Source: Octopus vulgaris
Lineage: Eukaryota
Assembly: GCA_951406725.2 (NCBI GenBank)
Contig: OX597837.1
Coordinates: 1 to 64,000, forward strand
DNA: 64,000 nt
Direction of reading: 5' to 3'
Each line of letters starts with the position of its first letter. Positions within the stretch are counted from its first letter, which is position 1. The notes under the pieces are model-generated. The model had not been told where the DNA came from. It was given only the letters and a program-made list of their open reading frames with translations, and searched no databases. This document shows, piece after piece, positions 1 to 64,000 of the stretch. Made by a program: the position numbers and the translations under genes.

Positions 1-135
1 GTATTTCGTGTTGAACTTGACAAAAGTTTTGCATATTTATATTGTTCCGTTTACAGATTGTATTCGCAATTTGTCCGTTTCGTATCTTTCCCTGATTGTC
101 ACAATTACAGTTATGAAATGAAAACTACAATTAAA

Positions 136-238
136 ATAATTATAATTATAATTATCAATAATTGTGATTACAATTATCAATAATGGTGATTATAATTATC
201 AATAATTGTGATTATAATTATCAATAATTTTGATTACA
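136..238. repeat. 21-bp tandem minisatellite (AATTATCAATAATTGTGATTA-like)
   Basis: About 4-5 near-identical units read directly. Confidence 0.85.
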
Positions 239-477
239 AATGTGAATCTATGTGGACACAACCTATAGGTTTTGAACATGTCCGTAAATACTCTTACAAA
301 TTTTCGAAAAACTAATTTGCAAAGAAAAGAAAAAGATATGTGTACAGTTGGCTGTGCAGTCAAGAAGTTGCAAACTGTAGTTTTGGGGTTCAGTCACACT
401 GCATGTTGGCCAGGTGTCTTCTGGTACATCCCGAGGCCGAATATTGTCTTACGAATGAATGCCCGTCGTATACATGC

Positions 478-567
<90 letters not shown>

Positions 568-863
568 GCATGCATAACACATACATACATATTTAAAAAA
601 TGTATGTATGTGTATATATGTATGTGTTCGTTATTAGGAATAGTTCCAAAGAGAAACCTGAATATCAAACTTAACGAGGATATACTGTAAGAAAGACACA
701 GTCCTGTGATATTGGTCTTGAAGAAGCCTCTCTTATTGAAGTAAAGTGTTAAACAGCACAAAAGTAGAGGAAAAGAGTGGCACAATTTGTCTGCGACATA
801 TACTTCTGCACTGTTTAGCACTATACGCCTCAAGAGAAATACCATTGTTTTGTGGTTTTCTTG

Positions 864-937
<74 letters not shown>

Positions 938-939
<2 letters not shown>

Positions 940-1112
940 TGCAGGCGTTGGTGAGTAGGCGCAGACTTGGCTGGGCAGGCGCAGCTGTGTGGTAACCAAC
1001 CTCATAGTTCGGGATTCAGTACCACTGACTGGCACTTTGGGCGAGTGTCTTCTACTAAAGTCTCGAGCCAATCAAATCTTTGTGAGTATACGGAAACTAA
1101 AAGAAGCCCGTT
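938..1112 (+). mobile_element. tRNA-derived SINE family A, 5' half
   Basis: GCTGTGTGGTAA...GGATTCAGTACCACTG head (A/B-box-like), ends GAAGCCCGTTGTATATA like the other copies. Confidence 0.7.
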
Positions 1113-1144
1113 GTATATATATATATATGTGTGTGTATGTATGT

Positions 1145-1545
1145 ATTACTCATTTGTTTCAGTCATTTGACTGCAGCCAATCTGGAGTACCACTTGTAGT
1201 CGATCTAATCAACCTCAGGACTTATTCTTTGTAAGCTTAGTACTTATTCTATCGGTCTCTTTTGCTGAACCGTTAAGTTAGAGGGACGTAAACATACCAA
1301 CATCGGTTGTCAAGCGATGGTGGGGCGATAAACACAGACGCACAAATACATGCAAATATATATATATATATATATATATACGACGGGCTTCCTTCAGTTT
1401 CCGTCTACCAAATCCACTCACCAGGCTTTGGTGAACCTGAGGCTGTCATAGAAGACACTTGCCCAAGATGCCATGTAGTGGGACTGAACTAGGAATCATG
1501 TCGTTGGGAAGCAAGCTTCTTACCACACAGCCACTCCCGCACCTG
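1145..1545 (-). mobile_element. SINE family A, full copy with central (TA)n
   Basis: Reverse complement matches the copies at 2719-3080 and 21547-21760 (head, TAAGTACTAGGCTTACAAAGAATAAGTCC core, CAGTCAAATGACTGAAAC tail). Confidence 0.85.
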
Positions 1546-1569
1546 TATATTATATATGTATATTATATA

Positions 1570-2469
1570 CTAGAGTACTCATGACCTGACCTGTTGGGTC
1601 GTCGGGAAACTCTGAGTTTCGCATCAACGCAGTTTTGTTTCGTGGATTTTTTCCAGGTTATTTCCCATGCTTTCAACGAATGTGACATTAAAATCTCGCG
1701 TTAACGGCTCTTTTTCCTTGCAAGCCTTGCTACCACGTAACAAATATTTTCGGTCCTTTATCACAAATAGCTGTTACATGGTAGCAAGCTGTGCTAGAAA
1801 TAGCAGCCAAATCTTTGGCGGTGAGACACGTTGAATACACTCGAAAAAATCCCATGGAAAACCTATTTCACATTGATGTTATGAACGGATTTTTTTTTAC
1901 GAAATATTTACCGTATTTTTAAAGTCATTTTCACTTTAGAATATTTTTTAGATATTATCCACAAAATTTTTGTAATGGCATTTTTGTAATCATTAAAAAA
2001 AATCAAAATATTGTCTCTTTAAAGAAAGCTAAAATATAAATACTTACTGTACAAACAGCTTATATTTTCTAGTGAATGTGATTTCAAAAATGTTTCGAAT
2101 GATTAAAATACTGTGTTTAACAAAAGCAAAAATAGAAACATTTATTTTAAAGAAACAAAAAAAAAAAAAAATCATATTTTTCCGCTGTGAACTAATTGTG
2201 CCTAATAGAAAGATAAGAGTTTCTTCCCTTTGAGGACGAAGATTATTTTCGGAACATTTTCCCATTATGCATCGTTTTGGATATTTATACCCCCCAAACC
2301 TCTAATATCTCGAAAACCACTTTACCGATTTACGCGAATCTTAGTCCATTCCGTTCGTATTAACATTTCAGGGTAAACTTAATTCATAGTATTTTCCTAT
2401 CATATGCCAGTTTGGCCGAGTAACAGTGCAAGCAAGCAAGATTCAATCCGACTTTTAATAGTATATAGA
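1570..2469 (-). mobile_element. Non-autonomous Helitron
   Basis: Minus strand starts A|TCTATATACTATTAAAA and ends with an imperfect GC hairpin then CTAG|T; A/T insertion site, no TSD. Confidence 0.7.
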
Positions 2470-2479
2470 TATGTTTATG

Positions 2480-3080
2480 TGTGTGCGTCTTTGTGTCTGT
2501 GTTTGTTCCCCACCACCACTTAACAAACAGTGTTGGCGTGTTTACATCCCCGTAAATTAGCGGCTCGGCGAAAAGAGAGATTGAATAAGTACTAGGCTTT
2601 AAAAAAATAAGTCCTAGGGTCGATCTATTCGACTAAAACTGCTTCAAAGTGGTGCTCCAGTATGGCCGCAGGCAAATGAGTGAAACAAGTAAAAGATAAA
2701 AGATATGAAACGTATACATGGGTGACTGTGTGGCAAGTAGCTTGCTTATCAACCGCATTGTTCTGGGTTCAGTTCCACTGCGTTGCATCATGGGCAAAAG
2801 TCTTCTACTATAGACTCGGGCCGACCAAAGCCTTGTGAGTGCATTTGGTAGACGGTAACTGAAAGGAGCCCATATATGTTTGTGTGTGTTTGTCCCCTCA
2901 ATATTGCTTGACAATCGATGCTTGTGTGTTTACGTTCCCGTAACTTAGCGGTTCGCCAAAATAGAATAAGTACTAGGCTTACAAAGAATAATTCTTGGCG
3001 GCGATACGCTCGACTAAAGGCGTTGTTCCAGCATGGCCGCAGTCAAATGACTGAAACAAGTAAAAGAAAAGAATAAAAGA
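2480..3080 (+). mobile_element. Two tandem SINE family A copies (3' half plus full copy)
   Basis: Shared core and tails ending GAAACAAGTAAAAGA at about 2695 and 3066. Confidence 0.85.
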
Positions 3081-4241
3081 ATGTGTGTGCGTGTGTGTGT
3101 AGAATGACGAGATGATCAAAGCTGCAATATTTTAAGTATCGTTCAGCCGTTCACGACAGACCTGGGGCTAAATAACAACGAGAATTATGGCTGGTATTAG
3201 ATTACGTCAGACATTTACTTCGGAGAACTTCGGAAAATTTCGGAAAGTTTCTGATATTATTTTAGTTGGTATCTGATGCTGGTAAGGAGCTAAAATAAAC
3301 TACACCGCAAGATATTAATTTAATATGATTAGAAAAGATAATAAAGAAAAAAAAGGCGTCAATTGGAAGAGAGGGACGACGACAACAACAGCAACAACAA
3401 CACCGAAACAATAAAAGATGTAAAAAAGCAGAAAGCCCTGAAAGAATATAGTCAGAAATATGGTGATATCAGAATCAACGTGACAACTATATGAAGAAGG
3501 TGATTATAAAGAAAGGAGAATTCACTTGTTATTAAAACTTTAAAACTACAAAGAAACTAATGAATGTGTGTGTGTGAGTAAAATATATATTGTATTATCT
3601 ATACATTATATACACACGCATACAAGATATATATGTATATATATATACACACAATGTCTATATGTATGTATATATACGTATATATATATATACATATATA
3701 TACACATACATAATGTCTATATGTATGTATATATACGTATATATATATATATGTATATATACATACATACATTTATATATATTTATATATATTACACACA
3801 CACACACACACATACACACATGCATACTTGTCTATATGTTTGTGGCGCCGAAAACGCTGAAAGTCTCATTATTGAAAAATATTGAAGATCTCAATCTCGA
3901 CCATTTCTGATGCTATCTTTTGCACCAGTTTTTCCTGTTGTCTCTATAGTGTTCTTATCAGTATTGGTACGACATTAGTAGTAATTATAATAATAAGAAC
4001 AGTGGTTGTAATACAAGATATCGTTGGAGTTACTTTATCAAAGATAAAGCAAAACGAAACGAAATAGGGAAAGACGTTTTTTTTTTAACTTTGCATTTGT
4101 CTTTTTATCTTACCATTTTTTTTAGTGTTTTGGGAACAAAGTTTTCTCTTGGAACGACATATTTTTTCTCGTATCAAAGTGGCTTCGTTAGACGTTCTCA
4201 CGACTTTCGATCGCCACCAGCCTGTGTGAATGTTTGATATG

Positions 4242-4315
<74 letters not shown>

Positions 4316-4421
4316 TGTGTATATATATATACACACACACATACATATTTATGTATATGCATACACATTTATATATACGTACATATACATATGTTCATAC
4401 CCATGTGTGTATATGTATATA

Positions 4422-4464
<43 letters not shown>

Positions 4465-4473
4465 CATACATAT

Positions 4474-4532
<59 letters not shown>

Positions 4533-5607
4533 TAGAGTTGTCGGCGAAAAAATCCAATTATACTGACAGGCATCTGGATAGACTGATATATGTCAAAATA
4601 AATAGACAAAGGTATATAATCTATTGATAGATTTATAGAATAATCTTATATCTTTACTTATACACAAACATAATGTGTGTATATATACATATATATATAT
4701 ATTCATATATCCGTGAGTGTATATGCATACATACGTGCATACACACATACACAAACATGCATATACATGTACACAGGCACACACACGCATATATACATAC
4801 ATATACACATGTACATAAAGGCGGACTCGTGGCAGGAGCGAATTTGTTAAGACAAAATGAAGGTGCTTGGTTTGTTATTTCCAACTTCTTTTGCAAAACT
4901 GTTTCGTCTTTAAAACTCATTGTCTGGCAGATCCGATATTTCTATTGTCTCTGGTCTGGTAATTGTGGGAAATGTGAGTAAGAATTATTGTGCTATGTTC
5001 TCCAAGAGTTCAAATTCAGCTGCACCTTGATCCTCAGAGTTCGGTATCCAACATATTGCTGTAATGATAACGAGTATAAAGCTACAATCATATTTCGGGT
5101 ATTGGGTGCCTTTGTCTATGATACATGGACGTCATTCCACCCGGATGTGTATTGCTATGTGAATGACAAGCAAAGAAACAGAATTTCTATATCACCACTG
5201 CAATTGCTTGAAATAGCAACCAAATCGCTTAAAAACACATCTAAACATCTTAGAATAAGAAGGAAGAACAAATAATGTAATGCAGACTGGGGTTCAACAA
5301 AATCCCTGCAAATACGATGATAAGGGTTCTGGTCAGGGTTGATACATTTTTCATCGTAAATCCACCGGATCAGGACTGACCTAGGGCTAAAGAAAATCAA
5401 CAACTTTGTGGATTCTTTAGAGCTTTCCTCATAGAAAACATCAAAAGTCTTCAATACTGTTATTGACCGAGCATTCACAATAACTGTTGGGTTTCCTTAT
5501 TCTACCGGTCTTTTTTGTCGAACCGCTAAGTTACGCGGACATAAACACACCAACATCGGTAGCCAAGTGGTGGTGATGACGGATAGACATATATGTACAT
5601 ACACATA

Positions 5608-5691
<84 letters not shown>

Positions 5692-5775
5692 TTTGATTTT
5701 GATTTTTCCAGTTTCAGCTTATGAGCTGTGGCCATGCTGGGGCACCGCCATTTGGTGTTGCTACTTGCTTTCACT

Positions 5776-8700
5776 TCATGAAGGCTTTCTAGCAGCTGCT
5801 ATTTGGTGCATGAGAGAGTTCGATGCAGCTGCCCTCATCTGCCCCTCCTGCCGTGAAGTTGGTTCATCTGGGACACCTGACAGGAAGAGATCCAGCTTCA
5901 TTTTAAAGACATCTGTATCCACCCCATGCAGGTCTCTCAGGTTCTTCGGGAGGATATTGAAGAGCTGTGGGCCTCGGAAGCCCAGGCTATCACAGAATCT
6001 TGTCCTACATCTTGATGGCAAGTTTGGAGTCCTAGGCACCACGCAGTGGCGCCCAGTTCTGGCATTTGCGTAACTCTCGATGCCAAAGTTCAGGACACTT
6101 CCCTCCAGGATCTTCCAGATGTATATTATGGCATATCTTTCCCGCCTACGCTCCAGGGAATATAATTTTAATTTCCTGAGTCTTTCCCAGTAGCTTACAT
6201 TCTGCATAGAGGCTATCTTCTTCGTGTAGCTACGTTGGATCGCCTCGAGCTCTGTGATCAACTTGACACTGGATGGTGACCATAACTGAGAGCAGTAGTC
6301 AAAGTGGCTTAGGACAAGTGTCCTCCAGAGGACCATCATGGTTTCTTGTTCTCTTGTTCTAAAGGTTCTGAGGATCCATCCGGCCAGTCGTCTACATTTC
6401 ATTGCCAATTTAGCAACATGTACACGAAAGGTCGCGTCATCACTCATGTAAATACCTAGGTCACGCACTGATTGTGCCTCTGGGATTGCTATTCCTCCGG
6501 GTCCAGTGTATTCATTGGGTATTGCATTTAGTTTTGCATGCTGATAGTATAGAGCTTGAAACTTTTCAGCATTGAACTGCATGCTATTCTTTTCGGCCCA
6601 CTTGTATATTTTGTCTAGCTCACATTGCAGGTGTTTAGTGTCCTCAGGGTTCTGTATTGCCTGTGAAACTTTTGTATCATCTGCATAACTTGTGATCGTG
6701 GCTCTCTGCGTGGCTGAGGGCATGTCTGAGAGGGCCATTATGAACAGTAGTGGTCCCAGAACAGTGCCCTGCGGAACACCGCTCACTATTTGCGTGTTAA
6801 TGGAAGTGGCCCCATTGGCCACTACCACCTGACTTCTATCTTTCAGAAAGTCATGAAGCCATTCTCCCAGTTTTCCAACTATGTTGAGATCACGCAGTTT
6901 GTGACATATCATTCCATGATCGACTTTATCAAAGGCCTTTGCAAAGTCGAGATATATCACTTCCACATTTGAGTGGTTGAGCAGCCGTTTCAGCACCCAG
7001 TCATAGTGTTGTAGGAGCTGAGTTAAACAGCTTCTCCCTGGTCGGAAACCATGTTGGGTGTCGGGCAGCAAGTCATTTTCTTCAAGGAAGGTGATCAGCT
7101 TCCTTCTGACTATTCGTTCCATGACCTTGCTGATGTGTGAGGTCAGAGAGATAGGTCTATAGTTCTTGGCTTCCGCTCTGCTACCTCCTTTATGAATGGG
7201 GCATATTTTACCTTCCTTCAGTTTTCTTGGAAGTTTGCCAGCTGCAAGGAAGCTCTGAAAGAGGAACTGCAGTGGTCTTGCTAGGACTCTCTTACATGCT
7301 TTTAGGAGGATTGCCGGGAATCCATCGGGGCCAGTAGCTGAGTCTGTTTTCATTTCATCTATAGCCTTGATTACATCGTCTTCCTTTATATCGATGTAAT
7401 CTATCGTCGCCGCCTCTGATTTTATATCTGCAGTGGTAAAAAAGTCAGTTGGATTGGTGATTTGGAGATGCCCAAGGGGTGGAGTGAAAACACTCTTGAA
7501 TTGCTCATTCAGTATTTCACTTACCCTCATTGGTTTTCCTGTAAGTGTGCCATCCTTTTCGAGGAGTGGCCCTATTCTACAGTGCACCGTAGCTGTTTCT
7601 TTGGCATACCTGTAGAAAGCTCTGGGGTTAGATTTTATGTTGTCTATAGCCCAGGCTTCTTTGTCTGCTCTTTCCTTTTCATGGGAGAGTTTCAGACATT
7701 TTTCGATTTCCAACAGTTTTATTTTTAGGCGGGACTTTTCACTGCTTTCAATCTGTTTGTTTAGGCGATTTGAAAATTTTGTACGCCGTCTCATTAGAAT
7801 TTTCCTCTCTCTGGGGATTTTGTTCTTGTGTACAGTGGCCTTTCTCTCTGGGACATATTTGTAGCATATGGCTTGCATTACAGACATGAATTGTTGAAGT
7901 TTCACGTCGATGTCTGGCGAGGAGAGACATTTAGGCCAGTTTTGTTTGAGGATCTCTTTCTCAATTTGTTTCCAGTTTGCCTTATGGTAGTTCAAGCTGG
8001 AAAGATTCTGGGGTTTCTTGTAGGCTGCATGTCCGTGCTCTCTTTTGGCCCGTACATGGTCAGCTCTATCATGTTGTGATCCGAGAGTAGTGTCGGTGTC
8101 ACTTTCACATTATGGATGAGATCCATGTCATTTGTGAAGCAGAGATCCAGTGTGTTACCTGCCCTGGTTGGTTGGAGTATTACCTGCTCCATGTACAGGG
8201 TGTTGATGAGGTTCAGGAGGGACCTCGCCTGTCCTCGTTCACATCTTGTCATTCCTGGGAGAGAAAGGCCCTCGGGCCATCTGACATTTGGCAGATTGAA
8301 GTCTCCCATAAGAAGTACACTTATGTGTTGTTCTAATGTGGTTAGAACTTCTTCTATTTTTATAAGGCAGTCTTCAAACTTGCCCACATGGCTTGGGGCA
8401 TCTGGAGGGCGGTATGTAGCACACACAACTACATCAAGTTGCCTAATATGTACAATTAGTGTGTCACACACCGAGTTTGAGTATGACAAGAGGACCTGGG
8501 GTGTGAGGTCCTCACGGATGTACATAGCAACACCTCCATGACTCCTTTCTTTCCTGTCGGTCCGTAGTACAGCATACTGTGGTATGTGTAACTCCGCATC
8601 TGCTATATCCGGTTTCAGGTGCGTTTCCGTTAGTGCTATGCATAAGGCTTGATTGCATGCAACAAAATCTCTCAGGAACGGGATTTTTGTCCTGTTACTG

Positions 8701-8888
8701 AGTGTTTGCAGTCCTCTGATGTTCAGTAGGAGCATCGAGGTGAGGTGTACGTTGTTGCCGGTGGTGTCCATCCTGGGTCTGTTTGCTGTGGTGGTGGTCT
8801 GGTATATAGTGGGTAGTCCCACCTGCGGGCTTGGGTTTGATGAAGCCAGGTCAGCTGCTGTACAATCTTTTGTGCCATGCACAAAAAA
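5776..8888 (-). pseudogene. LINE1 ORF2: APE endonuclease plus reverse transcriptase (one frameshift near 8000-8020)
   Basis: APE motifs LLNIRGL, ALTETHL, YRPP, MGDFNLP, TLDLCF, SDH; RT motifs YRPISLTS, QHGFR, YLDFAKAFD, GVPQGTVLGP, YADD; CR1-type C-terminus LYSLERRRER. Confidence 0.95.
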
Positions 8889-9728
8889 GATTGTTGCTCA
8901 GCAGCTGCCCTTTCGACAACATCATGTTGGTGGTTTGTGGCACGCACAACATCTGCGTACCTCCGCTTTGGGGCAAGTGGTGCGTGGTCCATCTCTTTTC
9001 CTTGTGTTGATGGTTTGTCCATCTGCCTCGTGTCTCTGTGGCAGGGTCCCCGATGTGCAAAGCGGCAGCCTGCACCTTCCTTTCCATGCCAGCAGGAACC
9101 TCTCAGGTAGAACCTACACACCCGTGTGCGCTGTCCGTTTCCATCTTTTGCGGTTCCACTTCTATTCCTGGTTTTTTCACCCTTTGGTCCTGCTTGAGCT
9201 TTTCCTTTAGCTCTACCAGCCCTTCTTTTAGTTCTTCCTCCTCCTCTACCTCTTCACCGGGTTCTCCGTCTCCATGGCCTTTGCTGCCGGTTGGAGAACT
9301 TGCACCTGGGTTCACTTCCCGGGCAGGTTTCTCATTCAAAACCTCCTCCCGGGCATCCACCAGGTGGGGGTGACTTCTTTCATCGTCTCCATTCTTGTCA
9401 TCTTTGCCTCGCTCGTTCTCAAAGATGGCATCAAGTGCGCCAATGTGCGACCGTACAAGCGCATATGAGCGCACGAATTCCCGTCTCCATTCTTGTCATC
9501 TTTGCCTCGCTCGTTCTCAAAGATGACATCAAGTGCGCCAATGTGCGACCGTACAAGCGCATATGAGCGCACGAATTCCCGTCTCTTTCGCTCCATCTGA
9601 GCCGCTGTCCTCTTGTAGCCTCTGCTCTTCAGCGCAGCCGCAATCACCTCGCTAGGGCTATCTCCGCCGGCGCACTCCCATGCTTGTACGAATAAATCCA
9701 GCTCGTCAGGTCTCCATGCTCTGGACAT
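8723..9728 (-). pseudogene. LINE1 ORF1: trihelix Myb/SANT-like domain, acidic linker, CCCH zinc finger (disrupted by a 98-nt duplication and one frameshift)
   Basis: MSRAWRPDELDLFVQAW...IAAALKSRGYKRTAAQMERKRREF; CRFYLRGSCWHGKEGAGCRFAH. Confidence 0.8.
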
Positions 9729-9779
9729 GCTGGATGATCTGTCTATTTGTTTATCTATTTAACTATGTTCGAGAGAAGA

Positions 9780-10460
9780 CAAGAAGATATTTAATCTTAA
9801 GGCTAATTATGGGATAGAGTATTATTAATATTAACAATATTAAAGTTTTTGGGTAAAAACGTTATTTAATCTTAGGCTAATTAGGAGATAGAGTATCTGA
9901 AAATATGTTAACAATATTACAATTATATTAAAGTGTGGGTAATAATCGTTATTTAATCTTGGGGCTAATTAGAAGGTAGAGTATTCAAAAATATATTAAA
10001 GTGTGGGTGAAAAAGTTAAAGTGTGGGTAAAAACGTTATTTAATCTTAAGGCTAATTAGAGGATAGAGTATCTGAAAATATGTTAACAATATTACAATTA
10101 TATTAAAGTGTGGGTAATAATCGTTATTTAATCTTGAGGCTAATTAAAGGTAGAGTATTCAAAAATATATTAAAGTGTGGGTGAAAAAGTTAAAGTGTGG
10201 GTAAAAACGTTATTTAATCTTAAGGCTAATTAGATAGATTATCTGAAAATATATTAACAAATATTTAAAATGTGGGTAAAAAGGCTAATTAGAAAGATAT
10301 TAGAGTGTGGGTAAAAAATTAGATGTTAAAGTGTGGGTAATAAACGTTGTTTATTCTTAAGGCTAATTAGAAGATAGAGTATCTGAAAAATTATTAACAA
10401 TAAACAGTATTAAACGTTATTTAATCTTAAGGCTAATTAGAAGATGGAGTATCTGAAAGA
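9780..10460 (-). repeat. Tandem monomer array in the LINE1 5'UTR
   Basis: Repeated AAAGTGTGGGTAA / CGTTATTTAATCTTAAGGCTAATTAGA..ATAGAGTATCTGAAAA modules with a ~179-bp higher-order duplication. Confidence 0.9.
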
Positions 10461-10510
10461 GGTAAGAAAGAGGGGAAAGATTAGTTATCTATATAAAGTT
10501 CGTGAAAGTT

Positions 10511-10517
10511 CACGTCC
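10511..10517 (-). promoter_or_regulatory. Candidate DPE-like internal promoter motif GGACGTG at the LINE1 5' end
   Basis: Motif sits at the element/microsatellite boundary; similar motifs are known in jockey-group internal promoters. Confidence 0.35.
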
Positions 10518-10885
10518 ATGCATATATACGCATACATATATACATACACGCACACACACATACATATACGTGCACACACATACACATATACACAGACGGG
10601 GAGAGAAGGAAGGTAGAAAAAAAAAAGAAAGAAAATGAGTGAAAATATATTAAAATATATATATATTTTAAAGTGTGAAGAAAGGGTTATTCAATTCTGA
10701 AGCCAACTTCTGCCTTCGAGACAGTTATTGAAATGTAAACAAACAAAATGGCGATCGTAAACTTTAACGGAGATGTGGGCTTAAGTTATATAAAATAGGA
10801 TAATAAACAAAATATGAAATAGAAGATGAAAGTGATACTCAATCCAACGATGTGGTCTGGATTTTTCGTGGTTATTTTCCAGGAG

Positions 10886-11644
<759 letters not shown>

Positions 11645-11677
11645 GGAGACCAAATGTGTACGTACGCCGCTATATGT

Positions 11678-12400
11678 ATATATAAAAGATCAAAACAAAA
11701 AATAGATCAAGAATGTAACAGGTGACAATAAAACATTCGGATAGTAGGTGATACAAAAAAGGACAGGAAATGGGAAGGATGGGTTATTATGAGCTTTCAC
11801 TCTCCCTCCTCATTTACTTCACCCTGTCCCTTTCCTTTGTTCTCTCTTTCTCGTCTCTTCCTAATTTTTCAATCCCTCTATCCACTACCTCTCTCCTCTC
11901 CTTCTACGTGACCGGTGTTCGGCGAAGCCTGACCTTTCTTTCTTGGTTCGATTACCATCCGTACTGCATCTCTTGTATTCCTTCCCATGACATTCATCTA
12001 CTATGTTCCTGCCGTAAGGCTTCACTTACCCACACGCCAGCTGAATTTAATTCGTCCTGAGTCGAAAAACATCTGTTGTTAATGTCCTGTTGTTTATATT
12101 TGTAACTGTGTACCATTTCTCCGTTTTTTTCCCTTTCGTACTTGTTTCCGTATACATTCGCTTGCTTTCTTCCAAAGAATCTAGTGCTCTTAGCTTAGAT
12201 TTCCTTGGGGCTGGCCAGATTAGAGCAGTCTCGAGATTAACTGGCCGAAACTGCAAAGAAAATCTGCTTCTCGACCGAATATTGAAAGCTCCGAATGTCA
12301 CGTCTTTGTTTTTTCCTGTCCTTTTTTGTATCACCTACTGTCCGAATGTTTTATTGTCGCCTGTTACATTCTTGTTCCATTTTTTGTTTTGATTATATAT
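11678..12400 (+). mobile_element. Non-autonomous element with ~95-bp inverted termini (Penelope-like); related copies near 45400-45550 and 55445-55720
   Basis: 11685-11770 is the reverse complement of 12310-12395; the internal GGCTGGCCAGATT..GAGATTAA..GCCGAAA block recurs on the minus strand at 55550-55592. Confidence 0.6.
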
Positions 12401-12405
12401 ATACA

Positions 12406-12560
12406 CGACGGGCTTCTTTCAGTTTCCGTCTACCAAATCCACTCACAAAGCTTTGGTTGGCCTGAGGCTATAGTAGGAGATACTGATCCCAGGATACCGT
12501 GTGACTGAACCCAAGACCGTGTGACTGGGAAACAAAGTTCTTACCACACAGCCACACCTA
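12406..12560 (-). mobile_element. SINE family A, 5' half
   Basis: Matches the copy at 1380-1545. Confidence 0.8.
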
Positions 12561-13434
12561 TACAGACCCAATAGATCTTCCTTGAAAGGAGCCTTTTTGA
12601 CATTTATTGAGTTTCTCCTCGTATCTCTGTAAACCGTCGATTAGTTTCAATTAAATTTCGTGTTAATTATTTCTGTTTCAGCTACTTGTTTCTCATGTCA
12701 GCGTTTTCCCCTGACATGTTTTAACTCCAGTTTGCTGGTAATTAATCTCGGTACAAGTTTTCTCTATTTTTGCCGCCTCCAAACGTTGTTTGTTTCAATT
12801 TTCACGCTTTGTTGGACGGGCGTGAAGTTATTTAACCATAATAAATACCGTCACATAATTGATGCTTCTCCAAAGACCAACGATTCTTTTTACCAATTTC
12901 TAAATTCACGAAGGCATATTCGTTTTTATTGTTTTACCCTTCTTTAGTATCTCCAAAGTGCTGCTCTGCAGTTGTTAAGAGAGCGTAGAAGCAGACGTTA
13001 ATTATTTGCCAAAATGAAGGTCCCTTTGTCTTCTAAATATTTAATCCCGATTTCGATAACAATCGTTACAATCAACTCTTGTCTTTTTTTACTTGTTTCA
13101 ACCACTGTACTACGGCCATGCTGGGGCACTTACTCGTGCTCACTCCTCCTCTCTCACTCCTCTTGCCCCCTCACCTACCGCTACCATCCCCTCTCAAATC
13201 ATTCCCTTCCCCTCACAAAATCGACCTCAGTAGTTATTTTTAAAGTATGCTACTTATTCCATCGGGTCCATTTGTCGGAGCGCTAAGTTTCGGGACATCA
13301 ACAAACCAACATGTATGCGTACTAGACAGGCTTATTTAGGCATTGAATGATTTAATTACTGTTTTGGGAGACGGATCGAAATTGATCTCGATGTATCTCC
13401 ATGTTGTTCACAGACAATCTCTCACATCATAAAA

Positions 13435-13605
13435 CACAACACCACCAGAACCACCACGAAGGTCACAACGACGATTGCGACACCCATTACCACCAGTACC
13501 GCCATGACGACGACCACCTCTATGACCACCACCATCACCACCACCACCACCACCACAACCACCACCACCACCACCACAACCACAACCACCACCACCACCA
13601 CCATT
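13435..13605. repeat. (CAC)n/(CAA)n trinucleotide repeat
   Basis: Direct. Confidence 0.9.
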
Positions 13606-13986
13606 ATTCTACATCTTGTCATCAATTCTTAATGATAAACCTTCAACATTTTTCTCTTCACATCACCAACATACACACACACACGCGCACCTCTTCATCA
13701 CGAGCAAATATCTGTTGTACTGTTAATACCAACAGGACTTTTGTTGTGTTCTTTATCAGTAAACAGCAACAACGACACCAACAACATCAATACTAACACC
13801 AGGTGTCTCTCACTCTCACTCACTTAATCTCCAGTCGCTCCTCCCCTTAAAGCTACCCCCACCACTCCCACTCAGACCACTCCTCTTCCCTTCCCTCCAT
13901 TCCCTCCCTCTCCATTACTAAACCATTTTAAACAATGATTACTAATTATGTTCTAATTACATTCGAAAGTAAGTAATTAGTTTCGC

Positions 13987-14915
<929 letters not shown>

Positions 14916-15192
14916 TAAGAGTTTAATGGAAAACTAACCTGATTAAATTAAATCAAGCCAATCTAATAGTTCCTTAGATTCATCAGTAAGAAATAGTTAA
15001 AACCGGAACAGATATTTTTCACGAGGCATTTTCATTATTACATCTCGTCAATATCCTGACCTAAAATTTTCAAATCGTCGCACTCGCGCCAAATTTATCG
15101 GCAGCAAATAAATATAAGCCGCCGATTCCATTACGGAATTAACCAGAAAATTCATAATTAATCAATATAGTGGCAAAAAAAATTTTGTAGAA

Positions 15193-15523
<331 letters not shown>

Positions 15524-15689
15524 CCGTTCAGGTAAGATAAACCCAAAAAAGTACTTCATCCGCTGAGAGATACATGTTTGATAGACACGTTATATAATTA
15601 TGAGTTACTAATAGTTTCATACATTGGAGATGTTTCCTAGGCAGGTTGTAATAATGCACTGTCTCTAAGCTCTAATTATATAAGTATGT

Positions 15690-15783
<94 letters not shown>

Positions 15784-15822
15784 ATTTATACATATATATG
15801 TATGTAGGTACGTATGTCTATG

Positions 15823-15868
<46 letters not shown>

Positions 15869-15914
15869 TATATATATATCTATAAAATAATATGTTACAA
15901 TTACTCAATAGTCA

Positions 15915-15977
15915 AGATAAAACTTTGAGTTTCAGATGCCGAAGTGGAAATCCACAACACCATCTCTTCGGTTATCT
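15915..15977 (-). ncRNA. Hammerhead-like motif in the Penelope pLTR
   Basis: AGATAA-CCGAAGA-GATG...CATC-T-GAAA-CTCAAAG-TT-TTATCT; perfect 6-bp stem I, variant core. Confidence 0.55.
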
Positions 15978-16527
15978 GGCCATCTGAAAAACGGAAAAGG
16001 GAAATTACTGTTCTATAATTCTGCTACTTATATAAAATAAGATTAAAATTTCATAGTAAACACGTAAAACATGGCTAGTAATACGCTCACATGTGCGTTC
16101 GCGGACCTACGTGCGTACTTATACGTCACTATGAAAACGTACACATCTTCACTCGCATTTTTCACCAAATATATACGCATATATATAAAAACTCATACAC
16201 ACACACATGCGTACCGCAAAAGTTCATACATACGTCTATATACGCACAAGCACAAGAAAAACCATGGTTAAAGGTAACAGAAAAAAACATAAGGAAGTAT
16301 ACAAAGCATAAAACCGCGGACATGCCCTTATGCACTCATACACACACACGCCCATATATGTACATACCCGCACATGTTTATATACGCCTACACACACACG
16401 CATATACAAAAAATGAATATACATATGCCCCCCCCACCCCTAAAAAATGGAAAAATACTAAGTAAAAACGTCTATATATATATGAATTCTTATGCCCGCA
16501 CACACGCACACATCTAAAACTGCCCAC

Positions 16528-17352
16528 TCATACATATTCACACACGTGTACAAATGAATCTATATACACGTCTATATAGGCACAGGAAAAAATGCGGGAT
16601 AGAAAAGTACAGAAAAAATTATTATGTGTGAAAATATAAAAATATATGAAATAATAAAAGGTATAATGAGATAAAAAAACTTTTTGGGACATAATATAGA
16701 AAGCAGGTTTTATGTTTTCTTTGGGGGACCAAAAACGTAACAAAAATTTTGTCACATGTGGGCATGATCCGAAAAGTTCTGTCCTTGAGTTTAGACATGT
16801 AGTAGGGTCTAAGCTGCTTTTCCAGATGTCGCATAGACCGCACTTTCCGCTGCCGTTGGTGTAGGGCTTACATTTGGCCAAAATCTTCCAATGGATGTTA
16901 TAATCGACACCTTTTTCTTTTAAAGACCAAATATGATTAGATAATTTTGTCGCTTTTCTTTTGTTCCAGTGCCTAAAACTCAAGGTGTGGTTATTGAATC
17001 TGGCCTTGAAATTACCCTCTGTAAGGCCCACGTATTTCTTCGTCGAAACGGTGTCTTTAGTGGTTATAGAGTCCACGGTAGCTTCATAGATGATGGTCTC
17101 GGATATGCAAGCTCCATTTAGCGGGCACAATTTTTTATTCCTGCATGAACAGCTGTTTTCTTGTTGTGGTTTTTGTGTGTTATGTGTGATTATATTTTTA
17201 AAATTGGTAGTTGAACTAAAACTAATTTTTAAATTGTGTTTATTGAAGAGTTTCCTATAAGTATGGTTAACTGGAAAATGTCTATCTATCAGTGTTAAGA
17301 AATATTTACCTATATTGAAGGTCACCTCGGGTGAGTAAGGGGGTGTAAACAT
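16528..17352 (-). pseudogene. Penelope linker plus GIY-YIG endonuclease fragment
   Basis: (W)FTPPYS, CSCRNKKLCPLNGAC, IIYEA...YVGLTEGNFKARFNNH..SF, HIWSLK, CGLC, LNSRTELFGSCPH. Confidence 0.9.
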
Positions 17353-17715
17353 TTTTAAAGCGTTGCCCCAGTTTATAATAAGGCTTTAAAATATAGTGGT
17401 TTTAGCGAAAAAATAAAATATACACCTGCTACTAGCCCAACAGTAAAGAAGAGGAAAAATAGAAATACGAAGATCATCTGGTTTACACCCCCTTACTCAC
17501 CCGAGGTGACCTTTAATATAGGTAAATATTTCTTAACACTGATAGATAGACATTTTCCAGTTAACCATACTTATAGGAAACTCTTCAATAAACACAATTT
17601 AAAAATTAGTTTTATCTTGACTATTGAGTAATTGTAACATTATTTTATAGATGAATTTCCTCTATTTACATAATATTGAGGTCTCTTTCTTTCTTTTGTT
17701 ATCTTACCGTTTTTA

Positions 17716-17756
<41 letters not shown>

Positions 17757-18766
17757 TTTTGGTGTGAATGGTATTTTTACATAAGCTTAAAGCTTGTGGC
17801 GTTCACCGTGCAATGACTAAGGGAAATAGTCTAATAAAGGATTATATAAGCCCTCGACAGAAAAATGGCTTTCCTATCCGCATGGGACTCGAATCCACAT
17901 CCCTTTGTTAACGCAACTAAGTGTGTTTACCTTTATATATATACCTACACACGTATATGTAATATAAACATTAATCAGTACAATGGTGATGGTGCGGTCA
18001 CAGTGGTATGTACTGGGAGTAGTGGTGGTAGTGGGAGATGGTAAGTGCTGGTATGTGAAGTGTTGGTGGTGTGCTGAGAATGGTATGCATTGGCGGTGGG
18101 GATGCTGACGGCACTGCTGTTGGTAGTGGTGGTTGTGGTAGTTATGAAATGTGCAGATATTAATGGTATTGTTGGTGCTGGTAGTGGTGGTGTTAATGGT
18201 ATGGGTGTTAGTGATGGTAAACCCTGGTAATCCAAGAAAGATGGTTCTGCTGTTTCTTGGCGAACAACCTACGCAGGTGATAGGTTATGTGTTGCAGATT
18301 AGTTCACTCTTCTTCCATCAAATCGATGTTACCTGAACAGGTGCACACAGGTGTGTCAAATGTCAAAGTGATCACAGAACAATGTAAGATGAAGTGTTTT
18401 GCTCAAGAACACAACACAACAACACCCGCTCCAAGAATTGAAACCATGATCTCGCGATTGCAAGTGCAGCACCTTAACTACTAGGCCAAACGCCTTCATG
18501 GGGCAGTGTGACAGTGTGAACATATTCTGCTCTCTCTCCGCTCTCCACTCCAGTAGTCACTGGTGGTGGCTGCCGCAAAGGTAGGAAAGATGGACAAGGT
18601 CAAAGCACAATCCCAGCACCGTTTTAGAGGCCAGCAACATTGATGAGGCTACTTATTCTCCCTGTTTGCGTTTTATACATTTCTCTGAGTTGAGTGTGAG
18701 AGAGACAGTATTTTTAGAATATTGCTGTTGTTCTTATTAAGATATTGCTGTTGTTGTTATTGTAGC

Positions 18767-18812
<46 letters not shown>

Positions 18813-19918
18813 TGGTGGTAGTAATAGCATTCTGCGGTGTTATGTATGTATCCTGGTGTCTGGTGATGATTCCCCTCCCCCTGTAACAGACATCTGGGGC
18901 GGGGAGAATTGAAGCAAACTGCAGTCACAAGCTGTGCCTCTTCCCTCCCCCCGGCACTTCCAAGTCGTCTTTCATTTTATTTCATTCTGGTTTGTTGCGT
19001 GATCGTGGATGTGGTCTCCGTACAAATGTTACGATGCTGGGTGCATGGTTTGAGATACTTCGTAGTTTATTGTGGTTTGTTGCGGAGAGGCTAGGAACTC
19101 AGAATATTCCATGTGAACTGACTGGATGAGTGTGTTTGGCGTTGCTAATATCTGAGCAGGAGGACAAAGGTTCGACTCTTCAGGTTTCTGGTTTTCCCTG
19201 TCTTGTTCTATTGTTGTGAAACTTGGACACTCTCCGAGGACCTTCAGGAGCCGCCTGAACTCTTCGCAGGATTATGGGTTACCATTGGTTGGATTTCATA
19301 TCCAACCAAAGACTCTGCTCAGAAACTGGGTTGCGTCCTCTTACTTGTCTGATTCGAGTCAGTTCAGACTGTTTGCCCAAGTTGTTCGATTTTCCGAGTT
19401 TGTTCTTGAATATGCGTTCTCTTTTCTGAGGATCCGATTGGGCCGTGACGGCTCGTGCTGGTCGATCACATGCCACATGGTCGCGGCAGATGAGGAATTA
19501 TTTCGCGATGAGGACTGAAATGGTGGATGTAGCGACGCGCTGTAACGGCGCATGTCCCCACACCTGACCTGTTTGTGTTGTAACCTGACCTAATGTTATA
19601 TTTGTACATCATTGCTGTAGTTTCTTTTGTGTTGGCCAGATGCAGCACCTGTGATTACTTTTACTGTCTTCTACGTGTGTTCTGAATGTTGTGAAGGTAT
19701 CGTGTGTAACTTCAAGCATATTCTACTTCTGTGTGTGTGCGTATGCGCATGCGTGTCTAGGCACAAAACAGGCTAGTTATGATGCTTCTGAGTAATCTTG
19801 TTTGTCATCCGTATTGTTTGTGGGGTGTGGAAAATTCAACGTTTCGGATAAATTTCTTCACGGAAAAGTTGAAAGGAGAGAAATTATTGAGAGACAGCAG
19901 AGTTTAAAGTCATCGATG

Positions 19919-19964
<46 letters not shown>

Positions 19965-20001
19965 TGTGTGTAAGAGTGTGTGTGCGTGTGTGAGAGAGTG
20001 C

Positions 20002-20046
<45 letters not shown>

Positions 20047-20130
20047 TGTGTGTGTGTGAGAGAGTGCGTGTGCTTGAGAGTGCGAGTGCGTAAGCGTGCG
20101 AGTGCGTGTTTGTGAGTGCGTGAGTGTGTT

Positions 20131-20163
<33 letters not shown>

Positions 20164-21222
20164 TTATTATACACAGTGCATGGTTTATATTTTGATGACC
20201 TGAGTTTACAGCGTTATGTCGTTTTTCATTACTTTACTAATGTTATTTATGAAATCTTTTATAGATGTTAAATGATAGCATTGTAGCTGCCGGTGGGCCT
20301 CCTTACTCTCCTGGCAATCAATATTTTTAGACCCTGTCTGCCACCGTATCTATATATATATATGTATATTGGACGTACATTTCTATACATGTAATCAGGT
20401 CTCCACCGTTGTTGAATAGTCTCTCTTGTTGTTTGATTTGAGTATAATTTGGAAATCTGGGTGCTTTGTGCTCAGGTAGTCGCTATGTTTTCTGAATTAG
20501 TCTTACATGGATGTCGTGTGCGGCCGTAACAACTTTTAGTTCCATATTTACCTACCTATTTATTTACCTGTCGAGAAGGAATATACTTAGAAACCCCAGC
20601 TGCATGGAAAATTAATAGTAAAGTAGGTAGGTAACAGCATACTCGATATAGCAAGTCAAAGCAATGCTTTCCATATTTAATTAAATTTAATACATTCTAT
20701 ATGTAATTAATTCTTATACTACGTTTTAACGTATATATTTAAAGCAATTCTATATTTAAGTTTAAGGAATTAAAATGCCAGGATTGCTTCCTTTGCTTGT
20801 TTTAAGAAGAATTACAGATTATGCCTGTTAATGCCGTTTTTAGTTTTCACAGATCTTATAATATCAACGAACTAAAGATTTCTGGCTCGTTATGTGAGGT
20901 ACGACACATGAGTGGCACATATTTAACAGCGCCCTCTGCACTCACAATACATAGCCCAGATTTAGCAAGAAGCGATTGCTAGATTATTTGAAATTGTTAT
21001 TTGCGACAGGTTGGCGTCCTAGCCAGGGGCGTACTTAATATCTTATTCGCATCACACCATCAAAAAACCGTGTCAAGCATCAGGCATTAGGTGAAATTTT
21101 CACAAACTGCACACACGCACCAATTCAACCACCAAATATTATGTGTGTACGTGTGTGCATGTGTAATGTGTGTGTGTGTGTGTGTGTGTGTATGTTTGCA
21201 CGTGTGTTTGTGTGTGTATACG

Positions 21223-21266
<44 letters not shown>

Positions 21267-21349
21267 AATGTGTGTGTGTGTATACATATATGTGTATATA
21301 TATATATGTAAATGTGTATGTGTGTATAAATATATATATGTGTGTGTGT

Positions 21350-21760
21350 GTCTGCCTGTGTTTGTCCCCCACTACCTCTTGACAGCCAGAGTTATATTTA
21401 TGTCTCCCGTAACCAAGCAATTCGGCAAAAGACACTGATAAAATAAGTACCAAGTTTTAAAGAATATATGAAAAGTATTTCAAGGCGGTGCTCCAACATG
21501 GGCACAGTCTAATGGTTGAAACAAGTCGAAGAAAACATATATACATATAGGCGCAGGTGTTGTGGCTGTGTGGTAAGTAGCTTGCTTACCAACCACATGG
21601 TTCTGGGTTCAGTCCCACTGCATGGCACCTAACTTAGCGGTTCAGCAAAAGAGACCGATATAATAAGTACTAGGCTTACACAGAATAAGTCCTGGGGTCG
21701 ATTTGCTCGACTGAAGACAGTGCTCCAGCATGACTGCAGTCAAATGACAAATACAAAAAA
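21350..21760 (+). mobile_element. Two SINE family A copies
   Basis: Core and tail matches to the other copies. Confidence 0.8.
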
Positions 21761-21780
21761 ATATATACACATATACATTC

Positions 21781-21870
21781 GTGAGGTAAAATCATGTAGC
21801 AAACCAAATGGCGGTGCCCCAGCATGGCCACAGCTCATGAGCTGAAACTGGAAAAATAGAAAAATAGAAA
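21781..21870 (+). mobile_element. Extremely 5'-truncated copy of the LINE1 3'UTR
   Basis: CCAAATGGCGGTGCCCCAGCATGGCCACAGCTCATGAGCTGAAACTGGAAAAAT is nearly identical to the reverse complement of 5702-5755. Confidence 0.85.
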
Positions 21871-21998
21871 TATATTGTTTTTATATCAAATTATAATAGA
21901 AAAATTTTAATATTGGAACTGAAGAATTATTCAGTAGTCTTTGTAGAATATAAATTTATCATTCTTTAATGAGAAGAGTAGTGATAATGCCTTCATCG

Positions 21999-22044
21999 GA
22001 CAGTCTGATGAAGGTTAGTTGGCCGAAGCTTCGAAGTCACTGTC
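21999..22044 (+). ncRNA. Type I hammerhead-like motif
   Basis: GACAGT-CTGATGA-AGGTTAGTTGGCC-GAAG-CTTCGAAG-TC-ACTGTC; perfect stem I, palindromic stem III, A15.1>G. Confidence 0.7.
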
Positions 22045-22510
22045 ACCACTTTTCTTCTAAATGTATATTATACATATGTGTGTGTGTGTTGTGTTGCATG
22101 TGTGTGTGTGTAATTGGGCGCAACGTAACCAAATAGTTAAAAGGTTCTGTTCGCAACCCCGAGGTTTCGGGTTTGTTCCCACTGTATAGCGTTTTGAATA
22201 AATATTTTCTGTGGCTACCGATCGATCCATACCTTGTAAGGGAAACTGAGCAGACGGATATTGTACAGAAGCCCTTCGGGTCGAGTGTGTCTCAAATTAG
22301 GAGAAACAACTTCGTTACACTCTGCATCACATTGATACTGCCTGAGAATGACTTTGGTGGAATATGAGTCTATGGAATAAATTTAGACTTAGATAAACTT
22401 AGATATGTTTCGACCAAAGATTGGTCCAGGCCATGTCTAACTTAATAGTACCACCTGATAGGATTATTCGAATCCTGTTTAAGTCAAGTTTTGTTTAAGT
22501 CAAGTTTTGT

Positions 22511-25500
22511 TCAAGTAGTGAGTTCTTGTTGGGTGAGTTGTATCCAGTTTTGTTCAAGTAGTGAGTTCTTGTTGGGTGGGTTGTATCCAATTATGGGTGG
22601 CTTATCTGGTATTCTTTGAAGGAATCTATCCAGACTCTGTTTAAAGTTGATGGGATCCTTTTCCTCTTTGATCTCCCTCGGGACAATGTTAAATAGGGCA
22701 GGGCCTGTTGAGGAAAAGAAATTATGTTGCAGTGTACATGTATGTTGTGATCTTGAATTGGGCAGGGGACGTATAGCCCGTGGTCCAAGTCTTGGATGAA
22801 CTTTGAAGCTAATGTTTAGGTCGTTTGGGCAAAATTGGCGGTATATTTTCCACATCGTACAAATGATGTACCGCTCACGGCGACGCTGGAGGGAGTAAAG
22901 TTTCAAGGCTTTAAGGCGATCCCAATAATCGAGAACAGCCATGCCTTCAATTTGTTTAGTGAGTGCCCTCTGGGGTGACTCAATTCTGGAGATGTTTTGT
23001 CTTGTGTGAGGAGACCACAGTGGGCAGCAGTATTCAAGGTGTGGCCGTACAAAGGAGGAAAAAAGTGGTATGATGACACCTTGTTCTCTGGACCGGAAAG
23101 TTCTTAAGATCCAGGAACTCATCCTACGAGCTATATCGACCTTCTTGTTGATGTGTGCACTCCAACTGAGATCGTCATCAACAATTACACCCAGGTCTCT
23201 GATATTGTTAGAAGCTGTGAGCGGTTCCCCTGAAGGAAGAGAGTATGGTTGTTTTAGTGAGGAATTTCTTCCAAAATGCATCAGCTCAAATTTTCCCTCA
23301 TTCAGTTGCATTTTGTTTCTGTCTGCCCATTGACTCACAGCATATAGATCAGACTGGAGTTGAGTTCGGTCTGCTTCTTCATTGACGATTTGCTGGAGCT
23401 TAGTGTCATCAGCAAATATTTTCACTTTGCAGTAATGTACGACACTGGAAAGGTCGTTTACGTAAATTATGAAGAGTAGCGGACCCAAAACAGTTCCCTG
23501 GGGAACACCGCTGGTGACTTTTGCTGGGTTTGAGTGGACTCCATCAACTACATGTTGTGTTCTATTCGCCAGGAAATACTGAATCCAGTGTAGAACTTTT
23601 CCACGGATTCCAACGTTTGCCAATTTTGAGAGTAGGATGTTATGGTCTACCCTGTCGAACGTTTTACTGAAGTCAAGATATATGACGTCAGAGTTCGAAC
23701 CTGTTCCCAAAGCTTTGAGTACATCTTCAATGTGGTGTAAGAGCTGTGTTAGACAGTCCCTGCCACAGCGAAAGCCATGCTGATTTGCATTTAGGAGTTT
23801 GTGGGTCTCCAGGAAGTCAGCTATCCTTGATCTTAACACTCTTTCAAACACTTTAATGATGTGGGAGGTGAGTGAAATTGGGCGATAGTTGACTGCGAGG
23901 GATCTGTTTCCCTGTTTGAAAACCGGGATGACCGACTGGGATAGAAACTGTTTCGGTATATAACCTGCGTCTAACGGATTTCTCCAGAGGTTGGTCAGAG
24001 GGACTGCAAGTTGGTATCTACATTCCTTCAGGAGACTAGCGGGAAGTCTATCAGGGCCTACAGCAGAGTAATGTTTGACCTCATTTATTGCTGCTACGAT
24101 GTCGGTGGCAGTGAAGGTTATGTCTGATATTTGGTGTTGGGAGTCAACTTCGTTCGTTTCCCTTACGCCAATATCAGTGGGAACACTAAAGACAGAGCAG
24201 TATTGTTTCTGCAGTATTTCTGCCATTTCTTTAGCATCGTGTTGGGGAATGCCGTTATCATCAATCAATGGCCCAATGTGTGAGACAGTGGTTCTATGCT
24301 TATTTGCATAAGAATAGAACACTTTTGGGTTCTGTTTGATGTTTTTGATTACCCATTGTTCCTCCACAGCTCTTTGATTTTCAATGGAGGTTTTCATGTT
24401 GGTCTGCAGATGAAGTTCTTCCAGCTCTAGTCTTTTCATTGTTGTTGAATGTGGATGTTGTGTGTGGGAATATTTTAATTGGTTGATTTTTTTGTTGAGT
24501 CTTTTGATGCGCCTGATGAGTGTTTTTTTCTTTTTAGGGAGCCGGTTTCTGTTTGTGTTAGTAGATTTCTTGGGAGCGGGTTTAGAGCATGTATAGGTGA
24601 CAATGTTTTCAAAGTGCTGCCACGCGGTCTCAATATGAGAGGAATTGAGAGTAAAAGACCAGTCGATGGAAGACAGATCCTTTCTGATTGTTCCCCAGTC
24701 CGCTTTGTGGAAGTTTATGTTGTCAAATGGGTGCCATGAAGTGGGATTGGCTGGTTTGGTTTTTATATGTCGGGAATTAAGATTGCAGAGTACCATGTCG
24801 TGGTCTGAGAGGAGAGTTTTTTCGACTGAAATACTGTGAACGTAGCTAGAGTGATTGGTCAATACCAGACCCAAGATCGTTTTATTCTGTCTCGTTGGTT
24901 CAAGCACTAGCTGAGTCAGGAAATACTCATCCATCAGATTAAAGAGCAGTTCTGCTGCTGCTCTATCTGATGTAGAGCCCTTGCCTAACTTCAGAGTATT
25001 TGTGGGCCAGTTCACATGAGGGAGGTTAAAATCACCCATCACTAGTATGTTTCCAGAGTGGTACTTCCGAAGGAAGGACTTGACTTTGCTAAGGCACTCT
25101 TCAAAGTACTTTAGAGGTGTCTGGGGAGGCCTGTAAAGACCAACAATGGTTATGTCCTTGGCTTTGTTGTATAGTGATACCGATTCGATTCACAGTAGCC
25201 ATTGGAAAATATGTCCTTGGCATCAAGTGAAAAGGAGTCATGGATAAAGATGGCTGTCCCTCCCTTATTTCGGTCTGTGCGATCCGCACGAACAATGGTG
25301 AAATCTTTTATTTTCACCTCTGCGTCCATATGGGTGTTGTTCAGGTGAGTCTCGGTAAGGATAAAGAAAGGGAAGCAATGTGCCATTTCGGCAAGCCAAC
25401 TCTCTATATATGGGATCTTCCATTTTTGGGCAATAATTGATGGGTTGATGCCACGTACATTTAACAGGAATGTCGAGGTAAGGGAAGTTGGTAATGGGTG

Positions 25501-25596
25501 AGTGGTCCTTGTGATTTGCATAGATGGTTGGTGATAGCTCGCTGGATCTCCTGGCTTAGGTCGGCCTTCATATTTTCTAGGTATGTCAGTAAAAAC
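22511..25596 (-). pseudogene. LINE2 ORF2: APE plus RT (lesions in APE near 25080-25190)
   Basis: LLNVRGI, LTETHL, MGDFNLP, SDH; YRPISLTS, QHGFR, YLDFSKTFD, GVPQGTVLGP, FADD, LYSLQRRRER. Confidence 0.95.
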
Positions 25597-26664
25597 GAGT
25601 TACTTGTTTGGTTTGCCACTTGGTCAGAGGATACATATTTCATGTTGGCGTTATTTGGTGTTTTTTCATGGTTCTGTCTACGTTGTTTGATTGTAGGAGG
25701 GGAAACGTGGTTGTATTTTGTTCTTGTTGTTGTCCTAGATTTCCTCTGTTCCTGTTTATATTTATTCTGTGATCGTTTTGTGCCCTTCAGATGGTGGTGG
25801 TTGCATTCTGGGTTCAGGCACATCCTTTGTGAGACAGAAGTTTGGTACAGTTTAGGATGGAATAAGGTGCATCCATTGCCTTTTATGCATCCGTATTTAG
25901 GATCAGAACCATAGATTCTGTATTTAGGACAGTATTTGGGGTGGAGGTGGGGGCAATTTTTTCCTGTGCCCATAACAAGTCTACGACATAAGGTCGGATG
26001 GGAAAAAGCACAGCGTCCATTGTTGTTTGTGCCGCTGGGGCCAAATCTACAATTGCCTTTAGAATAGTAACGGCAGGGGGTTATATTTGGTTGTAGTAGT
26101 GGTTTTTCTATTCTGGCAGTTAGAAGCAGCTTGTTGATTTTGTGATGGTGGGTTCTGGCTTGCCAGGATGTGGTCAAATCTGCAGCTGCCTTGAGAGTAG
26201 TAATGGCAGATAGTTTTACGTGGATGTAGTAGTGATTTTCCTATTGTGGCAGTAGTAGTAGTGGAGAGTTGTTTTTGTTGTAGCAGCATTGGAACTTGAC
26301 TAGTGGTAGTATTAGAGTGTTGTTGACTTGGTTCATCATGTGCTGTTGTCAATGGAAGTAGGTCAGTTGATTGTTGCTGTTGAAGTGACCCCTGACCTGT
26401 TGGAATTTGGTCATTTGGTATACTGGATTCGTTGGCAAGAATGGCTTTTAGTGTAGCCATGTGCGCGTGAAAAATAGGGAATATCCTAACAATTTCTTTT
26501 ATTTTATTTTCTATCTGTTTTACAGATCTGTGAAAGGATTTTTTCGTTAAATCCTCTGTTATTTTACTGTAAACATTAGCTTCGTTGTGATGGATGAACC
26601 AAGCGTTAATCATTGCAGTAATTTCATTTTCAACCCAGCGGCGTGTTTGAAAATTATTGGCCAT
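25461..26664 (-). pseudogene. LINE2 ORF1: trihelix Myb/SANT-like domain, Q/T-rich linker, multiple CCCH fingers (one frameshift near 26090-26170)
   Basis: RRWVENEITAMINAW...YSKITEDLTKKSFHRSVKQIENKIKEI; CRYYSKGNCRFG..GRCAFSH, CPKYRIYG..GCIKGNGCTLFH, CLNPECNHHH. Confidence 0.82.
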
Positions 26665-27205
26665 ATTCAGTGGGGTAGTGTTGTGTAATATATATATGTA
26701 TGTATGTGTATGCGTGTATATGTACACCAGTTATTGATGGCTTGGAAAGTTTGTGTCGATATACTCGGAAATTCGTGGCTTGTGTGTGTGAGAGTTCAGT
26801 GTAATTGGTACAATCTAATTAGTACAATCAGGATGAGCGGTGTCTTTAATACAGATCAAGAAAAAATACTCAACCATTTACAAAAAAAAAAACTGAGTTG
26901 ATCGAACAAAGGAATTACCATTGTCGGGACCACTGGGGATCCATCCCTACCCACAGAGCGTCATTGGAGGAGTATTTTTTGTCACTTGCCCGTGACGAAA
27001 AATACTCCTCTAGTACTGTTGTGACTTCGTCTTCAGAACTCATTTTTTCCGTCCAAATGATTTTGAAAACTGCAGAATAAATGATAATTAGATGGGGAAA
27101 TGTCCGGCGAATATGGTGGGTGGGGCATCGTTCCCCATTCAAACTGCTCCAGCCTTTAGAATGTTATCCTCGCTGTATGTGGCCGAGCATTATTTATGGG
27201 ATGAC

Positions 27206-27248
<43 letters not shown>

Positions 27249-27312
27249 ATTTGTTGAGTACATAAACAGCTTGGCTGCTTGTTTCTGTGGAGATTGTCAA
27301 AATGATGTAGAC

Positions 27313-27355
27313 GCCTCTGATGAGAACCCGATAAGGTCCGAAAACCGGTTAAGGT
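27313..27355 (+). ncRNA. Type I hammerhead-like motif
   Basis: GCCT-CTGATGA-GAACC cgataa GGTCC-GAAA-ACCGGT-TA-AGGT; intact core, palindromic stem III AACCGGTT. Confidence 0.7.
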
Positions 27356-27436
27356 TGTTAATTTTTTCAGTCTGTGGAGAAATGGCTAAAATTTGCCATG
27401 TTTATAATTATACCATATGTTACATATATTTATATT

Positions 27437-27762
27437 TCTTTTACTTGTTTCAGTCATTTGACTGCGACCATGCTGGAGCATCGCCTTTAGTCGAACAATT
27501 CAACCCCAGGACTTATTTTTTGTAAGCCTGGTACTTATTCTATCGGTTCCCTTTCCCGAACCGCTAATTTACGGGCACCTAAACACACCAACATCGGTTA
27601 AGCGAGGGTGGATGACACACACACACACACGCACACGCACATATACGACGGGCTTCTTTCAGTTTCAATCTACCAAATCCACTGAAAAGGTTTTAGTTGG
27701 CCCGAGGCTATAGTAGAAGACACTTGCCCACTGGAGCCATGTGGTTGGGAAGCAAGCTTCCT
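27437..27762 (-). mobile_element. SINE family A
   Basis: Matches the other copies. Confidence 0.85.
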
Positions 27763-27899
27763 ATATATGTTCAATTATAGCTTCGTGACGGGTAGCGGTA
27801 ACTAAACCGATCTGAATGTACCTACACGTAGACTAAAAGAATTACATGTACTCTTAATAAAAATGTATATATGTACCTATTCGTCTGTCTGTTCCTGTA

Positions 27900-28120
<221 letters not shown>

Positions 28121-29021
28121 AGCCATCACTGTCTGTCTGACTGTTTGTCTGTCTTTCTGCCTGTGTATCTAAGTATTCAACCAACTGAGTATTATGCGTA
28201 TATGCATATATATTTTCTGTACACACCACACACACACACACACACACACATCCTTTTATTCAATATTTATGTACGCATGTATGTGAGTATACATATATGT
28301 ACGCATATATAGATGCATATTTATAATCAATATGTCCCGATATACATGTACATGCACACATACACACTTGTAAAATATATATATGTACACACATGATTAC
28401 ATACATAAAATGCGTAGATGATCGAGTATACACGTGTACGTAGGAACGTGATAAATGTGTGTATGCATCCATGTGTGCGTTTATACTGCACGACCTTACA
28501 CGTATAGGAATTCTCTAAACTCCATCAAACCGAAACTATGCAACATATGGAGGCGAGAAAATATCTTCAGCCAGCTTTCATATGTAATTTATAGTTAATA
28601 GAATTACCTTCCTGGGGCGAAAAGGCTTCAGGGAGTTAAAGAAGTTCTTATTAAGATGGACATGAGATATCTGAATCGATGAGGTAATTCTACATTATGG
28701 AGGACCTCATGTTAAGGACGAAATAGAAATTGAAAACGAAAAACGCTAGCTTTTAGCAGGGGTGGTGGCGATGATGATGGAGGGGAATGGCGTTGTTGTT
28801 GTTGTTGTGGTTTGGTCCAAGTTCAACCTTGATTGAGAAGATCTGTGCCCCAAAATAATGCTGTTGGGATCAAAGACGCAGGAATAACCGTTAGCTTTGC
28901 ACCCACGTGGCCTCGGGTTCGGTTTTCACTGTGTTATACATTTGGAGAAAAGTCTTCTAATGCAGCCTCCGACTGTCTAATGCCTTTTTAATGAATGTGG
29001 CGGACGCAAACTTTCTATACA

Positions 29022-29069
<48 letters not shown>

Positions 29070-29294
29070 AGACAAATGCATTCACACACGTGTATATAAT
29101 ATATATATATATAAATATACAAATATATATATATATATATAAGACAAATGCATGCACAAACGTGTGTATAATATATATATATACAAATGCATGCACAAAC
29201 GTGTGTATAATATATATATATATATGAATCTACAAATATATATTTACATGTGTGTATATATATATACACATGTATACACAAATATATATTTACA

Positions 29295-29456
29295 TTTTTT
29301 CTCACCTTGTTTCTCTTTGTTTTTTCTGTGTACCTTTCTGTAGAAGAGCGTAGGCTCGAAACGTAAAAGACTTTTTATATTCCTGAGCGTTATACTAATA
29401 CATCTGTTTGTTTTGTACACCACCTGTCTTCGTCTTTTGTTTTTTTCGTAAACTCT

Positions 29457-29460
<4 letters not shown>
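29295..29460 (+). mobile_element. ~165-bp (TA)n-embedded repeat with minimal hammerhead-like fold (copies at 29917-30085 on minus and 42680-42851 on plus)
   Basis: Three near-identical copies in the window. Confidence 0.8.
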
Positions 29461-29512
<52 letters not shown>

Positions 29513-29796
29513 GTATACATATATATGTATATATATATATATATATATTATTGAAGTAGATAAATGAATTATCTTATAACGGATAATTCAAATGATGATA
29601 ACCGATACATGGGTAGCAAAAATCACAACACAAAAAGCACGGTTGAAGTTACGACCATGGGGCATAAAATCCGTGCCTTAATGCGGAAATCTGAAGTTTT
29701 ATATATTAAGTGTAGGAAGAAATGGAGCTGAACGAGGATTTAACAAAATTCCTTTTAAATCTTCATTCAGCTCCATTTCTTCCTACACTTAATATA

Positions 29797-29832
<36 letters not shown>

Positions 29833-30104
29833 TGTATGTATGTATGTATGTATGTATGTATGTATGTATGTATGTATGTATTTATGTATGTATGTATGTA
29901 TATATATATATATATATAGGAGGAGTTTACGAAAAAAACAAAAGACGAAGACAGGTGGTGTACAAAACAAACAGATGTATTAGTATAACGCTCAGGAATA
30001 TAAAACGTCTTTTACGTTTCGAGCCTACGCTCTTCTACAGAAAGGTACACAGAAAAAACAAGGAGAAAAAAAGGAGAGAAAAAAACGTAAATATATATTT
30101 GTGT

Positions 30105-30147
<43 letters not shown>

Positions 30148-30157
30148 AATATATATT

Positions 30158-30199
<42 letters not shown>

Positions 30200-30228
30200 G
30201 TATATATATATATATATATACAAATATA

Positions 30229-30266
<38 letters not shown>

Positions 30267-30276
30267 AATATATATT

Positions 30277-30316
<40 letters not shown>

Positions 30317-30322
30317 TATATT

Positions 30323-30356
<34 letters not shown>

Positions 30357-30374
30357 CAAATATATATTTACATG

Positions 30375-30406
<32 letters not shown>

Positions 30407-30416
30407 AATATATATG

Positions 30417-30447
<31 letters not shown>

Positions 30448-31189
30448 ACACAAATATATATGTACATGTATACATATATATATACAAATATATATTTACA
30501 TGTATACATATATTTATATATACACATATATTTACATGTATACACACACACATGTATAAACACACACGCGCACATGGATATATTTGTAAGAACAGAAAAC
30601 GAAACTCAATAATGTCAGAACTTTCAGTTGTTCTTTACAGCTGTTTCCATGAGTTACACGAAAATATCAACTATAAATGATTACAATAATTACACCAATT
30701 GAATTTAATTGAATTTAGTCGAATGTGATGAGGAAGTCATTTAATCAGGAGTATGTTGTTATTTCAGAAATAGGAATGTGTGTGCGCGCGTGCATGTCTT
30801 TCTGTCTGTCTTTACGATAACACAGCTCGAAAAATCGGTGATGCTAAGGAGATGTACTGGACTTTTAGATAAATGTTGGCGGCGGGGAGGTGTATATGAT
30901 TGACACACAGCCTTCAAGGTGGGGATCCAGTTTGGCCGCATTCCAATGACTGAACATTGTCTAACATGCCCTTCCTCTAACAAAACAGTGGGGTTATGCT
31001 TTGAAGATGATTAGGTTGATATTTCTAGCAGGCTGACTGACCACATAGAGGTTGGTGCTGATAATAGTAATATCTATGATCGAGTAGGATGGGATATCGT
31101 AGTTGCTGTTGTCATTGTTGTTGTTGATTTTAACCCTGCTGATCTTCGGTATGTTTATGGTGTCGAATGCAACGATATTATTACTTGCG

Positions 31190-31382
31190 GGAAGGTGACA
31201 AGCCGGACAAAATGCTTAGAAGCATTTCGTCCGTCTTTACGTTCTGAGTTCAAGTTCCACCAAGGTCGATTTTGCCTTTCATCCTTTCGGGGGTCAATGA
31301 AATAAGTACCGTAAAGTGCTGGGATCGATTAAATCGACTCATCCCCCTCCCCCAAATTTCAGGCCTGTAGTAGAAAAGATAT
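31190..31382 (+). mobile_element. SINE family B (Nin/Deu-domain-like core)
   Basis: GTTCTGAGTTCAA B-box region and GCCTTTCATCCTTTCGGGGGTC..TAAGTACC core. Confidence 0.75.
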
Positions 31383-31998
31383 TAATATTTGTGGTGATAT
31401 TTATGTTCGTGTCGGTATTGTCAGTGGCGTCGGCGGGAGCATCGGTGGTAATGGCGATAATTGTAAATTTGGAGTGTTTATAATAATGTTAATGAAGCGC
31501 AACACGATAACGCTGCTGCTGCTGCTGATGATGATGATGAAGATGATGATGAAGATGATGGTGGATGACGGTGAATAATGATCATAATACACATGATGAT
31601 GATAGTAGTGGTGGTGATAAAAAAATACGCTCATATAACGTAAGAAAGACGGCAGGAAAATTACTCGTGGTCGCCTGCTGCAGGAAAACTTAACAGCAAA
31701 GGTGGTGTTGGCATGATTTGGTAATATGACTGTCATAATAGTAGCGGTGGTGGTGATGGTCGGGGTAGTGATGATGATGGTGGTGGTGGTGAATGCAGTA
31801 GTGGCGAACGTTAGTGGTTCAAATGGTAATGATGATGGTGATAGTGGTTGTGGTGATAATGAAAATGAAGATGGAAGAGAGAGAAAATGAAAGATAGATC
31901 GATAGAGAGATGGATAGGTCGATAGCTAGACACAGACAGACAGACAGACACAGACATACATACATACATACATACATACATACATACATACATACAGG

Positions 31999-32029
<31 letters not shown>

Positions 32030-32113
32030 GCACAGACAGACAGACAGACACACAGAGACAGACAGACACAGACAGACACAGACATACATACATACATACA
32101 TACATACATACAT

Positions 32114-32148
<35 letters not shown>

Positions 32149-32271
32149 CACAGAGACAGACAGAGACAGACATAGATAGATACAGACAGACAGATAGACA
32201 GATACAGATAGAGAGATGGATAGTTAAATTGACAAATAGGCAGAGGTAGATAGATGGGGAGAGAGTGAGGG

Positions 32272-32306
<35 letters not shown>

Positions 32307-32618
32307 GATAGGGAAGCGTACACCAAAATGAATGGTGACACTGAAATTGTGCCGTAAATCATAGAGAGACATTTGGTGGATGTGCTCTCGCTGTCGTATC
32401 ATATCAACGATATTACATTGGCTGTAGTGGTGGTGGTGGTGAGAGGTGTATATTGTGGTAGTTGACAAAGTAGGATATACGAAAGTATAGATACAGGGAG
32501 ATACGAGTAGACACATACATATACATACAGACATATACGTGTATATACACACGCACATATATGAGCATTTACACACATATGTGTGTAATATATATCTGTA
32601 TGCCTATCTCTCTCTCTC

Positions 32619-32658
<40 letters not shown>

Positions 32659-32722
32659 TGTATAGCTATATATGTACACTTGTATGTAAGTATGTATGTA
32701 TGTATGTGTGTGTATATGTGTG

Positions 32723-32761
<39 letters not shown>

Positions 32762-32797
32762 CACACACACACACACATGGACATGCGTATGAACATA

Positions 32798-32836
<39 letters not shown>

Positions 32837-32894
32837 TACATATATATATGCACACACACATATACGCATATACATAATATACATATATGCACGC

Positions 32895-32935
<41 letters not shown>

Positions 32936-33535
32936 CAGACAGACAGACAGACAGAGAGAAAGAGAGAGAGAGAGAATGAGAGGGAGGAAAGGAAAGGAGA
33001 GAATGAAAGGTTATCGAATGATAAATTACTAAAGATGACACGAAATGTGAAAATCTAAGATGGAGGTGGTAGCGGGGGCGGGGGTTGTGGGGTTAGAAGA
33101 TTGGCATGGAATGCCTTGTGTGTGTGTGTGTTGCTCTCTGACTGGCGGCCATATTAAGCGTATTAAAAGCCAGCCTCCATTATGACGGTGGACTCGTCTA
33201 TCGGACATAATGCTTATTGAATCACAGTCAGCAGACGACACGCTAAGTCAAGTTAGCAGGTTTCAATACAATAAATTGATTTCTTTTTATCGAAACATTC
33301 GAACAATTCAACATTAATAATTCTAAGAATCAGTGAACATGGAGAAATGGGAGAGAGAAAGAGAAAGAAGGAGAGATTAAGAATACCGTATATGTATATA
33401 TGTATCTATGCGTCTATATATATAGGTGTATAGGTATGTATTCATGTACGTATATACGCGTTTGTTGTGTATGTGTAGTGTGTACATATGTATGGACTAT
33501 GAACATACGTATGTATATGTACACATATTTATGTG

Positions 33536-33570
<35 letters not shown>

Positions 33571-33725
33571 GCACACACATACACACACAAAAGCATTCAC
33601 ACACATATATACGCCTATATAATATGCATACATATGCAAACGCATGCATGCACACACACAAACACACACACACACACACACATATACTTGCTTACCTATC
33701 TGTGTCTGTCGTTGTGTGTGTGTGA

Positions 33726-33765
<40 letters not shown>

Positions 33766-34271
33766 AACGGATAGCTAGCTAGCTAGATAGATATGTAGGT
33801 AGGTAGATAGATAGGGATAATGAACAGAAAGAAAAGAAACGTTTTTATCGGAAGAATCATTACCAATATTTCCAGAATTGCGAAAGAAAAACAGTTTTAG
33901 ATCCACAGTTAATTTGACGAAGATGTTTAGAGAGATCGACATAAACGACAGACAGGAAAGATAGACAGACACATCGGATAAATGATAGAGGGACTAGCTT
34001 AGCTAAGGTTCTTATTAATCTTTTTGCTAATCTATCAATTTGGTGTGCGTCTGTCTTATGGACACGATGATGATGATAAAAATCATCCTTGTTATATCCT
34101 GCGCCTCCCTCTCCTCCTCCTCGCGTTACCGCTCTGTCTTTTTATTTCTTTATTCTCCATATCGAATCTATTAATCTTCCCTTTTCTTCAAGTCAATAAC
34201 AATCCATACAACGGACGAGATGCTGCCAAGAATTTCGTCCGGAGTGCTATCGATTCTGCCAGTTCGCTGTC

Positions 34272-34343
<72 letters not shown>

Positions 34344-34345
<2 letters not shown>

Positions 34346-34555
34346 CCTATCTATTATAGTCACAAGGCCTGAAATTTTTGGTGAGGGGACTAATCGATTA
34401 CATCGACCCCATTGCTTAACTGGTACTTAACTTATCGACCCCGAAAAGATGAAAGGCAAAGTCGACCTCGGCGGAATTTGAACTCAGAACGTAGCAGCAG
34501 ACAAAATACCGCTAAGCATTCCATCCAGTATGCTAAATATTCTACCAGCTCGCTG

Positions 34556-34558
<3 letters not shown>
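34344..34558 (-). mobile_element. SINE family B within (TAA)n
   Basis: Same core on the reverse strand. Confidence 0.85.
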
Positions 34559-34606
<48 letters not shown>

Positions 34607-34630
34607 TAATAATGATAATAATAATAATAA

Positions 34631-37600
34631 TTTATTATAATTTATTATTTAAATTTGTTACACAAAAAGTACGAAAAACTACACGTGCCCTACGAAAATG
34701 ACGACCGTCAAAATAATGGGCCGGACGTTGTTCCTCATGTCCCGACAATAAAACCAAAAAGGCATAAATGGACACGTGAGGAATACATTTCAATCCTATA
34801 CGCTTACTTTACAGCAGTGCTCTACCCAAAGAACGAAAACACAACAACATATACATATAAAATATAGAAGAAAAATAACATAAATAAAGACTTGGATACA
34901 GCAATGAACCCTAATAAACTAGCTAACGTACGAAGATATATTCTCAGCGCAAAAAATATCAGAAATAGAAATAGAACATTTAAAAGAAAAAATACATCAG
35001 GAAAATGTTGATAGAAGCCACACAACAATACCAAATAATATAAACACTGAGATAGTAAAACACGAAGACAAACGTAACATTCCCAACAAAAACGATGTAT
35101 ACAAAAAACAACAGAACCAGACCGTAAGGATGCATAATAATGCACGACAAGCAGCAAGCCAAAACACGACAGACAAACATACGAATGAGAAAGAGAGTGA
35201 CACAAATCTAAAACCTGGAAACAACGAAGGGGAGCCTAATGATTATGATACTATAAAAAGTAGAATAATCAAAGAACTGAAAACCACAGATCTCAAAATG
35301 GACCATCGACCATACCTCCCAAAAATCAAAATAGACAAAAAAAACAACATCAATTATAAATAACATAAACCTAGCCGTCACGGAACTAATAGACAATGAA
35401 ACAAATAGCAATATCACTGAGCTAAATGACTTAGTATATGCAGCAGCCACTGCAGCCACAAAAGAAGCTGGATACTCCCTCAGACCCATCCAAACAGGAG
35501 TACCACCACCCAAACAAACCCTGTGGATAAATAACATTAAAAAAATACAAAAAATGAGAAAAGATCTGTCGATTTTTAATGAAATCAGTAGACAATCAAC
35601 GCTACTAAGCAACAAAAAGAAAACAAAAATACTGTGCAAATACAACAACACAGAAAAAGATTTACCTGAGATAAAAGAAAAGCTAAAGCAAGATATCCTT
35701 GCCAAAACACAAAGGATCCGCCGGTACGAGAAACGCCAACGTTTCTGTGAACAAAACAAACAGTTCAACTCCAACCCCCAAAAGTTCTACCAAGAACTTG
35801 GCAAAAATAAAATAGACATCACTGCAGCACCAACGGCAGAAGAAGTGGAAGAATTCTGGAAAGAAATATGGTCGGCGAATGAACAACCAAAAAAAGGAGT
35901 ATTAAAACAACAAACTTAGCATCTGAGCAACTTTGGACCCCCATAACAACTGAAGAGGTCACCCAGGCACTGCAAAGACTAAGCAACTGGAAGGCACCTG
36001 GGCATGACAAGATCCTCAACTTCTGGTTGAAATATCTAACAGGAATGCACAAAAAGCTGGCTGAAAACTTTAACAACATACTGGCAGAGCCAGAGACAAT
36101 GCCTGATTGGCTCACGAAAGGGAAAACCATCTTAATTCTCATCCAATGAGACAGCAAAACCAGAAAACTATAGACCTATAACCTGTCTCCCTACAATGTA
36201 CAAAGCATTTACTGCAGTAATATCACACAGATTGAACAAGCACCTGGACGAAAACAACCTATTTCCAGAAGAGCAGAAAGGATGCCGCAAAGGCTCATAT
36301 GGCTGTAAAGATCAACTAATGATCAATAAAGCCATAACTGAAGACAGCCACAGAAAGAAGAAAGGCCTCAGTATGGCCTGGATCGACTACAGAAAGGCGT
36401 TTGATAGCATCCCCCACACATGGATCCTCGAAACACTAGCCATTAACAAAGTAGCACCAACAATTATAAAGTACATAGGACACTCTATGAATAAATGGCA
36501 GATAATGCTACAGCTCCAAACAAAAGAGGGACTCATGAAAACCAAAGCCATTAGAAGAGGAATATTCCAAGGAGACACGCTCTCTCTACTCCTTTTCTGC
36601 TTGGCACTGTCACCTCTATCTGATATGCTAAATAGAACTGGATGCGGATATAAATGTTACGGCAAAACGATCAGCCACCTTTTATATATGGATGACCTAA
36701 AACTATACGCAACAAATGACAAACAGCTGGAAACATTACTAAAGACAGTTCATGGATTTACCAAAGAAATAGATATGAAATTTGGATTAGAAAAATGCAC
36801 CAAAGTAACCATGAAAAGAGGAAAACTAGTTAAGAGTAGCAACATCACACTAGATAAAACCAATGGAATAAAAGAATTAGACCAAAGCCAAACTTACAAA
36901 TACTTAGGAATCCATGAACTAGATAAGACACAGCACACACAAATGAAAGAGAAAATAAAAAAAGAATATTATAGACGAGTTAGATCAATACTAAAAACAG
37001 CTCAATGCTTAAAACAAAATAATAGGTATTAACACTTTAGCCGTCCCAGTTATAAGTTACAGCTACAATATCCTTAACTGGACACTAACTGAGCTGACCA
37101 AAATAGATAGGAAAACAAGAAAAATAATGACAGGATCAAGGATGCATCACCCAAAATCTGACATAGAAAGGCTATATATACAACGTATAGAAGGTGGTAG
37201 AGGCCTTATACAGCTGAAAAACTACTATAAAATAACCACCACAGGACTGCAAAAATATCTACTTCTGAAGGAAGGAAAACTGATACAAATAGCAGCAAAA
37301 TACGAGCAAAACAAAAAACTGTTCTCAGTATTTAAGGATGCTGACAAATACAAACAAGAAGAAGATGAAGAAACAACAAAAGCTATAAAACAAATGAAAT
37401 CGAAACTAAAACTAGAACAGCAACGAACCATGATAAAACGATGGCAAGAAAAGCCCCTTCATGGCAAATACTGGACTAAACTAAATGCAAAAGAAATAGA
37501 CAAAGCAAAATCCCAGCAACAGTTGAGAAGCTCAGGACTCAAATCAGAGACAGAGATTTTTAATTGCAGCACAAGACCAAAGCCTCCCCACCAGAAATTA

Positions 37601-38304
37601 CCATAAACATGTAATGAAAAGAAATATAACAAGTAACTGCAGAATATGTGGAGATGGACAAGAAACAATAAATCATATTATCTCTGGCTGCCCAGTCCTG
37701 GCTAAGAAGGAATATATTCACAGACACGACAAAGTTGGGACCTACATACACTGGAAGCTATGCCAACATTATGGAATAACAACAGAAAAAAGATGGTATA
37801 GGCACACACCAGAAAAGGTCACAGAAAACGAGAAAGCAACCATACTCTGGGATATGCCAATACACACAGATAGAGAAATTAAGGCCAACAGACCAACAGT
37901 CAGAGATCATGAAGAAAAAAATGCTTTCTAATTGATGTATCAATACCAGCAGATGACAACGTTTCTCTAAAAGAAATGGAGAAACTCTCAAAATACAAAG
38001 ACCTGGAAATAGGGGTAACCAGAATGTGGATTCTAAAAACAGAAACAATTCCTATTATAGTAGGTGCATTAGGCCTGATAAAAAAATATTCAGACAAATA
38101 CATAACAAAACACCAGGACTTACAAACACATATAACATATAGAAAATTGCACTACTAGGCACTGCACACATCCTACGCAAAACACTTTCCATACAGTAAC
38201 CATCAGAGCATCACAACAAATCACAGCACATACCCAAGGCACACAGAGGTAGTGAAGTGAAAGCACGCTATAAAAATAAAACTACTGAATAATAAAACTA
38301 CTGA
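34631..38304 (+). mobile_element. Full-length degenerate Dong/R4-clade non-LTR retrotransposon (RT plus RLE) inserted in (TAA)n
   Basis: KRHKWTREE N-terminus; EEQKGCRKGSYGCKDQL, WIDYRKAFDSIPH, GIFQGD, HLLYMDDLKLY; CRICG..ETINHIISGC, RHD, ANRP, EKLSKYKDL; (AAT)n on both sides. Confidence 0.93.
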
Positions 38305-38328
38305 ATAATAATAATAATAATAATAATA

Positions 38329-39915
38329 GTCGTCGTCGTCGGCTCCAGCTCGTATCCGAGCATTGGATTCGTCAGTTTCTATCCAGTCTCCTCGGCTGAT
38401 GTTTGTGCCAAGTAGGTGGTAAAAGAGTCGTGAGCAGAATTCGCACAGGATAATCAGTGCGTGTCGAGGATGTTGAAGACGCTCCGTTCTTCTGCATTTT
38501 ACCTCCTCATTCTGTTGTCTGTTTTGCTCGAAGGAACTGGCTTCATTGCGGATAGCAGTCCTCCAGGCTGTCCTATCTATGGCAATATGTGCCTATGAGG
38601 ATGGCTGGATGTTAGTTTGAGCCAGGGTCCGTTTGAGCTGGTCTTCAAAACGGAATGTCGGGCATCCTATGGATCTTGTTCCGATTGCAAGTTCTCCGTA
38701 GAGCATAATCCTCGGGAGGCAAGAGGGCACCATACGCTGGGCGTGATCTGCCCAGCGGAGACGATGGCGAAGAATGGTGGCTTCGACGCTTGGTAGTGAG
38801 ACGCGGCGAAGAACCTCGTTGTTGGTAATATGATCTTCCCATCCTATATTGATGGTCTGTCGTAGCTCGGATTGCTGGAAGTATTCAAGTCACAGTGGTA
38901 CAGCGTCCAAGTTTCACAAGCGTAGAGATGAGTTGACCGGACAATGGCACGGAAGACCATGATCTTTGTCCAGATCTTCAATCAGCACGTGGTTGAAGAA
39001 TATATATTGGCTGAGTCTACCGGAGGTGGAATGGGCCGCCTTGATCCTGTTCTTCACGTCATTTTCAAACGTTTCTTCGAAACGATACTTTCAAGGTATG
39101 CGAAGTGTTCAACTTCTAGGGGTTGACCGTTGATGCTAATGTTTGTGGGTGGACTGTTCTGGCCTGGTGCAGGTTGGATCAGGGTCTTGGTCTTTAATGT
39201 GCTTACCTGCATCCCGACGTATTCGTATGCCGCCTTGTAAAGATCAGCTGTCCTTTGTAAGGAATCTGCGATCCGGCTCGAGGTGACATTGTCATCGGCA
39301 TACTACATCTTACGGACTGAGGTAGTGGAGGTCCTCGTCTTTGCATGGAGGTGTGCAAGATTGAAGTCCGCCATCCAAGAGATAGCGCATATTGATGGAA
39401 GGCAAGTCTAGTGGAAATTTCGTTGAACATGGTGGCCATGTACAAAGAGAAACAGGTTGATGCCAGGACGCATCCTTGCTTAAGATCCCCAGTGATGGGA
39501 AACGGGTCTGTGAGGGCATTTTAATGGCATACCCTACCCACCATACCGTTGTGGAGTGAGCGGACCAGGGCAATGATGTCCTCCGGACATCCAAACCGAG
39601 CAAGGATGGTCCACATTGCAGGACGGGGGACCTTGTCAAAGGCTTTCTTTAGACCCCAGAAGATGAACATTGGAGGCTGTTATTGTTCTTGACACTTCTC
39701 CTGAAGTTGACGAGCAGAAAAGATCATGTTGATTGTGCCTCGAGAGGGTCGAAAATCACACTGGGACTCAGGGAAGACGCCTTCCACGAGGATGAAGAAG
39801 TGATTGAGTAGGATACGGGCGTAGATCATACTTACAATACTCAGGAGTGAGATGCCCCGATAGTTGTTGCAATCCTCCCGGTCTCCCTTCTTGTAGATGG
39901 TGATGATAGTTACAA
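38329..39915 (-). mobile_element. 5'-truncated degenerate RTE-clade LINE
   Basis: IYKKGDREDCNNYRGISLLS...PESQCDFRPSRGTINMIFSARQLQEKC; (GAC)n tail at 38329. Confidence 0.88.
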
Positions 39916-40507
39916 CGCGGAAGTAGTTACGCGAAGGTGGACTTTGTCTTTCATCCCTTTCGGGTGGGTTGATAAAATAAGTACCAGTTATGCGCTGGAT
40001 TCGATCTAATCGACTTTCCTCTTCTGAAACTGCTGGCCTTAAGCTGAAATCTGAAACCGATAATGATGATGAAGATATTGATACTAGTATAATTACGTTA
40101 ATAATCATAACAGAAATAATTTAAAATACAGTAAAATATTGTTGAAAATAAAAGATAAAATAACATAAAATAATATAAAAAGACGAACAACACAATCTGT
40201 ACAAAATAAACAAATAATGGGAATCGGTGGGGGGAGGGTAACAACGCAAGAAAAACAAAAAAATACAAATAACTGAAGCCAAACTAATGAGAGCAACGAA
40301 GCGATTAGAGCTAACTGGTAGAGTTCACCGTTAACCAAACGGAATTATTTCCCCTTTCTTTTAGTAACTCTCTAACATATTTTCCCAGATGGAGGCGGAT
40401 TGTGGTGGTTGGATTTCATTTTATTTCTGAATTGTGTTGTGAGAATGATGTTTGGTGGTGTTTGGTGGTGTGTGGTGTCGGCGAGCATTCGTGCGTGCAT
40501 GTGAATG

Positions 40508-40555
<48 letters not shown>

Positions 40556-41264
40556 ATTGTTTAACTGGAGCAAAGCAGCAAAGATCAATGACAAAATTTC
40601 AATCAGTTCACGTTGGCCAACAACAACAACAACGAGTTCAATATTTTCCATTTAAATTTATATTTTTTAGAATATTGAAAACGGTGAGAAAATGATATTC
40701 CTTATCATCATCATCATCATCATGGTCGTTGTCTTCGTTGTCATCATCGTCGTCGCCCCTCCTCACTATCCTACACCTCCTCCTTACCTTGCCACCACCA
40801 CCTACATCATCACCTGTACAACTGTCATCATCATCGTCATCATTGCCCTTATCCCGCTACCTCTATTCTCTTTCTCCTCCTCTCCTTCCTATCTCCGCCT
40901 CTCCCCCATCATCATCATCTTCTCAGACAACATTGCGTGCTTTCGGCGCTCAACTGAGCACAGATCCGTGAGTCTTGACTTCGTGACGTGTTAAGTTTTC
41001 GTTTTCTATTTTCGGTTGCAATGTGATGCAGTGGTTTTCAATAGTTTCCATTTTCTCTATGTTAAGCATATTTCAAATTCCTCAGCTTTTGGTCACGTAT
41101 TTGTTTTCATGTTTTTAAAAGCCTTCTCAAATCATTTATCATTTAGATTTGATAATATTTTTAGTTCTTCTTTGTTTTACAATCTGGTTGTCTCTATTTC
41201 CGGATCTTTATTGTTTATTATTTCTCCTTTAATACATTAATGTCTATTTGGACTGATGCATCGA

Positions 41265-42335
41265 TTGGGAAACATCTTTCCTTCTCCCCTTGACATCAAT
41301 ATCTGGTCGATTTATTATTATTATTATTATTATTATCGTCATCATCATAACAATTTCTAATTTCATTAGCTAGAATGTTATTTTGGTGGCAACATTTTCC
41401 TAAAATTTGAAGAATCTTTCTTTGGATTCTTGTACAATACAAGATGGTATTCTTTTCTGTCGGTCGACAATGCAAGTTTCAATTCCAAACTCTTTTAGTC
41501 TTTAAGATAGCATTTTGGGTGTTGTGTCAAGAGCACCAATTATCACAGGAATAATTGTTGTCTTGGTTGTCCACTGTCTCTTCAACTTTCTAGCTAGGTC
41601 CTGGTATTTCTTAATTTTTTTTTCTATTCCTTTCATACCGACTCTTGCATCATAGGGATTTGCAGAGTTCATAATCTTACAGTTTGTCTATTTTTATTTA
41701 CTTCTATAGTCATATCTGGTCATCTTGCTGTAACAGTATGGCCAGTCATTACTGGAAACTGCCATAAAATCCTGTAATTCACATTCTTTATCACAGCCTT
41801 TGGTTGCCTTCATATCACTTATTTCCTAAGCAGCAAGAATTAGTGATTCTGTATCTCGTTTTAAGTTTCCATCAGTCAGTCACAACCAGCGTTCTTCAAA
41901 CATTCTCAGTTTTAATCAGGAATCATCCTTGTAATTCTTTCTCCTCTCTCTTGAACTCTAGTGCTTTTGCGAATCGTTTTCGATATTTCTGCATGAGGAC
42001 AATAGTCTTTACTATGCACAGTATCGTTTGTCAACCCCAATATCGCAGTACTGGTGGCCTTTCCTAAGTTTAACACATCTCTGCCTCCTTCCTTGGTAGG
42101 TAGAGTCTGAAGGTGTTACTTTGAGAGCCGCCAGCAATGTACGTTGTGAGCAGCTTCCTAGTTCTTCTACCTAATTCCTGAATCTCCTTTTTTGTCCCCT
42201 TTAAGAAGGGAATGACACACCCTTTCAGCAGCTTCTCAATCCTTTTCTGGTACACTTCAGAGGTTTTCTCTCTCATTCCCTTTTCCATTCCTTTACCATC
42301 CTGCTGTACTCCAAGGTAATTGTATTTCTCAGTTA
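41265..42335 (-). mobile_element. Degenerate Dong/R4-type 3' fragment
   Basis: YNYLGV...ELGRRTRKLLT..RLYLPRKE; KYQDLA..L..W..TIIPVIIGAL readable at 41510-41620. Confidence 0.75.
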
Positions 42336-42515
42336 TCAAAGGATGTCATCTCGTGCTACCTTTATAACCTCATATTTAATCTTTTGGTGTCTCTTCATAA
42401 TTACAACTTATTTACTCGAAACAGCATACAAATATCCTTGCTAAATATATTATCATTTACTATTGTGTACTATGTATGCTTCTCTTCTCTGTCTTATTTT
42501 ATACTGTGTATACTG

Positions 42516-42576
<61 letters not shown>

Positions 42577-42924
42577 CACCTTGTTACCTCTTCACCTTGT
42601 TACCTCCCCTACTTTCCTTCTCCTGTTTGACCCCTCTGTCCGCCAATAGTCGCCATGATAGATCGTTAGCCACTACACACTTTTTCTCTCTCTCCTTGTT
42701 TCTGTCCTTGTTTTTTCTGTGTACCTTTCTGTAGAAGAGCGTAGGCTTGAAACGTAAAAGACTTTTTTTATTCCCGAGCGTTAAACTAATTAGACCTGTT
42801 TGTTTTGTACACCACCTGCCTTCGTCTTTTGTTTTTTCGTAAACTTTCCCTATATATATATATATATATATACGTTTATATATTTGTTGTGCAAGATTTT
42901 TTATGTGAAGTCGTGTATTGAAAC

Positions 42925-43678
42925 AGATATTGTTATATTTCGGAATGGTCATTTTGCCAGTTTAGCCAATAAAAACACACGCACTATATATTTGGTGTTA
43001 TTTTGCTTCAATCAACAACATAGAAATTAAAATATTGTCCACACATAGAACAGAGGCAACAATCAGACAAATTACAGAAGCTACACACATAATAGAAAAT
43101 AAACCTTTCCTGAATAGGAAACTAGAATGGAACACTAGCACACACCACAACATATGACGGTAGAGGATCCTGAAAACATAATAAATACCCAGATAAATAA
43201 ACAAATAGAAATAAATAACTATATAAGTTTTTATTTATTTATTATTATTATTACTAGTATTGTTGTTATACATACATACATACATACAAGCATATGTAAT
43301 GATAATAACAAGTGGATGTAAACACATGAACAAAATAAGAATAAACAAAAACAACAACAACAAAAACAAATTACATGAACGTATATAAACAGAAGATACA
43401 AATATTACAGGCATCCCCCCCACACTAAATAAACATAGACGCACATAGAGATATAAGCATGCGCAAATGAAGACATACAATAGAAATACAAAATGGCTGA
43501 CGGTTAGTAAGGAGAGACACAAATAATGATGCGGTCACAGGAGTGTGACGAAAGAACTCTGGCCAAAATAAGATTAAGATTAATGTAAAAAATAAATAAC
43601 ACTGAAGCAAAATAATACCAAATATATAGTACGTGTGTTTTTATTGGCTAAACTGGCAAAATGATCATTCCGAAATAT

Positions 43679-43686
<8 letters not shown>
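42925..43686 (+). mobile_element. Penelope-like 3' fragment with ~85-bp inverted termini
   Basis: 42926-43010 is the reverse complement of 43602-43686; peptide KILSTHRTEATIRQITEATHIIENKPFLNRKLEW resembles a GIY-YIG C-terminus. Confidence 0.7.
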
Positions 43687-43733
<47 letters not shown>

Positions 43734-43882
43734 CATTCCAAAATATAACAATATATATATATATATGATCATTCCGAAATATAACAATATATATATATAT
43801 ATATATATATGTAGATCCCGGGTTGAGTCGGGGTTAACCACAGTAAATAAGGTACTCAATACATGGCAGAGTAAATTAATTT

Positions 43883-44001
43883 ATTTTATAGAAGGAGCTT
43901 CTACAGGACTAGAACTGTTTCATTCAAATGAAATCATCAGGAAGCTTTCTGATGATTTCATTTGAATGAAACAGTTCTAGTCCTGTAGAAGCTCCTTCTA
44001 T

Positions 44002-44006
<5 letters not shown>
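43883..44006. ncRNA. Palindromic head-to-head hammerhead-like pair (copy 1)
   Basis: AGCTTY-CTGATGA-TTTCATTTGAAT-GAAA-CAG ttctagtc CTG-TA-GAAGCT on both strands, centred on AAGCTT at 43942-43947. Confidence 0.7.
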
Positions 44007-44047
<41 letters not shown>

Positions 44048-44301
44048 TTCAGCAAAATTTAGATTCAGATGAATATGGTACTTAAGTTAGATGCAGCAGA
44101 ACTTTGTATGGTGTTATCCATTTAAATCCATGGGGTTTAATCAAAATAAGCAACAAGAATATCTCCGGTAATTTGGTAAGATAAGCTCTACTACCTCAAT
44201 GTTCTTAAAATTCAAATCAACATCTTTGTCTATATATCTACCTTCTCTATAATGTTATCAATTAATATGAAAAATATGTATTAATGGGAAACCTCTATAA
44301 A

Positions 44302-44386
44302 TGGCTGATGATTGCTCAACATTTAAAAAACTGTTGTAATATTTACAATATTTAATAAAATGATGTAGCGTGAAACGATCGTATCA
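44302..44386 (+). ncRNA. Hammerhead-like motif with extended stem II (copy at 45049-45133)
   Basis: TGG-CTGATGA-TTGCT...AGCGT-GAAA-CGATCG-TA-TCA; palindromic stem III ACGATCGT. Confidence 0.6.
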
Positions 44387-44418
44387 AATTACCGGAGATA
44401 TTCTTGTTGCTTATTTTG

Positions 44419-44452
<34 letters not shown>

Positions 44453-44597
44453 CATTCCAAAATATAACAATATATATATATATATGATCATTCCGAAATA
44501 TAACAATATATATATATATATATATATGTAGATCCCGGGTTGAGTCGGGGTTAACCACAGTAAATAAGGTACTCAATACATGACAGAGTAAATTAAT

Positions 44598-44720
44598 TTA
44601 TTTTATAGAAGGAGCTTCTACAGGACTAGAACTGTTTCATTCAAATGAAATCATCAGGAAGCTTTCTGATGATTTCATTTGAATGAAACAGTTCTAGTCC
44701 TGTAGAAGCTCCTTCTATAA

Positions 44721-44725
<5 letters not shown>
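44598..44725. ncRNA. Palindromic head-to-head hammerhead-like pair (copy 2)
   Basis: Same sequence as copy 1. Confidence 0.7.
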
Positions 44726-44795
<70 letters not shown>

Positions 44796-45165
44796 TTCAG
44801 CAAAATTTAGATTCAGATGAATATGGTACTTAAGTTAGATGCAGCAGAACTTTGTATGGTGTTATCCATTTAAATCCATGGGGTTTCATCAAAATAAGCA
44901 ACAAGAATATCTCGGTAATTTGGTAAGATAAGCTCTACTACCTCAATGTTCTTAAAATTCAAATCAACATCTTTGTCTATATATCTACCTTCTCTATAAT
45001 GTTATCAATTAATATGAAAAATATGTATTAATGGGAAACCTCTATAAATGGCTGATGATTGCTCAACATTTAAAAAACTGTTGTAATATTTACAATATTT
45101 AATAAAATGATGTAGCGTGAAACGATCGTATCAAATTACCGGAGATATTCTTGTTGCTTATTTTG

Positions 45166-45217
<52 letters not shown>

Positions 45218-45641
45218 AGTATTAATAAAATCTTTTTTCCATCTATTTTATTAATACTGTTACCTCAACTACCACTATGAAGTTCCTGCAATCTACGGAT
45301 AATAACAGGTAATCGAAACTGTGCTGATGCTTTACTCATCATCCACTTATACATTTTGTATAATTTCTCCATTATATATATATAAAGATGAAACAAAACG
45401 CAATAGAGGGCATTAAAACGTTCGGACAGATAGACGATACAAAGGTGGACAAGAGAAACAACAATTAGAGGGACAAGAAAAAAAGGACGGGTCATTCGTG
45501 ACTTTCTTTTTTCAGTCAAGTCCCAGAAGTCACGACCATTTCGGGAAACCCCCACACTTGATGTCTGTCTTTGTATTACCCCACCCTCAAGTTCCGCCCT
45601 GATGACAAAAGAAATCATCATCATTATTATTATCATTTTAA

Positions 45642-45832
45642 AGGCGGTGAGCTGGATGAATCGTTAGCACGCCGGGCGAAATGCTTAGCGGTGTTTCTCT
45701 CGTCGCTACGTTCTGAGTTCAAATTCCACTGGGGTCGATAAATTAAGTACTAGTGAAATACTGGGGTTAATGTAATAGACTTAATCCCTTCTCCCAAAAC
45801 TTCAGGTCTTATGCCTATAATAGAAAGGATTA
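45642..45832 (+). mobile_element. SINE family B
   Basis: GGCGGTGAGCTGG..GAATCGTTAGC head, B-box, core. Confidence 0.85.
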
Positions 45833-45873
45833 TCATGATTAATCATCATTATTATTATCATTATTATTATTAT

Positions 45874-46432
45874 TGAGTGAGCGAGCAGAGCATGCCATCG
45901 AAGTGACACTGGGGTAAAATATATGAAGCCCAGTATACCCATCATGACTACCCGTCTGATAAGGGTACACCAGGAACATGCATCACAACCATATGTGCGC
46001 GACATGGTGATCTCATATCAAGATAAACAGCACATGACCTTGCAGGTGGAGCCCAGTTAGAATTTTCTTCAGATCGAGTAACCCATCCCGCTCAAAAGGT
46101 CCCTGAATAAGGCTTGTTTAAGGATGTTGAACGAAACACCCATGTTTCCAGAGGTGAATTATTCAAACCCCAAAGAATCCTTCTCAACACATGGCTATGA
46201 TGCTCCCCCACTACTTCTGCTCGTGATCAGAGATGCACATATCGTCAGCCACTAAGGGGCATGCTCAACTGGTTAAGGTCAAACAACTGACAAGCAAATC
46301 TGTGGTATTGAGCAGAATATTTGCTGTAGCCCATCTTTTATACCAAGACAAAACAATGTACATGATAACACTTCCAATCAGTTAAGATCAGAAGCCATGA
46401 GAGCCACTGCCTGGTACTGCATCAGGGCATTT
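45874..46432 (-). mobile_element. Non-coding ~560-bp insertion in (TAA)n, possibly a non-autonomous Dong-type element
   Basis: GC-richer block bounded by (ATT)n on both sides, no ORF. Confidence 0.45.
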
Positions 46433-47080
46433 TATTATTATTATTATTGCTGTTGTACCTGAAAGTCGCATTCAGTTTTGGTTCTGATAATTTTTTACAG
46501 AAAATCGCCTCATTTTTATCAGAAGGGGTTTAAATAATTTGCATTTTTTCTTTAACTCTGTATCCAATTACACTAAAAAGTTCGCACCAAAGCTGCCGAC
46601 CCTTTGCGGAACAGTTGTGTGCCGCGGCATAGTGATTGAAAATGTTTGCTCTATCCGTTCTACAAACCGCGCCCTGCCCCTCCAAAAATATCAACCGTAC
46701 AAAATTACAAAGCCAAAAAAAAAGGGGAAAAATCAATAACAATAACAACTACGACAGTAGTAACAAGGAGAGCAACAAGAACAGAAGCAATAATAATAAC
46801 AACAACAACAGAATACATAATAAAAACAACGCTTCAACAAGAATAGCAGTAAAAAGAAATAACAAAAACAATAGCTCGAAACTAACGGAGTTAAGATATT
46901 CTGTTCACGGAATGAAATTTGAAACACACAACAACAACAACAGCAGCAGCAGCAACAATAACAGCAACAACAAATAAAATGGACAACAATACATTTATTT
47001 CATTGCAGAGATTAAAATGGCGGATAACAACAATAACAAAAGTAACAACGACTACGGCAGCAGCATTGGCAGCAACAGCT

Positions 47081-47119
<39 letters not shown>

Positions 47120-47834
47120 ATAATAATAATAATAATAATAACAATAATAATAATAATAATAAAAAAAAATAATAATAATAAATGAAGCAGTAATCTCTGC
47201 ATGAAAGCATGACCTGCGTGAAACAGAAGCCAAATCTACCTCGAATCTCGCGTTAACTTCTTTTGAAAATAGGAAGGATACAAACGATAAAGGCGGGATG
47301 TTCGCGAATGGAAAGCCTTTGGAGAAAGACGTAGTTGCTTGATCTGGTTGGAGTTAATCAACAACAATAACACTAACAATTGTAGGAGCAAGAAGGAAAA
47401 AAATAACAACTACAATAAAAACAACAACCCCACAACAACATTTTGTTGATTTAAAAAAAATGTTTTATGCATTTTTTTTGCTGTTTTCGATTTTTTTTTG
47501 CCAAAAGATTTTTATAATAAAATTTCTGAGGATTGGAAGATGAAACAGGAACGGAATGGATAATGGCGACAAGAACAACAACAACAACAAGATAACCCAC
47601 GTTCCAGGATTTGTAGATCTGCTAAAATTAGAAACGAAATCAACTTCAAATCACCGTCCTAATATAAAAGGTAGAAGGACATACTGGACATAGCGTAGTC
47701 ATGGGTAAATGTAAAGATTGGATGGTCACGACTGGATCGCTTTGGATAATTAATCAATTAGGTCAGTGGTGGTCTACAGCTAAATAAAAACAAAATATAA
47801 ACAACAATAATTGGAAACATTTTAACGACAGTTG

Positions 47835-48582
47835 ACACAAGGCCAGCAATTTCGGAGAGAGCTAAGTCGATTACATCGACTCCAGTATATAACAGATACA
47901 TATCCGAAAGGATAAAAGGCAAAAACGATCTCGGTAGAATTTGAACTCAGAACGTAAAGACAGTAAATACCACTAACATTTCGCCCAACGTGATAACGAT
48001 CCTGCCGGATGGCCGCCGGAAATAATTCCTTCTACCAAAGCACAAGACCTTAAATTTTGTGGGAGGAGATCGTCGATTTCATCGACCCTAGTGTTTCACT
48101 GGTACTTAATTTATCGGCCCCGAAAGTATGAAAGGTAAAGTTGGCCTCGGCGGAATTTGAACTCAGAACGTAGCGACGGGTGAAATACCTATTTCTTTAC
48201 TACCCACAAGGGGCTAAACACAGAGAGGACAAACAAGGACAGACAAACGGATTAAGTCGATTATATCGACCCCGGTGCGTAACTGGTACTTATTTAATCG
48301 ATCCCGAAAGGATGAAAGGCAAAGTCGAACTCGGCGGAATTTGAACTCAGAACGTAGCGGCAGACGAAACATCGCTAAGCATCTTGTCCAACATGCTAAC
48401 GATTCTGCTTGCTCGCTGCATTTAATATGATTATAATAATCCTTTCTACTCTAGGCAGAAGGCCTGAAATTTGTGGTGAGTGTGTCGGCCAATCGATTAG
48501 ATCAACCTCAGTGCACAACTGGTACTTAATTTATCGACCCCGAAATGATGAAAGGCAAAGTCAACTTCGGCGAAATTTGAAT
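47835..48582 (-). mobile_element. Cluster of four SINE family B copies
   Basis: Repeated CGAAAGGATGAAAGGCAAAGTCGACCTCGGCGGAATTTGAACTCAGAACG-like block. Confidence 0.85.
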
Positions 48583-48592
48583 ATGATTTTAA

Positions 48593-50296
48593 TAACAAGA
48601 GCACTCAGAGAATACAAACCTCCGCCAAGGCAACACCAACGTCCTTAATTTTTTATTACCCACAAGGGGCTAAAAATAGAGGTTATACATTATTGGAGAA
48701 ATAAAAATACAAAAAGAAATCGTGTAAGGAAGAAAAAATAAAAAGAACGAATGAAAATATGAAAATGCCCACTCGACCCCCGAAGTCGAGTGGTTACATT
48801 TACACATTATTTTGGACAGGTATTTCTTTTTTTTTTATAATTTTAAAAGGTCACATAATTTTTATATATTGTATATATTAAAAAAAAAATTATCAACTCT
48901 GTGTTCAATTACGGGTGGTAGAGTATCAAACCATACCGGACCGTCGAATGAAGTTATATACCATGTATATGATTTTCTGAACGCGTCGTATCTGTCGACA
49001 TTCAATAGTACACACCTTTTCTCCTCCTTGAAAGGGTGAAGTAAGAGTGAAGCTACCTCCCTGGGCAGCTTCATCCTTACCAATCTCTTCCACTTGGAAA
49101 TTCTCCTTTCCATATCTACATTTTTTTTTGTTAGTAAACTATGAATGCCTCATTTCTAAAACCGTGCTGTACATTCTCTACCACCAATTCTCTCTCTCTT
49201 GGTTCCGTTTCTACTGTCTGCATATGCTTAAATATAGGCGGCTCCCTACCTTCTCTTCGGTGGTAGCCACAACAGCTGCCACTAACCACTCTGGTTTTAT
49301 TTCTGGTGGCACCCTCCCAATGCAAATGCGTACACTTCGCCTGCCCCTATACGTGGGCAGCAGCGTCACCTTTTCAGTGCGTAAAATAGTGGTGGAATGT
49401 GAGGCTGCCTCTTCTTTGGTGGTAAACCTCACCTCCACCGTACCATATTTCATTTCTCGACTCACGAAAGTTGCCGTTTTCATCAGGGGTCCCAAACATT
49501 CCCCCACGTCATTTTCTGATAGAATTTCAGCTTTATTGGTGGTGACGGTGATGTACCGCTTGCGTGCGGTACATCACCGTCCTATCACTCTTATCCTCGA
49601 CACCGTTTCTTCTGGAAGGACCAGCTCTACTGCACATCCCTCTCTTTGTACGAACTGCTCAATTATCTCTTCCACATTTACTGTTATCCGTTTCGCGTCC
49701 AACGGCGCAGCTGTTCCCACTCAGCGGCTTCTGCATAGCTTTTCATAATGAAAAACGTACTATTCAGCCCCACAATGGGAAGAAAACAGTAGAAAAACAA
49801 TCACGCGCGAGTTGCTCAACAATAATTTTCAACAGTGGTATACAACAATTTCAGCAACAGACATTCTCGAAGAGAAAGCCTTCAACATGTAACAACAATC
49901 CAAAACCGTGGTCAAAAATGACGAAACTCAAACAAACAAGTTGTTAGTCTGCGACACCATCGTCCTCTCAATGATTAACCAGAGATAAGTTTTGAAATGA
50001 GAATATCTGAAATAAATTCGACTGCTCTCACAAACGAGAATACTAAAAATGAACTCAACCGCTCTCAAAAATTAAGCAAAAAAAAAAAAAAAAAAACAGG
50101 AAACATAATCCAGAATCCTTGACCAGTATCGGATCGATCCCAAAATCTAATGAGTTCGTGCCAATCACAAGGCCAAACATCTCTGAAAGTTTCGTCCGAA
50201 TCAATCTTGCGGTTCTCGAGATATCTTGTCCACAGACAAACAAACAAACGCGACCGAACACAATACCTCCGCTTTCGCTAAGGTAGAGGTAATAAC
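48593..50296. mobile_element. Helentron/DINE-1-like short element split by an insertion (48593-48645 plus 49954-50296)
   Basis: ACCTCCGCCAAGG near one end; (ACAA)n microsatellite and terminal hairpin ACCTCCGCTT..AAGGTAGAGGT at the other. Confidence 0.6.
48646..49953 (-). mobile_element. TSD-flanked 1.3-kb ORF1-only retroelement (L1/Tx1-like ORF1 remnant, no RT)
   Basis: 13-bp TSD ACACCA(A/T)CGTCCT; peptide YGTVEVRFTTKEEA...LLPTYRGRRSVRICIGRVPPEIKPEWL; 3' hairpin and AATAAA end. Confidence 0.7.
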
Positions 50297-51005
50297 AATG
50301 AGATTGTATACAGTGCCCAGGTGCACGAAAAAAGGCGGCATCAGGTGTACTGTTGGTGAATTTTAGAAAGCATGGAAGTTTTGAAGGATGTAGTATCTCG
50401 ACAGCTAACGACTGGTACGGGTAGTTTATTCCATACTTCAGCAATTCCGAGTGTGAAAAATATTTCCGAAAGTCATGGATGCTGTGTTGCTTTTCGAATT
50501 TGTAAGCATGTCCACAAGTATTAGATGAATGAAGTACAAAAAGGTGCCCAAGATTGTTGTCGGAGAGATGGCGGATAATCTTGTGGATGTCTACGAAGTC
50601 AGTTGCCAGACATCAGAGCTCCAATGTGTACATGTTCCAGGAAGCAAGACATTCAAAGAACAGTAGATGCTTGATGGCGGGTATTCATTTGGTTGCACGT
50701 TTCTGAACAGTTTCCAGGAAATTCATATGCCGAGCAAGATAGGGATTCCAGATTGGTGATGAAAACTGTGAACGTACTATAGTCATATGCAGCTTTAAAC
50801 AGATAGCTGGAGAGCGGCTGATAAAAGTCTTGAGTAATGCTAAGACATCCTTCTTGACAATCCTAGAAATGTGGTTTTTCCAAAGCGGATCGCTGTTGAC
50901 AAGAATACCCAAGTCACATTAACTGGCAGACTTCATAAGGTTGGGGTTGTAGAGGGAGTATGTAAAAACTAGCTTGAGTTGCCAGTCAGTAATCCATTAC
51001 AGCAT
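50296..51005 (-). mobile_element. Degenerate CR1 3' fragment
   Basis: DLGILV..L.WKNHISRIVKK...SPIWNPYL...LETVQKRATK. Confidence 0.8.
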
Positions 51006-51547
51006 CAAATTTTGGCACAAGGCCAGCATGTCCGGAGGAGGAGCAAGTCGTTCACATCGACCCCAATGTTCAACTGGTATATATCTTATCGACCTCGGTG
51101 AAATTTGAGCTCAGAACATAAAGACGGACGAAATGCTGATAAGCGTTTTGTCGGGTGTGCTAACGATTCTGCCAGCTCACTTCCTTGTGCCAGCGACAAT
51201 GTTAACAACAGCAACAGTCTTGTCTCACAATCATAATTTCTTCTTAATCCTCCTCCTGCTTCTTTCTTCCTTTCTCGGAAAATTCTAGCAGCACAGGTCA
51301 AAGATTTTGGTCGAAAGTTTACGTGGTCATTGTACAGATTCGTTGAAGGTTGTTGTGTGAGACAAGTTTGATTTGCAGAAGAGATCAGGTCATAGACAAA
51401 GGAAAGTCAAGAATTTCTGCTGAAAGGTTACCTTCCAAGAATATCTTAAATTGAGCATCGGATTTGTTTTTAAATACTGGCTCTGTTGCTAAAACAATAG
51501 CATAACCAATTTTTACGTTTATATAATTTTTATACATACATACATAC

Positions 51548-52432
51548 TTTGAAGGTATGCGTTTGCAATCCAGGAACAGGAAATATCAACCAAATACCTG
51601 AGTCACAAAAGGGACAGAGATGCGGGAAAAACCGTAAAATGTGACAATCGATGCAGACTTTGTGGAGCCCACACTGAAGATATCACCCACATCATAAGTA
51701 GTTGTCTGAAAATGTCATCGTGGTATTATCTACGATGAGACATGATCTTGTAGCTAGGGCACTCTATAATGAAATCAGTAGGGATGATAATCCCGAAGAC
51801 AAAGAAATAAAACCCCACCATATTGCCACTCAGAATGAAGCCATTGCCACTCAGAATAAAAAGGAATACTGGTGGAATGTACCAGTGAAGACCTCAATAA
51901 AATGTAAGCACAACAGACCTGATATAATGATTTGGGACAGAGAAGAGAAACTGTGCACAGTTGTGGAAATTAGGTGCCCAGCAGATATTAACACAAAGCT
52001 GAAGATCAGTGAAAAAGAGAACACCTATGCTGAACTATTAAGAAATCTGCAGTTACTCTATCCAGATTACAAGTTCAGGTTTATACCTGTAACTATTGTA
52101 ACACGCTGCCTAAATACTAATCTTGAGAAATTAGGCTTCTCAAAAACAGTACGGAGAAAGCTAATTCGAAGACTACAGATCCAATCCATCACTGGAACTG
52201 TAACAATCTGTAAAACTTTCCAGAAGTTTATCATTTAAATATAGATGAGCGTGTTTAGATATAAAACTATATGTATCAGAATACATCCACAAAACATACA
52301 AAATCTGCACATACATACTTACAAACAAAAATACCTTATTGTTGATGTTGAAATTCCAATGAAGGAACCTTGGATCTAGGTTAGAAACTGGTTCTTTATT
52401 TGGCAAGAAATCTTGGAATAAACTGAATAATG
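51548..52432 (+). mobile_element. 3' fragment of an RLE-type (R4/CRE/NeSL-like) LINE
   Basis: AIQEQEISTKYL, CRLCG..EDITHIISSC, RHD, HNRPDIMIWD..VVEI.CP.D, EKENTY. Confidence 0.85.
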
Positions 52433-53434
52433 ATACACACACACACACGATAAAATCATTAAAGTGATTTTATCCTTAATTCTATAAAGAATAAAAATAA
52501 ACAAATAAATAAAATACACACATGTATGATGATGGATATGTATATTTGTATAGCTGCAAATTTTATATACATCCTCGCATAATTTTATATAGAAGTTTAA
52601 CTGTGTATATATGTATGGGTATATGTTGGAAGAAGTGTCACTATACTAATATAAAACCTTCATCCATCTTTATATGAAGAAGGGAATTTTCTATTTCCAA
52701 AAAGTTGATATGGTTTCTGAAAACTCTGGCTATTATTTCTAACAGGTTTATTTACCACATAGAGACTCCGTTAGTTGTTAGTGTTTAGTTCAAGTAAGGC
52801 CTGATGGAGCAAACCTATGTTAAAGGGATTTCTAGTCGTGACTACCTTGCCTTTCTATCAGGGAGCAAATCATAAAACATGCTCTCCTCTGATTGAAGAC
52901 GTAAGGTATGTGATTCAGGGGATGTTAGCTGATGTTTCTAGCAATTCGGGATACCTTTCAGTGGTTCAGTCGTTGATTCTGCGTCGAGGTATTTTTGTTG
53001 CTGTTAAAAACTAGGTGTAGTCTGATGGACCAGACATATACTAAACGGTGTTCAAACCGTGACGCTCACCTCTCTATACTTTAGAGACTTCGTTGCTCAA
53101 CGCGTCCCTCGTTTCATAAATACTGTGTATGATTTAAAGAGATTGATGTCGGATTTCGTGCAGGATAATCTCACCTCGTTTTTGAAAGAGGTGAGATATA
53201 TCGGTAGGGAAAATCTGCCCAGTTATTCTAGTTTGGATAGATAAATAGATATTCCACACACGCTCATACACACACATATATAAATAAACATACATATACT
53301 CATGAAGTCAGAACGATTTGTATAGATCTGTTCATATATATTTATATATATATACGTACATATATTTATATACAAAAAAATGTATTGTGTACATACATAC
53401 ACACACACACACACACACATACACAAACACACAC

Positions 53435-53486
<52 letters not shown>

Positions 53487-53753
53487 CATACACTTCCATA
53501 TATACAATCTTTCAGAGGGAAAGAAAAGCTGTTTAAGATTCCGCAGGAAACAGTAAGTTTGAGAGAATCCTTGCTGCTACTGGTAGTGGTGGGGTTGGCG
53601 GTGCATTGGCGGAATAGCAGAATAATAATGGATTGCCTGTAGACGGAAGGTTCTGAGTTTACCAAATATTCTCCAAGCCTGGATCTAATCCCCGAAATGC
53701 TACAGGCAAACCAATGGAGAAATAGAGAGATTAATTGATAGTTGAAAAGATAG

Positions 53754-53786
<33 letters not shown>

Positions 53787-53937
53787 TGGAGAGAAAGTGA
53801 AAGAGAGAGAGAGATTGAGTGAAGAAGGAGAGATTAAGTTAGAGAGAGGAAGGGAGAATTCTTTGTCTTGAGAGTATTTCTTATTTCTTTTAACTTGGAA
53901 CGTTCTTACATGTATGTGCAAGAGAAGCAGAATTGAC

Positions 53938-54004
<67 letters not shown>

Positions 54005-54091
54005 GGGGAGAGGTGGGCTGAGTAAATGGAAGGAAGGAAGAAAGTAATATATCTATATATCAGTACTTACATAAATGTGTGTGTGTGTATG

Positions 54092-54134
<43 letters not shown>

Positions 54135-54558
54135 TATGATTTCGCTTAGGCATTGGCGTGTATGATCGTAAGATTGTGGTTTCGATTCCTGGAGCGGGTG
54201 ATGTGTTGTGTTCTCGAGCAAAACACTCTACTTCACGTTGCTCCAGTCCACTCAGATGGCAAAAAGGAGTTAATTCCATCCAGATAGGGAATATATACGC
54301 CACGGAAAATCGGGAAACCGGCCCTTATGACTCGGGAAGGAACTTTACTTAAGCATAAGGATATTAATACCCATAATCTTACAGCTTCTTAGAAGTCATT
54401 AATATGCATATATGTATATATAAATAGGAAATACTGGCACAACAAAGTACCAAGTTTTGCTGGAAATAGCAGTCGATAACCAATAACCTTGTTGTGCCAC
54501 TATTTCCGGTTTACAATTTTACATTTCCTGTGCTTTATTTAGCTAGAAAATAATATTT

Positions 54559-55376
54559 GGATCTTTTCCTTTTGAACGGCAGATGTCAACACAATTTCTA
54601 GTTAACTGAACACTTTTAAACTTCGTATACTGGTAGAATGTGTTTATAAAACATCATTTTCTCTTGGTTTTATTGAGAAAATTCTATAGTTTGTAAGATA
54701 TTTCGTCTGAAAATCCGAGCATTTCGGCAATTTTAACCAATACATTACCTCCATTTAGGTAAACAACATTTGCTGCGTCTAAAACCGAGACAAAATCCTG
54801 CAGCTAACCCTCCCCTCTCCCTAACCCTAATTTTTTTTTTCTTAATTGCTAAATTAATGTAATTGTTACGCGTGTAAAAATAACTAAAGCAATGGAAAAT
54901 AATTTAAAAAATTAACATACAAAATAATTCTATAATTTTATACACACGCTTTCCGTACGTATACGAAAGCGTGTGTTACGGAAAGCGTGTATATAAAATT
55001 ATAAAATTATTTTGTATGTTAATTTTTAAAATTATTTTCCATTGCTTTCGTTTTTTTTTTTTACACGCGTAACAATGAAATTAATTTAACAATTAAGAAA
55101 AAAAAATTTAGGGTTAGGGTTAGGGCTGGGGGGTGGGGTTAGGGTCAGTTACAGGATTTTGTCTCAGTTTTAGACGCAGCAAATGATTCTAGCTCAAAAG
55201 AAAGCATAGGATTGGTTAAAATTCGAAAAATTAAACTACGTTAAACAAACAAATTACAATTTTCTCAAGAAAGCCAAGAGAAAAAAAATGTTTTATTTTG
55301 ACACATTCTACCAGTATACGAAGTTTTAAAGTGTTTAGTTAACTAGAAATGTCTGCCGTTCAAAAGGAAAAGATCC
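54559..55376. mobile_element. Fold-back MITE, Merlin-like
   Basis: Near-complete 818-bp imperfect palindrome, termini GGATCTTTTCCTTTTGAACGGCAG, perfect 8-bp TSD TAATATTT. Confidence 0.85.
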
Positions 55377-55406
55377 TAATATTTTATTGCAATAATAATA
55401 ATAATG

Positions 55407-55448
<42 letters not shown>

Positions 55449-56079
55449 CAAACTGGGACAAGAACGCAAAACATTTAGAAGACGATACAAAAGACGGACG
55501 GGACATTCGAAGCCTTCAATCTTCAGTCAAGAACCGGATCATCCTCGCAATTTCGGCTGATTAATCTTGAGATTGCTCCAATCTGGCCAGCCTAAGGAAA
55601 AATTAAGCTAAGCGCATTAGATTCCTTGGAAGAAAGCTTCGAATGTATACAAAACAAGGACGGAAAAACGGACGATGTTACACGAATATGAATACAAAAA
55701 TAATACGTAAAAACAATAATAATAACAACAATAGCAGTACATCACAAACAGGCGTCTTTCAACTTAGACAAATTTAACTCAGCTGGAGTGTTAGGAATGT
55801 GCCTTGGGGCAGAGAAAAACAATGTTGATGTTACCACGACTGCTGCCAAAAGGCCAGTAGTCGGTCAGTCAGTCACGTGTGAAGAGAAGAGAGGGAAAGA
55901 GGGACAGAGGGATTAAGGAGGGGGAAAAGAGAGAGAGAAAAAGAGGAACAAGGAATTAAGGTGGACGGGAAGAGAGAGAAAAAGAAACAGGGACAAAGTG
56001 AAGTGCAAAGTAAGAAAGGCAAAGAAATGTAGGAGAGGGGGGAGAGACAGTGTTCTAGAGTCGTACCACGTTTAGAGAA

Positions 56080-56129
<50 letters not shown>

Positions 56130-56168
56130 ATAAAAATGGTAAGACAACAAAAGAATGAAAGAGACCTC

Positions 56169-56455
56169 GGATCTTTTCCTTTTGAACGGCACTTTTCAAC
56201 ACAATTTCTAGTTAACTAAACACTTTTAAACATCGTATACTGGTAGAATGTGTTTATAAAACATCATCTTTTCTTGGTTTTCTTGAGAAAATTCTATAGT
56301 TTGTAACATATTTCCACTATAAAATCGAGCATTTCGGCAATTTTAACCAATCAAATACGTCCATTTGGAGTCAAAACATACCGTGCTGTATGAATATGCC
56401 CCTCGTTTAAGAAACAGATTGGGTTTATTTACATTTGCGAAGAAAAAAAGATACC
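56169..56455 (+). mobile_element. Partial related MITE arm inserted into a Penelope pLTR fragment
   Basis: Same GGATCTTTTCCTTTTGAACGGCA terminus; preceded by GATAAAAATGGTAAGACAA..GAGACCTC as at 14160-14220. Confidence 0.75.
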
Positions 56456-56523
56456 CTTGTATGTGACAATTATATCATGGCTACCGAATAATTGTCACAT
56501 ATTACATTTATTATAATTGTCAC

Positions 56524-56585
<62 letters not shown>

Positions 56586-56589
56586 TACT

Positions 56590-57562
56590 ATTAAGAAAAA
56601 TCAAATTCGATTCAACGACTTTGTATAAAGCACCATACCGCCAAACATTTGATCATATAGAAATATTACCATGGTTCTTCAACATATAAAAATATACATA
56701 TACAAAAAAAAACCAGCAGGTAAAACTATATATGCGAATAAAAACACAAATATATCAAAGAGACAAATACAATCGACCAAAAATTCTAAAGCGTGTCATG
56801 GTACTAAAAATCCAAGTAAACTAAAATGAAATATCAATCGAATAAAAACATTCTTTTACTCACCTCACACAAAAGAGTACGTCCAAAAAGTTTAATTCAT
56901 AAATTTCATTGTAGGTCCAGAAGCAAAAACAGTTCCACAAAATCAAATCAAACATACCTATGGCCATTTCGAGTTCATTGCCGCAGTTCGATTACAGTTA
57001 AGGTGCATCTCGGCAATGACCCTCATCAGAAAATGAACAGGAAACTCAGACAAACCACCAAAAAGTTCATTCAATGCAGTATTGCTAATTTAAAGATGAT
57101 AATCCATCACAGGACCAGTCCAAATTTTCTAACACACGCAAAAGAAAACAAAAAAACAACAACAAAAAAAAACGAATTATTTAGTTGCCAAACATGCAGG
57201 TGGCTGTTGTTAATAGAAATTTTAACGATCCGTTTTCAAATCCCCGTAAAAAATAATAATATTCACCACATCTAATTTTACTTTTATACACTATCAGAAA
57301 AGTAGAAGAAAACTTATGGTTGCAAAACAGGATCACCTCTGTAAATTTATTTAAAGTTTTAGGCCCAAAAGACTTTAGGATGGCAAGAGATTCCCTTACA
57401 CATACACTTGTTAATATTAATCCTGAAATAAGGGGTCCTCGATATAACAGACCATTCAAGAGAATCACTTTCATTATTCCTCTTTGAACCATGTCTATAA
57501 GAGGCAAGTGTTGGAGAGTTACAATATTTTTCGTTTGAAAACGAATTTATGTGGGTCCTATA
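56590..57562 (-). mobile_element. Degenerate Penelope-like 3' fragment
   Basis: Minus-strand translation YRTHINSFSNEKY..TLASY..LEWSVI..KC..ESLAILK..TLNKFTE resembles the 16528 GIY-YIG C-terminus; hammerhead-like motif downstream. Confidence 0.65.
56953..57035 (-). ncRNA. Type I hammerhead-like motif
   Basis: CATTTT-CTGATGA-GGGTCATTGCCG...CGGCAATGAACTC-GAAA-TGGCCA-TA-GGTATG; 12-bp stem II, palindromic stem III. Confidence 0.72.
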
Positions 57563-57759
57563 CTCAGTTCAACAGCCTGCCCGTGAAAGTGGCTGAGTAC
57601 TCCACAAATATGTGTGTTTCTAAGTAAATTTTTTTGGAGAATAATTTCGCCAGCTGGGTGGATTGGAGCAACGTGAAGTTAAGTGTCTTGCTCAAGGACG
57701 CAACCCGCCGCCGGCAGCCGAATGCCCTAACCACTAAGACGGGCGCATTTACATATACA

Positions 57760-57797
<38 letters not shown>

Positions 57798-57963
57798 TAT
57801 GTATGTGTGTGTATGTATGTATGCATATATGTATGCATGTGTCTGTATGTATGTGTGTGTGTCTATGTATGTGTGTGTGTGTATGTATGCGTGTGTGCAT
57901 GTATGTGTGTGTTTCTGTATGTATGTATGCACACATACATGCATACATACATGCATACATACA

Positions 57964-58006
<43 letters not shown>

Positions 58007-58877
58007 TAATAAATAAAATATATGCATACATACAAACATATATGTACGTACCGACATCTACATGTATATATACATGCATATATTAAATATATATACGTAC
58101 AGGACATCACAGGAAGACGAACAAATCAACAGAACGAAAACGGAATAGACATTTTGTTACAACAGAAGGACAGAGACGTGGAACAGGATGAAACGAAAAC
58201 GAAAACGGGAAAAACAATTATGTGCAACAGAAAAACGAAGTACAGGACATGCTACACAAGGAAAAATCCCCTTCATCAGCTGTCGCTAGCAGACACGTGT
58301 TTTGAAGGCAGAGACAGAACACGTAAGGTCAAGCTAGGCCTTCCTACGAGAGAATTAAGATAAAATAAACTCGTAGAGGGGTAAACGAGCAAGAAAAAAT
58401 GTAACACATACATACATACATATATACATTTATATACACACGCATACATATGTACTTTTCACTTTGAGGTGGTTTTAGTCTCGAGCTGAGGAGACAATTC
58501 AAGGTATGTATGTATGCGTGTGTGTGTGTATGTATGTATGTGTGCGTGCGTATAAATTGTGTTTCACGGCATAAGGTTGTGGATTCGTTCCCTTCCTTGA
58601 GCAAGGCATTTCATTCTACATTTGCCGCACTCAACTCAGCTGAAATAAGTATCAGTCGAGTACTGGTGCTGCCTTGTCTCCCTCCACTTTACGAAATCAT
58701 AGATATTCCGGTGGAACACGGCTGAGGATGGTACGAATGTCTCTGGAAACTCTACAAACGCACCGAAAACAGTTTTTCTGAACGTGCCATTTCTTTGCTA
58801 TACATGACTAGGCATACACTCACACATTTACACACACAAACAAACGAACACACACACACACACACATATTTATATAT

Positions 58878-59500
58878 ACAAGGTGTGATGGGTAAATTGT
58901 CGCCATTTTATACTTTTAATTTCGCGCATGCACATTCTTTGCTTTTGATTTTGTCAACTACACAGTATAGTAGGTTCAGTTGGGTACTGTCTTTGAGAAA
59001 AACAGCACCATGACGCAATTTAACTCTGCCAGAAATTTGGAAACGACATGCTGTACTGCTTGGCATTCGCACCAGAAGGTCCAATATGAACATTTCAGAG
59101 TGTCTGAGTGTCAATCTGAGGAGATGTACTTAGAGTGATAGATATCAAACATCCAGTCAACATCATGGTGTTTGGAGTGATCACTAGTGATGGTGACGTT
59201 ATGCCTCCATTCATCTTTCCACACTGCCTCAGACTCAATACGGAGGCCTATATCAAGTGCCTGGAGGAGGTAGTGTTACCCTGGATCAAGAGGGTGGCTG
59301 CTGGAAGACCCTATATCTGGCAAAAGGACTCTGCACCATACTAAACAAGCAGGAGAACCCAGTTATAGTTGTCAGACAATTTCCGTGACCACATCACCCT
59401 TAACATCTGGAACCTAACTCATCAGACAGCCACCCTCTTGATTATTATGTGTGGGGCACAGTTGAGCGAGAGACCAACAAAACTTCCTACAACACCAAAG
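58878..59500 (+). mobile_element. Internally deleted Tc1/mariner-superfamily (DD37D/maT-like) transposon fragment
   Basis: TA|CAAGGTG start; KHPVNIMVFGVITSDG..PPFIF..LNTEAYIKCLEEVVLPW..WQKDSAP, then a degenerate [12 protein letters not shown]. Confidence 0.85.
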
Positions 59501-59505
59501 ATGTG

Positions 59506-59589
<84 letters not shown>

Positions 59590-59762
59590 TATATATACAC
59601 ATACATACATACATACATACATATACATATATATTTCATACATACATACATATATGCGAATAAATAGGAAACATATGTAGCCTGGATTTTACCTGTTCCA
59701 TCACCTACATATATATATATATATATAATTTATATACAGGCACACATACATGCATACATACA

Positions 59763-59824
<62 letters not shown>

Positions 59825-60189
59825 CATATATACATTTATATACACACGCATACATATGTACTTTTCACTTTGAGGTGGTTTTAGTCTCGAGCTGAGGAGA
59901 CAATTCAAGGTTGATTAAAAAAAGCGAAATATCTTTGCCGGAAAACAGCTTCTGTCATCTCTCCTCCCCCCCCATCCCTTCCCCTCTTCTTGAAGGACGA
60001 TATAAAGCTGTTTGCTGTTAACACTAAGTTTTTACTGAATTTCTTCGTGACGAGAATATTTTAGCAATCGCCATTATCGCCTATGGCCCAGGGTGTATAT
60101 TTTATACACGCTGGATTCAGTCTGTCTTTATTTTTACCTGGCGTCTTGTACACTTTTTGCTGTTTGTTTTCTTATTTTAGTACTCTGAC

Positions 60190-60223
<34 letters not shown>

Positions 60224-60476
60224 TGAATAAGAAAGCTGTCATTCAGTTTAGCTGTTGGGGACCTGTAACTTTGCAAAAACTCTAGATCTGTAAAGTGAAG
60301 CTGTACGTGTGTATGCATGTATGTTGGTTGGTTGTATGTATGTGCACACACACACACGCCGCACACACGCACACACACACACGCACACATGCACACACAT
60401 GCGCGCACACACACACACACACGCACACACGCACACACACATTCACGCGCGCACATACACACACGTACTTATACAT

Positions 60477-60524
60477 GTTACAGTCTGATGATAGCAAATA
60501 ATCCGAAACTTCGAAGTCAGTGAC
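60477..60524 (+). ncRNA. Hammerhead-like motif, same family as 21999
   Basis: ACAGT-CTGATGA-..CC-GAAA-CTTCGAAG-TC; stems I and II decayed. Confidence 0.55.
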
Positions 60525-60644
60525 AGCCTTTTCCCAGATATTTTATTCGTCTAAAAAGTTTTGAATTGCTCCTCCAATTTAATATTCAATATATTCGTAT
60601 ATTACTTTACATAAATATACATAAATATGTGTGTGTGTGTGTGT

Positions 60645-60687
<43 letters not shown>

Positions 60688-60839
60688 ATAGGAAATGCGG
60701 GTTCGAATCCCACAAGCAGTGTTTTTCACTCCAATCAAAAAATCACCTTCTCTCGAAAGTTTATGAAACTCTGATCAATCACTATATTATAATTCTGAAA
60801 TGCGAAAAGTTTGTCTAATTTTGGCATTGGAACGGGTTA

Positions 60840-62005
60840 AGGGGCACTAGATGGGGTCGGATTGGCTCCAAAATTTACAGAGACATGTAAAATGAGGTGA
60901 GGATGCGAGTGGGCTAGGTTAGAAATCCCTATATTGAAAGGTGTCGTTGCTAGGGCGAAAAACGCACACTTTGACAAGTCTCCTCTCATTCTTTTATCTG
61001 CCTGTCTTCCTCCATCTCTCTCTTTCCTCCCGTCCTTTCACTTTCTCTCTATAACGTCGTTTGATAGCGTCTACTATCTTTCCTCCGCCGCCTTCGCCAG
61101 CGCTGTCACGCTCTCTCTCTCTACGTCTCTCTCTCTTTCCCCTTTCCCTCTACTTTCTCTCTATAACGACGTTTGACACCCCCGCCGTCTCTCTTTCTTC
61201 TCCACCGCCTCTCTCAATGTATGTCTGTTTGTATCTATAAAGACGAAACGTGACTGCCGAAAAAGTTTAAATATTCCCACCACAGGTCTTTCAGAAAGGT
61301 GAATTATTATCTCTCACCACCACCGCACAATTATAACAGATATTATTTATTAGAAGATACGTTATTATTTTGCGTGGATAAAAGATTTGCTGTGCTAAGA
61401 AACATTATACCCTTTGTATGCTCAAAGCGACCGTCGTTAAGAAAAATTTGTCGGTAAATTTGAAAATTTTTCCAGTTTTGAAATATTTGCTTCTTAACTA
61501 TTTTATTCGTTTTCTCATTGTAAACCAAATCATCTTTAGGTTTCAAAATATTTTATTTTTCAGTCTTCTCTTTCATATATGACCTTTTCTTCCTCGATCT
61601 TTCTCTTTCCCCCTTCCCTCTACTTTCTCTCTATAACGACGTTTGACACCTCCGCCGTCTCTCTTCTCCACCGCCTCTCTCAATGTATGTCTCTTTGTAT
61701 CTATAAAAGACGAAACGTGACAGCCGCAATAGTTTAAATATTCCCACCACAGGTCTTTCAGAAAGGTGAATTATTATCTCCCACCACCACCTATAAATCT
61801 ATAACAGATATTATTTATCAGAAGATAGAGAGTAAGAGAACGCGAGGGAGAGTCCGTGAGAAAAGAAGAGTAAGAGAGTTGGAAAGTGAGAGAGAAAGGA
61901 GAGAGAAACAAAGAGGGAGAATGTGGTGATAAACAACAGAAAGGAAGCAACAGAAAGTAACAACCACACTCTTACCCGCGCGTAGAGCGGATCACCGAAA
62001 GCTAG
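60840..62005 (+). mobile_element. Non-autonomous Helitron-like element with internal ~220-bp direct repeat
   Basis: 3' hairpin ACCCGCGCGTAGAGCGGAT then CTAG|T at 62002-62006; 61130-61350 repeated at 61600-61828; 5' end uncertain. Confidence 0.6.
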
Positions 62006-62058
62006 TATATATATAAAACGATATGTTTATCTATAAATGAAACGATATATATATAGAG

Positions 62059-62360
62059 AGAGTAAAATCTATTTGCCAACGCAAAGTGGCAGTCCTGATT
62101 AGAACGATGTTACTACTTTTTTTAGCCCCAGGAAAAAATCTTTTCCAGCTGGCTATCGACGCATAACTTCGTCCTTATACTACGAACAAGGGAGCTAATG
62201 TCTCCACTCAGCCTTAAACGGTACCTGCGAACCAATGGTTTCTGGACGCAGCTGTGCGTCGATAGCCAGCTGGAAAAGGTGTTTTTCTGGGACTAAAAAT
62301 GGTAGTAACATCGTCCTAATCAGGACTGCCACTTTACGTTGGCAAATAGACATTACTCTG
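62059..62360. mobile_element. Fold-back element with ~105-bp inverted arms
   Basis: 62059-62163 is the approximate reverse complement of 62255-62359. Confidence 0.8.
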
Positions 62361-62419
62361 TAGCACTGTTACTACTTATCTCTCGCTCAGAGATTTAAAA
62401 CTAATCGTTTTCCTCTTCA

Positions 62420-62486
<67 letters not shown>

Positions 62487-63060
62487 GTAGTTGTTGTTGT
62501 TATTGTTTGAATGATCAATGACATTCCAGTGGCGACCACTTCAACATTCAAAGCGTCCTTTTCGAAGGAGATGTGGTTCTTATTTCTTGGAGGCCTAGTG
62601 GCCACGTAAGCGGCTTCCTCATTGACCTGACCAATTTCTGTTGCAGTCAATGGCAGTGGATCGTCAAATGTATGGTGCGACGGACAAAATGGCCTACGTT
62701 TTTTTAGTTTACGTTCCATTTACGTTCCGAGATTGACTACCTTCGAGGTTGACATTAATCATTCTGGGACCATCACGATCGACTAAATCCCAAATTTGTG
62801 ACCCCGAATCCATGCTGGGTCCTGTTAAAATCCCCGACAATATTAGTCTTTCATCCTTTCGGGGTCGATAACTTAAGTACCAGTTGCGTACTGAGATTGA
62901 TCTACACGACTGGCCTCCTCCCCCCAAATTTAGGGCATTGTACCTAGAGTAGAAAAGAATATTAGTAAAATAATAAATAATGAGGGCCTAGAGTTTGTTA
63001 GGTTATAGATAGGGAAAGTGAAGCAACCTTCAAATATTTCAAGTAGCGAACGGTTTAAAC

Positions 63061-63631
63061 CAATGTTTTTCAACCCCACCTTTTTTTTTTTTACATATGG
63101 ACTCCTTCAGTTCCTGTTTTGCTCAGATGGACCCTCAAAGCCATTCGATGTATAACAAAGTCACATATCTCTATAATTAAATATAATTAGGAAGTGTATA
63201 AAAAACTATTGCTTATGGCTATATTAATGTGGCTGTCCTCTAAGAGATGACGATATTGTTACTTCACCGCAGGAAAATATCTCTTCCAGCTGGTTTATTT
63301 ATTGCAAGTGGGAGATAACTCGAGCCACCCTAGTTCTGTGCGAAAAACACACTGAATAAACCAGCTGGAGGAGATATCTTCCTGGGGTTAAATGGCAGTA
63401 TCGTCATCTCTTAGAGGATAGCCACATTAAAGTGTCCATAAGCAATACTTTTTTTTTGCTTCGTGCACAGCTTCTATCTCGAACAGAGATTTTCTAACGG
63501 ACTAGTTTCCGAGTTATAAAAAACTAAAAATATTTTGTATGTTGTTTAACCGACTTATTGCAGATAACTTTTAACAACGAACCCTTACATGGAACCTGAA
63601 GGGCCATATGGACCCCGGTAGAGACTCACTG
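63061..63631. mobile_element. hAT-like MITE containing a nested fold-back element (63207-63447)
   Basis: CAATGTTTTTCAACC...GGTAGAGACTCACTG termini, degenerate 8-bp TSD GTTTAAAC/GCTTAAAG, ATGGACCC subterminal repeats. Confidence 0.65.
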
Positions 63632-64000
63632 GCTTAAAGGAATCTAAGTTTGCGTATATTCAGCCATGTTCGCTGTAAGGGCAGTAACGGTTCAGTTCTG
63701 ATGATTTCATGTCTTTGTGCTTGAAATATATAAAAGGTTACTCAACTTTCTCTTTTTGCGTTGTAAGAAGCTCTGCATCTTTATTGTTTGTTAATTTACT
63801 TCGGTATCACAATGCTTCAAAGAAACTACAACGCTCTTCTGCCAACAATATTCATTGTAGCCTCTCCGCCATTTTAACAACACGTCTCGATTATTATTAC
63901 GACAATTCCGCTTCTCTCCCAACTACCTCGTATTAAACATTATTAACACCGATACGTGTTACATTCCTGCCTCCCCCCACCGCTCTCATCTCGTCTCCAC

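Follow-up and report, generated by a model that had tools for sequence, protein, structure and literature searches.

How the second open reading frame (ORF2) of a LINE is translated is a long-standing open question, and reinitiation is the usual answer. The question is raised here by two LINEs, LINE1 and LINE2, which both lie on the minus strand of Octopus vulgaris contig OX597837.1 (assembly GCA_951406725.2, positions 1-64,000; this whole stretch of 64,000 nucleotides is called the window). A first-pass annotation had proposed that ORF1 and ORF2 of both elements are joined by a -1 programmed ribosomal frameshift; such frameshifting at X_XXY_YYZ heptamers is a strategy typical of retroviruses rather than of LINEs.

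Overlapping frames in the two octopus elements

Both elements consist of ORF1 followed by an ORF2 with APE endonuclease and reverse transcriptase (RT), and end in a repeat tail, as APE-type non-LTR retrotransposons do (Table 1). Protease and integrase, the enzymes of LTR elements, were not detected in them by domain search. Judging from their ORF2 motifs, the two LINEs probably belong to the CR1/L2 group, and a named relative of the LINE1 endonuclease comes from Octopus sinensis. LINE1 and LINE2 are best explained as two decayed copies from a single LINE clade, characterized by tandem CCCH-type fingers in ORF1. Their frames are broken at further places, in LINE2 also near 25180-25190, behind the start of the endonuclease. 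The clade resembles CR1/L2-group elements (Jockey superfamily) with a PHD-type ORF1 in its APE-RT ORF2, its short tandem-repeat tail and the PHD finger in the ORF1 of relatives, whereas it differs from them in its tandem CCCH-type fingers and in the Myb/SANT-like N-terminus that the window elements have instead of PHD. An AT-rich tandem array with an 87/174-bp period (9850-10265) lies just 5' of LINE1 ORF1 and may represent either 5' UTR monomers or an unrelated satellite.

Table 1. Parts of LINE1 and LINE2, in window coordinates.
Feature	Position	Strand	Remark
LINE1 ORF1 N-terminus, Myb/SANT-like	9525..9728	-	Pfam PF13837 E 2e-4, below curated cut-off
98-bp tandem duplication breaking the LINE1 ORF1 frame downstream of the N-terminus	9384-9585	-	
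LINE1 ORF1 C-terminal frame: CCCH-type finger, S-F-L, tail	8723..9253	-	CCCH matches weak, below cut-off
TGA closing the -1 frame upstream of the LINE1 site	8898..8900	-	
LINE1 slippery heptamer U_UUU_UUG	8882..8888	-	ORF1 register; no listed family variant
LINE1 stretch matched by diverged contigs; heptamer in 5' arm of a predicted hairpin	8837..8888	-	z -2.3 and -1.7
LINE1 -1 frame: 57-codon low-complexity linker, then APE endonuclease	7992..8897	-	
LINE1 ORF1 stop TGA, inside first endonuclease codons	8725-8723	-	
LINE1 ORF2 remainder with RT; frame break divides it from the APE part	5776..8109	-	
LINE1 3' tail, 6-nt unit, three copies	5689..5706	-	read from sequence
LINE2 ORF1 N-terminal frame, Myb/SANT-like; frame break at internal duplication	26059..26730	-	E 2e-5, below cut-off
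LINE2 ORF1 C-terminal frame: tandem CCCH-type fingers, S-F-L, helix	25461..26240	-	
TAA closing the -1 frame upstream of the LINE2 site	25600..25602	-	
LINE2 heptamer G_UUU_UUA	25590..25596	-	
LINE2 -1 frame: 45-codon linker, then APE start	25174..25599	-	
LINE2 ORF1 stop TAA, inside first endonuclease codons	25463-25461	-	
LINE2 ORF2 remainder: APE C-terminal part and RT	22511..25189	-	
LINE2 likely 3' tail, 10-nt unit, two near-identical copies	22385..22404	-	read from sequence

Our reading of the two junctions reproduced what the first-pass annotation had described. The LINE1 ORF1 residues Q-S-F-L are encoded by CAA TCT TTT TTG, so that U_UUU_UUG stands in the ORF1 register. A TGA lies three codons ahead of the heptamer; behind it the -1 frame opens and has no stop through the endonuclease as far as 7992. 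LINE2 has N-S-F-L encoded by AAC TCG TTT TTA, giving G_UUU_UUA, and its -1 frame opens behind a TAA, one codon ahead of the heptamer, with no stop on the way into the endonuclease. Note that the first base of the LINE2 heptamer, read in a single copy, is non-canonical, so that the site is not a strict X_XXY_YYZ. ORF1 is open over the whole overlap in both elements and stops within the first Leu-Asn codons of the endonuclease. As the annotation had cautioned, both copies have in-frame ATGs before the endonuclease, at 8771 and 8735 in LINE1 and, in weak context, at 25521 in LINE2. The ATG at 8771, which precedes the endonuclease by 15 codons, has a strong context (A at -3, G at +4); a Met occurs at a similar place in the homologs P0002 and P0005, and a downstream AUG may add reinitiation as a second route in the LINE1 subfamily.

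Chance was estimated with a null model in which the ORF1 protein was fixed and synonymous codons were redrawn from the elements' own usage, products assuming independence. For the window pair alone, UUU_UUR is expected by chance at about 0.11 in each copy, and the open frame at 0.25 and 0.12. As these values are modest, the weight of the case comes from the relatives described below.

Since LINE1 and LINE2 are both decayed, the phase was also checked as a possible accident of these copies. LINE1 family variation was read from contigs of four public runs (599-2546 contigs per run), with variants counted at the 5% level. Four indels were found at this level, one of them in the stretch between heptamer and endonuclease, where it is an in-frame 3-nt deletion (8788); no frame-changing indel was found in the linker. 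None of the 40 substitutions listed, out of 62, falls within 8853-8892. In some diverged LINE1 contigs, the match covers 8837-8888 and the endonuclease start and leaves out the linker between them (loose ends and joints), a pattern that suggests conservation of the site and of about 45 nt behind it among diverged subfamilies.

Junctions of relatives in the same clade

Related loci were searched by ORF2 alignment, as ORF1 alignment was too variable. The scan covered 3 of the 64 parts of a metagenome collection, and the best 80 of 416 loci were kept. Five in-clade loci with a junction (L001, L002, L003, L004 and L006) were chosen on RT motifs and not on the site; L004, whose contig starts behind the fingers, was placed in the clade by ORF2 only. 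A further 2 loci came from the viral and 4 from the genome collections, none of them with an in-clade junction, and four genomes searched with the ORF1 profile gave no match. LINE ORF2 was also seen on short contigs of bacterial metagenome-assembled genomes (L083-L086), which are most likely eukaryotic contamination.

In all five relatives, ORF2 is in the -1 frame, and x-F-L (x being H, S, N, P and S, respectively) is encoded with U_UUU_UUA in the ORF1 register. The heptamer lies 1-3 codons after the opening of the -1 frame. This frame then remains open over 76-143 codons and reaches into the endonuclease; the third frame is interrupted by 5-11 stops. Thus, none of the five encodes F-L by non-slippery codons, and none has a -1-frame stop between heptamer and endonuclease; the relatives' junction sequences support the gag-pol-like ORF1-ORF2 fusion that had been proposed from the window pair. 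When the window pair is included, the -1 frame is open from the site into ORF2 in 7/7 elements (45-143 codons), and the synonymous positions are UUU in 7/7, UUR in 7/7 and a preceding U in 6/7. A strict X_XXY_YYZ in the ORF1 register is present in LINE1 and all five relatives (6/7), LINE2 deviating at the first base. The upstream -1-frame stop is a TGA exactly three codons before the heptamer in 5/7 elements (LINE1, L001, L002, L004 and L006). Under the null model, the heptamer has a joint P of 2e-7 over the five relatives, the open -1 frame one of 2e-10, and a -1-frame stop within four codons upstream of the heptamer in 7/7 elements a P of 3e-4. The seven junctions occupy all four sub-branches of one clade with a support of 100 (FastTree, 58 rows), so that their ancestry is shared, and ORF2 identity among the clade relatives is 36-47%. 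Judged from these sequences, the junction signal is real and deeply conserved.

We consider it likely that -1 ribosomal frameshifting yields an ORF1-ORF2 fusion in this widespread clade of animal LINEs. Most ribosomes would read ORF1 through F-L, the helix and the Q/P-rich tail, and a minority would slip by -1 on the U-run, probably through tandem tRNA slippage at the U_UUU_UUA-type site, and continue through the low-complexity linker into APE-RT. ORF1p would then be made in excess over the fusion, at a gag-pol-like ratio; the fusion itself would retain the fingers and the N-terminal domain and lose the predicted C-terminal helix starting at F-L. Several points speak against frameshifting, namely the absence of a 3' stimulator in the window copies, the first base G of LINE2, the last base G of LINE1 and the AUGs in the window copies and L001. 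A heptamer ending in G has a weak ending. Note that the basis at the DNA level is seven junctions only.

U_UUU_UUA is the HIV shift site, according to passages of a review (PMC5009743). The clade resembles HIV-1 gag-pol in having this heptamer in five relatives and a nucleic-acid-binding ORF that overlaps an enzyme ORF in the -1 frame. Unlike HIV-1, its members are non-LTR elements with APE and RT and have no conserved 3' stem-loop, and the window copies have U_UUU_UUG (LINE1) and G_UUU_UUA (LINE2). The earlier remark that -1 frameshifting is not the usual ORF2 mechanism of LINEs needs amendment to the extent that a precedent exists: a figure legend in a review (PMC5911963) states that ORF2 of Dictyostelium TRE5-A and TRE3-A depends on a -1 frameshift. 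These elements differ in host and structure, their ORF2 having a zinc finger, and the relevant passages of PMC5911963 give neither a heptamer nor an assay. The sections of PMC5009743 on non-LTR elements also discuss HeT-A and TART. For Paramecium LINEs, +1 frameshift, reinitiation or read-through is suggested in passages of PMC5405496; these elements and mammalian L1 share with the clade a bicistronic LINE mRNA and an ORF2 made at a low level. The words CCCH and frameshift do not occur in the main text of PMC4120745 and PMC13343379. We found no published account of this clade's junction in a literature search whose scope excluded subscription journals, Repbase Reports and supplements.

A clade of at least 1153 ORF1 clusters with an HIV-type heptamer at the junction allows a direct test of ORF2 translation, the prediction being that one synonymous heptamer change should abolish ORF2 expression. 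If the frameshifting reading is true, the enzyme acts as a fusion of ORF1 and ORF2 that brings its own zinc fingers, non-LTR elements also use retrovirus-like ratio control, and it is a mistake to annotate ORF2 from an internal Met. In a set of 124 ORF2 proteins, the start placed by the gene caller often lies inside the endonuclease, an observation to which we gave no weight. The clade would also constitute a large natural library of -1 signals, some without an obvious stimulator.

Other explanations of the motif and the open frame

The F-L motif was followed in ORF1 proteins. The LINE2 ORF1 query matched at least 1153 cluster representatives at E 0.001 or better, of which the best 150 (median local identity 36%) were examined; 128 of these had a tail of at least 80 residues behind the fingers. 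x-F-L/F was present in 117 of the 128 tails (x-F-L in 114, x-F-F in 3), at a median of 77 residues before the end, while F-I, F-V and F-M occurred in only 11, 6 and 5 tails, respectively. S-F-L is kept in P0001 and P0007, protein relatives of LINE2. A residue without a U-ending codon (Q/K/E/M/W) precedes F in only 1/117, compared with 24% nearby. We did not take this avoidance as proof, because helix capping could cause it. In the P0018 model, a predicted helix (367-393) starts at F368. Because a predicted helix starts at F-L, conservation of the protein motif is little evidence by itself, and DNA is needed.

The same helix bears on the idea that F-L is kept solely because an ORF1 helix begins there, in which case phase and codons would reflect coincidence or functionless shared ancestry. 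The residues before F (S, D, T, N, G and P) are helix-cap residues, which agrees with this idea. However, protein constraint can neither fix synonymous codons nor keep a second frame open in elements that are 36-47% identical and have linkers of 45-143 codons, and we regard the idea as extremely improbable.

Several further features of the ORF1 proteins were observed. Both window ORF1s have the Myb/SANT-like N-terminus (below the Pfam cut-off), whereas a PHD finger is found in the relatives L002, P0015 and P0087; the N-terminal domain thus appears to have been exchanged in two separate sub-branches. L002:3-2750 is a very long ORF1 frame of 916 codons with two PHD matches. In the predicted proteins P0037 and P0114, the frame with the ORF1 fingers and F-L continues without a shift into the endonuclease; these proteins probably represent indel-bearing copies or assembly errors.

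ORF2 could also be made apart from ORF1, by termination-reinitiation or internal initiation at an AUG or non-AUG codon near the ORF1 stop, with no recoding role for the U-run. The ORF1 stop is suitably placed for this in all seven elements, at +1 relative to the endonuclease start in 5/7 and 17 nt before it in 2/7, although the +1 stop may come simply from the Leu-Asn codons of the endonuclease. AUGs are available in both window copies and in L001, which has two in-frame ATGs before the endonuclease, and CUG or ACG lies near the start in L002 and L003. Mammalian L1, which has a short spacer between its ORFs, offers a model, as passages of PMC5009743 favour AUG-independent initiation for its ORF2. 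On the other hand, L002, L003, L004 and L006 (4/5 relatives) have no in-frame ATG before the endonuclease, the first in L002 lying five codons inside it; the earlier caveat about in-frame ATGs thus holds for the window copies and L001 but not for these four. In L004 and L006, a check for AUG and near-cognate codons, five in all, found none within 15 codons of the start. Separate initiation also leaves unexplained why the -1 frame is open for 76-143 codons back to the heptamer (P 2e-10) and why U_UUU_UUA codons are used (P 2e-7), and is unlikely in our judgement.

The U-run followed by AG might instead be a 3' splice acceptor, used in cis or for leader trans-splicing, that brings ORF2 in frame or onto its own mRNA. 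Such an acceptor equally predicts an open frame starting at the site, and YAG ends 1-3 nt after the heptamer in 4/7 elements, but the remaining three have their first YAG only at distances of 13, 24 and 34 nt. The codon after F-L starts with G in 83/117 proteins, as an acceptor would predict; acidic residues after F-L fit a helix start as well. An acceptor would tolerate C, yet the F and first Leu positions have no C in 7/7 elements, and a trans-spliced mRNA would need an AUG, which 4/5 relatives lack. No clean joint was seen at the site among the 15 joints listed, out of 18, in LINE1 DNA contigs. Taken with these objections, splicing at the site appears quite unlikely.

Slippage of the polymerase on the T-run, adding one U to some transcripts, would give the same fusion as the favoured frameshifting without any ribosomal slippage. 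In its favour, all seven elements have a run of 5-6 T, and transcriptional realignment is a known route according to the abstract of PMC5009743. Against it, the run is short for polymerase slippage and keeps one codon register in all seven. Retrotransposition of slipped transcripts should also leave 1-nt length variants in the DNA of the LINE1 family, and there is none among the variants listed. At this junction, we consider polymerase slippage very unlikely.

RNA structure and loci outside the clade

A canonical stimulator of -1 frameshifting is a 3' stem-loop or pseudoknot 6-9 nt downstream of the site. In neither window copy did a predicted 3' structure do better than shuffles (z -0.35 to +1.8), and the earlier caveat that no strong downstream pseudoknot is visible therefore stands for them. 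L001, L002 and L003 have no significant 3' structure, L004 has a candidate stem-loop 7 nt after the site (z -2.2), and L006 has a candidate pseudoknot (0/25 shuffles as good) with a spacer of only 2 nt. The predicted LINE1 hairpin (Table 1), whose 5' arm contains the heptamer, would be opened by a ribosome sitting on the site; a site-enclosing hairpin had z below -1.5 in only 3/7 elements. Pairing of 5' and 3' sequences around the HIV site is noted in passages of the review PMC5009743. In long-distance frameshift elements, the RNA just behind the site pairs with the 3' end of the molecule. No such pairing was seen here, L001 and L004 being without 3' ends: the four best duplex windows never lay past the ORF2 stop in any element, and the best LINE1 window, 88 nt before the ORF2 stop, was no further from the mean than the best windows elsewhere. 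The stimulator is likely to be family-specific or weak.

Loci outside the clade were intended as negative controls for the phase, but failed as such because the -1 phase is frequent there too: ORF2 was in the -1 phase in 26/36 outside loci with an assignable ORF1 (p 2e-6). Phase alone is therefore a weaker clade marker. The heptamer behaved differently, as U_UUU_UUR within four codons of the frame opening was found in 0/43 outside loci, indicating that the site is clade-specific in this set. The pooled phase bias of heptamers outside the clade was not significant (21/11/15 by phase, p 0.07; 34 loci, 5 near-relatives dropped). No ATG precedes the endonuclease in 21/43 outside loci. The -1 phase outside the clade hints at a wider phenomenon. 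It is conceivable, though we would stop a little short of expecting it, that -1 frameshifting to a gag-pol-like fusion is the normal route to ORF2 in much of the CR1/L2-like radiation, the CCCH clade having fixed U_UUU_UUA and its sister groups using A_AAA_AAC-type sites.

The window holds further retroelement-like fragments, namely RT remnants and open frames that may be element-derived, at 35335-37606 (+), 39428-39922 (-), 50529-50915 (-), 16528-17385 (-) and 51702-52238 (+); the RT remnants among them have weak similarity to LINE1 and LINE2. A palindromic stretch of about 930 bp (13987-14915) is 96% self-complementary, and a second, more decayed palindrome lies at 54552-55383.

Follow-up and report, generated by a model that had tools for sequence, protein, structure and literature searches.

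How a complete hammerhead ribozyme motif came to lie on each strand of one short palindrome in the Octopus vulgaris genome, and whether the two motifs act as a pair, are the questions raised by this locus. It lies in a 64,000-nucleotide stretch of DNA, analysed as a whole and called the window here, which is rich in TA and CA microsatellites and in LINE remnants. Reverse-complement comparison agreed with the original prediction of a 124-bp palindrome about AAGCTT with one central mismatch: 43883-44006 agrees with its reverse complement in all but one pair (43941 G / 43948 T), and the arms (62 bp each) meet without a spacer, with the midpoint at 43944/43945. Its parts are:

43883-43944, minus strand: left arm, the element end in antisense orientation
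43945-44006, plus strand: right arm, the element end, terminating at the short end
43938-43951, both strands: central self-complementary 14-mer, containing AAGCTT and the sole G.T mismatch

We favour, with somewhat more confidence than doubt, the explanation that the hammerhead-bearing end of one repeat is present in two 5'-truncated copies, which were joined head to head in (TA)n, probably in a single insertion by Penelope-like machinery through two cDNAs, and that the pair probably has no function as such. We are confident of the class of the structure, a head-to-head Penelope-type stump; the two-cDNA route is the less certain part of the explanation.

The stems and the core could be located on each strand, which bears out the earlier claim of a complete type I motif in both polarities:

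43943-43993, plus strand: type I hammerhead motif with U10.1-U11.1 and a GUA triplet, predicted cut after 43987
43896-43946, minus strand: mirror copy of the type I hammerhead motif, with the cut predicted after 43902

On the plus strand, the 5' strand of stem I (43943-43948) is followed by CUGAUGA (43949-43955), the stem II region with U10.1 and U11.1 (43956-43967), GAAA (43968-43971), stem III (43971-43986; 4 bp with an 8-nt loop), the GUA triplet (43985-43987) and the 3' strand of stem I (43988-43993). The core elements CUGANGA, GAAA and U16.1-H17 were present on both strands, surrounded by an open stem I of 6 bp, a stem II of 3 bp and a stem III of 4 bp. Stem I closes with a U.G wobble on the plus strand; on the minus strand it consists of 6 Watson-Crick pairs, and 4 more are possible beyond a 2-nt bulge. 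The two motifs overlap by 4 nt, within stem I. In stem II, the closing pair G10.1-C11.1, which is a consensus and not absolute, is absent, and U-U stands in its place.

A relaxed descriptor permitting a closing mismatch in stem II, chosen after the motif had been seen, gave four matches within the window, all in the palindrome and its duplicate, and none on either strand when the 59,425 unmasked bases were dinucleotide-shuffled 200 times. Rfam returned no hammerhead at E ≤ 10 for 43400-44010, RF00163 included, and one truncated RF00008 match for the isolated half (12.5 bits, E 2.1; gathering threshold 48.5). The latter, together with the sub-gathering microRNA-type hairpins returned by the searches of window, region and half, was rejected as chance. 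Elsewhere in the window, a lone hammerhead-like motif with a G-C closed stem II, a palindromic stem III and an apparently decayed cleavage site is present on the plus strand at 27309-27358.

The palindrome belongs to a longer insertion between two TA tracts, and the insertion is present twice:

43811-44006, no strand assigned: whole insertion, 196 bp, a long inverted arm and a short direct arm between two (TA)n tracts
43811-43882, minus strand: one-sided extension (tail), 72 bp, prolonging the long arm past the palindrome
43790-43810, no strand assigned: (TA)n tract, left flank
44007-44045, no strand assigned: (TA)n tract, right flank, masking any target-site duplication
44598-44725, no strand assigned: second palindrome copy with 64-bp arms and the identical mismatch (124-bp equivalent 44600-44723)
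43702-45196, no strand assigned: tandem duplication with units 43702-44449 and 44421-45196, breakpoints in (TA)n

The second palindrome copy, missed by the original prediction, lies 717 bp from the first. Each tandem unit contains the palindrome insertion and a second, unrelated hammerhead insertion. The units are ~99.5% identical: two substitutions and an indel of 1 nt separate them, the short arm is slightly longer in one, and the TA tracts differ in length. They could represent a biological duplication or an uncollapsed haplotype. In the favoured explanation, the 717-747 bp duplication is a later event than the insertion. The 717-bp tandem as a retrozyme dimer was rejected, the unit being a patchwork of three families with its breakpoints in TA. 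The window showed no tandem array of monomers from a single family in which every monomer has a type I hammerhead, the arrangement of non-LTR retrozymes.

The plan of the insertion, with a long arm, a short arm and TA flanks, recurs at 42927-43686, 44138-44422, 29700-29798 and 11675-12405. Several of these neighbours have features of their own. The second hammerhead family occupies 44046-44422 (duplicate 44792-45169), with CUGAUGA at 44305, a 60-nt stem II region, a palindromic minimal stem III, a GUA triplet and a predicted cut after 44383; the letters of its family restore G10.1-C11.1. Its inverted arm starts at most 2 nt from the predicted cut, possibly a trace of a cleaved RNA template, and two listed joints agree with an arm start at the cut, a position towards which the end of the arm may bias them. 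A third head-to-head insertion (42875-43686) contains hammerhead-like pieces in unusual order (43495-43575), and short copies of its terminal 25 bp, flanked by TA tracts, are found again at 43731-43790. The nearly spacerless 99-bp palindrome at 29700-29798 (89%) has a 150-bp one-sided extension in TA (29550-29798), and the whole is nested between inverted arms at 29272-29455 and 29923-30108; a hammerhead core was not found in the 29700-29798 palindrome.

Public sequencing runs were used for the family as a whole. Part of the stretch was contained in 20 of the 24 runs listed, the best of them containing 0.54 of 56 sampled words, and four runs were aligned to the stretch, all as contigs. In the runs presumed to be RNA, 0.21-0.32 of the words were present. 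None of the listed contig pieces crossed the centre of the 43883-44006 palindrome, and the junction is confirmed in the assembly only. This absence, the word content of the best runs and the near-identity of a tandem duplicate that could be an uncollapsed haplotype would fit an assembly or library fold-back chimera. We consider such a chimera very unlikely, given the asymmetric tail, the clean TA boundaries, a mismatch common to both copies, the four further insertions in the window that are laid out alike, and the family's other head-to-head joints, which come from independent runs.

The palindrome's family is a very abundant repeat in all four aligned runs. Summed depth over the arms, which is not a copy number, was 0.8-2.6 million per run, compared with 6-112 for single listed contigs, and family coverage extended to at least 43824 on the long-arm side in each of the four. 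Five of the 40 listed places (57 variable in total) fell within the motif, and these reduce to N7, two bases in loop II and the base that closes stem I (43948); none of the 40 affects the core, the stems or the U-U pair. At 43948, the Watson-Crick C is the family majority (57-85% of depth; non-C 15-43%). The allele at 43929/43960, common to both arms, is a minority allele, the majority differing in 68-92% of depth.

Among the 15 listed of 49 joints, four were other head-to-head (antisense-sense) junctions of the family, three formed through 3-4 shared letters and one through 16 inserted letters, and in all four the complete hammerhead was retained on neither arm. A single contig per run supports each of them, and its shorter side spans 25-28 letters; since repeats can mimic such joints, they are indicative only. 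Among the 24 listed of 539 loose ends, run X5 has 14 contigs that break off in TA at the mirror position of 44010 and 3 that do so at that of 44007. These TA-flanked family ends match the stop of the short arm, which lies at 44006 and, in the duplicate, at 44008. One X5 contig departs from the stretch after 43951.

These data also bear on an insertion at TA of a DNA transposon, either a palindromic MITE or a foldback element, in which the hammerhead is present by chance or capture. The perfect terminal symmetry over 62 bp and the TA flanks are as expected of such an element, which should have symmetric, fixed ends common to its copies. However, the family sequence continues for ~60-70 bp on one side only and the junctions vary between loci, while the listed differences within the motif are confined to N7, loop II and the closing base of stem I. 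We therefore regard this origin as very unlikely as well. Other inverted repeats in the window include 270-bp arms (97%) flanking a 390-bp TA tract at 13987-14915, 134-bp arms (99%) flanking 130 bp at 17217-17614, and older, MITE- or foldback-like self-palindromes of ~77% identity at 54552-55383, 62059-62359 and 63200-63454.

The Penelope-type assignment of the insertion rests on published layouts. In the sections available of PMC8557442, insertions of EN+ Penelope-like elements are described as having an inverted 5'-truncated copy, a one-sided tail and (TA)n targets. The octopus insertion shows all three: an inverted 5'-truncated copy placed head to head, a tail at one end and a (TA)n target, within which a target-site duplication is indiscernible. 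It resembles Pen2a_Av, Pen2_Av and Pen3a, as far as the excerpts of PMC3846280 and PMC8557442 describe them, in the inverted 5'-truncated end, the extension at one end, a (TA)n tract that hides the duplication and a hammerhead in the end repeat. Its junctional palindromic overlap measures 14 nt, compared with 15 bp in Pen2a_Av in the same extract of PMC3846280. In contrast to those insertions, the octopus copies are reduced to ~60-135 bp with no ORF left. An argument against the assignment is the extension of 72 bp, which exceeds the 30-40 bp tail given in the part of PMC8557442 at hand.

Candidates for the parent element are a Penelope with coding capacity and a non-coding, retrozyme-like rider of the kind treated in the accessible portion of bioRxiv 10.64898/2026.07.22.740005. 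Six-frame translation gave no usable ORF in the insertion or its neighbourhood, and no RT or GIY-YIG ORF linked to the palindrome's family was found in the window. GIY-YIG was absent from the 19 of 68 listed window ORFs scanned with Pfam, and the RTs elsewhere were of LINE type. Motif searches of the PMC8557442 supplement for the palindrome's family or its neighbour gave no sequence match. With neither a linked ORF nor a match in the supplement, the parent may therefore be a repeat of the non-coding, retrozyme-like sort. The minus strand carries LINE-type elements with APE endonuclease and RT at 22511-26730 and 5776-8897; the former has an 892-aa open frame, with Myb/SANT-like and CCCH matches upstream.

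How the two copies were joined is a separate matter. In the route we favour, an endonuclease would nick both strands of the TA tract, and one cDNA would be primed at each nick, starting at the long end of the family in one case and at the short end in the other. The two cDNAs would halt just 5' of the ribozyme core, where the self-complementary strand of stem I would let their 3' ends anneal over 6-14 nt, and fill-in would then fix a spacerless palindrome. Purified Penelope protein extends both target strands, and two RNA start sites define the tail, according to the available text of PMC11167929. Energy predictions point to the central 14-mer (43938-43951) as the likely annealing site of both arms. 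At the centre, the predicted energy of a DNA hairpin was 0 to -0.3 kcal/mol, and that of a self-dimer was -10.6 kcal/mol for the 14-mer and -5.8 kcal/mol for the 6-mer. The centre thus forms no DNA hairpin yet self-dimerises, and two annealing cDNAs therefore fit somewhat better than fold-back, although hairpins too weak to be predicted by nearest-neighbour methods can still serve a polymerase as primers.

Fold-back within one molecule is possible, if rather doubtful. A cDNA (or an antisense template) would end in the central 14-mer, form a 5-bp stem with one G.T pair and copy itself, leaving the mismatch as a relic of the primer. The spacerless centre agrees with such an event, as do arms that share all loop and tail alleles, including the minority one at 43929/43960. 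The non-C fraction at 43948 (15-43%) and the X5 contig that leaves after 43951 hint that the 14-mer is native upstream sequence. In addition, Penelope-like head-to-head junctions show palindromes and a 15-bp overlap in the portion of PMC3846280 available, where self-priming is argued and palindromes at inverted junctions are interpreted in that way. On the other hand, a hairpin was predicted for none of the candidate DNA 3' ends, and the other junctions are offset, with 3-4 nt of microhomology, and not hairpin-centred. Fold-back alone also does not account for a copied arm that stops at the family-wide short end, for which two-ended priming is simpler. Fold-back during Penelope replication, primed by the palindromic stem I, had been the origin originally predicted, and it is one already published in the same portion of PMC3846280. 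What stands of it is an inverted insertion of Penelope type with the palindromic strand of stem I at its centre; priming by fold-back is weakened by the missing hairpin and by the family-wide end of the short arm.

As to the joining of two cDNAs, a further possibility, though less likely than not, is that 14 nt of native self-complementary sequence include the stem I strand and act as a built-in annealing site and hot spot for the joining of cDNAs from opposite nicks, with the G.T mismatch inherited. The mismatch may be native upstream sequence or, alternatively, stem from a point change; the hints of a native origin, each of them weak, include the 4 additional pairs that the minus-strand letters allow in stem I beyond a 2-nt bulge.

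The remaining question is whether the two motifs work together. The complete palindrome was predicted to fold into a rod of -99.2 kcal/mol, more stable than the hammerhead fold by 69.5-73.1 kcal/mol, in agreement with the proposal that a full transcript folds into a silencing rod. Once ~8 nt or more of the mirror arm precede stem I, the predicted hammerhead fraction falls by orders of magnitude. The arms stand head to head, and therefore the antisense arm emerges first in any read-through transcript; from either side, the 60-bp rod would form ahead of the ribozyme. If transcribed, this 60-bp duplex would be a likely ADAR or Dicer substrate. These folding predictions make it unlikely that the pair is functional as a unit. 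Judged by sequence, the pairing of ribozymes looks incidental, because the motifs mirror one sequence and the four other listed family junctions have no complete ribozyme; the same observations weaken the analogy with viroid-like paired ribozymes drawn earlier.

Viroid and ambivirus pairs consist of two separately evolved ribozymes on a circular RNA that is copied from RNA to RNA. The octopus locus is similar in having one ribozyme motif per polarity and a rod that conceals both. It differs in that a single sequence is mirrored in chromosomal DNA, and two distinct ribozymes were not found. Transcription from within the centre, or strand-specific refolding, might in principle free cleaved RNAs of both polarities in a viroid-like manner, and both motifs are indeed complete, with a stem II module that is likely active by analogy. 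We nevertheless hold a functional ambisense pair to be the least probable of the readings considered: more than ~8 nt of mirror arm 5' of stem I abolishes most of the predicted hammerhead fold, the antisense arm is always transcribed first, the core is missing from the other listed family junctions, and there is neither a second independent ribozyme sequence nor a sign of a circular monomer.

The isolated half, in contrast to the pair, is probably a ribozyme, and by folding predictions a weak one. Nearest-neighbour folding, which ignores Mg2+ and tertiary contacts, placed 0.4% (minus) and 0.01-0.08% (plus) of the ensemble of the isolated motif in the hammerhead fold. These shares are low because a competing hairpin captures the core GA in the predicted minimum-energy fold. 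The family letter in loop II raised the predicted share tenfold, to ~4%.

The weak stem II closed by U-U had been raised as a caveat. This caveat loses force, since U-U is the majority state of the family among the listed differences and a published natural variant. Decay of one copy was rejected as its source, as no other letter occurs at 10.1 or 11.1 among the 40 listed of 57 positions. U10.1-U11.1 is a tolerated variant of natural hammerheads in the extract of PMC3088659, and the available part of PMC7229834 reports it for the axolotl HHR_Amex2 (~60,000 copies), the monomer of which was cleaved by 22% in 1 h. Like the HHR_Amex2 retrozyme and other U10.1-U11.1 hammerheads, the octopus motif is natural, occurs in high copy and has a weak stem II with U-U at its base. 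It differs from HHR_Amex2 in sequence and organism, and its family has no tandem monomer array in the window.

A degenerate search with the core and stem II gave eight loci (four metagenomic, four viral), of which four were distinct; the exact 28-nt query gave no match in metagenome contigs. Three of the four distinct matches form type III hammerheads, with a stem III of 5-6 bp and a stem I of 7 bp, compared with 7-14 of 2000 flank shuffles:

L001:2001-2026, L002:209-234 and L003:2001-2026, metagenome/viral contigs: type III hammerheads with the same U-U stem II

No hammerhead closure was found for the fourth, L004, and L005-L008 are identical to L003. The U-U motifs of L001-L004, too, score under the Rfam gathering threshold. 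The eight matches were rejected as members of the palindrome's family and serve only as independent examples of the stem II module, which, by analogy with them, is likely active.

Dual hammerhead motifs on opposite strands, ~100-700 bp apart, have been described in metazoan Penelope-like elements (PLEs) by Cervera and De la Pena 2014 (in the part of PMC4209133 available). The octopus family is alike in carrying a type I motif in a dispersed, high-copy repeat. According to the same part of PMC4209133, it differs in three respects: the motifs overlap by 4 nt in stem I instead of being spaced ~100-700 bp apart, stem III is a 4-bp monomer-type helix and not minimal, and stem II is short with U-U, not long with G10.1-C11.1. 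Our literature search found no publication on opposite-strand hammerheads overlapping in stem I, nor, judged by the listed entries, on twin priming in PLE inversions. The overlap in stem I is a limiting case of the described layout, and as such known in kind.

The locus itself is ordinary, another of the truncated, inverted insertions for which descriptions go back to at least 2013. It provides a data point on how head-to-head inversions arise in Penelope-like elements. The palindromic junction, the diagnostic mismatch and the family-wide short end can separate self-priming from two-ended priming once the upstream sequence of the family is known. If the native 14-mer is indeed a hot spot, junction counts in one family would decide between self-priming and two-ended priming in Penelope inversions. 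For a simple cleavage assay, moreover, the family offers an animal hammerhead that is abundant and combines a U-U stem II with a stem III of monomer type.
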